A DNA stretch of 63,310 nt, filler included, from Octopus bimaculoides (Eukaryota): the NCBI RefSeq assembly GCF_001194135.2. It is 8 parts of 7 records of this genome, joined end to end, with 100 filler letters (N's around TTAATTAATTAA, not from the genome) between each part and the next. Parts side by side here need not be neighbours in the genome. Positions count along the whole stretch, not along the records: positions 33,024 to 34,669 come from NC_068994.1; 7 more parts are not named here. The stretch is one strand, 5' to 3'. The notes beneath the pieces were generated by a model. It saw nothing but the letters and a program-made list of their open reading frames with translations, was not told where the DNA came from and ran no database searches. This document shows, in pieces, positions 1 to 63,310 of the stretch. Numbering within the stretch: position 1 is the stretch's first letter; every line of letters starts with the position of its first letter. The position numbers were made by a program, and so were the translations under genes.

Positions 1-190
1 ATAAAATAAAATAACATAAAAATGGATGGCACCATGAAAGAAAGTATTGAATGTAGATGAAATATTGAGTGTTCAATATAAAGGATCAAATATATAAATA
101 TATAAATATAAATATATATATATAAAGGCGACTCGAGTTTCAGGGCTATTTCCCTTCGTCATGGCCGGTATGACAGACTTTAACAGACTA
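1..190 (-). mobile_element. Penelope-like terminal repeat fragment; near-identical inverted copy at about 31160-31360
   Basis: 1-190 is the reverse complement of about 31160-31360. It contains a hammerhead-like core (TGACGA-AGGG..CCCT-GAAAC), typical of Penelope-like terminal repeats. Confidence 0.6.
127..166 (-). ncRNA. Minimal type I hammerhead-like motif (variant core)
   Basis: Minus strand: GGC-CAUGACGA-AGGG(AAAUAG)CCCU-GAA-ACUCGAGU-C-GCC. Stem I 3 bp, stem II 4 bp, palindromic stem III, GUC triplet; extra A in the core. Confidence 0.5.
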
Positions 191-404
191 TATATGCATA
201 TATATTTATACATATGTATATATATTATATGTATACATACATACACATATATATATATATGTTTTTTTGCAACGTCATGTACCCAGTTATGTATCTATAT
301 CTACATGTAGATGAAGGTATGAACATACATGTACATATATATGCATATACTCATATATTGTTTATATATATGTATACATATATCCGTATGCATTATATAT
401 ATAT

Positions 405-705
405 ATATTCTTTTGTTTCAGTTATTAGACTGCGGCCCTACTGGGGCACCACTTTGAAGAATTTTAGTCGAATGAATTGACCCCAGTATTTTGTTTTTAA
501 GCATGGTACTTATTCTAGCGTTCTCTTTTGCCGAACCGCTGTGTTACGGGGACGTAGACAAACCAACGGCGGTTGTCAAGCGGTGATGGGGGAGAAACAC
601 GCGCGCGCGCACCCACCCACACACATACACACACACAGTGCGTCTGAACTCGGAACTATGAGGGTAAACAGTAAGCTTCTTACCATACAGCCACTCCTGT
701 GGCTA
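405..705 (-). mobile_element. tRNA-derived SINE, family A (CCTTGGGCAAGT-type core, internal microsatellite), degenerate
   Basis: Reverse complement of the family blocks CCCCGTAAC..AGCGGTTCGGCAAAAGAG and GGCCGCAGTC; head remnant at 640-705. Confidence 0.8.
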
Positions 706-730
706 TAAAAATTAATTAAGTTAATTAAGT

Positions 731-789
731 TGCGTCGGCCAGAAATCGAACTCGGTCAACCCGCGTGCACTCTCCCACTGAACTACATG
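731..789 (-). pseudogene. tRNA-Gly-derived pseudogene with anticodon-arm deletion
   Basis: Minus strand GTAGTTCAGTGGGAGAGTG-CACGCGGGTTGACCGAGTTCGATTTCTGGCCGACGCA parallels tRNA-Gly(GCC) GTGGTTCAGTGGTAGAAT...CACGCGGGAGGCCCGGGTTCGATTCCCGGCCAATGCA (recalled) but lacks the anticodon. Confidence 0.6.
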
Positions 790-814
790 TTCTGCTTTTT
801 TTTTTGTTTTATTC

Positions 815-995
815 TTCTATTTGTGTCAGTCATTTCACTGCGGCCATGCTAGAGCACCGCCTTTAGCTGAGCATATCGACCCCACGACTTATTCTTTGTA
901 AGCCTAGTACTTATTCTATCGGTCTCTATTGCCAAACCGCTAGTTTACGGGGGCGTAAACACACCAACATCGGTTGTCAATCGATGGTGGGGGAA
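815..995 (-). mobile_element. SINE family A, 3' half
   Basis: Reverse complement of the 3' half of the copy at 1001-1400. Confidence 0.85.
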
Positions 996-1000
996 AAGAG

Positions 1001-1400
1001 TGGCTCTGTGGTAAGAGGCTTGCTTACCAACCACATGGTTCCGAGTTCATTCCCACTGCGTGGCACCTTGAGCAAGTGTCTTCTACTATAGCCTCGGGCC
1101 GACCAAAGCCTTGTGAGTGGATTTGGTAGACGGAAACTGAAAGAAACCCGTCGTATATATATGTATATATATATATATATATGTATGCGTGTGTATATGT
1201 TTGTGTCTGTATTTGTTCCCCCAACATCGCTTGGCAACCGATGGTGGTGTGTTTACGTCCCCGTAACTTAGCGGTTCGGCAAAAGAAACCGATAGAATAA
1301 GTACTAGGCTTCCAAAGAATAAGTCCTGGGTCGATTTGCTCGACTAAAAGCGGTGCTCCAGCATGGCCGCTGTCAAATGACTGAAATAAATAAAAGAGTA
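1001..1400 (+). mobile_element. SINE family A, near full length
   Basis: A box (TGGCTCTGTGGT), B-box-like GAGTTCATTCC, GGCACCTTGAGCAAGTGTCTTCTACTATAGCC core, internal (TA)n, 3' tail ending GACTGAAATAAATAAAAGAG. Confidence 0.9.
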
Positions 1401-1405
1401 AAGAG

Positions 1406-1413
<8 letters not shown>

Positions 1414-1492
<79 letters not shown>
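1414..1492. repeat. (TG)n microsatellite followed by further SINE A fragments (1500-1900)
   Basis: Pure TG run read directly. Confidence 0.95.
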
Positions 1493-1494
<2 letters not shown>

Positions 1495-2150
1495 ATATAC
1501 GACGCACTTCTTCCAATTTCCGTCTACCAAATCCACTCACAAGGCTTTGGTTGGCCCGAGGCTATAGTAGAAAACACACTTGCCCAAGGTGCCACGCAGT
1601 AACACATAACACACACACACACGCGCGCACACACACATACATATATGCATGTATATATGTATATATATGTTTCTGTGTATGTGTGTGTGAGTGTGCGTGC
1701 GAGAGCGTGCGAACGCGAGTCTACATTTGTTCTCTCGCACTGATTAGCAGCTGATGGTTTGTTTAGGTCCCCGTAACTAAGCGGTTTGAGAAAGAGACAC
1801 CTAGAGAATGTACCAGACTTCCAAGTAATTATACTGAGGTAGGTCTCACGTAACAAACCCTTCCACTAGTAAGGCTGCAGTCTAATGACTGAAACAATTA
1901 AACAAAAAACATATGTTGATTTCTAACATTGGCACAAAGTAACACGTTTTAGAGGAGAGTTTAGTTAATTAAACTGGAGAAAGCACTTGACTGATACTCT
2001 ATGTTATCGATCTCAGAAAGAATGAAAGTTAAATTCGATTTCAGCATCATTTAACCTTAGAAAGGATATAACACAATATCACAGAGCAATTTACTGTTGT
2101 ATTGATTCACCCACTCTGCTGTATTTAAGATATTACTAATAGCTGTCACG

Positions 2151-2227
2151 TACCGCTTAGCTTAATGGTACAGAGCACTCAGCCAGTATCTGTGAGGTAC
2201 GGGGTTCGATTCTCCGTAACCGCCGGC
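2151..2227 (+). pseudogene. Degenerate tRNA-like sequence (Thr-AGT-like)
   Basis: TAGCTTAATGGT A box, CTCAG-CCAGTAT-CTGTG anticodon arm, CGGGG-TTCGATT-CTCCG T arm; acceptor stem does not pair. Confidence 0.45.
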
Positions 2228-2244
2228 TGACTTTCTTTGTTTTA

Positions 2245-2690
2245 GGGCGGCGAGCTGGCTGAATCGTTAGCACAGCGGGCAAAATGATTAACATTTCGTC
2301 TATCTCTACGTTCTGAATTCAAATTACGCTGGGGCTAACTTTGTCTTTTATCCTTTCAGGGTCGATAAACCAAAGAGCAGTTGAACACTGGGGTCGATGT
2401 TAACGACTTATCCCACTCTCTCGAACTTGTTGGCCTTGTGCCGAAGTGTGAAACTAATATATTACCGATATCTAAAGCGACTTGCTGGCCGGACCGTTAC
2501 CGCATCTGACGAAATACTACGCGGCATTTCGTCTGTTTTTATGCTCGGAGTTCAAATTCCGGCGAGGTCGACTTTGTCTTTCACCCTATTCTGATTGATA
2601 AAATAATACCGGTTGAGTGTACTGGGTCGAAATAACCGACTTATTCCCTCCGACGAAATTGCTGGCCTTGTGACAAAATTTGAAGCCAAT
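2245..2690 (+). mobile_element. Two tandem copies of tRNA-derived SINE family B (GGCGGCGAGCTGGC...GGGGTCGAT type)
   Basis: GGCGGCGAGCTGGCTGAATCGTTAGCAC head, GAGTTCAAATTCC B box, CTTTCATCCTTTCGGGGTCGATAA block and GCTGGCCTTGTG tail, present twice. Confidence 0.85.
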
Positions 2691-3453
2691 ACATTACTGA
2701 TATCTAACATTGGTACAAAACCATATGTTTTGCGGAAACATTAGAGCCAATTATATTACATCTAGTAGATAATTATATTACACCTAGTAGATAATTGGTA
2801 AATTATTTTATCGATCTCGAAGAGGAAAGGGAAAATGGGATAAAAAAAGGAATCAAATCTATATCTCAAGTTCGAGGCCAGTCATACGGCGCTCACCATG
2901 TATGTATGTATGTATGTATGTATGCACATATATCACAAATGCACTCATCCATCCATACATACATACATACATATACACATACATACATATATATTTACAT
3001 ATATACATATATATATATGCATACACATAAACACATCCGTGTTATATGCATGAATCTTTGTGTCTGTGTTTGTCACTGCTTGGCACCTTCTGTTGGTACA
3101 TGTTTCCATCACATAGCGGTTCGGCAGATAATATCCGATAGAATAAATAGCAGACTTAAAGAAAATACTGAGGTTGATTTGATGGAGTAAACTTTTCAAT
3201 ATGGCGTCCTTGTATCGCCACAGACCATTGACCGAGAGAAATAAAAGTAACTGAAAAAGTCACGTTGGTTTCTAACACACAAAAATAGGGTAGGAGTTTA
3301 GTAACTCTATGAAGAGAGAATTTCGCCGAAATCAAAGCCATTTCTTTGTTTAATGAATAAAGGCAGATTGAGACTCATTTAGATTTTTCTTCACTCACGT
3401 TTGTGGGGTATGGTGTTTTAAATTAGCTAATCAGCGCGCGTGTTTCTGCGTGC

Positions 3454-3489
<36 letters not shown>

Positions 3490-5085
3490 GTGCGTGTGCG
3501 TGTGTGTGTTTGTGTGAGCGAGTGAGTGTAAGAATGCGAGGGTATTCTGTGTGTATGTATGTTTGCGCATAATAAGTCCGTTAAGCCAACGGCAGCACTC
3601 CAGGAGTTGGGTGGGTAACTAATTTTCAGTTCCCATCTGTATTTAATACACTTTACTAACGATGCCAATGACTGTGAGAAAGGCATGTATCTCACAACTT
3701 CTATTTTATCCACACCTTGAATTTCGCAGCTGATCTGCGGTTATTATTCAAAATTATCAGTTGATTCTTTCCAATCAATTCTTTCAAGCAAAGAAACATG
3801 CGTGCACACATGCCTTATATAACTAATTTCATTATTATATTTAGTCGACACATCCTCACAAATACATTTGTTTACATAAACCTCCAAATTTATCTACAAC
3901 GAACAGGATTGGTTGAATATTTTATCAACTGGGAATTGCTTATTTAGATTCTATTTTCAAGCTTCGAAATATATATCTCCACATACTCTCTTTCTTGGTC
4001 AACTAATTGCATCAGCCGCATAGGTTACTGTGAGCACCAACTTTTCACAGCGCTGTTCAAGTGAGTAGTTCATAATTTTCCTGCTATTAAGACTGTCATC
4101 TCACAATATGATATTCGTATCTGATTACTGGTGTGTACTTGAAATTGGAGGGCGTTCTTTAAAATAAACATCATTTGATAGACGGGTTGAAAGCGGTGGC
4201 GTATCCGCAAACAATTCCCCAATCAGTTCGTATACTTTCTACATCAACTTGATTACGTATTTAGCAGAGAAAATAATAATCGTTTATAAATGTAAGAATA
4301 TATAAGCGAATATTATCCATGAAATAATATGTAAACTGATTGGTGAAAAATATACTAGACGCGCTTTAGCAGCTATTTCAAACGTGAGATATTAGCCAGC
4401 CATTACCTTAAACGAACCACCAGAGTAGTTACAGGGTGGTGAAAGTTTTCGCATATATTTCAAGAAAAGCTCATAAAAATCGAGAAGTAATGCAAAGAAT
4501 GGCAGATGCTGTCATCTTTAATATTATATATATCAATGAAAGTTCCATTTCGGCGCCTATGTATTCTTTGACATGCATTCATGCATACAACATAGTTCCA
4601 TCCCAACCGACATACCTATTCATACTCTGACATATAGGCCTACGTATACATAAAATACTGGCACACACACTAATGCAAATATACACGTCTACAATAGGAA
4701 CATTGACAAAATATATTTACCCATACATCAAGATATGCAATTATTTATTTATCTGGCCACCATATGAACGCAGGCTGTATCGTCTAATGAAGCAGTCAAC
4801 TGAGAACAACTTCTTGACATAGGAATGCAAACAACAACAATTTGACACTAACGCTCAAGAAATTTAATACGCGAAATGACTGGAAAAACGTGGTAAAAAC
4901 ACAGATTTATTTCCGATATTTGTTGGGCAAATCGGAGAAAGGAGAAAGCCACTGAGAGCAACAAGCCATTGAGTCAAAAGAGAAAACAAGAAAAGAAAAG
5001 AAATATGAAGATATTCCTCTCAGAGCAGCGAGTGTGTAACAGCTATCATTTCAGTCTCTAAATTTTCCTAATTCTTATGTTTGAG

Positions 5086-5120
5086 GATGAAGTTTGACAT
5101 TTTAAAGGATGAGATACAAG
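5086..5120 (+). CDS. Candidate 35-nt internal exon (MKFDILKDEIQ), gene unknown
   Basis: CTAAT branch-like motif, pyrimidine tract and AG at 5084-85; AAG|GTATGT donor; open frame. No homology recognised. Confidence 0.25.
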
Positions 5121-5624
5121 GTATGTGATGTTCATGCCTTTCCCAAAGTAATCAGCCACATAAGTGAAGCTAAGATAGATCTAATCACAGAATGAAACCA
5201 ATTTGTATGACCAGCTCGTGAATGTCTTGCATTTATTGTAACAGCATTCACTTCGCTTTTAGAAACATAAAACTAATTTTAATGCTGTAACTAGGGGTTT
5301 TTTTTCTCCGGAAGTTAGTTTAGTATTACTTTCAAAAATATTCGGTTAACATCAGCGAATGTTTCAAACCACTTCGGTTTGTAACATATTAGAGAGGCGC
5401 CAAAATGTAGATTTATGGTAGGAGAGATTCATTGATTGAGCACTAAAATTTTATATTCAGTATGTCAGGTACAAATCTTCTTCCTAAATGCACGCTTTAC
5501 TGGTTTAGAGTAATCTTAGGTTTCACATTGTTACATCTGGGTTTGCTATATAATGGTTTTCTGAGCATCAGGAAGCCATTATTAAGTATATCTTCATAGC
5601 TTAAATGAATTGGCTCTTCAACTT

Positions 5625-5640
5625 GCTGCTGCTGCTGCTG

Positions 5641-5698
<58 letters not shown>
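5625..5698. repeat. (CTG)n(CTA)n compound trinucleotide repeat
   Basis: Read directly; source of the poly-L and poly-T ORFs. Confidence 0.95.
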
Positions 5699-5714
5699 AT
5701 TGTTTTCAAAAGTT

Positions 5715-6170
5715 TCAAGCGAGTTTCGGCTGCACCCTCAGCTGCACCTCTGCTCAAGTGGCATGTGCGATACAATCTGGGAGTTTAGAAATTTTGTTTG
5801 TATGTTACAAATATTTTGTTTAGGGATGGCTTTATTATTTCAGGTGTTTAATGTTTTGTCTTTTTGTCGTGTAGAATGAGTACAACATGAATTGTGTTGT
5901 TTCGTTGGATAGTGATTCTGTTTATTTCGTGTAGTTTGTGAGTTGTGTTATGTGATTCAGTGTTGGGTTGTGATCGTGTTGAGTATGTACTGTGTGAGTT
6001 GTAGCATATTGTTAGGTTGCGATTCTGTACACGATGAATTATGTGAATTGTTGGTGTGTTGCGTGAGTCGTGTTCTTGTTTTTTGGGGTGATGTTTGTTG
6101 AGATCAGGGATAATAAAAAATGGTTGACTTCGACTTATCGCTGGTGACTGCAATTGTCCAGAGTGCATCG
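5715..6170 (-). mobile_element. Degenerate Penelope-like 3' end (GIY-YIG C-terminal-like peptide followed by a hammerhead relic)
   Basis: Minus-strand peptide LNKHHPKKQEHDSRNTPTIHIIHRVQNRNL resembles a GIY-YIG C-terminus; downstream GG-TGCAGC..TGCAGCC-GAAAC at 5715-5760. Confidence 0.4.
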
Positions 6171-6207
6171 ATAAAATCTTATAAATATTAAAACGTTAAA
6201 TTGTTCA

Positions 6208-6265
<58 letters not shown>

Positions 6266-7643
6266 GTATGTATGTATGTATCTATGCATGTATTTATATA
6301 TCGCGATTCTTCCCATCAGAAAGCATTGCCGCAGTAGCATACTCTAGCAGCTTTTCTACAACCATAAAGGTTGTACAACCATAGCGGAGAAATACTTCAT
6401 GATATCCTCTTATCACAATACCGCATTTTTTAACGGTATTGCTAAAATTAGTTAATTTCTCAGCCCTCTCGATGGAGAGACTAGATAGCCGCTAGTTGAA
6501 ACTCTGACTTACTGGTAGATTTATTTATTTGGTAATCTCTGAGTAATGTGGAGTAAATCTAAGAGTGGGTTTTTATGTTTGCATTCAGGAATTCGGTTAC
6601 CAGTTTTTTTTCTTTCAGTGATAAAGTACAATCTACGTCCGTTTCAAGTAATAACTATTTGGTGATGTTAGAAAATTAAATAAGATACCTCTATAGAATG
6701 TATTGTCAAAATGACTCTCTTTCAAGCTTGCTGTTTGCATTTCTAACAACGGATAATGTTAACACTTGAAACGTTCGTATATTATTTTATTACTGGTAAA
6801 GATAGGTCTTGGAATAATTATTTAAACTCTAAAAATGATTTACTAATGCTTAAAATAGAAGCCATTGGTAATAAATTGGTGCTATGAATGTACATATCGC
6901 TTAAACCCTATGGTGAATTCATTAAACTTTAAAATTAACATACCGTTTACTGAAAATTAATCAAGGCTCTGCAAGTTTTGATGAGATGGAGAGATAAAAA
7001 AGCTAGGGAGCCCCTAGTTTTGGAAATACGTAGTGCGAGTTGTGTTCAGTTCAATGAATTGAAAATGCCTTGCTTAGGATACGAACTTTGTTTAGCAGGG
7101 TGTAACCATGTAAAATGGCGTCTTTTTTGTTTTCCTTTACCATAACTATTATTCAACTTCCAGCATACAGTTTATATCCAGTTCAAGATCTTTCTTCTTC
7201 GATAATTCGTCAACTTTCACCCTCCCGGGTGATGCCTATTAAACTGAAATAGTTTCATTTCTGTTGCCTACGGAAAAACATGTCGCAAATACAGCCAGAC
7301 TGTTGTTATATATCGTATTTGCTACATTTTTGTACTTCTTTTAAATTTTCGTGTCCAAATATCCGCATTTTGTTCAATAGATATAGATGCCGACTATATC
7401 GTGTCTTTATACATACTTGTACTTTAACGCTCCAAGACCTAGACAGCCCCAAAATAACGTGGTTTGTCTTACTGTACAGATAGCGTAATCTATAGCCCAT
7501 ATCGCTTTCTTCTTTCATTACGTTCTCATAAGTTTCTGTATTGATTTAGTGCAGCTAAAATCAGACCTTCCGTTTGTTGTTTTTGTCCAGGGTTTATTAA
7601 CAATGTAGGCGGGGAAATATATATATATGTATGTATAAATACA

Positions 7644-7683
<40 letters not shown>

Positions 7684-7684
7684 C

Positions 7685-7715
<31 letters not shown>

Positions 7716-7821
7716 CACATATATATACATATATATATATATATACACACACACATATATATTCATATATATATATATATATATATACATAGGCGGGGAA
7801 ATATACACACACACACACACA

Positions 7822-7856
<35 letters not shown>

Positions 7857-9113
7857 TCATACAGACACGTACATACAAATGTCTGCAAATGTGTGTGGGT
7901 ATTTTGTTGTGAACATCATTTAGTAAAAGTAGGCAGTTTTAAATGTTTATTCGCTTGGATCAACCAGCGATATATTATTAGTTCTAGCTTATGATCCTCT
8001 CATCTTTAGCAAACCGTTGAGCAAATTAGATTCCATTCAATTTCATTTTCTCCGTTTTAATTTTCGTATAGTCCAGAATTGCTTCTATATTTGTATAAGA
8101 AAACTCGTAACTACAGCGTGTCGAATAACTGGGCAGCAACCTGAAGATATCGGGCGACAAGTTTGCCTTTGTTAATCAGCACGAGTCATTAACGATAATC
8201 TGAGACGATTCATATAATCGCTCGACCCCACCAGATCAGTCAGCTCTCAGAATTAAATCACAGCAATAAAGAGATTTCAATCGATAAGAGATTTCATCAT
8301 GTATGTTATCAGATCCGCTATTCTGCTTGAGTACAGCGTCAAGCTGTCTGCTTTATAAATTCCTTATTTTCACGAAGCCATCCCCACAAACACAGAATTC
8401 TAATCGCCAAATGCATTCTAATCCACCTGCTTTTCATGCAATTCTATTTGGTCAACGTTTCATGTTTGACCAAAAAATCCACTGTCACATCACAGAGATT
8501 TAATTATCTAATTTTCTGTAGAGAAATAAGATGAAAGAAAACAACTTCCTTTTCCAAATTTGAATTACAATAGCAGTATGTATTTCGTGAACATGATTTG
8601 GTCTGAAAATTATAGAATAACATCTGAGAGGGCTATATCACAAGCAAAATAACTTGAAAGTGATATCTTGCTGTTTTCATTGTTCCCAAATGTCATGACA
8701 TTTCATTGTTCTGAACTAGAAGTCTAAGAGGAAAACTTTTCATTATATCAACCATATCTCACGGTGGTGCACCAGCATGACCGCAGCCACTTGGCTGAAA
8801 CACATAAATAGATAAAATATAAAAAATAGATATGGCTAATACTGCCGTGTTACGAATTGTAGGGTCCCTGCATGCACATGCATCTTTGATCTTCTCCGAT
8901 TAGCAATGATAGCTGAATGGGAATCAATTAGATACTTAAAATCAGCACAGAAGATTAGAAACTAACTACAATTCAAATATATGATACAAAAATTGTGCGT
9001 CAGATAAAATTCTGACAAACTTGAAAAGATGAAAGTATTATAAGAATAAGAAAAAAAAAGAAAATGTTTGCATATCTCTTCACATGTTTGTAACTTTGTA
9101 CATTTTCTGACAG

Positions 9114-9267
9114 AGATAGACGTCTTGATGGAGCCCTACGGCAAATCGTCTCTAATACTGAAATGAATGTTCTCAAAAGGCTTTGTATTCATTATCAATC
9201 CCCCATAACAAATGAAGATTTACATTCTTTAAAAAATTACATTCTTTACAATTTTATAAATCCGTAA
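9114..9267 (+). CDS. Candidate terminal exon (DRRLDGALRQIV...YNFINP*), gene unknown
   Basis: Pyrimidine tract and CAG at 9111-13, 50 open codons, TAA at 9265-67, AATAAA at 9333-38. Confidence 0.3.
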
Positions 9268-9625
9268 ACCTTAATTACATTGCAATACTAAGATATATAA
9301 CAAGTACCTTGACACAACTGGTGTGTGTATAAAATAAACATTCACAAAATTATATATACAATATAAATTATAATACTCACATGCATTTATATACGTGTGT
9401 GATGTATGTGTGTCGATAATTAAACACTTCAAAATTAAAAGAAAACTTCAGAGGTAAAAGTAATATGCGAGAGAACAAACCGTTATTTTAACACAGGCAA
9501 ATTGATAGCTACATAGGCAGATAGACAGATAAGCATATGTAAATACATACATGCATATATTCATACATACATGCATGCATACATACATACATACATACAT
9601 ACATACATACATACGCACATATGTA

Positions 9626-10345
9626 CCTGGTGCTCAAAAGGGACAGAAATGAAAGAAAAGCTGTAAAATATGACAACCAATGCAAACTTTGTGGAGTTCA
9701 CACTGAAGATATCACCTACATCATAAGTAGTTGTCCGAAAAATGTCATCACGGTATTATCTACCGATGAGACATGACGTTGTAGGTAGGACACTCTATAA
9801 TGAAATCTGTCGGAAGGATAATCCGGAGGGCAAAGAAAATAAAATCCCACAATATGGTAGAAGCCATAGCCACTCATAATAAAAAGGAATATTAGTAGAA
9901 TGTACCAGTGAAGACCTCAATAAAATGTAAGAACAACAGACCTGTTATAATGATTTGGGATAGAGAAGAGAAACTGTGTACAGTTATGGAAATTAGCTGC
10001 CAGCGGATGTTAACTTAAAGCTGAAGATCGATGAAAAAGAGAACACCTATGCTGGACTATTGAGAAATCTGCAGTCACTCTATCCAGATTACAAGTTCAG
10101 GTTCATACCTGTAATTATTGGGCCTTGGGATGTGTAACACACTGCCTAAATGCCAATCTTGAGAAATTAGGCTTCTCAAAACTAGAAAGGAAAAAGCTAA
10201 TTCGAAGACTACAGATCCAATCCATCAATGGAACTGTAAAAATCTGTAAAACTTTCCAGAGGTTTATCATTTAAATATATATGAGTATGTCTAGATATGT
10301 AACTATATGCATGAGAATACATACATAAAAACATACAAATCTGCA
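9626..10345 (+). mobile_element. 5'-truncated RLE-type LINE (R4/Dong-NeSL group), zinc knuckle plus restriction-like endonuclease, frameshifted
   Basis: CKLCGVHTEDITYIISSC, RHDVVG, RPVIMIWDREEKLCTVMEISC, FIPVIIG motifs; stop at 10272-74; flanked on both sides by (TACA)n. Confidence 0.85.
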
Positions 10346-10677
10346 CATACATACATACATGCATACATACATACATACATACACACATACATACATACAT
10401 ACATACATACATGCATGCATGCATGCATATATACATACATACATGCGTTCGTGCGTGCATACATACATACATACATGCATGCATACATACATACATACAT
10501 ACATACCCTGTTGTTGATGTTGAAATTCCAATGAAGAAACCTTGAATCTAGGTTAGAAACCGGTTCTTTCTCTATTGGCAAGAAATCTTGAAATAAACTG
10601 AATAATGACATACATACATACGTGTGTATGTCATTATTGAGTTTATTTCAAGAGTGAGCGTGTGTGTGTGTGCACAC

Positions 10678-10711
<34 letters not shown>

Positions 10712-10712
10712 G

Positions 10713-10746
<34 letters not shown>

Positions 10747-10880
10747 TGGGAAGTTTTATCAGGGTAACTCAAACGTCAGGGTGACACTCTGAGTGCTCAT
10801 ATTCCGATTTGAACTGCAGTTGAAGTTGTGCTTTTGTGATAGCCCTATCCAAAGCGGCTAGAAATGGCTTCTTGATTCAG

Positions 10881-11192
10881 TAGGTACAAGCTAAAGTAGA
10901 AAGGAAAGGCAAACAATTTGGCAAGATTTGACAAGGACATTTAGTTTAATTTAGCTATATAATGAAAGGTAAAGATAGTCTCTGACAACTGCTTCTGGAA
11001 TATCTCAGCTATTGGAACAACGTGCCGAGATACTCAGCATATGGAATGTTCGCTCGAAACGATGTTCCAATATCTGGGATATCCCAGAAGCAGCTATCAG
11101 AGACTATCTTTACCTTTCATTATATAGCTAAATTAAACTAAATGTCCTTGTCAAATCTTGCCAAATTATTTGCTTTCCTTTCTACTTTAACC

Positions 11193-11195
<3 letters not shown>
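10881..11195. repeat. Long inverted repeat (about 130-bp arms, 37-nt loop)
   Basis: 10892-11022 is the near-exact reverse complement of 11060-11189; lies between two (GATA)n arrays. Confidence 0.95.
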
Positions 11196-11256
<61 letters not shown>

Positions 11257-11386
11257 CTTCCGCTAAATATATCAAACAAGTTTACACTCTTTCATCATAA
11301 AAGAATCGGTCATTCTTAATGTTCATGCTCTGCTGAAACTTATCTCTTTCTTTGTCTATTTCTGTCTGTTTTCCTCCTTCCTTGCA

Positions 11387-11473
<87 letters not shown>

Positions 11474-11514
11474 CTATCTCTGTATGTATGCATGTGTATG
11501 TATGTACGTATGTA

Positions 11515-11772
11515 TGTCACGTGATCACTCGTTCATATGACCAACCAGACTATCAGATTTCGTTACACATCGCTATTCACAATGCGCTTTGCATCATTTT
11601 AACCTTCGAATGACGCCATCTCACTGGCTTGGTGTGCAGGTCACCATTCCCTTCAGATCTAAAGCGGGACTGGGGACTGCAATAACGTGAAATGAAGTGT
11701 TTTGCTTAAGAACACAGCATGGCACCCAGCGATCGTGAGTGAGACAGCCTAACTACTGGGCCATACGTCTTC
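11515..11772 (-). mobile_element. tRNA-derived SINE family C (GTGTTCTTGAGCAAAACAC core)
   Basis: Minus strand has an A box (TGGCCCAGTAGTTAGG) and GTGTTCTTAAGCAAAACACTTCATTTCACG; related to the copy at 12551-12830. Confidence 0.7.
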
Positions 11773-11860
11773 GCATGAATGTATACACGCATAAACATAC
11801 ACACACACAGATACACGCACACGCACACAAACACACACGCACACATGCCCACACACACGT

Positions 11861-11898
<38 letters not shown>

Positions 11899-11917
11899 NN
11901 NNNNNNNNCACACACAC

Positions 11918-11989
<72 letters not shown>

Positions 11990-12139
11990 TAGAAACATAT
12001 ACAAATATACGCACGCATGCACACATGTACATACATGGATATAAAAATGATGTTATGCATTTATATTCAAATTACAGCGGTACAGGACTATAAACTTACA
12101 GAATTGCAAATTTGCAAAATTTAAAACGTGCAAACTTGC

Positions 12140-12523
12140 AAGCTACCAGAATGACCCAAGATTTGTTGGTTGAGAATGACATTGAAAAGCTTCCATGACC
12201 AAGCCAGTCACCAGGTATGAACCCCTATTGAACACCTCTGGGACATAATGGACACGACTCTTCATAAAAAGAAAGCATCTTCAAAGCCAAATCTTTTGAG
12301 ATTACTGCATGAAACTTGGCAAGAAATTCTGCAAGAGAATATTCGTCATCTGATCTGAAACATACCTAATAGGGTCCTTGCATTCAAAAATGCAAAGGGC
12401 ACGTATACTAAATATTAAATATTCACATTATAACAATTAATAACAATTTTAATGTATAATTTTAGATTTAAAGAAATTTTAATGAGTATAAGTTTGTCTA
12501 TTTACTTCTGTCATATTTGTGTA
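12140..12523 (+). mobile_element. Tc1-family transposon 3' remnant
   Basis: LP*PSQSPGMNPIEHLWDIMD...HETWQEI...NIPNRVLAFKNAKGTYTKY* matches the Tc1 WPSQSPDLNPIE motif. Confidence 0.85.
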
Positions 12524-12550
12524 TGTGTGTGTGTGTGTGTGGGGGGGGGG

Positions 12551-12830
12551 AGACGCATAGCCTAGTCGTTAGGGCGATTGCGCTTACGATCCGCGAGACC
12601 GTGGTGTCAATTCCTGAACAGGATGGTGCCTTGTGTTCTTGAGCAAATCACCTAATCCCACGTTGCCCTGCGATCACCTCAACGCCTGATTTGTGGTACA
12701 CCGTGCACCTGTTGCAATGTCAGTTTGATAGAGGAGAAGCTGTGAGCTAATATACAACACAAACATTTGATCATTATAAGCAAATCATTTGTGCAGGTTG
12801 TTCAGCAAAAAATTGCAGAAACGTCTTTCG
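12551..12830 (+). mobile_element. tRNA-derived SINE family C
   Basis: GACGCATAGCCTAGTCGTTAGGG head, GGTGTCAATTCC B-box-like motif, GTGTTCTTGAGCAAATCAC core. Confidence 0.7.
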
Positions 12831-13434
12831 ATGTTGTTTATTCTTTTGGCAACGTTAGACGTGCAACTGCAACTAAATTCAACAGTAATTTTTTTCTGAA
12901 TATTTGGTGATATCTGTTTTAGCAAAGTCTGCTCAGATATTAAAACTGAAGAGACTGCAATTTATTATGGGGATTTGAGTTGCTTGCGCTGTTTTCTGTG
13001 TCTTGTATTTTGTCCTTAAAGCTGCTTGAAATCAGTGCTTCATTATAATATTGAGTCAGACATGCTGGATAGGGTAGACTTATGTTTTTATCTAAGTTCA
13101 TTATGGTGGGTTTTTGGAACATTTATTAATGTAAAGTAGTCTCTTGTCGGGTCTTCTCAATATTTAGTATTTTGTTGTTGACTAATTTTTGTTTAATATC
13201 AAGGAAATTTACTCCACCTACGCTTGTGTCCATTGGGATTTTTGAATAGATTTGGAGTGCCTAACTGCAGACCACTCCTTTGTTTTGACATCCTGAGATG
13301 ATCGTAATGCTACAGACCATATTTCACTTGAGTTTCGCATATAATATGTGTAATATGTGTTTGTACACGAAGGGTCGAAATGATCGTAGTGATTAATAAT
13401 CTCGTGAATTCCATTTTCTTTCTCTTTCTCTTCC

Positions 13435-13467
<33 letters not shown>

Positions 13468-13513
13468 GACACTCTCTTTCTCCCCTCTCTTTCTATCTAC
13501 ATATGTATATATA

Positions 13514-13552
<39 letters not shown>

Positions 13553-13641
13553 CGTGTATGCTTGTTTTGTGGTCGTATAGTTTGTAGGTGTAGTGACAGG
13601 GATAGGGATGGCTATCTCTATGTTTACGCGCGCGCGCACAT

Positions 13642-13676
<35 letters not shown>

Positions 13677-14885
13677 AAACACACACACACACAACAAGGT
13701 AACTACAAGGAGTGATTGATTGTTTGTTATTACTTGAAAACTATACTGAAAATACGACTGTGTTCCCGTTTGAAATTTTTTATTGTCGCTTTCTCGTATT
13801 TCGGATGTTGTTTTCTGGACAACTGCAGAACATGACATCTGGCTTGTAGAGATAAATATATGACAATGCAGTTTGTATTACAGCTATAAGTCTATCACCA
13901 AAGTTTTACTTCTTATTCAAGGAATTTTTATTTTTAGACTTAAAGGTTCTATGACCCCCACCCATCAACCCACCCATGAACAATAAATAAGTTTGAAAAT
14001 CTTTGCTCTAACAGACACGTACAGACATACTCAATGTGCGCGCAGACACACACACACAGACACATACACACAGACACACACACAAGCACATGCACACACA
14101 CACGCACACACAGACACACAGACACACATACAGAGTTACACACACAAACTAACGTACATTTCTAAATAAATAGCATTGACGGAGTGTCAGTCTATCTAGG
14201 TCTTGTGTGTCCTTGTATCTGGTCGTCTGTGAGCGTGACACTGACAATTCTAAAAGTACAGCAACATTTACATAGAGTCGTTCTAAAGAAATTTTATCAT
14301 ATACACTACTTTGCCTCATCTATTTGGAAGTAGAGAGTGGCTTACACAAGTTTAACTAGTTTTTATTCATGTGTCATAGTTCAAACGTGTATGCATACAC
14401 ACAAATCCCACATACGCTCACACGTTGACTAACCATTCTATCGCTGACTTCTTAAAGGGTCAACTTTATTCTCATTATCATTTGCCTTCTTTCACAATAT
14501 AACGATGGCCTTCCAGATTTTTCTTTATCATACACTGAACTAGCAATGAACGTCACATTTCGTTTTCTTTCTTCTCTATTTTTTTTTTATTCGCGAGAGG
14601 GCGTGTAATAGAAGGCAGTGTAAATAGATCTTTCTTTGGGCTATGCAATAATTTATATTTTCTCAAAGGCATTTAAGATACGCCCACTCTTATAACACAG
14701 TTGAATAATTACAATCCTAACCACATTTTAACTACTTCTGCACCTCATCTATTACAATGTTTTTCAGTCACCACGGAACTATGTCATTTTGCCAACTATA
14801 AAACCATTACACTTACTGCCCTCTTTACAAAGTCTCACCCGATGACTCTAACTACTACTCCTCACCATCAACATCGTCGTCATCA

Positions 14886-14930
<45 letters not shown>

Positions 14931-15239
14931 GCCGCAACCACTATCACCTTCTAGCACTACCCCTCCCACCAGTACCACCACAGTCCATATTGTATGAACC
15001 AAGCTTAATGTTAACAAAAAAAAAATCCAAACTATTAGAAAATGAATGGTGCAAATGTCAGCGAACTTTCCAGTATTGTGTGATTTGTGATCATTAAATG
15101 CTGTTTCCCCTCATTGATATATTTCAACAAATAAGAATTATACCCAGATTAATGATGTCTTTGGACATGGCTGAGCTGAAAGTCAGTTCTTTTTTGGGGG
15201 GTGGGGGTGGGGGTGGGCGGAAATAACAATTAAATTAAT

Positions 15240-15488
15240 ATATACATTATTTACAATTGACGGATATTTGTCCTCATCTTGTTTGTTGTTAGCACAACGT
15301 TTCGGCTGATATACCCTCCACAGCCTTCATCAGGTGTCTTGGGGGAAATTTCGAACCTGGGTTCTCATTCTTAAGTTATTTTTCGATGTTGTTATTATTA
15401 TTATTATTATTATTCAGGTCACTGCCTGGAATCGAACTTGGAATCTTGGGGTTAGTAGCCCGCGCTCTTAATCACTACGCCATATGCC
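15240..15488 (-). mobile_element. tRNA-headed SINE carrying a hammerhead-like motif
   Basis: Minus strand: A box TGGCGTAGTGATT, B box AGTTCGATTCC, (AAT)n spacer, then CACCTGATGAAGGCTG..CAGCCGAAACGTTGTG and an AT-rich tail. Confidence 0.75.
15291..15340 (-). ncRNA. Minimal type I hammerhead-like motif
   Basis: CAC-CUGAUGA-A-GGCUG(12 nt)CAGCC-GAA-ACGU-U-GUG: intact core, 5-bp stem II, palindromic 4-nt stem III, 3-bp stem I, one extra A after A9. Confidence 0.65.
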
Positions 15489-16262
15489 AGTGGGCTCTCT
15501 ACATCTACACAGGAAAGTTAGATACTCCAGAAAGTTAATGATATTCATTAATGGTGATATTGATGGTGATGATATTGATGAAATGAAGAGCAATGTTTTA
15601 GATTCAGAAAGTAGAATATCCTAACTAAGTACCGAAACATATTTTCTCCTTCCATCGCCGAATTATTGTTCATAATATTTAATTTTTTGATATGTCAGCA
15701 AGGAAGCCTCTATACGGTTTACTCGACCTACAAGAAATAGCAGCTAAATGCACCGTCTTACACAACAAAGGGCGTACATATATTAGATAATATAGTCTTA
15801 GATTTATGTCCTGGGTATGACTTTAAACCACGTCCGGTAGTAGGGCCCTGGCTCAAGAGTTCCGGGCTTTTGAGGAACATTGACTTACTTCTTAGGATCG
15901 CGGTTAAGACAGTGCTAGTCTTAGTTTGGTTCAAAGAAGCTTGGTTCAGCAGCAATTTTTATAAAAATGCTACTTAATAACATGTCATAGCTTATTTACG
16001 TCCCAGGTTATAGATTAGTAAGTCATAAATAAGACATTAATAATTTTTCTAGAAAGAGCCGAAACAGAATATTTTAAGTGGGAGGAAAACAGGATACAAC
16101 CGTGCTCATACAATTCTTCAGCAGCATTAACAACTTAGATAAAGTGAGTTAAAACTGTTAAAGAATCCGAGCGAATTCCTACCACAAAGTTCGATTAAGT
16201 TATAAAGGTAGCATCTAAATAATATATGGTTGTAGTCATTTTCGTGATTGCGTGCCGGCATA

Positions 16263-16314
<52 letters not shown>

Positions 16315-16599
16315 TTGATAGAGCTGTATCAATTAATATATCTTTTCCTGACCGAAGACAGTAGTGTATGATTTGAGAAGAGTTTGGTTGCGATCAAATA
16401 AAAAAAAAAAAATCCTCGTTGGATTGGGTGACATTATTGGTGGGGAATTGTGCAGAATATAAGTTGTGTGGTTTGTTGGTGGTGTATAATGTATATTATA
16501 GTATCGGGTATCAATTATATAGGAGAGCGTGTTATATTGATTTATTGGGTGGTTATAAAGTAGAAGTGTTTTCTGTGTTTTCTGTTATTCTTTTTTTTA

Positions 16600-16790
16600 C
16601 TCTCGGCACAAGGCCCGAAATTTTTTGGGTGGGAGGGCCAGTCGATTAGATCGACACCAGTACGCAACTGGTACTTAATTTATTGACCCCGAAAGGATGA
16701 AAGGCAAAGTCGACCTCGGCGGAACATAGACGAAATATCGGTAAGCTTTTTGCCCGAAGTGCTAACGTTTCTGCCAGCTCGCCGCCTTTG
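16600..16790 (-). mobile_element. SINE family B
   Basis: Reverse complement blocks GACCCCGAAAGGATGAAAGGCAAAGTCGACCTCGGCGG and GCCAGCTCGCCGCC. Confidence 0.9.
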
Positions 16791-17384
16791 TGTGTTTTCT
16801 GTTATATTAGAAGGCTGTGATCATGTAGAGAATGGTTTGTGTGAGCTGTGCAGACTTTGTACTTTGTGAGTAGAGCTACTGAATTGAAAGGACTTACGCA
16901 ATATGCGGAAAATGCTTAGAATGCTTTACTTTTGGACAGTATGTAGCTTTCAGCGCTGCAATAATTTTACGTATTTTTCTATGTTCTTTATCATAATTAG
17001 TGTTCTAATTATTATTGCAACTTTAATTACTTTCATACTCCGATCTTACATATTAACATTTTAAGTACATTTCCTTGTACATTTAACGTTTTCCGGAATT
17101 ATACTGAGTGATGTTCTACTCAGAAGAGATCGATATCATTTTCGTTATACACATTGATAAATGATATTAGAACGGTTTGCCTCGATCTCTTTTGTCAGTT
17201 TGGACTTAAATGACCCAGACGTTTATGGTCAGATTGTTCCAACGCACAGTGTCTAATGCATTCTTATAACATTCTGTATTAGTTTGTATTTAGTTTGAAA
17301 GATTCTTGATGTGAATTGAACCTGCGCATGTGTTATTATTATTTGGCGTAATGACTCTTCAAATGACTCATTTGCGTGTTGTTT

Positions 17385-17620
17385 TATTCTTAGACACTAA
17401 GTTCAGTTTTTAATATTCGTCTGACTCGTCTGTGCAATGCCTGTTTAATTTTCTCCTTCAGTTGTGTACTGTCTTATCAGCTTCATCTTCTCCTATGTAT
17501 TTATATGGGTAGTTCTGTTCTAATTGTCTGATTTCGGTGTCTGGATCTAATTTGGTGTTTTCCGTTTTATTTGCCTCTTCTTATATCTTCGGAATCTGTC
17601 TCAATTTTATATCCTGGCTG
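17385..17620 (-). mobile_element. R4/Dong-type LINE reverse transcriptase fragment
   Basis: Minus-strand PYKYIGEDE../LKEKIKQALHRRVRRILKTELS matches the YxYLG..KEKI..EY.RRVR.IL region seen in the 54-55 kb copy. Confidence 0.6.
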
Positions 17621-17689
17621 AATTCTTGAAAAAGTTTTAGTAGGTTCTCAGCTCGGTATTATTCTTTTCAAATAATTTAAAGTAATCTA

Positions 17690-18771
17690 AATAGAAAAAG
17701 TGATGTCATCCACTGTCAACGAGAATCTGCAGTGTCGCAAGTTTTCCACAACTATGAATTCGACATCTTCGGCCATTTCACAAATGCGGCAAGATACAGT
17801 GTTGTTTGAAAGTGGAATGCGTGCTAAAACTGAGGCAGCGTTTGGCATATTAGCAACTTTATATGCTTCAAGAATGGAGGGCCTAATCAGATCTTCGCCA
17901 ATGGTATGTGGGCGACCCTGTTTTGCTATCATGAGCGAAATGTTATAGGACGCCTGCAGACCAGGACGGTTGTTAGTATGGACGAGGAAATTTTTGAGCG
18001 ATGAAGATGGGACATTTTTTTTTTTTGCGATGGTATTCTTCGAAGTACTCCTTTGGCTTGCGAAATAAACCAGGATGGATTTTTTGTAGATGATACAACA
18101 ATTTCGAGAGGGTTCCATTGAGTCGTTAGTTAATACTTTTGAGATAATACACTGTGGTAAAAAAGGATCTTCTACACTGGATACAAAACCATATTTGATA
18201 TAATCTTCGTGATATTGTCTACAGAATCTTTTTTCCGAGTCGGTGGACGGAGAATTAAGGGAACGTTTTTCCATATCACTGACAGCAAAATTTCTACAGA
18301 TTACAATTAGACTAACACTTGCGTAAAAATGTACGTACCTGGAAAGCTAACACGATATGTTGAGTAAGCTGTAAGAACTGCGGTTTCGTTAGTAATCCTG
18401 AATTCAAAAGTCAGGTAGAAAACACGATTGCGTTGACCGGCCGAGAACACAAATTTTGTTTTAATGCGCGCAAACGTGGACCCGATTGTACGCGTCTGTA
18501 GCTGTCTGGCACGCGTCCGTGTATGATTGGATAGCTAATCGTCCAATAGGCAATGAGTGCACTCGTATGTGCTCACGCATTTGCGATGAGGCATATTTCG
18601 TTTGCGCGACATGTGCGTGTACGGAAAAATGTTAATTCTTCAGGTGAACCACAGAAAATTTTCCACGGACCATCTGAATTTTCCTGTGGATCACCTGGAT
18701 TTTCCTGTGGACCACCTGGATTTTCCTGTGGACCACCTAGTGGTGCACATGGACCAGGTTGGGAACCCCTG
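17690..18771 (-). mobile_element. hAT transposon, Buster/Charlie (ZBED5-like) group, 5' half with TIR
   Basis: RQYHEDYIKYGF, LPQC, SYNISLMIAKQGRPHTIGEDLI, IPLSNNTV..RICEMAEDVE motifs; TIR CAGGGGTTCCCAACC starts at 18771; adjacent 8-mer ACATAGAC is TA-centred; no 3' TIR seen. Confidence 0.92.
18675..18740. repeat. Three 21-bp subterminal tandem repeats of the hAT element
   Basis: ATTTTCCTGTGGACCACCTGG unit repeated three times without spacers. Confidence 0.9.
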
Positions 18772-19732
18772 ACATAGACCCACATTGCTGCCGATTCTAC
18801 AACCACAACAACAACAACGGCGGCATCGGAAACAACAGGAGTAATAGCTGAAGGCGCTTACATAAATGACGAGATATCGGAGAGGAGTAGCGACGAGTAG
18901 AGCAGCTGAATGAGTCCCTCTCTAAAAGGAAAAGCAAAAAACAGCCTTACAAGTATATATTTGCATACATGCATCAACCAGCCTTTCCCAATTTCCTCTG
19001 AATTCTCGTTAAGTAAGAGAGGGAGACCATATGATTGTAAATCGTGATCGTGACCGTCGTCCTAGAAAAATAGTAAAGCCGATTGGACTCCAAAAGGTAT
19101 GCAAACCAGCCCTCTCACAGCAACACCAACATAAAACAACAACCTAACCCATAACTATCATAACAAAAACACTTACCAGAGCATAAAGAATACAAGAATA
19201 AGCTCTGACACAACAACAGCCACAGCAAGAAAAACAACAACGCCCATAAATACTTGTCAAATTCACCGGTGGCTTGTGAAATAGTATACTACAAAGAAAT
19301 AGAAATAAGAGGAAGACCAACGACCAATAGCTCTCAAAGGCGACAGCCGACAGACGTCTGGTGAAGACCACAGCAGAAGTCTTCAAACCTCCGAGTCTGC
19401 TCAGACAGTTTCAACTGTCTAACTGGTACCGATTGCGTCTCTCGAAAGAGCCAATATGGAATTAGAAAATTACATCACGCCTTCAAGATCATATCTAGTT
19501 TTGTTGTGTTTTGTTGTTTACTTTATTTTGGGTGTGTTGCATTTATCTTCGTAGTTTACGTTCTAAGTCTTTTTTTAATATTAATGGTACTTTATTGTCA
19601 ATTTTTTTTTTTGCTTTCTGCATGAATTCCTTTCCTTTATGTGTTCTGTTTCGATTTTTGATATTTTGAGGGGCTTTAGTATATATATNNNNNNNNNNNN
19701 NNNNNNNNNNNNNNNNNNNNNNNNNNNNNNNN

Positions 19733-19744
19733 TTAATTAATTAA
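19733..19744. other. Assembly linker TTAATTAATTAA inside N-gaps (also at 30846, 32968, 34714, 56538, 58317, 60716)
   Basis: Identical 12-mer with stops in all six frames, always flanked by Ns. Confidence 0.95.
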
Positions 19745-19789
19745 NNNNNNNNNNNNNNNNNNNNNNNNNNNNNNNNNNNNNNNNNNNNA

Positions 19790-20500
19790 CACATAAAAGC
19801 ACCCACTACACTCTCTGAGTGGTTGGCGTTAGGAAGGGCATTCAGCTGTAGAAACTCTGCCAAATCAGACTGGAGCCTGGTGTTGCCATCCGGTTTCACC
19901 AGTCCTCAGTCAAATCGTCCAACCCATGCTAGCATGGAAGGCGGACGTTAAACGATGATGATGATGATGATGATGTATGCAGTCATTTAACGTCCGCTGT
20001 CCATGCTGGCATGAGTCGGAGGAGTTGACCAGAGCTGGCAAGTAGGAGAGCTGCACCAAACTCCAGTCTGTTTTGGCATCGTTTCTATGGCTGGATGCCA
20101 TTCCTAATGTCAACCACTTTACAGAGTGTGTGGGTGCTTTTACGTGGCACTGCATGGGCACTTGCACACGGCACTGGCACAAGTGCTTTTCACATGGCAC
20201 CAGTACAGGACTCTTGCAGGGTATGTATGTATATTTGTGTGTGTGTGTGTGTGTGTATCATCATTGTTTAACGTCTGCTTTCCATGCTAGCTTGGGTTGG
20301 ACGATTTGACTGAGGACTGGCGAACCAGATGGCTACATCAGGCTCCAACTTGATCTGGCAATGTTTCTACAGCTGGATGCCCTTCCTAACGCCAACCACT
20401 CTGAGAGTATAGTAGGTGGTTTTATGTGCCACCAGCACAGGAGCCAGTCCAGCGGCACTAGCAACAACCTTGTTCGAATGTTTTTTCACGTGCCACCAGC
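19790..20500. mobile_element. Cluster of RTE-tail-type SINE/LINE 3' ends with (GAT)n tails: one plus copy (19790-19975) and nested minus copies (19976-20500)
   Basis: GTCCTCAGTCAAATCGTCCAACCCATGCTAGCATGGAAGGCGGACGTTAAACGATGATG on plus and its reverse complement at about 20260-20320; same tail at 27671-27762. Confidence 0.8.
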
Positions 20501-22754
20501 ACAAGTATCAGGGGGAGGATTCACAAAAAAAAACAAAAGACAAAGACAGGTGTATTAGTATAACAAACAGATGTATTAGTATAACGCTCAGAAAGTGAAA
20601 AAGTCTTTAATGTTTCGAGCCTACACTCTCCCACAAAAAGGAATGCAGAAAGAAACAAGGAGAGAAAAAAAGAATGTGTAGTGGCTAGCGATCTATCATT
20701 ATATATATATATATATATATATACATACACACACATATATACTAAATTCATAATTATATAATAATTATATTAACAGGACCTGGAAAAAAAAATCCCTCCA
20801 GCATGCTAAAAATAGATACCAATTAGCATTAAAAACCACCTTGTTTCTCCCTTTAAGCACAGGTTGTAAACAGGCAAATGAAAAATAATAAATACAACTT
20901 TCCAGTTAGTTGTGTATCAAACTTGATTTCAGGTTAAATGTAATAAAATACATATTACCCTCCTCAGCACAACATTCTGATATATATAATTACAAATATT
21001 TATACATACCCATATGAGACACCAAAGCCACATGACCATATACGTACATTTGCATGTATATACCAGAGTATATATTTTTAGCGTGTTGGAGACGGTTTTT
21101 TTTCCCGATCTCTTTAATATAATTATGTATATAATTATAAATTTAGTATATAAAATTACCTATTTAGTATATAACTTATATACTAAATACTTATTTAGTA
21201 TATAAAATTACCTTATATAATTAAGGATTTTATCCTTAATTATATGAAGTATATATATATAAATATATATATTAGAGGAAAAAGGACGACAAAACCAAGG
21301 CAGGATGAATATCTCAAGTCATTTAGAATATTTAATTAGAGTAAGGTGAATTTGAAGTAATTAATTAATTAATTAATTGTCTCCAATTAATCCTACCTTT
21401 TTAAATCACTTTTCATTCCTTCCAGTCTTAACCAGCCTCTTCATCTTCTTTTGTAGAGCCAAATTTCGTTTTGGACCCATCAAGTGAATCTGGACCAGGG
21501 ATGAAGAATAAACTCGTTTATCATCTGAAGTTGCTAATTATATGCTGGATCAAGGATTAACAATTGTCTATTCTGGGTTGATTCTATATTTCTAGTCTTA
21601 CGGGCAAATTGAGCTGACATTTACTTGTGCCTTCTCTGTGGTAAATGCTGTAGCAAAGAGTTTGTGTACAACATCAATGTTGGCAGGGTTTAACAAATTG
21701 TTAATTCATATATTCTTTCAGGCACATTGGTGGAAGAAAAAACCTCCTTCTTGCAAGACATTTGGCGACCAAAAAGAAAAAAAAAGGCAGTAGTGGAATT
21801 CATCAAACCACATTCTTGCTGGTGCATTGGAGATATTCATGCCACCTCTGCAGTAGAAAAACATTCTTTATCTTGACATCTTCTATTAACTTGTTAAATC
21901 AAGCTGGTCTCAAAATGCTGTCACCAGAATAAATATATTTATGAAAGTTCATCTTAACTACATGCTGAATATATTGCAAATTTATAAGTAGATTTTCTTT
22001 GTAATTCTTTTGATATATTTGGAATTCTTTCAATTTCTTAGATCATTTTTGGAAACTCATGTCAAAAACTTTCGAGTAAAAATTGTCTTAAGTTACTCCC
22101 TACTCTTTTTACCTTTCCAACCCTATCATATTAGTGTTCTCTTTTGCCAAACCACTAGGTTATGGGGATGTAAACATACCAACACCAGTTGTCAAGTGGT
22201 GGGGGGGAGACAAACACACAAATATACACACATATCTACTACATATGTGGAAAATTGGTATGTGTTTGTTTGTGGCGTTGTTAGCTAACTCCTCCTACAT
22301 CATTTTATTGAATTTGATGAAACTTGACACGTGAGTAGAACTCATGTATGGTAACATCGTGACATACTTAGATTGTTGAAAAAAATCGATAATATGGCCC
22401 CTGGAAGGGACCTTTATATTTACCTCATATAACTAATTTTTTTTTTAAACACCCAACAGGAATAACCGATAGCACCTGTACATTTTTTTTTAAACACTCA
22501 AGGGAAATAACCCATTTTATTGTTTATGTTCGATTACTTTGAGTATTGATTTTTTGCGTGTCCTATTTCTAATTTTTGCAGACAATATCACTTTTATACT
22601 TTATTTGACAAGAGTAGAACTCATGTCTGGAAACCTCGTGACATACCTAGATTGTTGAAAAAAAATCGATAATAGGGCCCTTCCAATGGACCATTCTATC
22701 TAGTACATATTACTAAAAATTTATTTAAACAACCCAAAGGAAATAACCCATACC

Positions 22755-24260
22755 ACCTGCATCTGTAGAAAGTTGGCTGCCCTGCTCCTATCAGAGCAAA
22801 GACAGCCACCAGCCTGAAGACACCCCTGTCATTACTGTTCACATCCAGGACCACCAATTTACCTTTTGGGTCCATGAAGACAGTCTTTATCTCAAGATCA
22901 AGACCCCTTCAGAGCAACACCACAGTTCCACCACCCATTCCCCGGTTGATATGGAGATAAATGGATCTTGCATCCACTCAAAATGGGCATGAACACTTGT
23001 CAGTTGGAGAGTCTGGTTTCACTGATGGCCACCACATCGACATTTAGTGACCTGAGGTCGTTGAGTAGATGACCCTGTTTCCAAGGTGACCCCAGGCCAT
23101 GTGGATTTATACTGCCTGTCATAAGCAGGGCAATGTAGGATCAAGGTATAGAAGCAGAAAAGGCTATTTACTGTGATTTTGTTGGTGAGGTGGGGATAAT
23201 TATTCCATCCCATGGTTATTTGTGGATGTTTTCACAAGCAGTTCATTGCAGTCTTTTGTTTACATCTTTTCTGAAGGCCCCAGGATATCTTGTTTTCATT
23301 TTGTTGTACATGTTTTGCGAGTTTTATGTGTGGCAGTGTATTGTTTGATGGTGTGATGAAACCCTAACCCTAACCCTAACCCTGATGTCTGTATGGTTGT
23401 ATATGTGTGCTATTAATTCTTTATTGTTGGCGTTATCACTGTGTAGTTGATGATTGAGTGTTGTTGGTGTTGGGACATATGCTGGTTGTGAATCGTGTGA
23501 GTGATCTGAGTTGTGAACTGTGCTTGTGGTGGTAGCGGTGGTGATCGAGCTGATGGTGATGCTGTTGTTGTTGTTGACGGTGCTGGTGTGGCTGCTAACG
23601 AGGGAAAGGTGTTTGTGTGTTTGTTTTGTCATGTATCTCCTCAGTCATCACACCTGCCAGATTTTTGTGTTTTAGTTGGCGTATTTTTGTTGCTTTTTCT
23701 TTTTGGCCCGGCGACTTGGTACCATTTAGGTTCTTCTTCCTCCCACCGCTGCACAGGACATGTCTGAGTGTTCAGGAGAAGGAAGAGGCAAATCTTGTGG
23801 GGCTTTTTGGTTGTGCTTTGTTAGTAAGGTGGTTGTTGTTGTTTCGTGGGATACTGATGCTGTAGTTTTTGTTGCTGTCTGGTCTGGAAGCAATAGATGT
23901 TGAGTCATTTATTTTGTTTGCAGTTGTTGTCATTGTTCTTGTTGCTATTGCTGTCAGTGCTACTGTAATTAATGTTGCTACTACTGCTGCTGTTGTTTTC
24001 GCAGTTCCATTGACCACCTACCACTGCCAATACTGTTGTTGTTGCTGTTGTTTTGTTGGAGGTGTCTGCAGCAGTGCAGTTTTTTCTTAAAACTTAAAAT
24101 TCGCCCTTAAAGAGGAAATTTTTTGCCACCCCAGCTAGCTCTGCTTGTGGCGAGCTGGGTTACCAAGATAACAATAAAATTTGCAAAAACAAACGGTAAA
24201 ACAACAAATTTGAAGAAAAATTAACATACTTCCGAACATGCAGCCAACAGCTCCAGACAC
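22755..24260 (-). mobile_element. Tx1/L1-clade LINE 5' portion: degenerate ORF1 region plus AP-endonuclease fragment
   Basis: Minus 23125-22755: INPHGLGSPWKQGHLLNDLRSLNVDVVAISETRL, GGGTVVLL, MDPKGKLVVLDV, FRLVAVFA match L1/Tx1 endonuclease motifs. The 5' boundary is inferred. Confidence 0.8.
23360..23383. repeat. (AACCCT)4 = (TTAGGG)4 interstitial telomere-type repeat
   Basis: Four perfect units read directly. Confidence 0.9.
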
Positions 24261-24309
24261 AAATAATAATAATAATAACAACAACAATAATAAAAATAAT
24301 CTTTTCTAT

Positions 24310-24670
24310 ACCAACAATTCTCTAAAAGAAACAGAATTCTCAAAATACAAAAGATCTGAAAATAGAAGTAACTTGAATTTGGAGCCTAAAAACAGAAACA
24401 ATTCCTATAATAATAGGTACATTAGGTATGATAACAACACATTCAGACAAATACAAAACCAAAATACTAGGATTTACAAATGTATATATAACATACAGAA
24501 AATTGCACTACTAGGCACTGTGCACATCCTATGTAAAACACTTTCAATACAACGAAAATAAGAGCACTACAACACAGCCAGGGCACACAAAGCTGCGCTC
24601 GGTAGTGCAGCGAAAGCACATGATAAAAATAACACTACTGAATAATAATAATAAATAATAATAATAATAA
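24310..24670 (+). mobile_element. R4/Dong-type LINE 3' end, copy 1, with (AAT)n tail
   Basis: DLKIEVT*IWSLKTETIPIIIGTLG...IYNIQKIALLGTVHILCKTLSIQ plus 3'UTR; begins after an (AAT/AAC)n run. Confidence 0.9.
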
Positions 24671-24671
24671 T

Positions 24672-25320
24672 AGCCCAGTCCTGGCTAAGAAGGAATATAT
24701 TCACAGACACGACAGAGCTGGGACCTATATACACTGGAAGCTATGCCAACACTATAGAATAACAACAGGAAAAAGATGGTATAAACACACGCCAGAAAAG
24801 GTCACAGAAAACGAGAAAGCAACCATACTCTGGGATATGCCAATACACACAGATAGAGAAATTAAGGCCAATAGACCAGATATAGTTGTCAAAGATCATG
24901 AAGAAAAAAAATGCTTTCTAATTGATGTATCAATACCAGCAGATGACAACGTTTCCCTAAAAGAAATGGAAAAACTTTCAAAATACAAAGACCTGGAAAT
25001 AGAGGTAACTCGAATGTGGAATCTAAAAACAGAAACAATTCCTATCATAGTAGGTGCCTTAGGTATAATAAAAAAATATTCAGACAAATACATAACAAAA
25101 ACACCAGGACTTACAAATATATATAACATACAGAAAATTGCGCTACTGGGCACTGCACACATCCTACGCAAAACACTTTCAATACAGTAACCATAAGAGC
25201 ATCACAGCAAACCACAGCACATACCCAAGGCACACAGAGCTGCACTCGGTAGTGAAGTGAAAGCACGTTATAAAAATAAAACTAGTGAACAATAATAATA
25301 ATAGAAATAATAATAATAAT
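24672..25320 (+). mobile_element. R4/Dong-type LINE 3' end, copy 2, intact RLE domain reading frame
   Basis: RHDRAG..HW, WDMPIHTDREIKANRPDIVVKD..CFLIDVSIP...EKLSKYKDL (PD-(D/E)xK-type nuclease); stop at 25188-90; (AAT)n tail. Confidence 0.95.
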
Positions 25321-25347
25321 AAAAGCCAGATATTTCATTTGTGAAAC

Positions 25348-25353
25348 TTTAAT
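25348..25353 (-). terminator. Candidate ATTAAA poly(A) signal for COPB2
   Basis: First poly(A)-type hexamer I found on the minus strand, about 1 kb downstream of the stop codon. Confidence 0.3.
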
Positions 25354-26339
25354 AGGATTTTCAATGTGATGGTAATAATAATAATAATATTAATAGTAAT
25401 AATGACAAAAAGATCACATCCACCACCACTACCCCCAATAATAATAATAATAATGATAGGTATTTGTTTTCAAACGACTTCTTCAAATTAGTCAAAATAA
25501 TTTGATAATTAGTATTTCCCCCAATCTTGCTAAATGAAGTGTGTGTGTGTAGGCATACATTCATATGTATATACACTCATACATATATAAATATACATAC
25601 ACACACACACACACACACAGGCATACAAATATATATATACACATACATACACTCACACATGTATGCATGTGAAAATGATGCTCCAGCATGGCCATATTTG
25701 TGACGGTTTAAGGAAGCACACACATATTTCCATACCTGTTAATGTATATACATATCCTCTCCATATGTATGTGTGCATGTGTATGTATATCTATCTATCT
25801 ATATATGTGTATATATGCATAATGACAAGTTTCTTCACTGTTATCAGATGCAAAGTCATCAAAACTGTAGCAGTTTTGCTCCAGCTAAACAGACCAAATT
25901 AATTATACTACAACAAAACAAAACAAAAAAAAAAAACAAAAAAACAAATCATCACCATGGCCACCACCACTGTAACCTATGCAGCCACTGCAGTCCTTAA
26001 AAGTTCAAAAAAGTGATCCATATTTAAATTTGGAGAAGAAATCATCTTCTGTCAGTCAAGAAAGACTTCTGGAATGATATACAACTGTAGAGTGAGTGAC
26101 ACAGCAGAAGTATGAGTAGAAGAGAGTGGGAGGAAGAGTGCTAGTAGAGAATATATGGATATGAGCTACAGTGTGTGTGTGGTGGTGGTGGTGGTGGTGA
26201 GCTGGAGTTCAGAGTTGCATGCTGAGGCAGATGTTTGTGGTTTGTGGTGATGTGGAGTGAGTAGTGGCAGTAAACTAGTCCAGAAATGTGTGCTTGTTTG
26301 AACATCGGAGTCCAGAGCTGTGGTTCTGTCATCTCGTCT

Positions 26340-26375
26340 CTAGTCTTCTAACAAATCATCATCTAAATTGACATC
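26340..26375 (-). CDS. COPB2: Coatomer subunit beta-prime, last coding exon (DVNLDDDLLED*)
   Basis: Strong acceptor ttttcttctcctctgtttccag|GAT, phase 0, TAG at 26342-40. The spliced peptide parallels the recalled vertebrate COPB2 C-terminus LELEVDLDNLELEDIDTTDINLDEDILDD. Confidence 0.85.
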   Translation of the reverse strand, partial: DVNLDDDLLED

Positions 26376-26517
26376 CTGGAAACAGAGGAGAAGAAAACAA
26401 AGATTTAAAATTCTGTGTGTGTGTGTGTGTGTGTATGTGTGTGTGTTGATTTTTCATTTACAAGACGAAAGCACTAAATTTTATAGCAGAGTGTAATAGT
26501 GAATATATTAAGTTGTC

Positions 26518-26563
<46 letters not shown>

Positions 26564-27776
26564 CATAAAATAATATTAGGGACAAAATCCAAAATTACAG
26601 GTAAAAACTCAATTAAAATCAATTTATAAAAAATTAAAATTAAATTGAGCTTTATAGATAAAATATATAGTTTTAGGGAAAATATCCAAGTTACAAGAAC
26701 TNNNNNNNNNNNNNNNNNNNNNNNNNNNNNNNNNNNNNNNNNNNNNNNNNNNNNNNNNNNNNNNNNNNNNNNNNNNNNNNNNNNNNNNNNNNNNNNNNNN
26801 NNNNNNNNNNNNNNNNNNNNNNNNNNNNNNNNNNNNNNNNNNNNNNNNNNNNNNNNNNNNNNNNNNNNNNNNNNNNNNNNNNNNNNNNNNNNNNNNNNNN
26901 NNNNNNNNNNNNNNNNNNNNNNNNNNNNNNNNNNNNNNNNNNNNNNNNNNNNNNNNNNNNNNNNNNNNNNNNNNNNNNNNNNNNNNNNNNNNNNNNNNNN
27001 NNNNNNNNNNNNNNNNNNNNNNNNNNNNNNNNNNNNNNNNNNNNNNNNNNNNNNNNNNNNNNNNNNNNNNNNNNNNNNNNNNNNNNNNNNNNNNNNNNNN
27101 NNNNNNNNNNNNNNNNNNNNNNNNNNNNNNNNNNNNNNNNNNNNNNNNNNNNNNNNNNNNNNNNNNNNNNNNNNNNNNNNNNNNNNNNNNNNNNNNNNNN
27201 NNNNNNNNNNNNNNNNNNNNNNNNNNNNNNNNNNNNNNNNNNNNNNNNNNNNNNNNNNNNNNNNNNNNNNNNNNNNNNNNNNNNNNNNNNNNNNNNNNNN
27301 NNNNNNNNNNNNNNNNNNNNNNNNNNNNNNNNNNNNNNNNNNNNNNNNNNNNNNNNNNNNNNNNNNNNNNNNNNNNNNNNNNNNNNNNNNNNNNNNNNNN
27401 NNNNNNNNNNNNNNNNNNNNNNNNNNNNNNNNNNNNNNNNNNNNNNNNNNNNNNNNNNNNNNNNNNNNNNNNNNNNNNNNNNNNNNNNNNNNNNNNNNNN
27501 NNNNNNNNNNNNNNNNNNNNNNNNNNNNNNNNNNNNNNNNNNNNNNNNNNNNNNNNNNNNNNNNNNNNNNNNNNNNNNNNNNNNNNNNNNNNNNNNNNNN
27601 NNNNNNNNNNNNNNNNNNNNNNNNNNNNNNNNNNNNNNNNNNNNNNNNNNNNNNNNNNNNNNNNNNNNNNCTGGCTTGCCAGTCCTCAGTCAAATCGTCC
27701 AACCCATGCTAGCATGGAAAGCGGACGTTAAACGATGATGATGATGATGATGATGATGATGATAAACAAAACTTAC

Positions 27777-27938
27777 CGAAGTATCAACATTATCAAGGTT
27801 CAAGTTCTCTAAATCCAATTCCAATTCTTTTTCTAGGTCTGACACAGCTTGTTTTGACAATATTGAGTCTACAGATATTTCTGTTGATGCTGCTTCACTT
27901 TCAGTATGATGGGCGATGTTGTCTTTATCATGGAGCTC
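27777..27938 (-). CDS. COPB2: Coatomer subunit beta-prime, penultimate coding exon (ELHDKD...DLEKELELDLENLNLDNVDTS)
   Basis: 162 nt open frame, first AG after a long pyrimidine tract, TCG|GTAAGT donor, phase 0 matches the last exon. Confidence 0.85.
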
Positions 27939-28099
27939 CTATACATCAGCCACAGACAGATGGAGTGTGTGACACAGAGATGAAGAGATAGGGGGAAAAA
28001 AAAAAAAGTCATTTATAAAAACACATCATAGAAAGAACATTTCATCAACATTATGTTTACACAATCTAACTCCCTTTTGTATGATGGGCTTCTTTCAAT

Positions 28100-28330
28100 T
28101 TCCTATTTCTTTATTGCCCACAAGGGGCTAAACATAGAGGGGACAAACAAGGACAGACAAAGGGATCAAGTCGATTACATCGACCCCAGTACGTAACTGG
28201 TATTTAATTTATTGACCCCGAAAGGATGAAAGGTAAAGTCGACCTCGGCAGAATTTGAACTCAGAACTCAGACAAAATACCGCTAAGCATTTCGCCCGGC
28301 GTGCTTAACCTTTCTGCTAGCTCACCCCCT
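28100..28330 (-). mobile_element. SINE family B
   Basis: TTTCTTTATTGCCCACAAGGGGCTAAAC...GACCCCGAAAGGATGAAAGG blocks. Confidence 0.9.
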
Positions 28331-28781
28331 TCTTTCAATTTCTGTCTACCAAATCCACTCACCCAAGTTGCTATAGAATGGGATTGAACCTGGGATCATG
28401 TAGTTGGGAAGCAAGCTTCTTACCACAGCCATATCTACGTCTATATAGAAAAGGAAGGGTAACATCCAACACCAGGCCTATGGCTTGTCACAAGTTCCCC
28501 TCTGTTTGGTTATTTAAGCAGGCCTGTCACGACTTCACCATATTACTCATTTTTGCGACATGAGCAAACTAGAGCAATGTGAAATGAAGTGATTTGCACA
28601 AGAATGCAATGCAGTTCCAGATCCCGGAATTGAAACCACAATCTTATGGTCATGAGAGCAACACCCTAACCGCTAAGCTACACATCGCCATAACAACTGA
28701 TCTGTTTGTACACATTTTTAATGGACTTTGCATTAAATGTTAGCACTAACTCACAACACGTGTTTATCTATCCATATAGGT

Positions 28782-29160
28782 GCAGGCATGGCTGGTGTAG
28801 TAAGAAGTTTGCTTCCCAATCACATGGTTCCAGGTTCAGTCCCACTGCGTAGCACCTTGAGCAAGTGTCTTCTATTACAGCCTCAAGCTGACCAAAGGCT
28901 TGTGAGTGGACTTGATAGTAGGAAAGTGAAAGAAGCCCACCATATATGTGTGTGTGTGTGTGTGTACTCCAGAACTGCTTGACAACTGGTGTTAACATCC
29001 TTGTAACTTAGCAGTTCGGCAAAAGAGACCGATAAAATAAGTATCAGGCTTTACAAAAAAAATAAAAAGTACTGGGAACGATTCATTCAACTAAAACTTT
29101 TTCAAGGCAATGCCCCAGCAGGGCCACAGTCTAATGACTGAAACGAGTACAAGACAGAAG
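28782..29160 (+). mobile_element. SINE family A, full length
   Basis: Same head, core and tail as 1001-1400. Confidence 0.9.
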
Positions 29161-29412
29161 ATCTCACTACGTAATCACTTCTAATTAAGCTATTTCAAAC
29201 TTCATGCATTAAATATGTTAACGGTAACGAAATCATTAACTTGATGCTTAAAATTCGACACAAAAACACACGTAGACACCTTCAGTGTCCGTAGAATATT
29301 AGTCAGAAGTGAAGGTTTCAAATAAGAATTCTGTGCAAAAAGTTAAGACAAATGAAAAATGTGAAAAACAGTAGCATTTCAAGAGGATGGGGGTGTTAAA
29401 TATCCCTTATAC

Positions 29413-29580
29413 CAGTGGTTCTCAACCTTTTTTTTTTTTTTATCTATGGACCCCTTTGTCTTACTTTGGTGGACCTTCATAGCCCCTCGATGCTTAAAAA
29501 CTAGTTCTATAGATACCTCCTTCAAAACCCCTATTTTTGTTTGTAACACATTAACTTGTGTAGGGTGAACTATGTAACAT
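29413..29580 (+). mobile_element. hAT (Buster-type) non-autonomous 5' end
   Basis: CAGTGGTTCTCAACCTTTTT TIR preceded by the TA-centred 8-mer CCTTATAC. Confidence 0.7.
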
Positions 29581-29660
29581 CATCATCGATTAACGTGGTC
29601 AGACCGTATGTGGTCTTCTTCTAACAAAAGGGATGTCCACTTAGTGGTCATCCCTTTTTT

Positions 29661-29810
29661 TTTTATTTAGTATTTTTTCATTTGTCTTGCCCTTTTACAG
29701 TCTGTTGTGTCGCTAATTTTTTTTACTGAGAACATATTTTTTCGTGGTTAGATGATTCGGCATCTATTTCTAGCATATAAGAGTCCACTTTTGCTGGTCA
29801 TTCCTCTTAT
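29661..29810 (+). repeat. Unclassified 150-bp dispersed repeat, second copy at 60977-61123
   Basis: Near-identical direct copies read by eye. Confidence 0.9.
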
Positions 29811-30530
29811 TTTTCTATGTAATATATATATATATATATCTCTACACATGCACACACATATGCACAAATGACTATGTTTCTATCTATCTATATGTATATG
29901 TGTGTGTGTGCCTGCACATGCACACATATGTACACACACACAGATACACATACATATACGCGTATGCATTAATTAAGAAAAGAAAGAGAGAAAGCAACAG
30001 TGACCATCACCAACCACCATTTCTGGACATTGAACTGAAAGCCGTTATTATGGTTTTAAATGCAGTCGGTGTGACAAGAAGATGAAGAGGATAAAGCTGG
30101 CAGTAATAGAAGGGTTAGTGCAATGGAGTTAGGGTATGGCTGCTGTTTAGTAGTGGCTTCACACGTGTATGAGGTGCGGGTTAGACGGTGGGGCTGCTTA
30201 CTGTGATTGGCATAGAGGAGATGGCGGTGAGGAGAGAGGTAGGAATAGAAAACGGTGCTGCTTAAAGACTTCACATGCACGCACAAACACACACACACTG
30301 GGGTGGTCACGTGAGAGGGTTGTTTGGGTCTAGTTGAGTAAATATCCTACTCCAACATGTGGCAAAGGGAATAAGATAACCATGTAGATTTTACTGAGAG
30401 TGCTACCAGACCATGTAATCATCAACATCATGATGCTTAGCTGTTATTACTGTTTAGCCCTAGGTCAATACACATCACCATCATCATCATCATTTCACAT
30501 CTGTTTTACATGCTAGTAGGGTTAAGATGT

Positions 30531-30801
30531 GGAGGCGCATTGGCCCAGTGGTTAGGGCAGTGGACTCGTGGTCATAGGATCGCGGTTTCGATTCCCAGAC
30601 CGGGCGTTGTGAGTGTTTATTGAGCGAAAACACCTAAAGCTCCACGAGGCTCCGGCAGGGGATGGGTGGCAAACCCTGCTGTACTCTTTCACCACAACTT
30701 TCTCTCACTCTTACTTCCTGTTTCTGTTGTGCTAGTAATTCGAAGGGACAGCCTTGTCACACTGTGTCACGCTGAATATCCCCGAGAACTACGTTAAGGG
30801 T
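30531..30801 (+). mobile_element. tRNA-derived SINE family D, truncated by a gap
   Basis: A box TGGCCCAGTGGTTAGG, B box GGTTTCGATTCC, body ending GAGAACTACGTTAAGGG. Confidence 0.8.
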
Positions 30802-30904
30802 NNNNNNNNNNNNNNNNNNNNNNNNNNNNNNNNNNNNNNNNNNNNTTAATTAATTAANNNNNNNNNNNNNNNNNNNNNNNNNNNNNNNNNNNNNNNNNNN
30901 NAAA

Positions 30905-31113
30905 TACAAGAAGAAGCAATTCTGTTAGGCTAGTTAGCCGTTGTTTTATTATGTTGAGATTATGTAATGAGTCATTGTGGAGGTTGAGGTTATGTATTAC
31001 ATAACATTCACAATGACTCACTACATAACCTCAACCTCCAAAATGACTCATTACATAACCTCCACATAATAAAACAACGGCTAACTAGCCCAACAGAATT
31101 GCTTCTTCTTGTA
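30905..31113. repeat. About 210-bp palindrome (fold-back/MITE-like) with internal tandem units
   Basis: TACAAGAAGAAGCAATTCTGTT.GGCTAGTTAGCCGTTGTTTTATTATGT at the left end is mirrored at the right end. Confidence 0.92.
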
Positions 31114-31185
31114 ATTGTTGCTCCATTCTCCACACACACATATATATATATGTGTGTGTTAAAGTCTGTTAAAGTCTGTCATACC

Positions 31186-31230
31186 GGCCATGATGAAGGG
31201 AAGGGAAATAGCCCTGAAACTCGAGTCGCC
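31186..31230 (+). ncRNA. Minimal type I hammerhead-like motif (variant core), sister of 127-166
   Basis: GGC-CAUGAUGA-AGGG(AAGGGAAAUAG)CCCU-GAA-ACUCGAGU-C-GCC. Confidence 0.5.
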
Positions 31231-32339
31231 TTTATATATATATATTTATATTTATATATTTATATATTTGATCCTTTATATTGAACACTCAATATTTCAT
31301 CTACATTCAATACTTTCTTTCATGGTGCCATCCATTTTGATTTTATTTTATTTTATATTGTATATTGTATATCATATTATATATTGTATATTCCATATTC
31401 TATACCCCACATTAGTTCTGCAGGAATATAAATAAAACATAAAAAACAGACAGTGTTGGAACTCTTTTAAGCAAAATAATATATTCCTCTATACACAATC
31501 ATACAAAAAAACCCNNNNNNNNNNNNNNNNNNNNNNNNNNNNNNNNNNNNNNNNNNNNNNNNNNNNNNNNNNNNNNNNNNNNNNNNNNNNNNNNNNNNNN
31601 NNNNNNNNNNNNNNNNNNNNNNNNNNNNNNNNNNNNNNNNNNNNNNNNNNNNNNNNNNNNNNNNNNNNNNNNNNNNNNNNNNNNNNNNNNNNNNNNNNNN
31701 NNNNNNNNNNNNNNNNNNNNNNNNNNNNNNNNNNNNNNNNNNNNNNNNNNNNNNNNNNNNNNNNNNNNNNNNNNNNNNNNNNNNNNNNNNNNNNNNNNNN
31801 NNNNNNNNNNNNNNNNNNNNNNNNNNNNNNNNNNNNNNNNNNNNNNNNNNNNNNNNNNNNNNNNNNNNNNNNNNNNNNNNNNNNNNNNNNNNNNNNNNNN
31901 NNNNNNNNNNNNNNNNNNNNNNNNNNNNNNNNNNNNNNNNNNNNNNNNNNNNNNNNNNNNNNNNNNNNNNNNNNNNNNNNNNNNNNNNNNNNNNNNNNNN
32001 NNNNNNNNNNNNNNNNNNNNNNNNNNNNNNNNNNNNNNNNNNNNNNNNNNNNNNNNNNNNNNNNNNNNNNNNNNNNNNNNNNNNNNNNNNNNNNNNNNNN
32101 NNNNNNNNNNNNNNNNNNNNNNNNNNNNNNNNNNNNNNNNNNNNNNNNNNNNNNNNNNNNNNNNNNNNNNNNNNNNNNNNNNNNNNNNNNNNNNNNNNNN
32201 NNNNNNNNNNNTATATATATATATATATATATATTATTTATATTTTTATATGATTGAACTCCACACAGCTTCTTCCAAGTAAGTTTTATCTTAATAATTC
32301 TGATGCGCACTCTAAACAATTGTTTACTCTTCGTTTTTC

Positions 32340-32900
32340 TCTCTCATATTTGTTCCTCTTCTTCCACTATTCTATCCTATTACTCTGTCACACTCTCTCT
32401 CCCTCACTCCTCCCCCTTGCTCACCTGGCTCCCCCGTGACCATCGGCCATCTTTCTATGTTTCTCTCCGTTGTAACTGGAAGAAGGAAGACGTGTTCTTG
32501 TTTGTCTCCTGTCCTATCTTGATTTACGCGTTCGCCACCACGGCCTCGTTTAGGCTTAACAGCCCTTCCTGTTTGTTTTCACTGTCCTGTTGGTGTTATC
32601 TATTTTGACCCTCTACAAAATCGCAAATTTTATTTAATTTGATTTGTGGGTGCAACTGTTTTATCGAAAGCGTATATTATTGTTAAATGCTCTAAATACG
32701 AGGCTCGAAAAACAGCCAACCACTGATGAAGGCTCGTTCTTTATGTTTGTTTTGTTTTCCATTTGTGTGTTTCATTCTTCGAAAGAATAGTTCATGTTCC
32801 AAGTACTCGTGCTTCGTACTTTTTTGTTGTACACGCTTCATGAAGTACTGTGCCCACATATGCATATATACGTATATATCTAAATATGTACACATACGTA
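32340..32900 (+). mobile_element. Probable Penelope-like non-coding terminal region, copy 1 (copy 2 at 35400-35880)
   Basis: Shares GACCATCGG.CATCTTTCT, CCTCGTTTA.GCTTA.CAGCCCTTCCTG and AAAACAGCC.AC.ACTGATGAAGG blocks with 35400-35840. The family call is an inference. Confidence 0.5.
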
Positions 32901-33024
32901 TGTATATATGCATATGTATATATNNNNNNNNNNNNNNNNNNNNNNNNNNNNNNNNNNNNNNNNNNNNTTAATTAATTAANNNNNNNNNNNNNNNNNNNNN
33001 NNNNNNNNNNNNNNNNNNNNNNNC

Positions 33025-33360
33025 CTACCAAGTGATAACACAATAGATGCCACATTGTTGATTATCATTGTAGTAGCAGCTGTGATAGTATCTATAGCTA
33101 TTGTGGTTTCTATAACACTGTGTATTGTGAGATGTAACAATGTGAGAAATAGCTCATCTGAAAGAACAGCAGAAGAGAAACAGGCATACCAATGTCGCAA
33201 TGAGATGAGACAGTTGATCTATCAAGGTAACAACAGTGTACCTGTGATGTCAGGTAATCGAGGAGAGACATCAGACAGATATGGTCATTCGAGGAGCCAT
33301 TACTATCCAGAAGACTGGAAGACATCAACAATGAGCAGAAGTTTACCAAAAAGTATGAAG
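33025..33360 (+). CDS. Single-pass type I membrane protein: exon with TM helix and juxtamembrane tail (5' end lost in gap)
   Basis: 25-residue hydrophobic run LLIIIVVAAVIVSIAIVVSITLCIV followed by RC; open for 112 codons; AAG|GTATGT donor, phase 0. Confidence 0.85.
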
Positions 33361-33600
33361 GTATGTTTTAAGATTCTCTTTTGATAATCTTATAATTATT
33401 TACTGAATAATGATATTAAACGTTATTTTTAAACTTAGTCTGTAACTTGTTAGTTTGTTTCTTTCTTCATATTTATTTCAATTCAGTAACGTGAATAGTG
33501 ATTTTTATTATTGAATGCTTAGATTTTATAAAATCTTTAATGTAATATATTTTGTTAAAATTACAATAATTGATGGAACAATTTTTTTCTGTAACAGCAG

Positions 33601-33751
33601 AAATACAGTCAACCAATAGAGGTGACATCTTATGGAGACAACAGACCATCTTCTAGCTATCCCACTGATACATTGACCAGTCGTAAGAGCAGTGGACAGT
33701 GCTGGAGTGAGCGGTCAAGTAGACAGTATGAAGAAATACCAGCAATATCAG
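33601..33751 (+). CDS. Same membrane protein, cytoplasmic exon (KYSQPIEV...SRQYEEIPAIS)
   Basis: Tandem CAGCAG acceptor, 151 nt open in phase 0, CAG|GTAAAA donor, phase 1. Confidence 0.85.
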
Positions 33752-34046
33752 GTAAAACACTTTGATTTCTCTATCTTAATTGGTATGTTTGTCATTTCCC
33801 CCAATGATATCTTTTGGAGTGAGCTCGAAATGAACACTATGATAATTTTATTTATTAGTTTAATTGTCATTTGATGTACTGAAGATTGTACAGATCTGTT
33901 TGTATAGTGAAGTATTAATTTCTTTATAATAGTTGTTTTCTAGATTATTGCATAGAAGAGAAGAGAATATTGACCAAATTCTGTCAGTAAATACTTATTG
34001 TCTTTGTGTACCATATAAGTTCAGTTGATGTACATATATGTTTCAG

Positions 34047-34165
34047 GAATCTATGGTGCCCCACCTGATGTATCAAGCACCATTGAGAGAGACCATTACC
34101 AAGACAGATATGTGAAACCTCCAGAGAGACAGTTACCTTCAACACCAGATGTTGTTGTCAGTTAA
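34047..34165 (+). CDS. Same membrane protein, terminal exon (GIYGAPP...RQLPSTPDVVVS*)
   Basis: TTTCAG acceptor; phase 1 splice restores the frame; TAA at 34163-65. Confidence 0.85.
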
Positions 34166-34461
34166 GTGAGATTGAGAAGCTAACACAACAGAAATAATAT
34201 CACCTTCAACATTCACACAATATTTAAAACAACAGAAATATATTAGTTAGTTAACAATATTGCCAACATATGACTGAATATCTTTGTATGTGTTTCAGAC
34301 AAAGTATTTGAAAAATGTGTACACCTGGGGTAGGTTTCTGCAGATAAAACTGATATAACATCAATTGTTCTGTTTAATCAATTTACAACACTCTATTGTT
34401 AGGTAAACCAAAGGTAAATGCAATATTGTAAGAAATCATTGATATATATTCCTTGCAGTAA

Positions 34462-34467
34462 AATAAA
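34462..34467 (+). terminator. AATAAA poly(A) signal of the membrane-protein gene (second at 34497-34502)
   Basis: Canonical hexamers about 300 nt after the stop codon. Confidence 0.6.
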
Positions 34468-34789
34468 GTTTGACATTAAAAAAAATTGTATCAAGCAATA
34501 AATATCAACAACTTTAAGATATAAAATGCTTCTATTGTATTTTAAATATATATATAGTTTACATGGCAGCCTTAAATTTGCTAAATAGGAGATTTAGTTT
34601 AGAATTAGGTCAGACACACACTGTTATTGTCAATATTGTATTTACATTTTAAATTACACACACATTAATNNNNNNNNNNNNNNNNNNNNNNNNNNNNNNN
34701 NNNNNNNNNNNNNTTAATTAATTAANNNNNNNNNNNNNNNNNNNNNNNNNNNNNNNNNNNNNNNNNNNNAAATAAAAGAAATTTTATTT

Positions 34790-35052
34790 AACAAATTGTG
34801 ACACTAAGGACCGAGGTTACCGTGGTCTTTTCCGTAGGTTTTTCTTTCCACGGATAACCTCCCCATTTATTGGGAAATTTTTGTAATATTTTCATTTTTT
34901 TTGTACATACCCCAAACGTTTTCTCGATGCCTTTTCATCGTTATCTCCATTTTAATTTTTTTACTTTATTTTCGTCCCCATCGAAAAGAAAAACTCTACA
35001 TTTGTATTTTGTCCCCTCTATGTTGAGCCCTGTGTGGCTAATAAAAGAAATG

Positions 35053-35115
<63 letters not shown>

Positions 35116-35130
35116 TTATCTATCTATCTA
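34790..35130 (+). mobile_element. Probable non-LTR retroelement 3' end with AATAAA and (TATC)n tail
   Basis: GAGCCCTGTGTGGCTAATAAAAGAAATG runs directly into a long (TATC)n array. Family not identified. Confidence 0.4.
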
Positions 35131-35399
35131 TATACACACACGCACATGTATATACATACATATGTCATGTCGCTGTTGAGTGCTACTGGTATCAAGTAAT
35201 CCAGTAAACCTGTAGCATGGTCGGATAGTCGGCGGCTAAACTGGCAACCCCACCAGGCTTGCTTGGTGAGGAGGGTGATTGTTGGACACCCTGCAGGATG
35301 AAGTCTAAAACCTGTCAAAGGACGGAGGAACTCATGAGCAGTCAACGGTCATCCAACAAATATGTGTAAACATGAATCATTTTTTATGTGCCCATATAT

Positions 35400-35880
35400 G
35401 ACCATCGGTCATCTTTCTCTTTCCTAACTTGAGTTTCTTTCCTTCCGGTCAACCGCAGGGATCAGACGCATTCTTATCTATCACTTGTCATAGCTTGTTT
35501 CTCCAGCGTTTGCCAACTCACCTCGTTTAAGCTTAGCAGCCCTTCCTGATTGTTTTCACTGTCCTGTTTTTCTTGCCAACTTTGAGGCTCCGCAAAATCC
35601 AAAATTTTATTTAATTTGCTTTGTGAAGCAACTGATTTGTCGAAGGTCTATCTTGTCGTGAATTGCTCGAAATACGGAGTAGAAAAACAGCCGACAACTG
35701 ATGAAGGGTCCTTCTTTGTGTTGCTTGTCTTGTTTTCCATTTGTTTCTTTCGTTGTTCACAAAAAAGAGTTCGCATTCCATATTTTCGTAATTTGTATTT
35801 CATGTTGTTTACGTTCTGTGATGTCCTGTGCCCATATATGCATATGTATATGCATATATATGTAAGTATGTACATATATT
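35400..35880 (+). mobile_element. Probable Penelope-like terminal region, copy 2
   Basis: Diverged direct copy of 32438-32860. Confidence 0.5.
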
Positions 35881-35949
35881 TATGTATACATGCATATATG
35901 TAGACATATATTATTTATATTTTATATATATTCGTTTTGCAAGATTTTT

Positions 35950-36705
35950 GATGTGATATCGTGTGTTGAAATAGATATTGTTGTATTTGGGGATGGTCAT
36001 GTTGCCAGTTTAGCCAATAAAAACATACGCACTATGTATTTGGCGTTAATTTGCTTCAGCTTTATATTACATTACATTAATCGTATTTCGGCCAGAGTTC
36101 TTTCGTCACACTTCTGTGACCTCATCAGTGGTCCTTTGCTTTCTTCTTTCCTATTTGTGTGTCACTCCTTACTAACGATCAGCCATTTTGTATTTTGCAT
36201 TCCTATTGTATGTGTCTACATTTGCGCATGCGCATCCCTCTATGTTTGTCTATGTTTTGTAAGTGCATGTGTATGTATGGGGAGTGCCTGTATTATCTGT
36301 ATCCCCTGTTTATACATGTTCGTTTAATTTATTTTTATTTATTTGTTCATGTGTTTATACCTACTTGTTATTATTATTTTTTTCTATTCTTCCTTTTGTT
36401 GTTGTATTTAATTAAATTTAATTTTGTTAACGTATATAGTTATTTAATTCCATTTGTTTATCTGTGTATTGCATTATATTTTGTTTATATTGTTATCAGT
36501 TTATGGGGATTTTATTCGGTCGTATGTTGTGGTGTGTTGGGGGGGTGTGCTAGTGTTCCATTCCAGTTTCCTATTCAGGCTAGGTTTATCTTGTATTATG
36601 TATGTAGCTTCTGTAATTCGTCTAAGCGTTGCGTCTGTTCTATGTGTGGACAAGATTTTAACTTCTATGTTGTGGAGTGAGCCTCCGTGTTCCTGTACCA
36701 GCACG
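35950..36705 (-). mobile_element. Penelope-like element 3' end: GIY-YIG C-terminus, 3' region and hammerhead
   Basis: EHGGSLHNIEVKILSTHRTDATLRRITEATYIIQDKPSLNRK matches the PLE endonuclease end and the 51.5 kb copy. Confidence 0.85.
36090..36134 (-). ncRNA. Minimal type I hammerhead ribozyme motif
   Basis: GGACCA-CUGAUGA-G-GUCAC(AGAAGU)GUGAC-GAA-AGAACU-C-UGGCC: intact core, 5-bp stem II, 5-bp stem I with one bulge, minimal stem III. Confidence 0.7.
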
Positions 36706-37617
36706 CTGAGCAGGAACAACATCCGAGTGAAAAACAGAATAGTAAAAAGAGAATATTGGAATACAGACTAATGAACTTTAAACAGGAACTGAAACCACCA
36801 GCGAAAAGTTCGAGCGTCAGAAAATAGTAGCTGAACGCAAAATGCTTAACAAGATATTTAAGTCGAAACCAATTAGAAGTCAACAGAGACATTAGGTGAT
36901 AATCAATAAACGTCACAGTGGCTCCTTCCCAGGAAGATACCGATTCATTCTCGGGAAAAATACCGAGCGAAGCAAAGGAGTTTGATCAGAGAGCAACGTG
37001 ATTGTAATATATTGTCTTTGTAGTAAGCCACATGGATACATCATCAATGGCGACATCCCTGAGACTGATTTGATAACTTCAAGATGGGAAAGCAACAGGA
37101 AGGGACTTGAACGCTGGTTGCTGATGCAAGAAAGCTGAATTTAATCAGCAGTGACTTATTGACTTCTACCAGCAAACTACCCTTATATACATAAACATAC
37201 CGAGCTGGTTCGAACTGACAGAAACAAAAGAGATATCCTTAAACCACAATATTACTCACCTGACCTGACCTCAAACCAATGGATAAATGCATGCGAGAAT
37301 TTCACGTATAAAATGTATACCATTTGCCCGAGACTGTTCCATCAAGATCACTGACCTAAAAATGTCACACACTTAAACAAGTCACGAGAGAGAACAGAGA
37401 TTGTGGTGTGTGCTAAACGACTCTTCTTTAACAAAACTATGAGGCATCATAAAATTAACATCGTCAGAAAGTGTTTGACTCTGTACACTACTCGTGAATG
37501 ATAAGATTCCAGCAGCTTGCCTTAGCTGGTTCGGTTCTATCGTCACTGATAAAATACATTATCGCAGAGATATATTTGAAGCTGACATTAATTAAATTCT
37601 CAGTACTTTCTTTTTAG

Positions 37618-37705
37618 GAAATCTGAAGGATATGCGATGGGTCCACTGCATGACAGAAACACCAGCCTGACACAATGCCTCTTTTGGGATGATGTTGTAA
37701 TATAA
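37618..37705 (+). CDS. Candidate terminal exon (GNLKDMRWVHCMTETPA* in phase 1, or KSEGYAMG...WDDVVI* in phase 2)
   Basis: Strong acceptor tactttctttttag|, stops at 37668-70 or 37703-05, AATAAA at 37787-92. Confidence 0.4.
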
Positions 37706-38492
37706 GGACAAGAATACGAATGGCATGAAAGAAAGCCTTGGTCGAGTTATGACATTCCCAAAAGCTGCAGACATAATGTTTACTAGAATAAATACTCCTA
37801 TATGTTAATGCAGCAAGTTAAAATTGCAACTAACTTCTTCTAGTAACATAACTATAAATTGCTTGACTATTTCTCCAATATGTGATACTGTTCTAAATTC
37901 TTCTGAAGGAGTCATGTTTCTGAGCTAGAAACCAACTTTTTTTCTACTGGTGAGAAATTCGAAAAATAAGACCAAGAGCGAATGAAATGTATATAATCTT
38001 GCTTGGTGTATATAAAGAATTTATATAATTGTTTGATGCTCAGTTACTCACCATATATACTTCTTCAGGTGCAATACCGCCCCTAGTGAAATTGAGTATT
38101 CAAACAAGTATGCTGGGTGATGGGGGAATAAACACAGACAGAAACTCACACACATATACACACATACACACACACGCGCGCGCGCACATAAACATACACA
38201 TGTATGTATGTATGTAAGTATGTATAATAATAAGTTAATATGATTCAAATATGTTGGTGTAGGAACTTTTCAAGCATTGCTTGAAGTTTATAAATCTTTT
38301 ATCTTTTACTCGTTCCACTCATTAGACTGCGCTTAAGCTGGGGCGACTCTTTGAAAAATTTTCAGAAAATAATCGACGCGAGTAATTATCATTTACTTGA
38401 GGCAAAGCAGTGATGGGGAACAAACACACACACAAAGACACACGCACACACACACACAGACGCACACGTACACAAATATACACATGTACAAA

Positions 38493-38527
<35 letters not shown>

Positions 38528-39574
38528 NNNNNNNNNNNNNNNNNNNNNNNNNNNNNNNNNNNNNNNNNNNNNNNNNNNNNNNNNNNNNNNNNNNNNNNNN
38601 NNNNNNNNNNNNNNNNNNNNNNNNNNNNNNNNNNNNNNNNNNNNNNNNNNNNNNNNNNNNNNNNNNNNNNNNNNNNNNNNNNNNNNNNNNNNNNNNNNNN
38701 NNNNNNNNNNNNNNNNNNNNNNNNNNNNNNNNNNNNNNNNNNNNNNNNNNNNNNNNNNNNNNNNNNNNNNNNNNNNNNNNNNNNNNNNNNNNNNNNNNNN
38801 NNNNNNNNNNNNNNNNNNNNNNNNNNNNNNNNNNNNNNNNNNNNNNNNNNNNNNNNNNNNNNNNNNNNNNNNNNNNNNNNNNNNNNNNNNNNNNNNNNNN
38901 NNNNNNNNNNNNNNNNNNNNNNNNNNNNNNNNNNNNNNNNNNNNNNNNNNNNNNNNNNNNNTATATATATATATATATATATATATCATATATATGTGTG
39001 TGTGTGAGCGTGTGCATGTGTGTGTTGTGTGAGTTTGTGTATATATATATTTATACACACACACATAAAGATAAATAGTAAGATAGATAAATAGTTACCT
39101 TCTTTTTTCGTATTGCATAGACTCAATACACCCAGTGCTGTTTATACACTGCTTCAACTGTTGCAACAAACTAAGTGTTGCAACAAACTAACTGAACACG
39201 AATATACGTCGGTTAAATAGGAAATGGCCTATCAGTAGAGTCAAGCTGGAGGAGTGAGAGTGGAGGAGTGAGCATGTGTGAGAATGGAGTAGAGACAGAG
39301 TGGGGAGAGTAAAGTAGTGAGAGAAAACGGCTTGTTTATAGAGAATGAGTGTATTTGTAAGGACTGGAGTGAGACTGAGAGGAATAGAAAAAAGAAAAAA
39401 ATAGAATAGGAAAAATGTTAAATTTAGAAGAAAGGTGACGAACAAATAGAGAGGGTAAAGAGTGAAAGGAAGAGGGAAAAAAAGTGTCAGTGACGTTTTA
39501 TAAGAGAGGAAGGGAAAGAGAAATAAGAGAGGAAAGGGAAGGAGGACAAGTAAAATTAAGAATGGAGAAAGAAT

Positions 39575-39923
39575 GCGTCTTACCAACCACATGGTCCCGG
39601 GTTCAGTCCCACTGCGTGGCACCTTGGGCAAGTGTCTTCTACTATAGCCTCGGGCCGACCGAAGGCATGTGAGTGGATTTGGTAGACGGAAACTGAAAGA
39701 AGCCCGTCGTATATATGTATGTATACATATATATGTATGTATATATATATATGTATGTGTGTCTGTGTTTGTCCCCCCCCCCCTCAACATCTCTTGACAA
39801 CCGATGCTGGTGTGTTTATGTCCCCGTAACCTAGCGGTTCGGCACAAGAGACCGATAGAATAAGTACTAGGCTTCCAAAGAATAAGTCCTGGGGTCGATT
39901 TGCTCGACTAAAGGCGGTGCTCC
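39575..39923 (+). mobile_element. SINE family A, truncated by a gap; further minus-strand fragments at 38300-38430 and 40280-40990
   Basis: Family core and tail blocks. Confidence 0.9.
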
Positions 39924-40188
39924 NNNNNNNNNNNNNNNNNNNNNNNNNNNNNNNNNNNNNNNNNNNNNNNNNNNNNNNNNNNNNNNNNNNNNNNNNNNNN
40001 NNNNNNNNNNNNNNNNNNNNNNNNNNNNNNNNNNNNNNNNNNNNNNNNNNNNNNNNNNNNNNNNNNNNNNNNNNNNNNNNNNNNNNNNNNNNNNNNNNNN
40101 NNNNNNNNNNNNNNNNNNNNNNNNNNNNNNNNNNNNNNNNNNNNNNNNNNNNNNNNNNNNNNNNNNNNNNNNNNNNNNNNNNNNNNNN

Positions 40189-40240
<52 letters not shown>

Positions 40241-41149
40241 AAACACAGATAGGTGCGTACAGGCTTATATATAGTCTTTTATTCTTTTACTTGTTTCAGT
40301 TACTTGACTGCGGCCATACTGGAGCATTACCTTGAAATATTTTAGTTGTACAAATCGACACCAGGACTTATTTTTAAGGCATAGTGCTTATACTATCGGG
40401 ATTCTTTTGCCGAACCGTTAAGTTAGGGGGACCTAAACGCGTCAACACCTGTTGTCAAGCAGTAATGGATAAACACACACATACACACACACACATCTGT
40501 AAACACAGACACACACATACACACACATACACAAACATACTTACACACATATACACACGACAGGCTTCTTCTACTTTCCGTCAACGAAATCCGTTGTCAA
40601 GCGGTGATGGACAAACACACACACACACACACATACGTAAACACAGACACTCACATACACACACACACACATATGTACATACACAGGCTTCTTTTAGTTT
40701 CCATCAACCAAATCCACTCACAAGGTTTAGGTCGGCCTGAGGCTATAGTAGAAGACACTTGCCCGAGGTGTCATGCAGTGGGACTGAACACTAAACAATG
40801 TGGTTGGGAAGCAAGCTACTTACCACGCAGCCACTACTGCACATTTATATACATATATGCCTATATCTTTCTTCTTTTACTTGTTTCTTGTCATTCGATT
40901 GCAGCTATCCTACTTATTCTTAAGCGTGGTACTTATTGTATCGGACGTAAGCACACCAGCACCGCTTATGGTGAGGTCAACCACAGACACAGAGATCCAT
41001 ACGCATGTGCGTGTGCGTGTGTGTGTGTATAAGTAACAAAGATGTACTGATATCAATTCAGTACGGCCGTTTCAAGCAGCTCTATTTAATTGATTAATGA
41101 AAACATGTGGTGTTATGGGCTGTGATGAGCTGTGTGTTGTTGGTGGAGA

Positions 41150-41296
41150 GAGATGAGGCAAACAGAAGTGAAGCCAGACCGGAAGTCGGCCACACGCGAT
41201 CGAAGGCCAGCACGTAGGTCAGTCAGAAAACAGACAGCTTACGAGGAAGACGTGTTTTGATCAAGAGCTATTGTGTACTCCGCTGCGGTCGACAAG
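41150..41296 (+). promoter_or_regulatory. Probable promoter and ATG-less first exon
   Basis: Locally CpG-rich non-repeat DNA; ETS-type CCGGAAGT at 41179-86; AAG|GTAAGG donor at 41296/97. Confidence 0.5.
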
Positions 41297-42399
41297 GTAA
41301 GGTCCAACGTTTCATTCTGTCCTTTTGCTTCTTGTTGTCTTTTTCCTCCATCACACCACAAAACATTACATCAATTTGAAAGAAATCGTTCTCGTCAGAA
41401 GAACCCATACACTTCAAGCATAAAGGATAAAGCATTTTCTAAGAAATTTACATCAATAATGGAAATCAAAATATTTATCTAGTTTCTTTTTTTTATAACT
41501 GTGGCAGAATGAGTTTAGAAAATAATGCATACCTTGTTAAGTCTACAATAATTTAGAGAGCTGCAGAGGGAAATGTGGGAGTCAAGATAAAATGAATGGT
41601 AACGTAGTTACGTGAAGTATTTATTTATATTTAGGTAGTATGTAGTACATACAACAAAGAGTCTTCTAAATATAAGTAACTACGTCACCACTCTTTTTAT
41701 GTTGAACCCCACATTTCACTCTGCTACTCTCCAAATTAAAATAGGCTTAACAAGTTATGCATTGTTTTCTAAACTCATTCAGCCACAGTTATAACAAAAG
41801 GAAACAAGGTAAATATTTTGGTTTCCATTATTGATGTAATTTTTTTTTTTAAATAGCTAATTCTTTATGTTTGAAGTTTATGCGTTCCTCTGATGAGAAC
41901 AGTTACGTTCAATACAGTTCTATATTAAGAGATGAGGAATTATTTACATTATTTACATTATCTACATTTGACGGNNNNNNNNNNNNNNNNNNNNNNNNNN
42001 NNNNNNNNNNNNNNNNNNNNNNNNNNNNNNNNNNNNNNNNNNNNNNNNNNNNNNNNNNNNNNNNNNNNNNNNNNTACTACTACTACTACTACTACTACTA
42101 CTACCTATATTGCCAATCCAATCCTGATTAACCATTCCGGTTTTGACAATCCTGTTCACCTTAAAATATGTACTATTACGTTATCTAAAGTATTGGTTCC
42201 TTACTGAAGATGAAAACTGATTTGAAGGAGATTTAGCCGTTATTTCTAGCAGATCCAGTGATCACATAAAACCTTCTTCACAGGGCTCAGAAATAATTCA
42301 GTATGATATAAATATAGAAAGAAATGTGAGAGTAGAATAGAACAGAAAATGCCTTATGACCGAAAACTTAGTTGTTGAATTTTCCTGTTTGACAGATAT

Positions 42400-42801
42400 T
42401 TTAATATTCGCCGAGGTCGACTTTACCTTTCATCCTTTGGGGTCGATAAAATAAGTACCAGTTAAACAATGGAGTCGATGTAATCGATTTCGTACCTCCT
42501 ACGAACTTACTGGTTTTGTACCAAAATTTGAAAACAATATTTTCTTGAAAAGGACGGCGAGTTGGTAGAATCGTTACCGCGTCGGGCTACACTCTGATTT
42601 TCAAATTCCACCGAGTTCAACTTTACCTTTCATCCTTTCACGGTCGATAAAATAAGTGCCAGTTGAACACTGGGTCAATGTAAGTAACTCAACTCCTCCT
42701 ACGAAATAGCTGGCTTAATGCTAAAACTTGAAGACAATATTTTCTGGGAAAAGGCGGTGAGATGGCAGAATCGTTAGCACACCAAGCAAAATGCAAAAAA
42801 A
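42400..42801 (+). mobile_element. Tandem SINE family B copies (two bodies plus a third head)
   Basis: Repeated CCGAGGTCGACTTTACCTTTCATCCTTT..GGTCGATAAAATAAGT blocks. Confidence 0.85.
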
Positions 42802-44007
42802 NNNNNNNNNNNNNNNNNNNNNNNNNNNNNNNNNNNNNNNNNNNNNNNNNNNNNNNNNNNNNNNNNNNNNNNNNNNNNNNNNNNNNNNNNNNNNNNNNNN
42901 NNNNNNNNNNNNNNNNNNNNNNNNNNNNNNNNNNNNNNNNNNNNNNNNNNNNNNNNNNNNNNNNNNNNNNNNNNNNNNNNNNNNNNNNNNNNNNNNNNNN
43001 NNNNNNNNNNNNNNNNNNNNNNNNNNNNNNNNNNNNNNNNNNNNNNNNNNNNNNNNNNNNNNNNNNNNNNNNNNNNNNNNNNNNNNNNNNNNNNNNNNNN
43101 NNNNNNNNNNNNNNNNNNNNNNNNNNNNNNNNNNNNNNNNNNNNNNNNNNNNNNNNNNNNNNNNNNNNNNNNNNNNNNNNNNNNNNNNNNNNNNNNNNNN
43201 NNNNNNNNNNNNNNNNNNNNNNNNNNNNNNNNNNNNNNNNNNNNNNNNNNNNNNNNNNNNNNNNNNNNNNNNNNNNNNNNNNNNNNNNNNNNNNNNNNNN
43301 NNNNNNNNNNNNNNNNNNNNNNNNNNNNNNNNNNNNNNNNNNNNNNNNNNNNNNNNNNNNNNNNNNNNNNNNNNNNNNNNNNNNNNNNNNNNNNNNNNNN
43401 NNNNNNNNNNNNNNNNNNNNNNNNNNNNNNNNNNNNNNNNNNNNNNNNNNNNNNNNNNNNNNNNNNNNNNNNNNNNNNNNNGCTAGCATAGAGCAGCAGC
43501 CTTGATTGCTTGACAAATTAATAGCAGTTGAAGCTGAGCTCATTACTGAAGTCATACGTGATCCAGGAAAACGCTTGAGTATTATTATCTATGTAGTGTT
43601 TACATTTCCGAGAATAAATAATAATTCGCTAATTTTGGGGAATTATTTCAAGATGAACACCATAACACAATGATTAATTTTGAAGTCTTCGACAGTCAGA
43701 CGCCATTTTATAGCAATTATATAGATCGTTAGTATGTTCGTAACTTAACGAATAATGGGTTGTATAATTACGATACCCCCATCGCTTGCTGTCGATACTA
43801 AATAAATAATAGGGCGCAGTTCACTATTTGCACTCAAGCCTATAAGATTATAATGCTCCACAGACGGCATATACATACATAGGCTTGAAATCTTAGGCGT
43901 TTTCCATTGTTCCTGAGCGTAAATCTAATTCATCCTGTTTGCTGTTCTCTCCCCTCGTCTGATATTTACACACACGCACGCACGCACACACACGCGCACG
44001 CACACAC

Positions 44008-44047
<40 letters not shown>

Positions 44048-44069
44048 GCGCGCGCAAAAACACCACACA

Positions 44070-45705
44070 CAGTGCGATGGGTAAAATGTTGCCAGTTTAT
44101 ATTTTTAATTTTGTGGATGCGCATTGTTTGTTTTTGATTTTGTTGACTACGCAGTATAGGACAAAAACAGCACCATCACACAATTCACTCTGCCAGAAAT
44201 TTGGAAACGACATGCTGTAATGCTCAGCATTCGCGCTGGAAGATNNNNNNNNNNNNNNNNNNNNNNNNNNNNNNNNNNNNNNNNNNNNNNNNNNNNNNNN
44301 NNNNNNNNNNNNNNNNNNNNNNNNNNNNNNNNNNNNNNNNNNNNNNNNNNNNNNNNNNNNNNNNNNNNNNNNNNNNNNNNNNNNNNNNNNNNNNNNNNNN
44401 NNNNNNNNNNNNNNNNNNNNNNNNNNNNNNNNNNNNNNNNNNNNNNNNNNNNNNNNNNNNNNNNNNNNNNNNNNNNNNNNNNNNNNNNNNNNNNNNNNNN
44501 NNNNNNNNNNNNNNNNNNNNNNNNNNNNNNNNNNNNNNNNNNNNNNNNNNNNNNNNNNNNNNNNNNNNNNNNNNNNNNNNNNNNNNNNNNNNNNNNNNNN
44601 NNNNNNNNNNNNNNNNNNNNNNNNNNNNNNNNNNNNNNNNNNNNNNNNNNNNNNNNNNNNNNNNNNNNNNNNNNNNNNNNNNNNNNNNNNNNNNNNNNNN
44701 NNNNNNNNNNNNNNNNNNNNNNNNNNNNNNNNNNNNNNNNNNNNNNNNNNNNNNNNNNNNNNNNNNNNNNNNNNNNNNNNNNNNNNNNNNNNNNNNNNNN
44801 NNNNNNNNNNNNNNNNNNNNNNNNNNNNNNNNNNNNNNNNNNNNNNNNNNNNNNNNNNNNNNNNNNNNNNNNNNNNNNNNNNNNNNNNNNNNNNNNNNNN
44901 NNNNNNNNNNNNNNNNNNNNNNNNNNNNNNNNNNNNNNNNNNNNNNNNNNNNNNNNNNNNNNNNNNNNNNNNNNNNNNNNNNNNNNNNNNNNNNNNNNNN
45001 NNNNNNNNNNNNNNNNNNNNNNNNNNNNNNNNNNNNNNNNNNNNNNNNNNNNNNNNNNNNNNNNNNNNNNNNNNNNNNNNNNNNNNNNNNNNNNNNNNNN
45101 NNNNNNNNGACATCATGATGTTTGAAGAGATCACTAGTGATGGCGACGTTAAGCCTCCATTCATCTTCCCACACGGCCTCAAACTCAACATGGAGGCCTA
45201 CCTATATCAAGTGCATGGAGGAGGTAGTGCTGCCCTGGGTCAAGAGGGTGACTACAGGAAGACCCTATGTCTGGCAACAAGATTCTGCACCATGTCACAC
45301 AAGTAGGAGAAACCAATCATGGCTGTCAGACAATTTCTGCGACCACATCATCCCTAATATCTGGCCACCTAACTCTGCAGATTGCAACCTCACTGATTGT
45401 TATATGTGCGGTACAGTTCAGTGAGAGACCAATAAAACTCCGTATAACACCAAAGATGAACTGAAGGCAAGGATTATGGCAGCATTCACCAACTTAACAA
45501 GGAGACCGTCAAGAAGAATTGCAGGAGATTCCGAAGTCATGTGGAGGCCGTAGTAGAAGCCAATAGCAATTTTATTGAATAGATTTACTCTTTATTATTT
45601 CGAGATATTTTTATGTACTTTTGGTTAATATATCTGTTAAAATGAGATTCAGTGTTATTTAAATCTTTGCGTAATTTAGACGACAATTCATTCACCACAC
45701 CCTGT

Positions 45706-45706
<1 letters not shown>
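44070..45706 (+). mobile_element. maT (DD37D) Tc1/mariner transposon spanning a gap, degenerate
   Basis: QFTLPEIWKRHAVMLSIRAG before the gap; WQQDSAPCHT...WPPNSADCNLTD after it, with 37 residues between the two Asp; ends CACACCCTG-TA. Confidence 0.85.
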
Positions 45707-45765
<59 letters not shown>

Positions 45766-46099
45766 NNNNNNNNNNNNNNNNNNNNNNNNNNNNNNNNNNN
45801 NNNNNNNNNNNNNNNNNNNNNNNNNNNNNNNNNNNNNNNNNNNNNNNNNNNNNNNNNNNNNNNNNNNNNNNNNNNNNNNNNNNNNNNNNNTATATATATA
45901 TATATATATATCAGCACCAGCAGTGATTGGGAATAAACGAAGTGTAGGTAAGTTAAAATATGTTTGTGATATCTTATAACTTTTGAAGGAAAATTCACTG
46001 CAGTTGCCGTGTCAAAAAGCCTCTCTCTTATGGTAAAAGGTGTAAAAACATATCTTTCCAGTTGATTGCTTGCTTCATGCTTTTGCTTGATGGAGATGG

Positions 46100-46720
46100 G
46101 AATCATCCCAGGTTAGTGGTCTCTCATTGTGCCTAGAGCCGATTAGGCCCACCAGTGGGCTGTCCCATCGGAGACGACGTCGAGCCCCTGGAGATGACGC
46201 CTGAACATCTTGTGCGGGACCTGTCATGGGGCCGCTTCCAGCCCGTAGCTGTTACGTCGAATGAGAGAAAAGTTCGAGTAAGATGGTTTGACGGAGTACG
46301 AAAGTCATGTCCGCACCAGCGCATGTGAAACTGATGCGTGCGCAAACACTGTTATTAGTTGGAAACGTTATGGTACCAGCTGATATTCCCGATGGTCCCC
46401 AGGGCTCTGCTGTAGGAGCCATAGATCCTATTTATCAGGGTCTTCGTGAGGGGCCCCGTTTCAGATCCATAGAGGAGAACGAGAGGGCCAACGCCGTTGT
46501 AGATGCGGATCTTCGTGTTCCGGGAGATATAGTGGTAACACCAAAGGAGTTTCCATAGCGTGTACATGATCCCGGTGGCCAGACCACATCTGCGGTTACC
46601 TCTGGTGTCAGGTTTCTATTGTTGGTGACAGTGGAGCCCAGGTATGTGAAGGAACTGACTAACTCCAGTATGGACAGTGGGAGCGTCCAGATCATCGCCA
46701 AAATGCATCAGCTTCGCCCA
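46100..46720 (-). mobile_element. RTE-clade LINE 3' fragment
   Basis: ELVSSFTYLGSTV, ISRNTKIRIYN..LLYGSET, MRWCGH, GWKRPHDRSRTR motifs of the RTE thumb region. Confidence 0.85.
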
Positions 46721-46989
46721 ACTTGCCTGAAGGCCATTCTTTGCTGATTCCTTTCGGCTTATGGTCAGTACCACCCCTATCGGATTCCCAGAATCGCTTT
46801 TTGGGCTCTTTAACTTTCCTCAATGGTAAATACCGAACAGAGATATCACCCAGAAGATTCAAAGCCATAGTTTTAACTAAAAAAAACAGTCAACACCTGT
46901 GCGTAAAACCTACAAAACCTGTGGGAATGACGAGATCGATATTTCTTCCATTTCGAATCAACCATAGTTAACTGAATCTTTAACTTCTT

Positions 46990-48889
46990 TAGCAGCTGAT
47001 GTTATGCAATTTATAGAACTTGATATGTTTTCCAAACCTGATTTATTTGGATTAGACATGATGGCATGTCAATCAAAATTATTAGTGTATCATCTTAAAC
47101 AATATGGTAAAAGGCGAAAAAAATCGAGACTTCTGTACTTTATGCTTCAACGGCAGAATTATCATTTCAGTTTGAGGTTGCTTTCTACTGTTGTTGATGT
47201 CATTTTTGTTCATCTCAACTGGTGGTAGTTGAAGGATATGCTAAGTGGCATGATGCTTTATCAAAAAGCAAAGGTTTAGAAGGCATGAAATCTCTGTAGC
47301 ACATATAAGAATGCTATGAATGTTTGGAGTGGAAGGCAGAAACGCAGAGCAACTAATCAGAATGTATCTACGATAGTGAGTCATAATCACATGGAAAAAT
47401 ATCGGGATTATTTGCACTCTGTTGTAGAAGTGATTCAGTTTTTGACTTGTACTTCGGGGTGATCACAATGAAAATATTACCTGTCATGACAACGATAATG
47501 AAAATGACCTTTCTGGGCCATTTTTTACGGCTTTTTGAATATACTTTTACAAAAGATTCCAAATTAAAAGAAAGATTATCATCGGTACCTAAATATGCGT
47601 TAATAAAAATTTTAGCTAGCAAAAATAAAGATTTTACCTAAATATGCGTTGTACACATCTGTTATGATGCAAAATGAAATTATACAACTTATGAAAGATG
47701 TTTTGAATCAAATGAGTGATGATATTCATCAATCAGATATCCATTTCTTCATATTTAAATGTTATGAAATTCTTGATCCTGCTAATGCAAAAATATTTCA
47801 ATAATTGTGAGGTTTGTAAAAGCGGGGATCGTGTCAGAAAGTCTTATCGTTGTAACTTTGAGCAAAGACGTAAAGGCGGAAAATTTAGTTAATGTTGTTA
47901 TCTAAAGTATTGAAGATGCTGGATAAAAGCCGGAAAGCATTTTATCTCAGTGTTATGAAGGTGCCTCAGTAATGTCTGGTGTTGCCGGTGGTGTCTGGAA
48001 AATAATACAACAGAAAATTGCAAAGGAAGTTTCGTATGCGCATTGCTTCCATCATCAGTTGCATTTGGTTTTAATTCATGCAATTGAAGAGATTAGTGAA
48101 GTAAAACTATTCTTCAGTGCTTCTAAAGCTCTTTATACCTTTCTGTATGGACTAAAGTTGTATACTGCATTCAAAGGTACTACACATTTGAAGTACCTAT
48201 TGTAACAACGGTGGTCAGGGCATCTTGCAGTTGTTATCGTTACACGTACCAATCATGAACACGTAGTGCAAGTGTTTCGAAATGCAGAATACGACAGTTC
48301 TGACATAAACATTAGAATTGAGGAAGCTGGTATTTTGAAACAGATTACTAGCCTCAAACTTATTTTCATTGTGATTCTTCTTCAATGTATTCTGAAAGTT
48401 CTTGATGCACCAAATAAATTGTTACAACGACGCGACTGTGACTTGTCCGAGGGAGTACTGAATATTTTGAAAGCACTGAGAATAGAAAAGGGGATATACC
48501 AGAGCATTGTCTCACAGGCTAAGACCTAAGACAATAAATTTAGAAGAGAATTGTTCTATTTCTCGACGAACTCATAGAGTTCCCAGAGTATACTACACAA
48601 TCATCAGTAATAATATGGATCATGAAAATTCTGATAACAAATATATACTCTTTAATCGTATTTACAACAGCGCTTTTGATAACTGTATTGGAGAACTTCA
48701 AACTCGTAGCACGAGAATACTAACAACTACGAGTAGATAGCCAAAATTAGCCAGAAACATTCTCTGTGGGACAAGCCTGATGTAGGTCAGGCTTTCGCAG
48801 CTAGAAACTATTTGATGCAACCCTCAGGCAACAGTCTGCCGTCCGGCGTCTTTCGGAGAGGTCATACTACTACGTGGTGCATCTTTTCA

Positions 48890-48925
<36 letters not shown>

Positions 48926-49700
48926 AGTGCTTTTCCCCTGTTCTTTGATCTTTGCAATGTCTGAAACGAAAGAACAGTTTGTTTTTGTGAAATTTCGTTT
49001 TCTGCTGGGGAATAACTGCGGCCGGACAGTTGTCATGCTTCAAACAGCTTATAAGGACGCTGCCATGAGCAAAACCTTTTCGAAGGTCATCACTGGTAAT
49101 GAAAGCTAGTGCTACGGAATTTGCAGATGTGGAAGAGGCGAAGAAAACAAAAAACGACGGAGACATTAAAAGGCATCACTTTGCAAAAGTTCCAGCACTG
49201 CTTAAAACACTGGAAAACGCCTCTAGACCGATAGATTACTTCAAATGTACAAAACTTTGAAGGCCATAAAAGCGTAGACATGTAAAACTAAGGGAATAAA
49301 ATATTATTGCAAAATTTCGGTTTCTTTTGGGTACCCTCTCGTATAGAAGCTTTGTCTCTTGAATCAGATGCATTCTTAGAAGTTTCAAGTTTATCCATTT
49401 GTGAGTTTATGAGAATAAACTATTTGGGCAGCTCATTTTACAACGAATTACGTGTTGCTAAACGTTACATCGTAAAAAATATAACTTCTAAGAAACGGTC
49501 AGGTATCTGTCCTTTACTATATTCGTTTAAGGTTGCCTTCCCAGGTATCTACAACTTATATACTGCGTCCTCCACATCTACAACAAGCAATGCTGCTTGC
49601 GAGTCATTTCTTTCTACGTTGACTCATATACTTACATCCTATCGCCGTTCTACGACACATCACTGAAACTGCAGCCTTATACTTGCATTCATGGATAGCT
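46990..49700 (+). mobile_element. Degenerate hAT transposase (ZMYM1/DUF4371-like group), interrupted by a mariner
   Basis: GHFLRLFEY, QNEIIQLM, SQCYEGASVMSG, YAHCFHHQLHLVL, QRWSGH, PNKLLQ and C-terminal SNAACESFLSTL dimerisation-type motif; many stops and frameshifts. Confidence 0.9.
48790..49343 (+). mobile_element. Internally deleted mariner nested in the hAT
   Basis: KEQFVFVKFRFLLG..RTVVMLQTAYKDAAMSKT (mariner N-terminal HTH), KVITGNES*CY, 3' TIR TTTTGGGTACCCTCTCG-TA. Confidence 0.85.
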
Positions 49701-49709
49701 AAACACACA

Positions 49710-49751
<42 letters not shown>

Positions 49752-50180
49752 CACGCACATACGCACACACACAACTGATTGAAGGAGACTACGATTGTTT
49801 TAATTAATTTTTAATAAATACAATAATTGTGTTAGTTATTTACAGCAGTTTAGTGAATTTACTATATATATGTATGTGTGTGTAAGTATATTTATATGTG
49901 CGTAACTTTATACACTAACACCATGAAATGGGATGACAAAAATTGAATACTTAAAATGTAGGAATGTCAAATTGATATGTCATAAATATAAGAGTTTCAA
50001 AATGTATTTTGTGATAAGATGATATGTTCGCAGCACATTTCTTTATTGTCAATTTTTCTTTTTTTCTTTTTGTATTTATATCTCATATCGCATACATGTC
50101 ATTTCTTTTCCGCTTCTTTAGTTCTCACTCACTCACTCACTCACTCACTCACTCACTCACTGACTCACTCACTCACTCAC

Positions 50181-50252
<72 letters not shown>

Positions 50253-51056
50253 ATATATATATATATATATAATATAATATAGGATAAAATCTTTATAAGA
50301 ATTTATCAAGTAGTCAGCGTGAAAAAAACCCATAAGGAAAAAANNNNNNNNNNNNNNNNNNNNNNNNNNNNNNNNNNNNNNNNNNNNNNNNNNNNNNNNN
50401 NNNNNNNNNNNNNNNNNNNNNNNNNNNNNNNNNNNNNNNNNNNNNNNNNNNNNNNNNNNNNNNNNNNNNNNNNNNNNNNNNNNNNNNNNNNNNNNNNNNN
50501 NNNNNNNNNNNNNNNNNNNNNNNNNNNNNNNNNNNNNNNNNNNNNNNNNNNNNNNNNNNNNNNNNNNNNNNNNNNNNNNNNNNNNNNNNNNNNNNNNNNN
50601 NNNNNNNNNNNNNNNNNNNNNNNNNNNNNNNNNNNNNNNNNNNNNNNNNNNNNNNNNNNNNNNNNNNNNNNNNNNNNNNNNNNNNNNNNNNNNNNNNNNN
50701 NNNNNNNNNNNNNNNNNNNNNNNNNNNNNNNNNNNNNNNNNNNNNNNNNNNNNNNNNNNNNNNNNNNNNNNNNNNNNNNNNNNNNNNNNNNNNNNNNNNN
50801 NNNNNNNNNNNNNNNNNNNNNNNNNNNNNNNNNNNNNNNNNNNNNNNNNNNNNNNNNNNNNNNNNNNNNNNNNNNNNNNNNNNNNNNNNNNNNNNNNNNN
50901 NNNNNNNNNNNNNNNNNNNNNNNNNNNNNNNNNNNNNNNNNNNNNNNNNNNNNNNNNNNNNNNNNNNNNNNNNNNNNNNNNNNNNNNNTATATATATATA
51001 TATATATATATACAGTTCAAATTTATTAGTTTGACGATCGGGAAAAATGGAAAAGT

Positions 51057-51092
51057 CTTTTACATTTCAAACCTACGCTCTTCGACAGAAAG
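51057..51092 (-). ncRNA. Hammerhead-like motif with CUGUCGA core (sister copy at 20605-20640)
   Basis: CUUU-CUGUCGA-A-GAGC(GUAG)GUUU-GAA-AUGU-A-AAAG; hammerhead topology with A6 replaced by U. Confidence 0.4.
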
Positions 51093-51194
51093 GATTAAGA
51101 AGAGAGAATGAAAAAACGTGTTGAGTTCAGTGATCCAACATCGCGAATGAGTATGTATGTATGTATGTATGTATGTATGTATGTATGTATGTAT

Positions 51195-51700
51195 GTCGCC
51201 ACTTCAACATGGCTCTTTCCATACCAACGAATGTTACTGCAAGTTTTTAACCCCAATGACGTTGAAAACCCAGGCAGCTCCATCAGATCACAACTATGTA
51301 GGACGTACTCCTTTGAGAATATCACGTGCACCAATCACAACTGCATGGTATGTAACATTAACCATAGTATTAACTGTAGAACTAGAAATGTAGTGTACAG
51401 CATAAGGTGCATAGAGGGTGCTTGTAAAGACAAGAACAGGGTATAGAGAGGTGAGAAATCTAGAAGCATTGCAGAGAGACTAAAGGAACATTTGAGACAA
51501 AATGACGATAAAAAAGAGTCCTCCATATTCTACCAACATGCCAAAGACCAGCATGGCGGCACACTGAACCAACTTGACATCCGCATTTTATCCAAGCACC
51601 CGAAAGACCCAGCACTCAGACAAATACAGGAGTACGTCCTAATAAATGAAACATCCACAGTACTAAACATACGTAGAAGGTAGTCATACCCCAATACCCA
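51195..51700 (+). mobile_element. Penelope-like GIY-YIG endonuclease fragment
   Basis: CTNHNCMVC..NCRTRNVVYSIRC...RV*RGEKSRSIAERLKEH...FYQHAKDQHGG...LRQIQE..LN. Confidence 0.9.
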
Positions 51701-51748
51701 CAGTTTATATATACACTGGTAGATTTGATAGTAGGCTGTTATGTAGAC

Positions 51749-51820
<72 letters not shown>

Positions 51821-51881
51821 GGGAATAAAAATAAATACAAAAAAAGGGTTTTGTATGATCGTGTATAGAGGAATATATTAT

Positions 51882-51932
<51 letters not shown>

Positions 51933-52597
51933 GTAAGTGTATATGTAAGCAAACAGATAGATAAATAGATGGATAGGTAAATAGGTAATAGGGACCGATA
52001 AGCACGCATACACATATACTCACATACATGCATACACACATACATACATACATACATACATACATACATACATACATTCATACATAAATGTATACACTTG
52101 CGCACAAACACATTAACAAAGAAAACAAGCAGACAAACAAAAAGAACGCAGATCTGATAACGGACTAAGTCAACGACTATTGAAAAGTTTGCAAGACGCA
52201 ACGAAAATTTTAGAAAATAAATAACTAAATGGGTGGAAATCGAACCGGTTAAATAACAAGGCGCTAAAAGAGAATGACTCTCGCCAGACATAATAAAATT
52301 TAATCTATCGTTTTCTGAGGAAGTTTGTGTGTGTGTTAATATTTTATTTTTTTATCTTTGACATGTGTTAGCCATTAGATTAGGTGATACTGGAGCACAG
52401 CTTTAAAGAAGCTTAATTGAACAAATCGACTCTGGTGTTTACTTTTTTAAAGCATAGTACTTATTCCGTCGGTGTCTTTTACTGAACGTGTTGGTGTGTT
52501 TACGTCCCGTAAACACACCAACACCAGTAGTAGAGCGGTAGTGGGAGACAGACACGGGCACACACAGACACACACACAAACACACACACATACATAT

Positions 52598-52885
52598 ATA
52601 ATCGGTCTGATCAATAAGTATCTGATCGATAAGTATCCGGACTCATGCTATTGTAATGAAACTAAAGCACGCAAAGTAAAGCCACTTGGGACAGATTGAC
52701 CTTAAACTCGGTGGTGCATTTGCACAAAGTTTCGACTTCTATCTGTAAACACTTCTGCTGTTTACAGGCGTACTTGGAAGGAAGGTGTGTAGTGTGTGAT
52801 CGTCGCATTGACCATGACAGAGAAAGTTGAGCAGAGAATCTGCATCATGACCATACCTGCTCAGAGGCCTTCGCAAAATTTTCAA
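52598..52885 (+). mobile_element. Mariner 5' end
   Basis: GGTCTGATCAATAAGTATC(CGGAC) TIR-like start and MTEKVEQRICI start of transposase. Confidence 0.75.
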
Positions 52886-53955
52886 AATGTTTTCATCGTT
52901 AAGTCGAAATTAAACGGCCGAAATAAGATTGAAGCTATCAACACCTGGGTGGTTTCACTTTTTAGATATGGGTCAGAGGTAATCGCATGGACAGTAGACA
53001 ATCTAAACAGCTTAAAGAGAAAGACAAGGAAGTTGCTGACTAGATATGGGATACTCCACGCAAAAAGTGAGACAGACAGATTGTATGTACCAAGAAAAAG
53101 AGGAGGAAGAGGACAGATCGGATGTGAACACAGCATTAGAGCAGAAGAAAACAACATAGGTTGGGATGTAAAAGATGTAACCGCTATTATTGGAAGTAAG
53201 TAGGTCAGGCTTGTGTAGGATGGAAGATTGCAAACATAAGGCACTTTCCAAGGACTTGAGAATGAATGATCCTGAAATGAAAATAGGTGGATAAAGAAAG
53301 GAATGCATGGACAGTTTCATAGAGATGTTGAGTATAAGACAGACAGAAGAAAAAAGATAGCTATGGATGACTAAAAGTGATTTAAAACTGGAAATGGGGG
53401 CTTCTAATCTGTACTCACCAAGATCTAGTATTAAGAACCGATTAAGTCAAATACAGAATAGACACCACATCAGAAAGTGGTAAGTGCAGAATTTGAGGAC
53501 AAAATGGTGAAACCGTATGGCATATTACCAGTCAGCGTATGCCACTAGCCCAGAAATAATATAAGATACATCATGATAATATAGCAAGTATTGTCCAGAT
53601 CATAAATATAGCATTCCCAGCTGACAAGGTATGTGATAAGGAAGAAAGCTAAGTCGATAGAGATGGCAGGCTAGCTTGGAAGGTTAAGCAGTTGTGGTCG
53701 ATGAAAAAGGTAGCAGTAGTACTAATAATTGTCAGAGCCCTGAGAACAGTAAGTAAAAATCTTGAGAAGTACGTGGAACAAATAGGGGCTGCAATCAGGG
53801 ATGAGCACTTTTAGAAAACAGCACTACTTGGAACCGCTCGAATACTCTTGATAGTGCTCGAAAAATAAGGGGTGTTACTGGTAGTGAACAGCTGGCAACA
53901 TAGAACATCTCCAACGTTAGGATCAGTGCAAAGACAATAAATAATAATAATAATG
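52886..53955 (+). mobile_element. R4/Dong-type LINE 3' half, degenerate, with (AAT)n tail
   Basis: KSKLNGRNKIEAINTW, DRLYVPRKRGGRG, KGMHGQFHR, GKCRI..ETVWHITS, KTALLGTARIL. Confidence 0.9.
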
Positions 53956-55530
53956 ACCTCAAGAAAGTTCTATCAAAACAACGAACGAACACAATACCTG
54001 AACAACTCTGGGCCTCTGAAACAACTGGAAAGGTCAATCAGGCACTGCAAAATCTAAGCTACTGGAAGGCACCCAGGCACGACAAGATCCCCAACTTCTG
54101 GTTAAAATGCTTAACAGGAACACATAAAAAGCTGGTTGAGAAATTTACTGAAGTACTAGCAATGCCTGAATGGCTCACGGAAGGGAGCAATTCCTGAATG
54201 GCCGACGGAAGGGAAAACTATCCTAATTCCCAAAAGCTACTGATACGGCAAACACCACAAAATTATAGACCGATAACTTGTCTCCCTACAATTTACAAAG
54301 CCATTACTGCAATTATATCGCAGATAATGAGCAAGCATTTGGAAGAAAACAACCTGTTTCCAGAAGAACAGAAGGTCTAAGTATGGCCTGGATTGGTTAC
54401 CGAAAGGCTTTTGATAGTAATCCCCACACATGGATCCTAGAAACACTAGCCATGAACAAGGTAATATCAATAATCATATGATATATAAAACATTCCATGA
54501 ATAAATGGCAGACAGTGCTACAGCTCCAGACAAAAGAGGGACTCATAAAATCCAAAGCCGTCTCCATTAGAATAGGAATATTCCAAGGAGACACGCTCTG
54601 TCCACCCCTTTTCTGATTGACACCGACACCTTTATCTGACATGCTAAACAGAACTAGAAGTGAATACAACCGTCATGACAAAACAACCAGTCACCTTTTA
54701 TATATGGATGATCTGAAGCTGTACGCTACAAATGATAAACAGCTGGAAACATTACTACAGACAGTACGTGGATTTACCAAAGAAATAAACATGAAAGCTG
54801 GCTTAGAAAATTGTACCAAAGCAACCTTGAAAAGAAGGAAACAAATAAAATAAGAGAATTAGAGCAAAGCTAGACATACAATTACTTAGGAATCAATGAA
54901 CTTGATACAATACAACACACACAAATGAAAGAGAAGATAAGAAAAGAATATTATAGACGAGTTAGATTAATACTGAAAACAGCTAAATGCCAAAAAAATA
55001 AGAAAATAGGTATCTACACACTAGCCGCCACAATTATAAGTTACAGCTACAGTATACTTAACTGAACTCTAAATGAACTAATCAAAATAGACAGGCAAGC
55101 AAGAAAAATAATGACAGGATTTAGGATGCACCACCTAAAATCCGACATAGAAAAGTTATATATACAACGTATGCAAGGTGGTAGAGGCGTTATATAGATA
55201 GAAAACAATTACAAAATAACCACCATAGGACTACAGAATACCTACTTCAGAAGCAAGAAAACTAATACAAATAGCCATAAAACCCGAACAAAACAAAAAA
55301 TTGTTTCCAGTCTTTAAGGCAGCTGACAACTACAACAAAGAAGTCATAGTAACTAACAGCTATGAAGGAAATGAAGAAACAATAAAAGCTGTAAAACAAC
55401 AGAAATCCAAGCTAAAACTGTAACTGTAACGGACCATGGCAAGAAAAGCCCTTTCATGGCAAAAGAAATAGACAAAGCAAAATCCCAACAATGGCTGAGA
55501 AACACGGGACTCAAAGCAGAAACTCAATAT
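53956..55530 (+). mobile_element. R4/Dong-type LINE reverse transcriptase region, degenerate
   Basis: WKAPRHDKIPNFWLK, NYRPITCLPTIYK, YRKAFDSNPH, GIFQGDTLCP, HLLYMDDLKLY, YLGINE; starts directly after the (AAT)n tail of the previous element. Confidence 0.95.
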
Positions 55531-56440
55531 AGTTTTTAAGAGAGGAGATTCAGTTGTTTCAAAATTAGTAGTATTAGTTATGGCCGTCGCTGGGGCGAAA
55601 GACAACACAACCACAAGTGTATTCGAAAGCGTAAAAGCCTGCCTTTAGCTATTTTGGTCTTATTCATATTTTGATATATATATTAATTTGTCTCATACCT
55701 ATGTGTGCATAAAGAAAACAGACGTTATACCAAGATTGATATAAAAAGGGAGATAATTCAGTGTATTTGTATATATAAGTTCTTTCACTTCGAAAAATAA
55801 CGCTTGAAAATTAATTTACGATGATATTTGATTGGTAATGAGAATGCATAATGTGTGTGTACGTATATGCATGCATATACCAGGTCTTTCACTCTTCTCT
55901 TCGATGTCTCAAACTGTATCTGGTTTTACGATCTCTTTCTAAGTCTTAAATTGTCTACTTATCTACCTTTTATGTCAACCTATAAATTATCACAAGATTA
56001 GCTCCCTCTATATCTAACTTGATTTCCCCTTTTTCCACCTTCACTCCGATTTTCTCTCTCCTTTTGTCTCACTCTTTCATACACCTTTTTTTTTCTCTTT
56101 TTTTGTTATTGTTCATTCGTTTTTCCTTCCTATTTGTATTTCTCATATTTCTTTCTCTGTTCCCACAGTGTGAACGATGTCATACGTATATGTGTAATAT
56201 ACTTTCCATATCGAAACGAGTATATAAACAAGTTGGTGTAGGTCTTTATTGGCTTCAGTTACATCGTAGAGAAATTTACAGCCAGTAAGGTAAGATCAAT
56301 TGACGATAGATATGAAACGCTAAGTTTTTGACTCTTATTTTCATCTTTGATTTGTGCTTACATTATAACTTGACAAGAAACTTTCTGAAAGTTACAATGG
56401 AAAGAAAGCATAAATGTTTAAATGCAACAATATAAACACT

Positions 56441-56493
<53 letters not shown>

Positions 56494-56593
56494 NNNNNNN
56501 NNNNNNNNNNNNNNNNNNNNNNNNNNNNNNNNNNNNNTTAATTAATTAANNNNNNNNNNNNNNNNNNNNNNNNNNNNNNNNNNNNNNNNNNNN

Positions 56594-57640
56594 TATAGTA
56601 AAAACACCAGCCCAAGGTGCCACGCAGTGGGGCTGAAACCGAAGCCATGTGGTTGGGAAGCAAGCTTCTTACCACACAGCCATATGTATGTATGCTTATG
56701 TGTTCTTTTATTCTTTTACTTGTTTCAGTCATTTTGACTGTGGCCATGCTGGAGCACCGCCTTTATTCGAACAAATCGGCCCCAGGACTTATTCTTCGTA
56801 AGCCTAGTACTTATTCTATCGTTCTCTCTTTTCCCGAACACACCAACATTGGTTGTGAAGCGAAGGTAGGGGGACAAACACAGACACTCAAATCGATATC
56901 TATATCTATATATATATATATAAAACAAATAATAAATGAGTATATGCATATATACGTACAGGTATGTGCATACCTACGTCTACCTGTATGTATAGGTGCA
57001 TATCTGGGTACAGGGCATTGCAAACAAAACGTAGACAAAAAAATAATAATAACCAGAGTACAGAACACACAGAGGCCACATAGAGAACATTTTCTTTCAT
57101 CAGCTACCCCCATCCTAACACAGGCGTTTCGAAGAGTAGGGCAGGACGTATCGTTAAAATGGCTCTTCCCACGGACCACAAATTAAACTTGTACCATGGA
57201 GGAATGTAGTGGCGTATAGAAAACAAGACAGGAAAAGAAACGGAAAGAAAACAAGACAGNNNNNNNNNNNNNNNNNNNNNNNNNNNNNNNNNNNNNNNNN
57301 NNNNNNNNNNNNNNNNNNNNNNNNNNNGGGCTTCTACCAAATCCACTCACAAACCTTTTGCCGGCGATAGTAGAAGACGCCTACCCAAGTTGCCGCGCCG
57401 TGGGATTGAACCCGGAACCACGCGGTTGGGAAGCAAGCTTCTTACCACAGCCACACCAACACACACACACACACATACACACACATATACATGCACACAC
57501 ACGATGAGCTTCTTTCAGTTTCCGTTTACCAATTCCACTCATAAGCTTTGGTCGGCCCGGCCCCGAGGCTACATACAGTAGGCAGACGACAGCTGCCCAA
57601 GGTCCCCCCACACACACGGGGAAGCAAGCCTGCGCCTATA
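56594..57640 (-). mobile_element. SINE family A copies and fragments (56594-56880, 57330-57640) flanking a Penelope-like piece (about 56990-57260)
   Basis: Family A blocks in reverse complement; the middle piece has CTCTTCGAAACG and CTGATGA motifs. Confidence 0.7.
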
Positions 57641-57888
57641 GGATACGTATATCATACGTCCAAAGATGAATTATATGACAGACCTCTAACACTTCCATAG
57701 AATGTGACACACTATGTGTCTCATAGTGTGGAGATAGTGTCAGTCACGGGTGTTGGTTCGTTCTATGATAGCCTGTGTCTGTGTCGCTTGTTAACAGCAT
57801 TTTTTTGATAACACATTTTATCCGTGTTGGATTTAATGTCTTCAAACAAATGAAACGTATTTTCACATGGCTCTTCACAACCATCCCC

Positions 57889-57927
<39 letters not shown>

Positions 57928-57976
57928 GCACACATACTCAGCTAAACTTCAGTCGCTCTCATATGCAGCTAATTAC

Positions 57977-58050
<74 letters not shown>

Positions 58051-58112
58051 ACAGCCACTCTTATCATTCTGTGCTTAAACCCAACCGTCGGACACAGACA
58101 GACACGATCACA

Positions 58113-58152
<40 letters not shown>

Positions 58153-58395
58153 TATCCTTCTATACATACATATACAAACACATAACATCACATAGACGCA
58201 CATACGACCTCACTCACACACACGCACTCACACATCACATGCACACATACATAACTTCACACACACACACACNNNNNNNNNNNNNNNNNNNNNNNNNNNN
58301 NNNNNNNNNNNNNNNNTTAATTAATTAANNNNNNNNNNNNNNNNNNNNNNNNNNNNNNNNNNNNNNNNNNNNAATTAGACTCTAAATATATCTAC

Positions 58396-58434
<39 letters not shown>

Positions 58435-58706
58435 TCCTTTCAACTTTACTGTGGTACGAGGTTTCAGTATTTTTCAAATTAAACCTGGATTGTTTATGGA
58501 ATTTTCTATACCTTGTTATTCCTGTTGTTTCAAAGACATTAACATTAATATTTGGTTGCTTTGCTTCACCATTTATGAGAATAATGAACTTTATTTCAAT
58601 TTCAATTTATTTCTTCAGTTTACAGCTGCTTTCTTTTCAAAGTCCATGCATTTTTCAGAATTGGGGAGTGGGGTGTAATAAATTTTACTAACCTTGTCAC
58701 CATTAA

Positions 58707-58922
58707 CCCTTTAGCAATTAAACTGGCCATATCAGGTCCACATATTCTGTTTTGTAGTCAAACTGGCCAAATTCGGCCTCTCCCACCTACCATAAAATGT
58801 CATTCTAAAAATATACTATCACGTGATTCAAATGTAGAAGCAATGAGATAATGCATACTTAATTCAAACCAGTTTGAATAGATAAGCATTATATTTAACA
58901 AAATAACCTCAATGCTAAAGGG
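58707..58922. mobile_element. piggyBac-type MITE
   Basis: TTAA|CCCTTTAGCA ... TGCTAAAGGG|TGAA terminal inverted repeats with a TTAA-like target site. Confidence 0.75.
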
Positions 58923-59475
58923 TGAATCTGGTGTTTGTAAAAATAATGTACTTACATAAAATTGTGATGGGAAGTTATAATATCATAAGACTTATACATT
59001 CTCATGAATGTTTTGATGTCTGTAGTGTCTTGCCTTACCTGCTGCTTCTATAACCTGATAACTAACTTGGCATGCTTTGAGTTTCAACAGCTTAGTAGAT
59101 CTAATTAACCACTTGTTTATTTGTTCATTTCAGATTATCATAAATGCTATAGAACACATTAGAAACGTTACTGTTAGTCTTTGGTCCAAGTCTCATTTGA
59201 TAGAGGCAACATTAATTGAATTAACCATTTTAATTTGTTGTTCATCTTCTTTCTCCTCTTTCCATCTCCCTTTCTCTCTCTTTCTATTCTCTCTGTCATA
59301 AAGGCTTAGGGAGTTTTTCATTCCCATACCTTTTAATTAGCTTACTTTGTGTTTATCCTTTTTTGTATGTTTAAAAAATTTTTTTTTGCCCTCTTTCAAT
59401 CTCTGACACGATATTTGTAATTATGGAAACTGGAACTACTATTTACTGTATATTTCTACAAGATTTGTTACCCAT

Positions 59476-59477
<2 letters not shown>

Positions 59478-59563
<86 letters not shown>
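59478..59563. repeat. (TC)n microsatellite
   Basis: Pure run read directly. Confidence 0.95.
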
Positions 59564-59569
<6 letters not shown>

Positions 59570-60630
59570 GTTTTCTTTTAAAAAAAATCTTTGAGAGAGA
59601 ATTCTAATATCTTTGCTTCAATAATGTTTTCATTTCTTTTGTATGGTGGATGTATTTACACTTTAGGGTACCTATTAACTACTTCATAGTCATGGCCAGC
59701 AGCTGTTTTGCCTTTCTCAAAGACAAAAGCATGGCGCTGGTAATAATGGTTTATTAATAATGTCCTAACATAACCTCTTGGTGCCTTTTCTTTCTTTTAA
59801 ATTTCTTTCCCTACTAAAGTGATTTTTTTTTCTTTTTTTTTTCTTTAAAGAAAGGCATCAAATTATAAAGTCTTTTATAATAAGAGATATTTAATATTTT
59901 ATCAGATTTTGGCACAACACTTATATAAAATCACATACAAATATAAATGCTCAGGTACATCACTGTATGGACATGGCCCGAAAATGAAAATATTAATGGA
60001 ATATATGTATGTAAACATGCATATAGCTTCAAATACATACCATACATGGTTATTATATTAAACAAAATTATGGTCTACTCAAGTTTTACCCTACAGTTAG
60101 ACTGACCTTAACTGTGACTGAAATGGAGGGACCTGTAGTATTTATAGAGTTGGTGTGGAGGGGTGCACAGAAGCATTGAATTTTTTAGCTGCTAATGTTT
60201 GCACATGTATGATATATATTTTTCAATCCTTACATTATAATACTATATATAGAATGTATAGCTTCATATTTTGATTTCCCCTGTTTGTCTATATATACAT
60301 TTGTTTGGAGTTGCAAGCAAGAGAATGGGTACTCAGTATACACACTACAGCTTTTTACTATGTATTATCATATATAACCAAAAATCTGAGTAGTTACAGA
60401 ATAAATCCTCATGTTCTTTTATTCCATTACTTGCTTCAATCATTGGACTATGGCAATTTCAGGCTAACACTTTCAAGAGTTTAGCTGATCATGTTGCCCC
60501 ATACTTATTACTGCTTGGTTTTATTAAGTTCCATTTGTTAAACCACTGACTTACTGGATGTACTGAATATACAACAGGAATAACATCCAGACATAAACAC
60601 ACACCATACATACACATGTATGTGTGTATG

Positions 60631-60671
<41 letters not shown>

Positions 60672-61123
60672 NNNNNNNNNNNNNNNNNNNNNNNNNNNNN
60701 NNNNNNNNNNNNNNNTTAATTAATTAANNNNNNNNNNNNNNNNNNNNNNNNNNNNNNNNNNNNNNNNNNNNCTTAGCGCGCCAGATTGAAGACATTTGAA
60801 AGGATACACTGAATGTAATTTGTAGAACTCTACATGTGCTCCCTTTCGGGTGGACGTCTTGTGTCCAGTTCTGGAAATTATATTTTAAAAATCGACAGAC
60901 TACGCTGATGATCCTGCAGATATTTACTTATGTAAATTTTAACAGGTGAAACCATGGTACGTAGGTTAATCGTTCTTTTTATTTAGTATTTTTTCATTTG
61001 TCTTGCTCTTTTACAGTCTGTTGTGTCGCTAAATTTTTACTGAGAACATATTTTTCGTGGTTAGATGATTCGGCATTTATTTCTAGCATATAGGAGTCCA
61101 CTTTTGCTGGTCATTCCTCTTAT

Positions 61124-62098
61124 ACGAGGCAAGAAGCGGTAGGCATACCGTTCTTTCAAACGAAACACTCGCCAATATTTCTGATAAACTGTTGGCAAGC
61201 CCATCAAAGTCCTTATGCAAATTGTCACAGGAAACGGAAGTCAGCCTAAGAAGTGCTCACACGGTAGTAAAAAAGAAATTAAAATTCTTTCCATACAAAA
61301 CGCTGGCCATTCAAGATTTGAAGACTACGGATCATGCTAAGAGGCTTCATTATTGTCATTGGTTTCAAAATTTTGCTGCTGAAAAAGGCATAAAAGTGCT
61401 GGATGGGTGTTTTTACACTGATGAGGCTTAGTTTCATCTGTCGGGGCACATAAATTCGCAAAACACAAGGTAATGGAGCACTGAGAATCCACACGCGACG
61501 CATGCGCAACCTCTACGTCCCGAAAAAGTTCGAATATGGATTGTAATTTCGAGAAAGTGTATTACGGGACCGATATTTTTTGAAGACACCATCAGCACCG
61601 AGAGATATTCCTCAAACATCGTCTATCCATTTCTAGGCCAACTCACTGAATGTGAAATTAATAATGCATACTTTCAGCAAGATGGAGTTTACAGCACATA
61701 CTTCGCGCATCACCATAGCGCTACATCAAGAATTTTTCGGTGAGCGGATTATTTCGAGGGGACTTTGACCACCAAGATCATCTGATTTAACTTTTTCTGG
61801 GGAGCAAGTAAAGGATCAGTGTACAAGAATCGACCGAAAACCCTTAATGAGCTAAAAGACGCAATCATAACATTCACACTGTCCATACTGCGTTAGACTC
61901 TCCTAGATGTATTTCAAAACATGTGTAAAAGAGTCAACTTATGTATTGAAAATGAAGGACGACACTTTCAACGCCTCTTATAAGTTTTTTTTAAGTCTTG
62001 TAAAGTCTAATATATTCTTCAGTGGTCTTATACTATCTTATAAACATTTATTTTGCAATAAAATACTTACTGCGGAGAGACTTTTTGAACAACCTGTA
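61124..62098 (+). mobile_element. Degenerate Tc1/mariner transposon (DDxD type), 3' two-thirds with TIR
   Basis: SPSKSL, FFPYK, FYTDEA*FHLSGHINSQN, GPIFF, FQQDG, L*PPRSSDLT, NRPKTLNELK, GRHFQRLL*; ends CTTTTTGAACAACCTG-TA. Confidence 0.9.
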
Positions 62099-62204
62099 TG
62101 TGTGACTGCGCTCAGGTGTTGCCCCAGTAACCTTAAATTTTCATTGTTCTTCTCGATTGTTTCTGGAGAATGCGAATTAGTTACCAGTTCTTTCTTTCTT
62201 TCTT

Positions 62205-62249
<45 letters not shown>

Positions 62250-62377
62250 GAGAACCCATGAATTTCTAGATTTCGATGCAAATCAATTGTCGCGTAACGT
62301 AGTACACCAATAACTATAATAGGAATAATGCAAACCTGTAACCTTGATATAAGAGCTGTGGGTTCTCATCAGTTCTT

Positions 62378-62725
62378 ATTTCTTTACTGCCCACAAGGGG
62401 CTGAACACAGAGGAGACAAACAAGGACAGACAAAGGGATTAAGTCGATTACATCGACCTCAGTGCGTAACTGGTACTAAATTTACNNNNNNNNNNCCCCG
62501 AAAGGATGAAAGGCAAAGTCGATCTTGGCGGAATTTGAACTCAGAACGTAACGGCAGACGAAATACCGCTAAGCATTTCACCTGGTGTGCTAACGTTTCC
62601 TATTTCTTTATTGCTCACAAGGGGCTAAACACAGAGGGGACAAACAAGGACAGACAAAGGGATTAAGTCGATTACATCGACCTCAGTGCGTAACTGGTAC
62701 TAAATTTACCGACCCCGAAAGGATG
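62378..62725 (-). mobile_element. Two tandem SINE family B copies sharing private mutations
   Basis: Both carry GACCTCAGTG and CTAAATTTAC variants absent from the 28.1 kb copy. Confidence 0.85.
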
Positions 62726-62819
62726 AAAGGCAAAATCGTGTGGAGCACAGGAGTTCACTTAAACCCATTATATTATCCTCACTGTTGAATCTACAAGCTA
62801 TGTACTCATTTCTCTCTTT

Positions 62820-63035
62820 ATTAAGGCAGTAAACTAGCAGAATCGTTAGCAAGCCGGGTAAAATGCTTGTCGATATTTCGTCCGTCTTTACATTCTAATT
62901 TCAAATACCACCGAGGTCGACTTTGCTTTTTCATCCTTTCGGGCTCGATTAAATAAGTACCAGTTACGCACTGGGGTTGATGTAATCAACTAGTCCTCTC
63001 CCTCAAATTTTCAGGCTTTGTTCCTATAGTAAATA
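62820..63035 (+). mobile_element. SINE family B
   Basis: CTAGCAGAATCGTTAGC head through GGGGTTGATGTAATC and tail. Confidence 0.9.
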
Positions 63036-63257
63036 GATTGTTCAGTGGGTGTTGTCTAACTATGTATGCATTTATGTATGCGTATATGTGCTTGGATACA
63101 TATTATGTGAGTCAGCTATTGAGAAGGAAATATTTATCTATTGATAGTAACAACACAATTCTTCCTATAAATATGTTAAATGAATGCTAATAATGTTTAT
63201 GTATGTATGTATGTATGTATGTATGTATGTATATATGTATATAAATAAATAAATAAA

Positions 63258-63310
<53 letters not shown>

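What the first reader, a model, noticed from the sequence alone, without database searches (positions are those of the whole stretch)
33025..34165. Unidentified receptor-like protein whose tail combines Src SH2, Src SH3 and Abl-type motifs
Three phase-compatible exons give a TM helix plus a cytoplasmic tail of about 165 residues with 12 tyrosines and no catalytic domain. It contains QYEEIP (the canonical pYEEI Src-family SH2 ligand), RQLPSTP (class I RxLPxxP SH3 ligand) and IYGAP, YSQP and YVKP (YxxP, Abl/Crk-type). Juxtamembrane cysteines could be palmitoylated. Having both Src ligands in one tail suggests a Src-activating scaffold receptor, for example immune, phagocytic or adhesion (inference). 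The ectodomain is not visible.
Basis: partly seen in the sequence, partly recalled or inferred. Interest (0 to 1): 0.7.

Follow-up and report, generated by a model that had tools for sequence, protein, structure and literature searches.

The report
Tail end of an octopus protocadherin
The "unidentified receptor" is the membrane-spanning and intracellular end of one gene in the known tandem protocadherin (cell-adhesion) array of Octopus bimaculoides; the ectodomain is hidden by an assembly gap, and the Src-type docking motifs in the tail are real and mostly conserved but have not been tested.

Summary
Three GT/AG-bounded, phase-compatible exons (33025-33360, 33598-33751, 34047-34165) encode a transmembrane helix and a 167-residue tail. 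The tail has 12 tyrosines and contains QYEEIP, RQLPSTP, YSQP, YGAP and YVKP.

The piece is 100% identical to O. bimaculoides CM046614.1 and lies between two assembly gaps. Just upstream of the 5' gap are a signal peptide and cadherin repeats. In Argonauta hians, which has no gaps here, the same TM and tail continue from one ~2.4 kb exon that encodes six cadherin repeats. So this is the 3' part of a clustered-type cephalopod protocadherin. The 209-aa "uncharacterized protein" model of the neighbouring copy is truncated.

Every tandem copy has its own two small tail exons, so there are no shared constant exons. EC4 through the tail is nearly identical between paralogues, including at synonymous sites, while EC1-3 vary.

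YEEIP, KY[SC]QP and RQLPS[TP]P persist in diverged tail relatives. IYGAP does not, and one relative has QCEELP. Three YxxP motifs is no more than chance would give.

Src SH2/SH3 docking is plausible, with a precedent in vertebrate Pcdh-alpha binding Fyn, but it remains an inference. The gene family is well known, so interest is low to moderate.

The parts
33025..33360 (+). The last 336 nt of the large first exon of a protocadherin gene. It encodes 10 extracellular juxtamembrane residues, the TM helix and the first 77 cytoplasmic residues. The reading frame is open to the piece's 5' edge, which is an assembly gap.
   Evidence: Searches give the sequence and frame. One search shows 100% identity to L001:20064-21709. 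Searches show an N run directly upstream. Before that gap lie a signal peptide, a Cadherin_2 domain and a Cadherin domain. In Argonauta the same sequence is the end of a continuous ~800-codon exon.
33055..33129 (+). Transmembrane helix, LLIIIVVAAVIVSIAIVVSITLCIV.
   Evidence: One search gives the translation. AlphaFold2 on the 97%-identical P0001 puts a helix over residues 15-74, with block-mean pLDDT of 96-97 across residues 21-40 in the TM segment. The TM is almost identical in protocadherins whose tails are unrelated (P0012).
33121..33135 (+). Membrane-boundary cysteines, C-I-V-R-C (Cys codons at 33121-33123 and 33133-33135). These are candidate palmitoylation sites. A third Cys codon is at 33193-33195.
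   Evidence: The sequence is. The motif is conserved as LCIVRCN, ICIVRCN or LCIVKCN in diverged octopus protocadherins. Palmitoylation itself is an inference.
33361..33597 (+). Intron 1 (237 nt, GTATGT...AACAG, G+C 0.20).
   Evidence: The intron sits at the same codon position in the O. bimaculoides paralogue and in three Argonauta genes.
33598..33751 (+). Tail exon 2 (51 codons plus 1 nt). It begins with QKYSQP (YSQP at 33604-33615) and ends with QYEEIPAIS (QYEEIP at 33724-33741). A tandem cagCAG acceptor lies at 33595-33600.
   Evidence: Homologous exons are present in L001, L007, L008, L009 and the Logan contigs L002/L003. The +/-Q isoforms are seen in P0001/P0006 and P0010/P0003.
33752..34046 (+). 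Intron 2 (295 nt, GTAAAA...TTTCAG, phase 1).
   Evidence: The phase is the same in Argonauta genes A, B and C.
34047..34165 (+). Tail exon 3, up to the TAA stop. It carries IYGAP (YGAP at 34052-34063), YVKP (34109-34120) and RQLPSTP (34127-34147).
   Evidence: The homologous exon is present in every tandem copy in O. bimaculoides and Argonauta and in Logan contigs L004-L006.
34166..34669 (+). 3' untranslated region (G+C 0.26), cut off by the next assembly gap. AATAAA occurs at 34462-34467 and 34497-34502.
   Evidence: The first ~130 nt and a 75-nt block align with the paralogue's 3' flank. Rfam finds nothing. Use of the poly(A) sites was not tested.

Best explanation
**What it is.** The piece holds the 3' end of exon 1, both small tail exons and part of the 3' UTR of one gene in the tandem protocadherin array of Octopus bimaculoides (record CM046614.1).

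**The full gene.** One ~2.4 kb exon encodes the signal peptide, six extracellular cadherin repeats, the TM helix and ~77 cytoplasmic residues. Two private small exons then complete a ~167-residue, apparently disordered tail. The ectodomain is missing from the piece only because an assembly gap interrupts exon 1.

**How it works, by analogy (inferred).** By analogy with vertebrate clustered protocadherins, the variable EC1-3 would give homophilic recognition specificity. The part from EC4 to the C-terminus is kept almost identical among neighbouring paralogues, also at synonymous sites. That pattern points to gene conversion plus purifying selection. The effect is a 'constant' signalling tail without shared constant exons.

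**How the tail works (inferred, about 0.35).** The tail would be a phosphotyrosine/proline docking platform.
- After phosphorylation, YEEIP would bind a Src-family SH2 domain.
- RQLPSTP, 39 residues downstream, would bind the SH3 domain.
- Together they would recruit and open a Src-family kinase at sites of protocadherin engagement.

**Shown versus inferred.** Gene identity, exon structure, tandem organisation, the mosaic conservation pattern and motif conservation are shown. Adhesion specificity, phosphorylation and kinase binding are inferred.
For: **Identity and location.**
- The piece is 100% identical over all 1646 nt to L001:20064-21709 of GCA_001194135.2 CM046614.1.
- N runs flank it on both sides.
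- Upstream of the gap, L001:18102-18967 encodes a signal peptide, a Cadherin_2 domain and a Cadherin domain.

**Full-length relatives.**
- 90%-identity clusters that contain this tail also contain full-length protocadherins. These are Argonauta GAB1604090.1 (876 aa, Cadherin_2 plus 5 Cadherin domains) and O. bimaculoides XP_052828955.1, named 'protocadherin gamma-C4-like'.
- The gap-free Argonauta locus L007 has three tandem genes. Each has a continuous ~800-codon exon running from the signal peptide through 'MFTAVHLPSDNTIDATLL...' to the same donor site. Each is followed by its own exon 2 and exon 3 in the same phases.
- The best PDB match for the ectodomain is protocadherin gamma-B4 EC1-6, 6e6b, E = 2e-87.

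**Tandem copies and mosaic conservation.**
- At least five copies of the tail lie within 35 kb of O. bimaculoides DNA.
- Argonauta paralogues are 0.38-0.90 identical in EC1-3 (synonymous third positions 0.3-0.9). From EC4 to the stop they are 0.96-1.00 identical (synonymous 0.9-1.0).
- In O. bimaculoides, EC1-3 are 60% identical between neighbours, against 97% for TM plus tail.
- Tail dN/dS between Octopus and Argonauta is 0.20-0.31.

**Motif conservation.**
- QYEEIP, KYSQP, RYVKP and RQLPSTP are unchanged in O. bimaculoides, O. sinensis and Argonauta.
- Tails only 38-55% identical still carry LYEEIP with KYSQP (P0018), HYEEIP with KYCQP (P0031), and RQLPSPP (P0017).
- YEEI and RxLPxxP each occur in about 0.2% of shuffles.

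**Structure.** AlphaFold2 gives a confident TM and juxtamembrane helix. After residue ~78 the pLDDT stays mostly below 50 to about residue 180 and at about 60 beyond, with no secondary structure predicted.

**Literature.**
- Cephalopod PCDH diversity comes from full gene duplication without shared final exons, with homogenisation by gene conversion, and there is a 43 Mb array on O. bimaculoides chromosome 14 (PMC9068888).
- The Src SH2 domain binds pYEEI with high affinity, and the reference probe is EPQpYEEIPIYL (PMC2888578).
- The Pcdh-alpha intracellular domain interacts with Fyn (Kohmura 1998, as cited in PMC6339937).
Against: - The middle of this particular copy (roughly EC3/EC4 to EC6) lies in an assembly gap. 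Its intactness cannot be shown, and the frames on the two sides of the gap cannot be compared.
- No RNA reads were available for this copy. The RefSeq model that starts in its exon 1 (LOC128249405) is a chimera that skips the window's own exons 2 and 3.
- For the Src mechanism, no binding or phosphorylation data exist.
- A related O. vulgaris protocadherin tail (QBA31128.1) has QCEELP and IYSQQ.
- The P0031-type tails have no detectable exon 3, and so no RxLPxxP, within the locus I examined.
- Much of the conservation among close paralogues and species may reflect gene conversion and low divergence (dS about 0.2) rather than motif-specific selection.
- YEEI also fits the YxxPhi sorting signal.
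Confidence: 0.88

Rival explanations
1. The motifs have no SH2/SH3 function. The tail is a disordered, Ser/Tyr/Pro/Arg-rich segment. Its sequence is held constant among paralogues mainly by gene conversion and among octopods by modest divergence, and the match to textbook Src ligands is coincidence.
For: - Synonymous sites are homogenised along with the protein sequence from EC4 to the stop codon.
- dS between Octopus and Argonauta is only about 0.2.
- The motifs were picked after the fact from many possible short linear motifs.
- The YxxP count is at chance level.
- The key tyrosine is Cys in QBA31128.1.
- Exon 3 is undetectable next to the P0031-type tails.
Against: - YEEIP and KY[SC]QP survive in tails that are otherwise only 38-50% identical.
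- RQLPS[TP]P survives in an exon 3 that is 57% identical.
- dN/dS of 0.2-0.3 shows selection on the protein.
- The introns of the O. bimaculoides copies do not align although the exons do.
Confidence: 0.35
2. YEEI works as a tyrosine-based YxxPhi sorting signal that binds an AP-complex mu subunit. On this reading the tail mainly controls endocytosis and intracellular trafficking of the protocadherin, not kinase recruitment.
For: - YEEI is the only YxxPhi match in the tail, against 1.6 expected, so it is not enriched.
- It is the best-conserved tyrosine motif.
- From general knowledge, not tested here: vertebrate clustered protocadherins are trafficked largely through endosomal compartments under the control of their cytoplasmic domains.
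Against: - The conserved block extends to Pro at +4 and to the flanking Gln, as in the Src SH2 reference ligand. YxxPhi does not require either.
- This reading does not explain the conserved RQLPSTP.
- The two roles are not mutually exclusive.
Confidence: 0.2
3. The gene product is a short transmembrane adaptor of LAT/PAG type. That would be about 209 aa, with a ~17-residue ectodomain, membrane-proximal cysteines and a tyrosine-rich tail, as RefSeq models for the neighbouring copy (XP_014783453.1).
For: - The RefSeq model of 209 aa starts at the Met of MFTAVHLPSDN.
- The overall layout resembles transmembrane adaptors.
Against: - In L001 the frame is open upstream of that Met as far as the gap ('TSPMFTAVH').
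- In Argonauta, MFTAVHLPSDN lies inside an uninterrupted ~800-codon cadherin exon in three genes.
- The older O. bimaculoides model (630 aa) and XP_052828955.1 join cadherin repeats to this same tail.
- A minor internal-promoter isoform cannot be excluded.
Confidence: 0.04

Closest known systems
Cephalopod (octopod) tandem-array protocadherins (Albertin et al. 2015 and 2022; Styfhals et al. 2019)
   Same: This is one of them.
- It comes from O. bimaculoides CM046614.1.
- The genes are arranged head to tail.
- The architecture is six EC repeats plus a TM.
- It has the octopus-type TM motif.
- It is multi-exonic, with private 3' exons.
- Paralogues are homogenised.

   Different: Nothing differs in kind.
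- This particular copy is split by assembly gaps and has no correct gene model.
- The YEEIP/RQLPSTP content of this sub-array's tail is not mentioned in the papers I could read. Those papers report only that vertebrate CM1-3 motifs are absent.
Vertebrate clustered protocadherins alpha/gamma (a variable exon plus three shared constant exons)
   Same: - The ectodomain is homologous; the best PDB hit is Pcdh gamma-B4 EC1-6, E = 2e-87.
- One large exon encodes EC1-6, the TM and the proximal tail.
- EC2-3 are diverse while the membrane-proximal ECs are homogenised by gene conversion (PMC4978886, compared).
- All members of a sub-array share a common tail.
- Pcdh-alpha binds the Src-family kinase Fyn (cited in PMC6339937).
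   Different: - There are no shared constant exons. Every copy has its own two tail exons 0.2-1.9 kb downstream. PMC9068888 says the same for cephalopods.
- The tail sequence has no detectable similarity to the vertebrate constant domains or to any Pfam family.
Bipartite Src-binding sites of p130Cas (RPLPSPP plus pYDYV) and FAK (RALPSIP plus pY397AEI). The FAK details are from my own knowledge.
   Same: An RxLPSxP class I SH3 ligand is combined with a nearby acidic Yxx[I/V] SH2 ligand in a disordered region of an adhesion-linked protein. RQLPSTP here, and RQLPSPP in P0017, compare with RPLPSPP in Cas.
   Different: - The order is reversed: the SH2 site comes first and the SH3 site follows 39 residues downstream.
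- The motifs sit on a transmembrane cadherin rather than a cytosolic scaffold or kinase.
- There is no homology, only motif resemblance, and binding is untested.
Hamster polyomavirus middle-T-derived peptide EPQpYEEIPIYL, the reference high-affinity Src/Lck SH2 ligand
   Same: It shares the six consecutive residues QYEEIP.
   Different: This is a six-residue coincidence or convergence with no relationship between the proteins. Phosphorylation of the octopus tyrosine has not been shown.
Transmembrane adaptor proteins (LAT, PAG/Cbp, NTAL)
   Same: A TM helix, membrane-proximal cysteines and a non-catalytic tail with many tyrosines.
   Different: Those adaptors have ectodomains of a few residues. 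This protein has six cadherin repeats. The short 209-aa model is a truncation.

Membership tests
Protocadherin (cadherin superfamily, non-classical) | An ectodomain of six or seven extracellular cadherin repeats behind a signal peptide. | tested here: met
   None of this is inside the window, because the piece starts at an assembly gap. In the same gene upstream of the gap there are a signal peptide, a Cadherin_2 domain (2.4e-8) and a Cadherin domain (7e-20). Argonauta proteins with the same TM and tail have Cadherin_2 plus 5 Cadherin domains (9e-73) in one continuous ORF. The middle of this copy cannot be seen.
Protocadherin (cadherin superfamily, non-classical) | A single transmembrane helix after the last EC repeat. 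| tested here: met
   A 25-residue hydrophobic segment lies at 33055-33129. AlphaFold2 predicts a helix there with block-mean pLDDT of 96-97 over residues 21-40.
Protocadherin (cadherin superfamily, non-classical) | The cytoplasmic domain lacks the classical-cadherin catenin-binding domain. | tested here: met
   Pfam gives no significant hit to the tail. Cadherin_C_2 scores E = 3.8 and only over the TM region. PDB sequence search finds nothing.
Protocadherin (cadherin superfamily, non-classical) | The whole ectodomain plus the TM is encoded by one unusually large exon. | tested here: met
   In Argonauta L007 there are continuous reading frames of 797-832 codons that end at the same GT donor as window 33360/33361. 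In the window the frame is open to the gap.
Cephalopod tandem protocadherin arrays | Head-to-tail tandem full-gene duplicates on the protocadherin chromosome. | tested here: met
   At least five tail copies on one strand lie within 35 kb of CM046614.1. Four tandem genes are present in Argonauta L007. PMC9068888 describes the array. That CM046614 is chromosome 14 is inferred only from the accession order.
Vertebrate-type clustered Pcdh alpha/gamma organisation | Many variable first exons are spliced to one shared set of constant exons. | tested here: not met
   Each copy has its own exon 2 and exon 3 within 0.24-1.9 kb.
Vertebrate-type clustered Pcdh alpha/gamma organisation | The constant cytoplasmic domain is homologous to the alpha or gamma constant region. 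| tested here: not met
   A profile search of 1.84 billion representative proteins found only octopod protocadherins plus two spurious repeat proteins. Pfam gives no match.
Delta-protocadherins | The conserved cytoplasmic motifs: CM3 (the RRVTF / [RK][VI]xF PP1 site of the delta-1 group) or a WIRS motif (Phi-x-[TS]-F); CM1 and CM2 were not scanned for. | tested here: not met
   The tail contains no phenylalanine at all, so [RK][VI]xF and WIRS are both absent. Styfhals et al. likewise found no CM1-3 in octopus PCDHs.
Transmembrane adaptor proteins (LAT/PAG-like) | A very short ectodomain of a few residues, with no extracellular domains. | tested here: not met
   The ORF continues upstream into cadherin repeats.
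Src-family kinase docking scaffolds (a functional class, not a homology family) | A class I SH3 ligand RxLPxxP and an SH2 ligand Y-[DE]-[DE]-[ILV] are present in one disordered region. | tested here: met
   RQLPSTP is at 34127-34147 and YEEI is at 33727-33738. Each appears in about 0.2% of shuffles. Both are conserved in Octopus and Argonauta.
Src-family kinase docking scaffolds (a functional class, not a homology family) | Tyrosine phosphorylation and physical binding or activation of a Src-family kinase. | not testable with these tools
   This needs biochemistry.
ITAM/ITIM immune receptors | Yxx[LI]-x6-9-Yxx[LI] (ITAM) or [SIVL]xYxx[ILV] (ITIM). | tested here: not met
   The tail contains no match to either pattern.

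The most novel reading that the evidence does not exclude
One octopod protocadherin sub-array has evolved its own 'constant' cytoplasmic domain. The domain is kept uniform by gene conversion rather than by shared exons. Its conserved core, YEEIP plus RQLPS[TP]P, would be a bipartite Src-family kinase docking and activation site. If so, cephalopods and vertebrates would have converged in two ways: in expanding protocadherins, and in coupling a variable recognition ectodomain to a common Src/Fyn-linked signalling tail.
Probability: 0.3. Interest if true: 0.5.

Novelty: already known. Interest (0 to 1): 0.22.

Why it matters
As a gene identification this is routine. The piece belongs to the well-described protocadherin expansion of octopus.

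Two things have some value.

**Annotation.** Assembly gaps have split these tandem genes into cadherin fragments with no tail and "uncharacterized" tail-only proteins. At least one RefSeq model is a chimera of several copies. Counts and phylogenies that rely on these models will be distorted.

**Biology.** What cephalopod protocadherins signal through is an open question. The literature I read states only that the vertebrate tail motifs are absent. A conserved YEEIP plus RxLPSxP pair on a tail shared by a whole sub-array gives a concrete and cheap hypothesis to test: docking of a Src-family kinase.

Tried and rejected
- **Pfam on the spliced 202-aa product.** Only weak matches driven by the TM segment.
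- **PDB sequence search with the tail.** Nothing below E = 0.3.
- **Rfam on the whole piece, both strands.** No match at E <= 1.
- **Word-indexed protein searches.** These returned only short tail-only models. They missed long proteins with the same tail (P0013, P0014) that the cluster look-ups and the exhaustive HMMER scan did find. Counts therefore underestimate the family. I left the third search of this kind unused.
- **Two hits of the exhaustive scan (P0015, P0016).** Both are internally repetitive proteins hit in many stretches. I dismissed them as spurious.
- **Origin of the Logan contigs (SRR118693xx).** I could not establish the species. An 88%-identical non-coding block shared with O. 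bimaculoides suggests another octopod.
- **Look-ups that returned nothing.** The exact-product look-ups for O. sinensis P0003 and O. vulgaris P0014 found no record.
- **Papers not held.** Albertin 2015 and Noonan 2004 are not in the library, so statements about them rest on papers that cite them.
- **Readings I considered and rejected.** These were a LAT/PAG-like adaptor (the ORF continues into cadherin repeats), an ITAM/ITIM receptor, a delta-protocadherin with a WIRS or PP1 motif (the tail has no Phe), a MEGF10/Draper-type phagocytic receptor (no NPxY, and the ectodomain is cadherin), and shared constant exons.
Full report
**What is in the sequence**

On the + strand, the piece 33024-34669 carries three coding segments in compatible phases:
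- 33025-33360, with the frame open to the 5' edge
- 33598-33751
- 34047-34165, with the TAA stop at 34163-34165

The two introns are 237 and 295 nt. Each starts with GT and ends with AG after a pyrimidine-rich stretch. G+C is 0.39-0.44 in the exons, 0.20-0.28 in the introns and 0.26 in the 3' flank.

The spliced product is 202 aa:
- 10 extracellular residues
- a 25-residue hydrophobic helix (33055-33129)
- a 167-residue tail

The tail has 12 Tyr, 28 Ser, 16 Arg, 13 Pro and no Phe.

**Are the motifs more than chance?**

I ran 20,000 composition-preserving shuffles of the tail.

| Motif | Result |
|---|---|
| YEEI | in 0.2% of shuffles |
| RxLPxxP | in 0.2% of shuffles |
| generic [RK]xxPxxP | in 12% of shuffles |
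| three or more YxxP | in 5% of shuffles (mean 0.9) |

The two Src-type motifs are individually improbable, although they were selected after the fact. The "Abl/Crk" YxxP count is unremarkable. The tail contains no ITAM, ITIM, NPxY, YxN, [RK][VI]xF or WIRS pattern.

**Where the piece comes from**

The spliced protein is 97% identical to O. bimaculoides XP_014783453.1, an "uncharacterized" protein of 209 aa.

Fetching that locus showed that the piece is 100% identical over all 1646 nt to L001:20064-21709 of GCA_001194135.2 CM046614.1. That position is the next tandem copy downstream of XP_014783453.1. The piece is bounded on both sides by runs of N in the assembly.

Directly upstream of the 5' gap, L001:18102-18967 is an open frame. 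It encodes a signal peptide, a Cadherin_2 domain and a Cadherin domain.

**Identity: a protocadherin**

- The 90%-identity clusters holding this tail also hold full-length proteins. These include Argonauta hians GAB1604090.1 (876 aa, Cadherin_2 plus five Cadherin domains). An older O. bimaculoides model of 630 aa also joins cadherin repeats to this same TM and tail.
- The exhaustive profile scan added O. bimaculoides XP_052828955.1, named "protocadherin gamma-C4-like", which has the same tail.
- The Argonauta locus L007 has no gaps and is decisive. It holds three tandem genes, each with a continuous frame of about 800 codons.
  - That frame runs from the signal peptide through "...SNKTSPMFTAVHLPSDNTIDATLLIII...", the TM and the proximal tail.
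  - It ends at the same GT donor as window 33360/33361.
  - Each gene then has its own exon 2 and exon 3 in the same phases, with introns of 492/882, 492/381 and 520/737 nt.
- The Met that starts the 209-aa RefSeq model is therefore internal, and the model is a truncation caused by the gap.
- The best solved-structure match for the ectodomain is protocadherin gamma-B4 EC1-6 (6e6b, E = 2e-87). It is followed by CELSR1 (a seven-pass cadherin), then Pcdh10, gamma-A9 and alpha-7.

**Organisation and evolution**

At least five copies of the tail lie on one strand within 35 kb of O. bimaculoides DNA, interrupted by many gaps. Each copy has private tail exons. There are no shared constant exons.

This agrees with Albertin et al. 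2022. That paper reports that cephalopods diversify PCDHs by full gene duplication with homogenisation by gene conversion. It places a 43 Mb array on O. bimaculoides chromosome 14 (PMC9068888).

The paralogues are mosaics:

| Comparison | EC1-3 | EC4 to stop codon |
|---|---|---|
| Argonauta, amino-acid identity | 0.38-0.90 | 0.96-1.00 |
| Argonauta, synonymous third positions | 0.3-0.9 | 0.9-1.0 |

In O. bimaculoides the window gene and its neighbour are 60% identical over EC1-3 and 97% identical over TM plus tail. Their introns do not align, although their exons do. Tail dN/dS between Octopus and Argonauta is 0.20-0.31.

Vertebrate clusters show the same polarity: EC2-3 are diverse, and EC4-6 are homogenised by gene conversion (PMC4978886). 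In effect this octopod sub-array has a "constant" tail without constant exons.

**How far the tail reaches, and whether the motifs are conserved**

A profile of the last 128 residues was scored against 1.84 billion representative proteins. Beyond close copies it found only:
- a divergent O. vulgaris protocadherin (QBA31128.1)
- two exon-sized fragments from Logan assemblies
- two spurious repeat proteins

. A second search added an O. vulgaris model, P0031. Within these limits the tail is specific to octopods.

| Motif | O. bimaculoides, O. sinensis, Argonauta | Diverged relatives |
|---|---|---|
| QYEEIP | unchanged | LYEEIP (P0018), HYEEIP (P0031), QCEELP (QBA31128.1) |
| KYSQP | unchanged | KYSQP (P0018), KYCQP (P0031), IYSQQ (QBA31128.1) |
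| RYVKP | unchanged | RYVKN (P0017) |
| RQLPSTP | unchanged | RQLPSPP (P0017) |
| IYGAP | varies: IYGGAP, LYGSP, IYGSQ | HYTIQ (P0017) |

IYGAP is therefore not conserved. No exon 3 homologue was found near the P0031-type tails. The membrane-boundary cysteines (LCIV[RK]CN) and the TM sequence are conserved even in protocadherins whose tails are unrelated (P0012).

**Structure**

AlphaFold2 was run without an alignment on the 97%-identical P0001. It gives a confident helix through the TM and juxtamembrane region (residues 15-74). After residue ~78 the pLDDT stays mostly below 50 to about residue 180 and at about 60 beyond, with no secondary structure. This is consistent with a disordered tail carrying short linear motifs, but it is weak evidence on its own.

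**Most likely function**

*Shown.* It is a protocadherin of the octopus tandem array.

*Inferred from the family.* It gives homophilic cell-cell recognition through the variable EC1-3, probably in neurons. Styfhals et al., summarising Albertin 2015, report that these genes are enriched in nervous tissue.

*Inferred from the motifs, about 0.35.* The shared tail would be a docking platform.
- QYEEIP equals six consecutive residues of the reference Src SH2 ligand EPQpYEEIPIYL (PMC2888578).
- RQLPSTP resembles the SH3-binding RPLPSPP of the p130Cas Src-binding domain (PMC2956669).
- A combined SH2 plus SH3 ligand is the classical way to recruit and open a Src-family kinase.
- There is a precedent in the family: Pcdh-alpha/CNR binds Fyn (Kohmura 1998, cited in PMC6339937).

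*Rivals.*
- The motifs are coincidental passengers of a gene-converted, slowly diverging tail (0.35).
- YEEI is a YxxPhi sorting signal (0.2, and not exclusive of the Src reading).
- The product is a short LAT/PAG-like adaptor (0.04). The continuous cadherin ORFs contradict this.

**Comparison with the known, and verdict**

The gene meets the defining features of a protocadherin and of the cephalopod tandem arrays.

It fails the features of several other groups:
- vertebrate alpha/gamma organisation (no shared constant exons, no homologous constant domain)
- delta-protocadherins (no RRVTF/PP1 or WIRS motif in the tail, and CM1-3 reported absent from octopus PCDHs)
- transmembrane adaptors
- ITAM/ITIM receptors

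The receptor is an adhesion receptor, the organism is a cephalopod, and the Src motifs are real and largely conserved. But the protein is not unidentified, and the Src-activation idea is untested. The kind is already known. Interest is low to moderate and rests on the testable hypothesis about the tail and on the annotation problems in this region.

Noticed in passing
window 33595-33600: The acceptor of tail exon 2 is a tandem cagCAG (NAGNAG). It matches the pairs of RefSeq isoforms that differ by one Gln at this junction in O. bimaculoides (P0001/P0006) and O. sinensis (P0010/P0003).
   Followed up: partly
window 33205 (= L001 20245); L009 10001-25085: RefSeq LOC128249405 (143 aa) starts at the Met inside the window's exon 1. 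It then continues with exon pieces of later tandem copies across assembly gaps (L009 15989-16033, 17700-17852, 24963-25079). The model is a chimera, and the window's own exons 2 and 3 are in no gene model that I saw.
   Followed up: yes
L007 230-17677 (Argonauta hians); L001 7939-9225 compared with 18132-18965: The tandem paralogues are mosaics. EC1-3 have diverged, also at synonymous sites. EC4 through the TM and tail to the stop codon is nearly identical, also at synonymous sites. This indicates gene conversion of the 3' two-thirds, the same polarity as reported for vertebrate clustered protocadherins.
   Followed up: yes
L009 3664-3812, 19015-19167, 25856-25988, 31789-31941; L004 1136-1284: A non-coding block of about 150 nt recurs roughly 700-900 nt downstream of the stop codon of each tail copy. 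It is 88% identical to a Logan contig from another, unidentified, probably octopod sample. In the window's copy it would fall inside the assembly gap. It could be a conserved 3' UTR element or a repeat.
   Followed up: no
L008 16236-16802 and 29395-29874 (O. vulgaris): A diverged tail type (P0031) keeps KYCQP and HYEEIP, but no exon 3 homologue (RxLPxxP) was found in the 37 kb locus. The public models instead end in a 12-residue micro-exon just upstream of the next gene, which looks doubtful.
   Followed up: partly
window 33055-33135; P0012, P0014: The TM helix and the flanking C-I-V-[RK]-C are almost identical in octopus protocadherins whose cytoplasmic tails are otherwise unrelated. The TM and juxtamembrane segment may therefore have a role of its own, for example cis association or palmitoylation.
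   Followed up: no
window 34462-34467 and 34497-34502: Two AATAAA hexamers lie about 300-335 nt after the stop codon and are possible poly(A) signals. The public gene range nevertheless extends much further.
   Followed up: no
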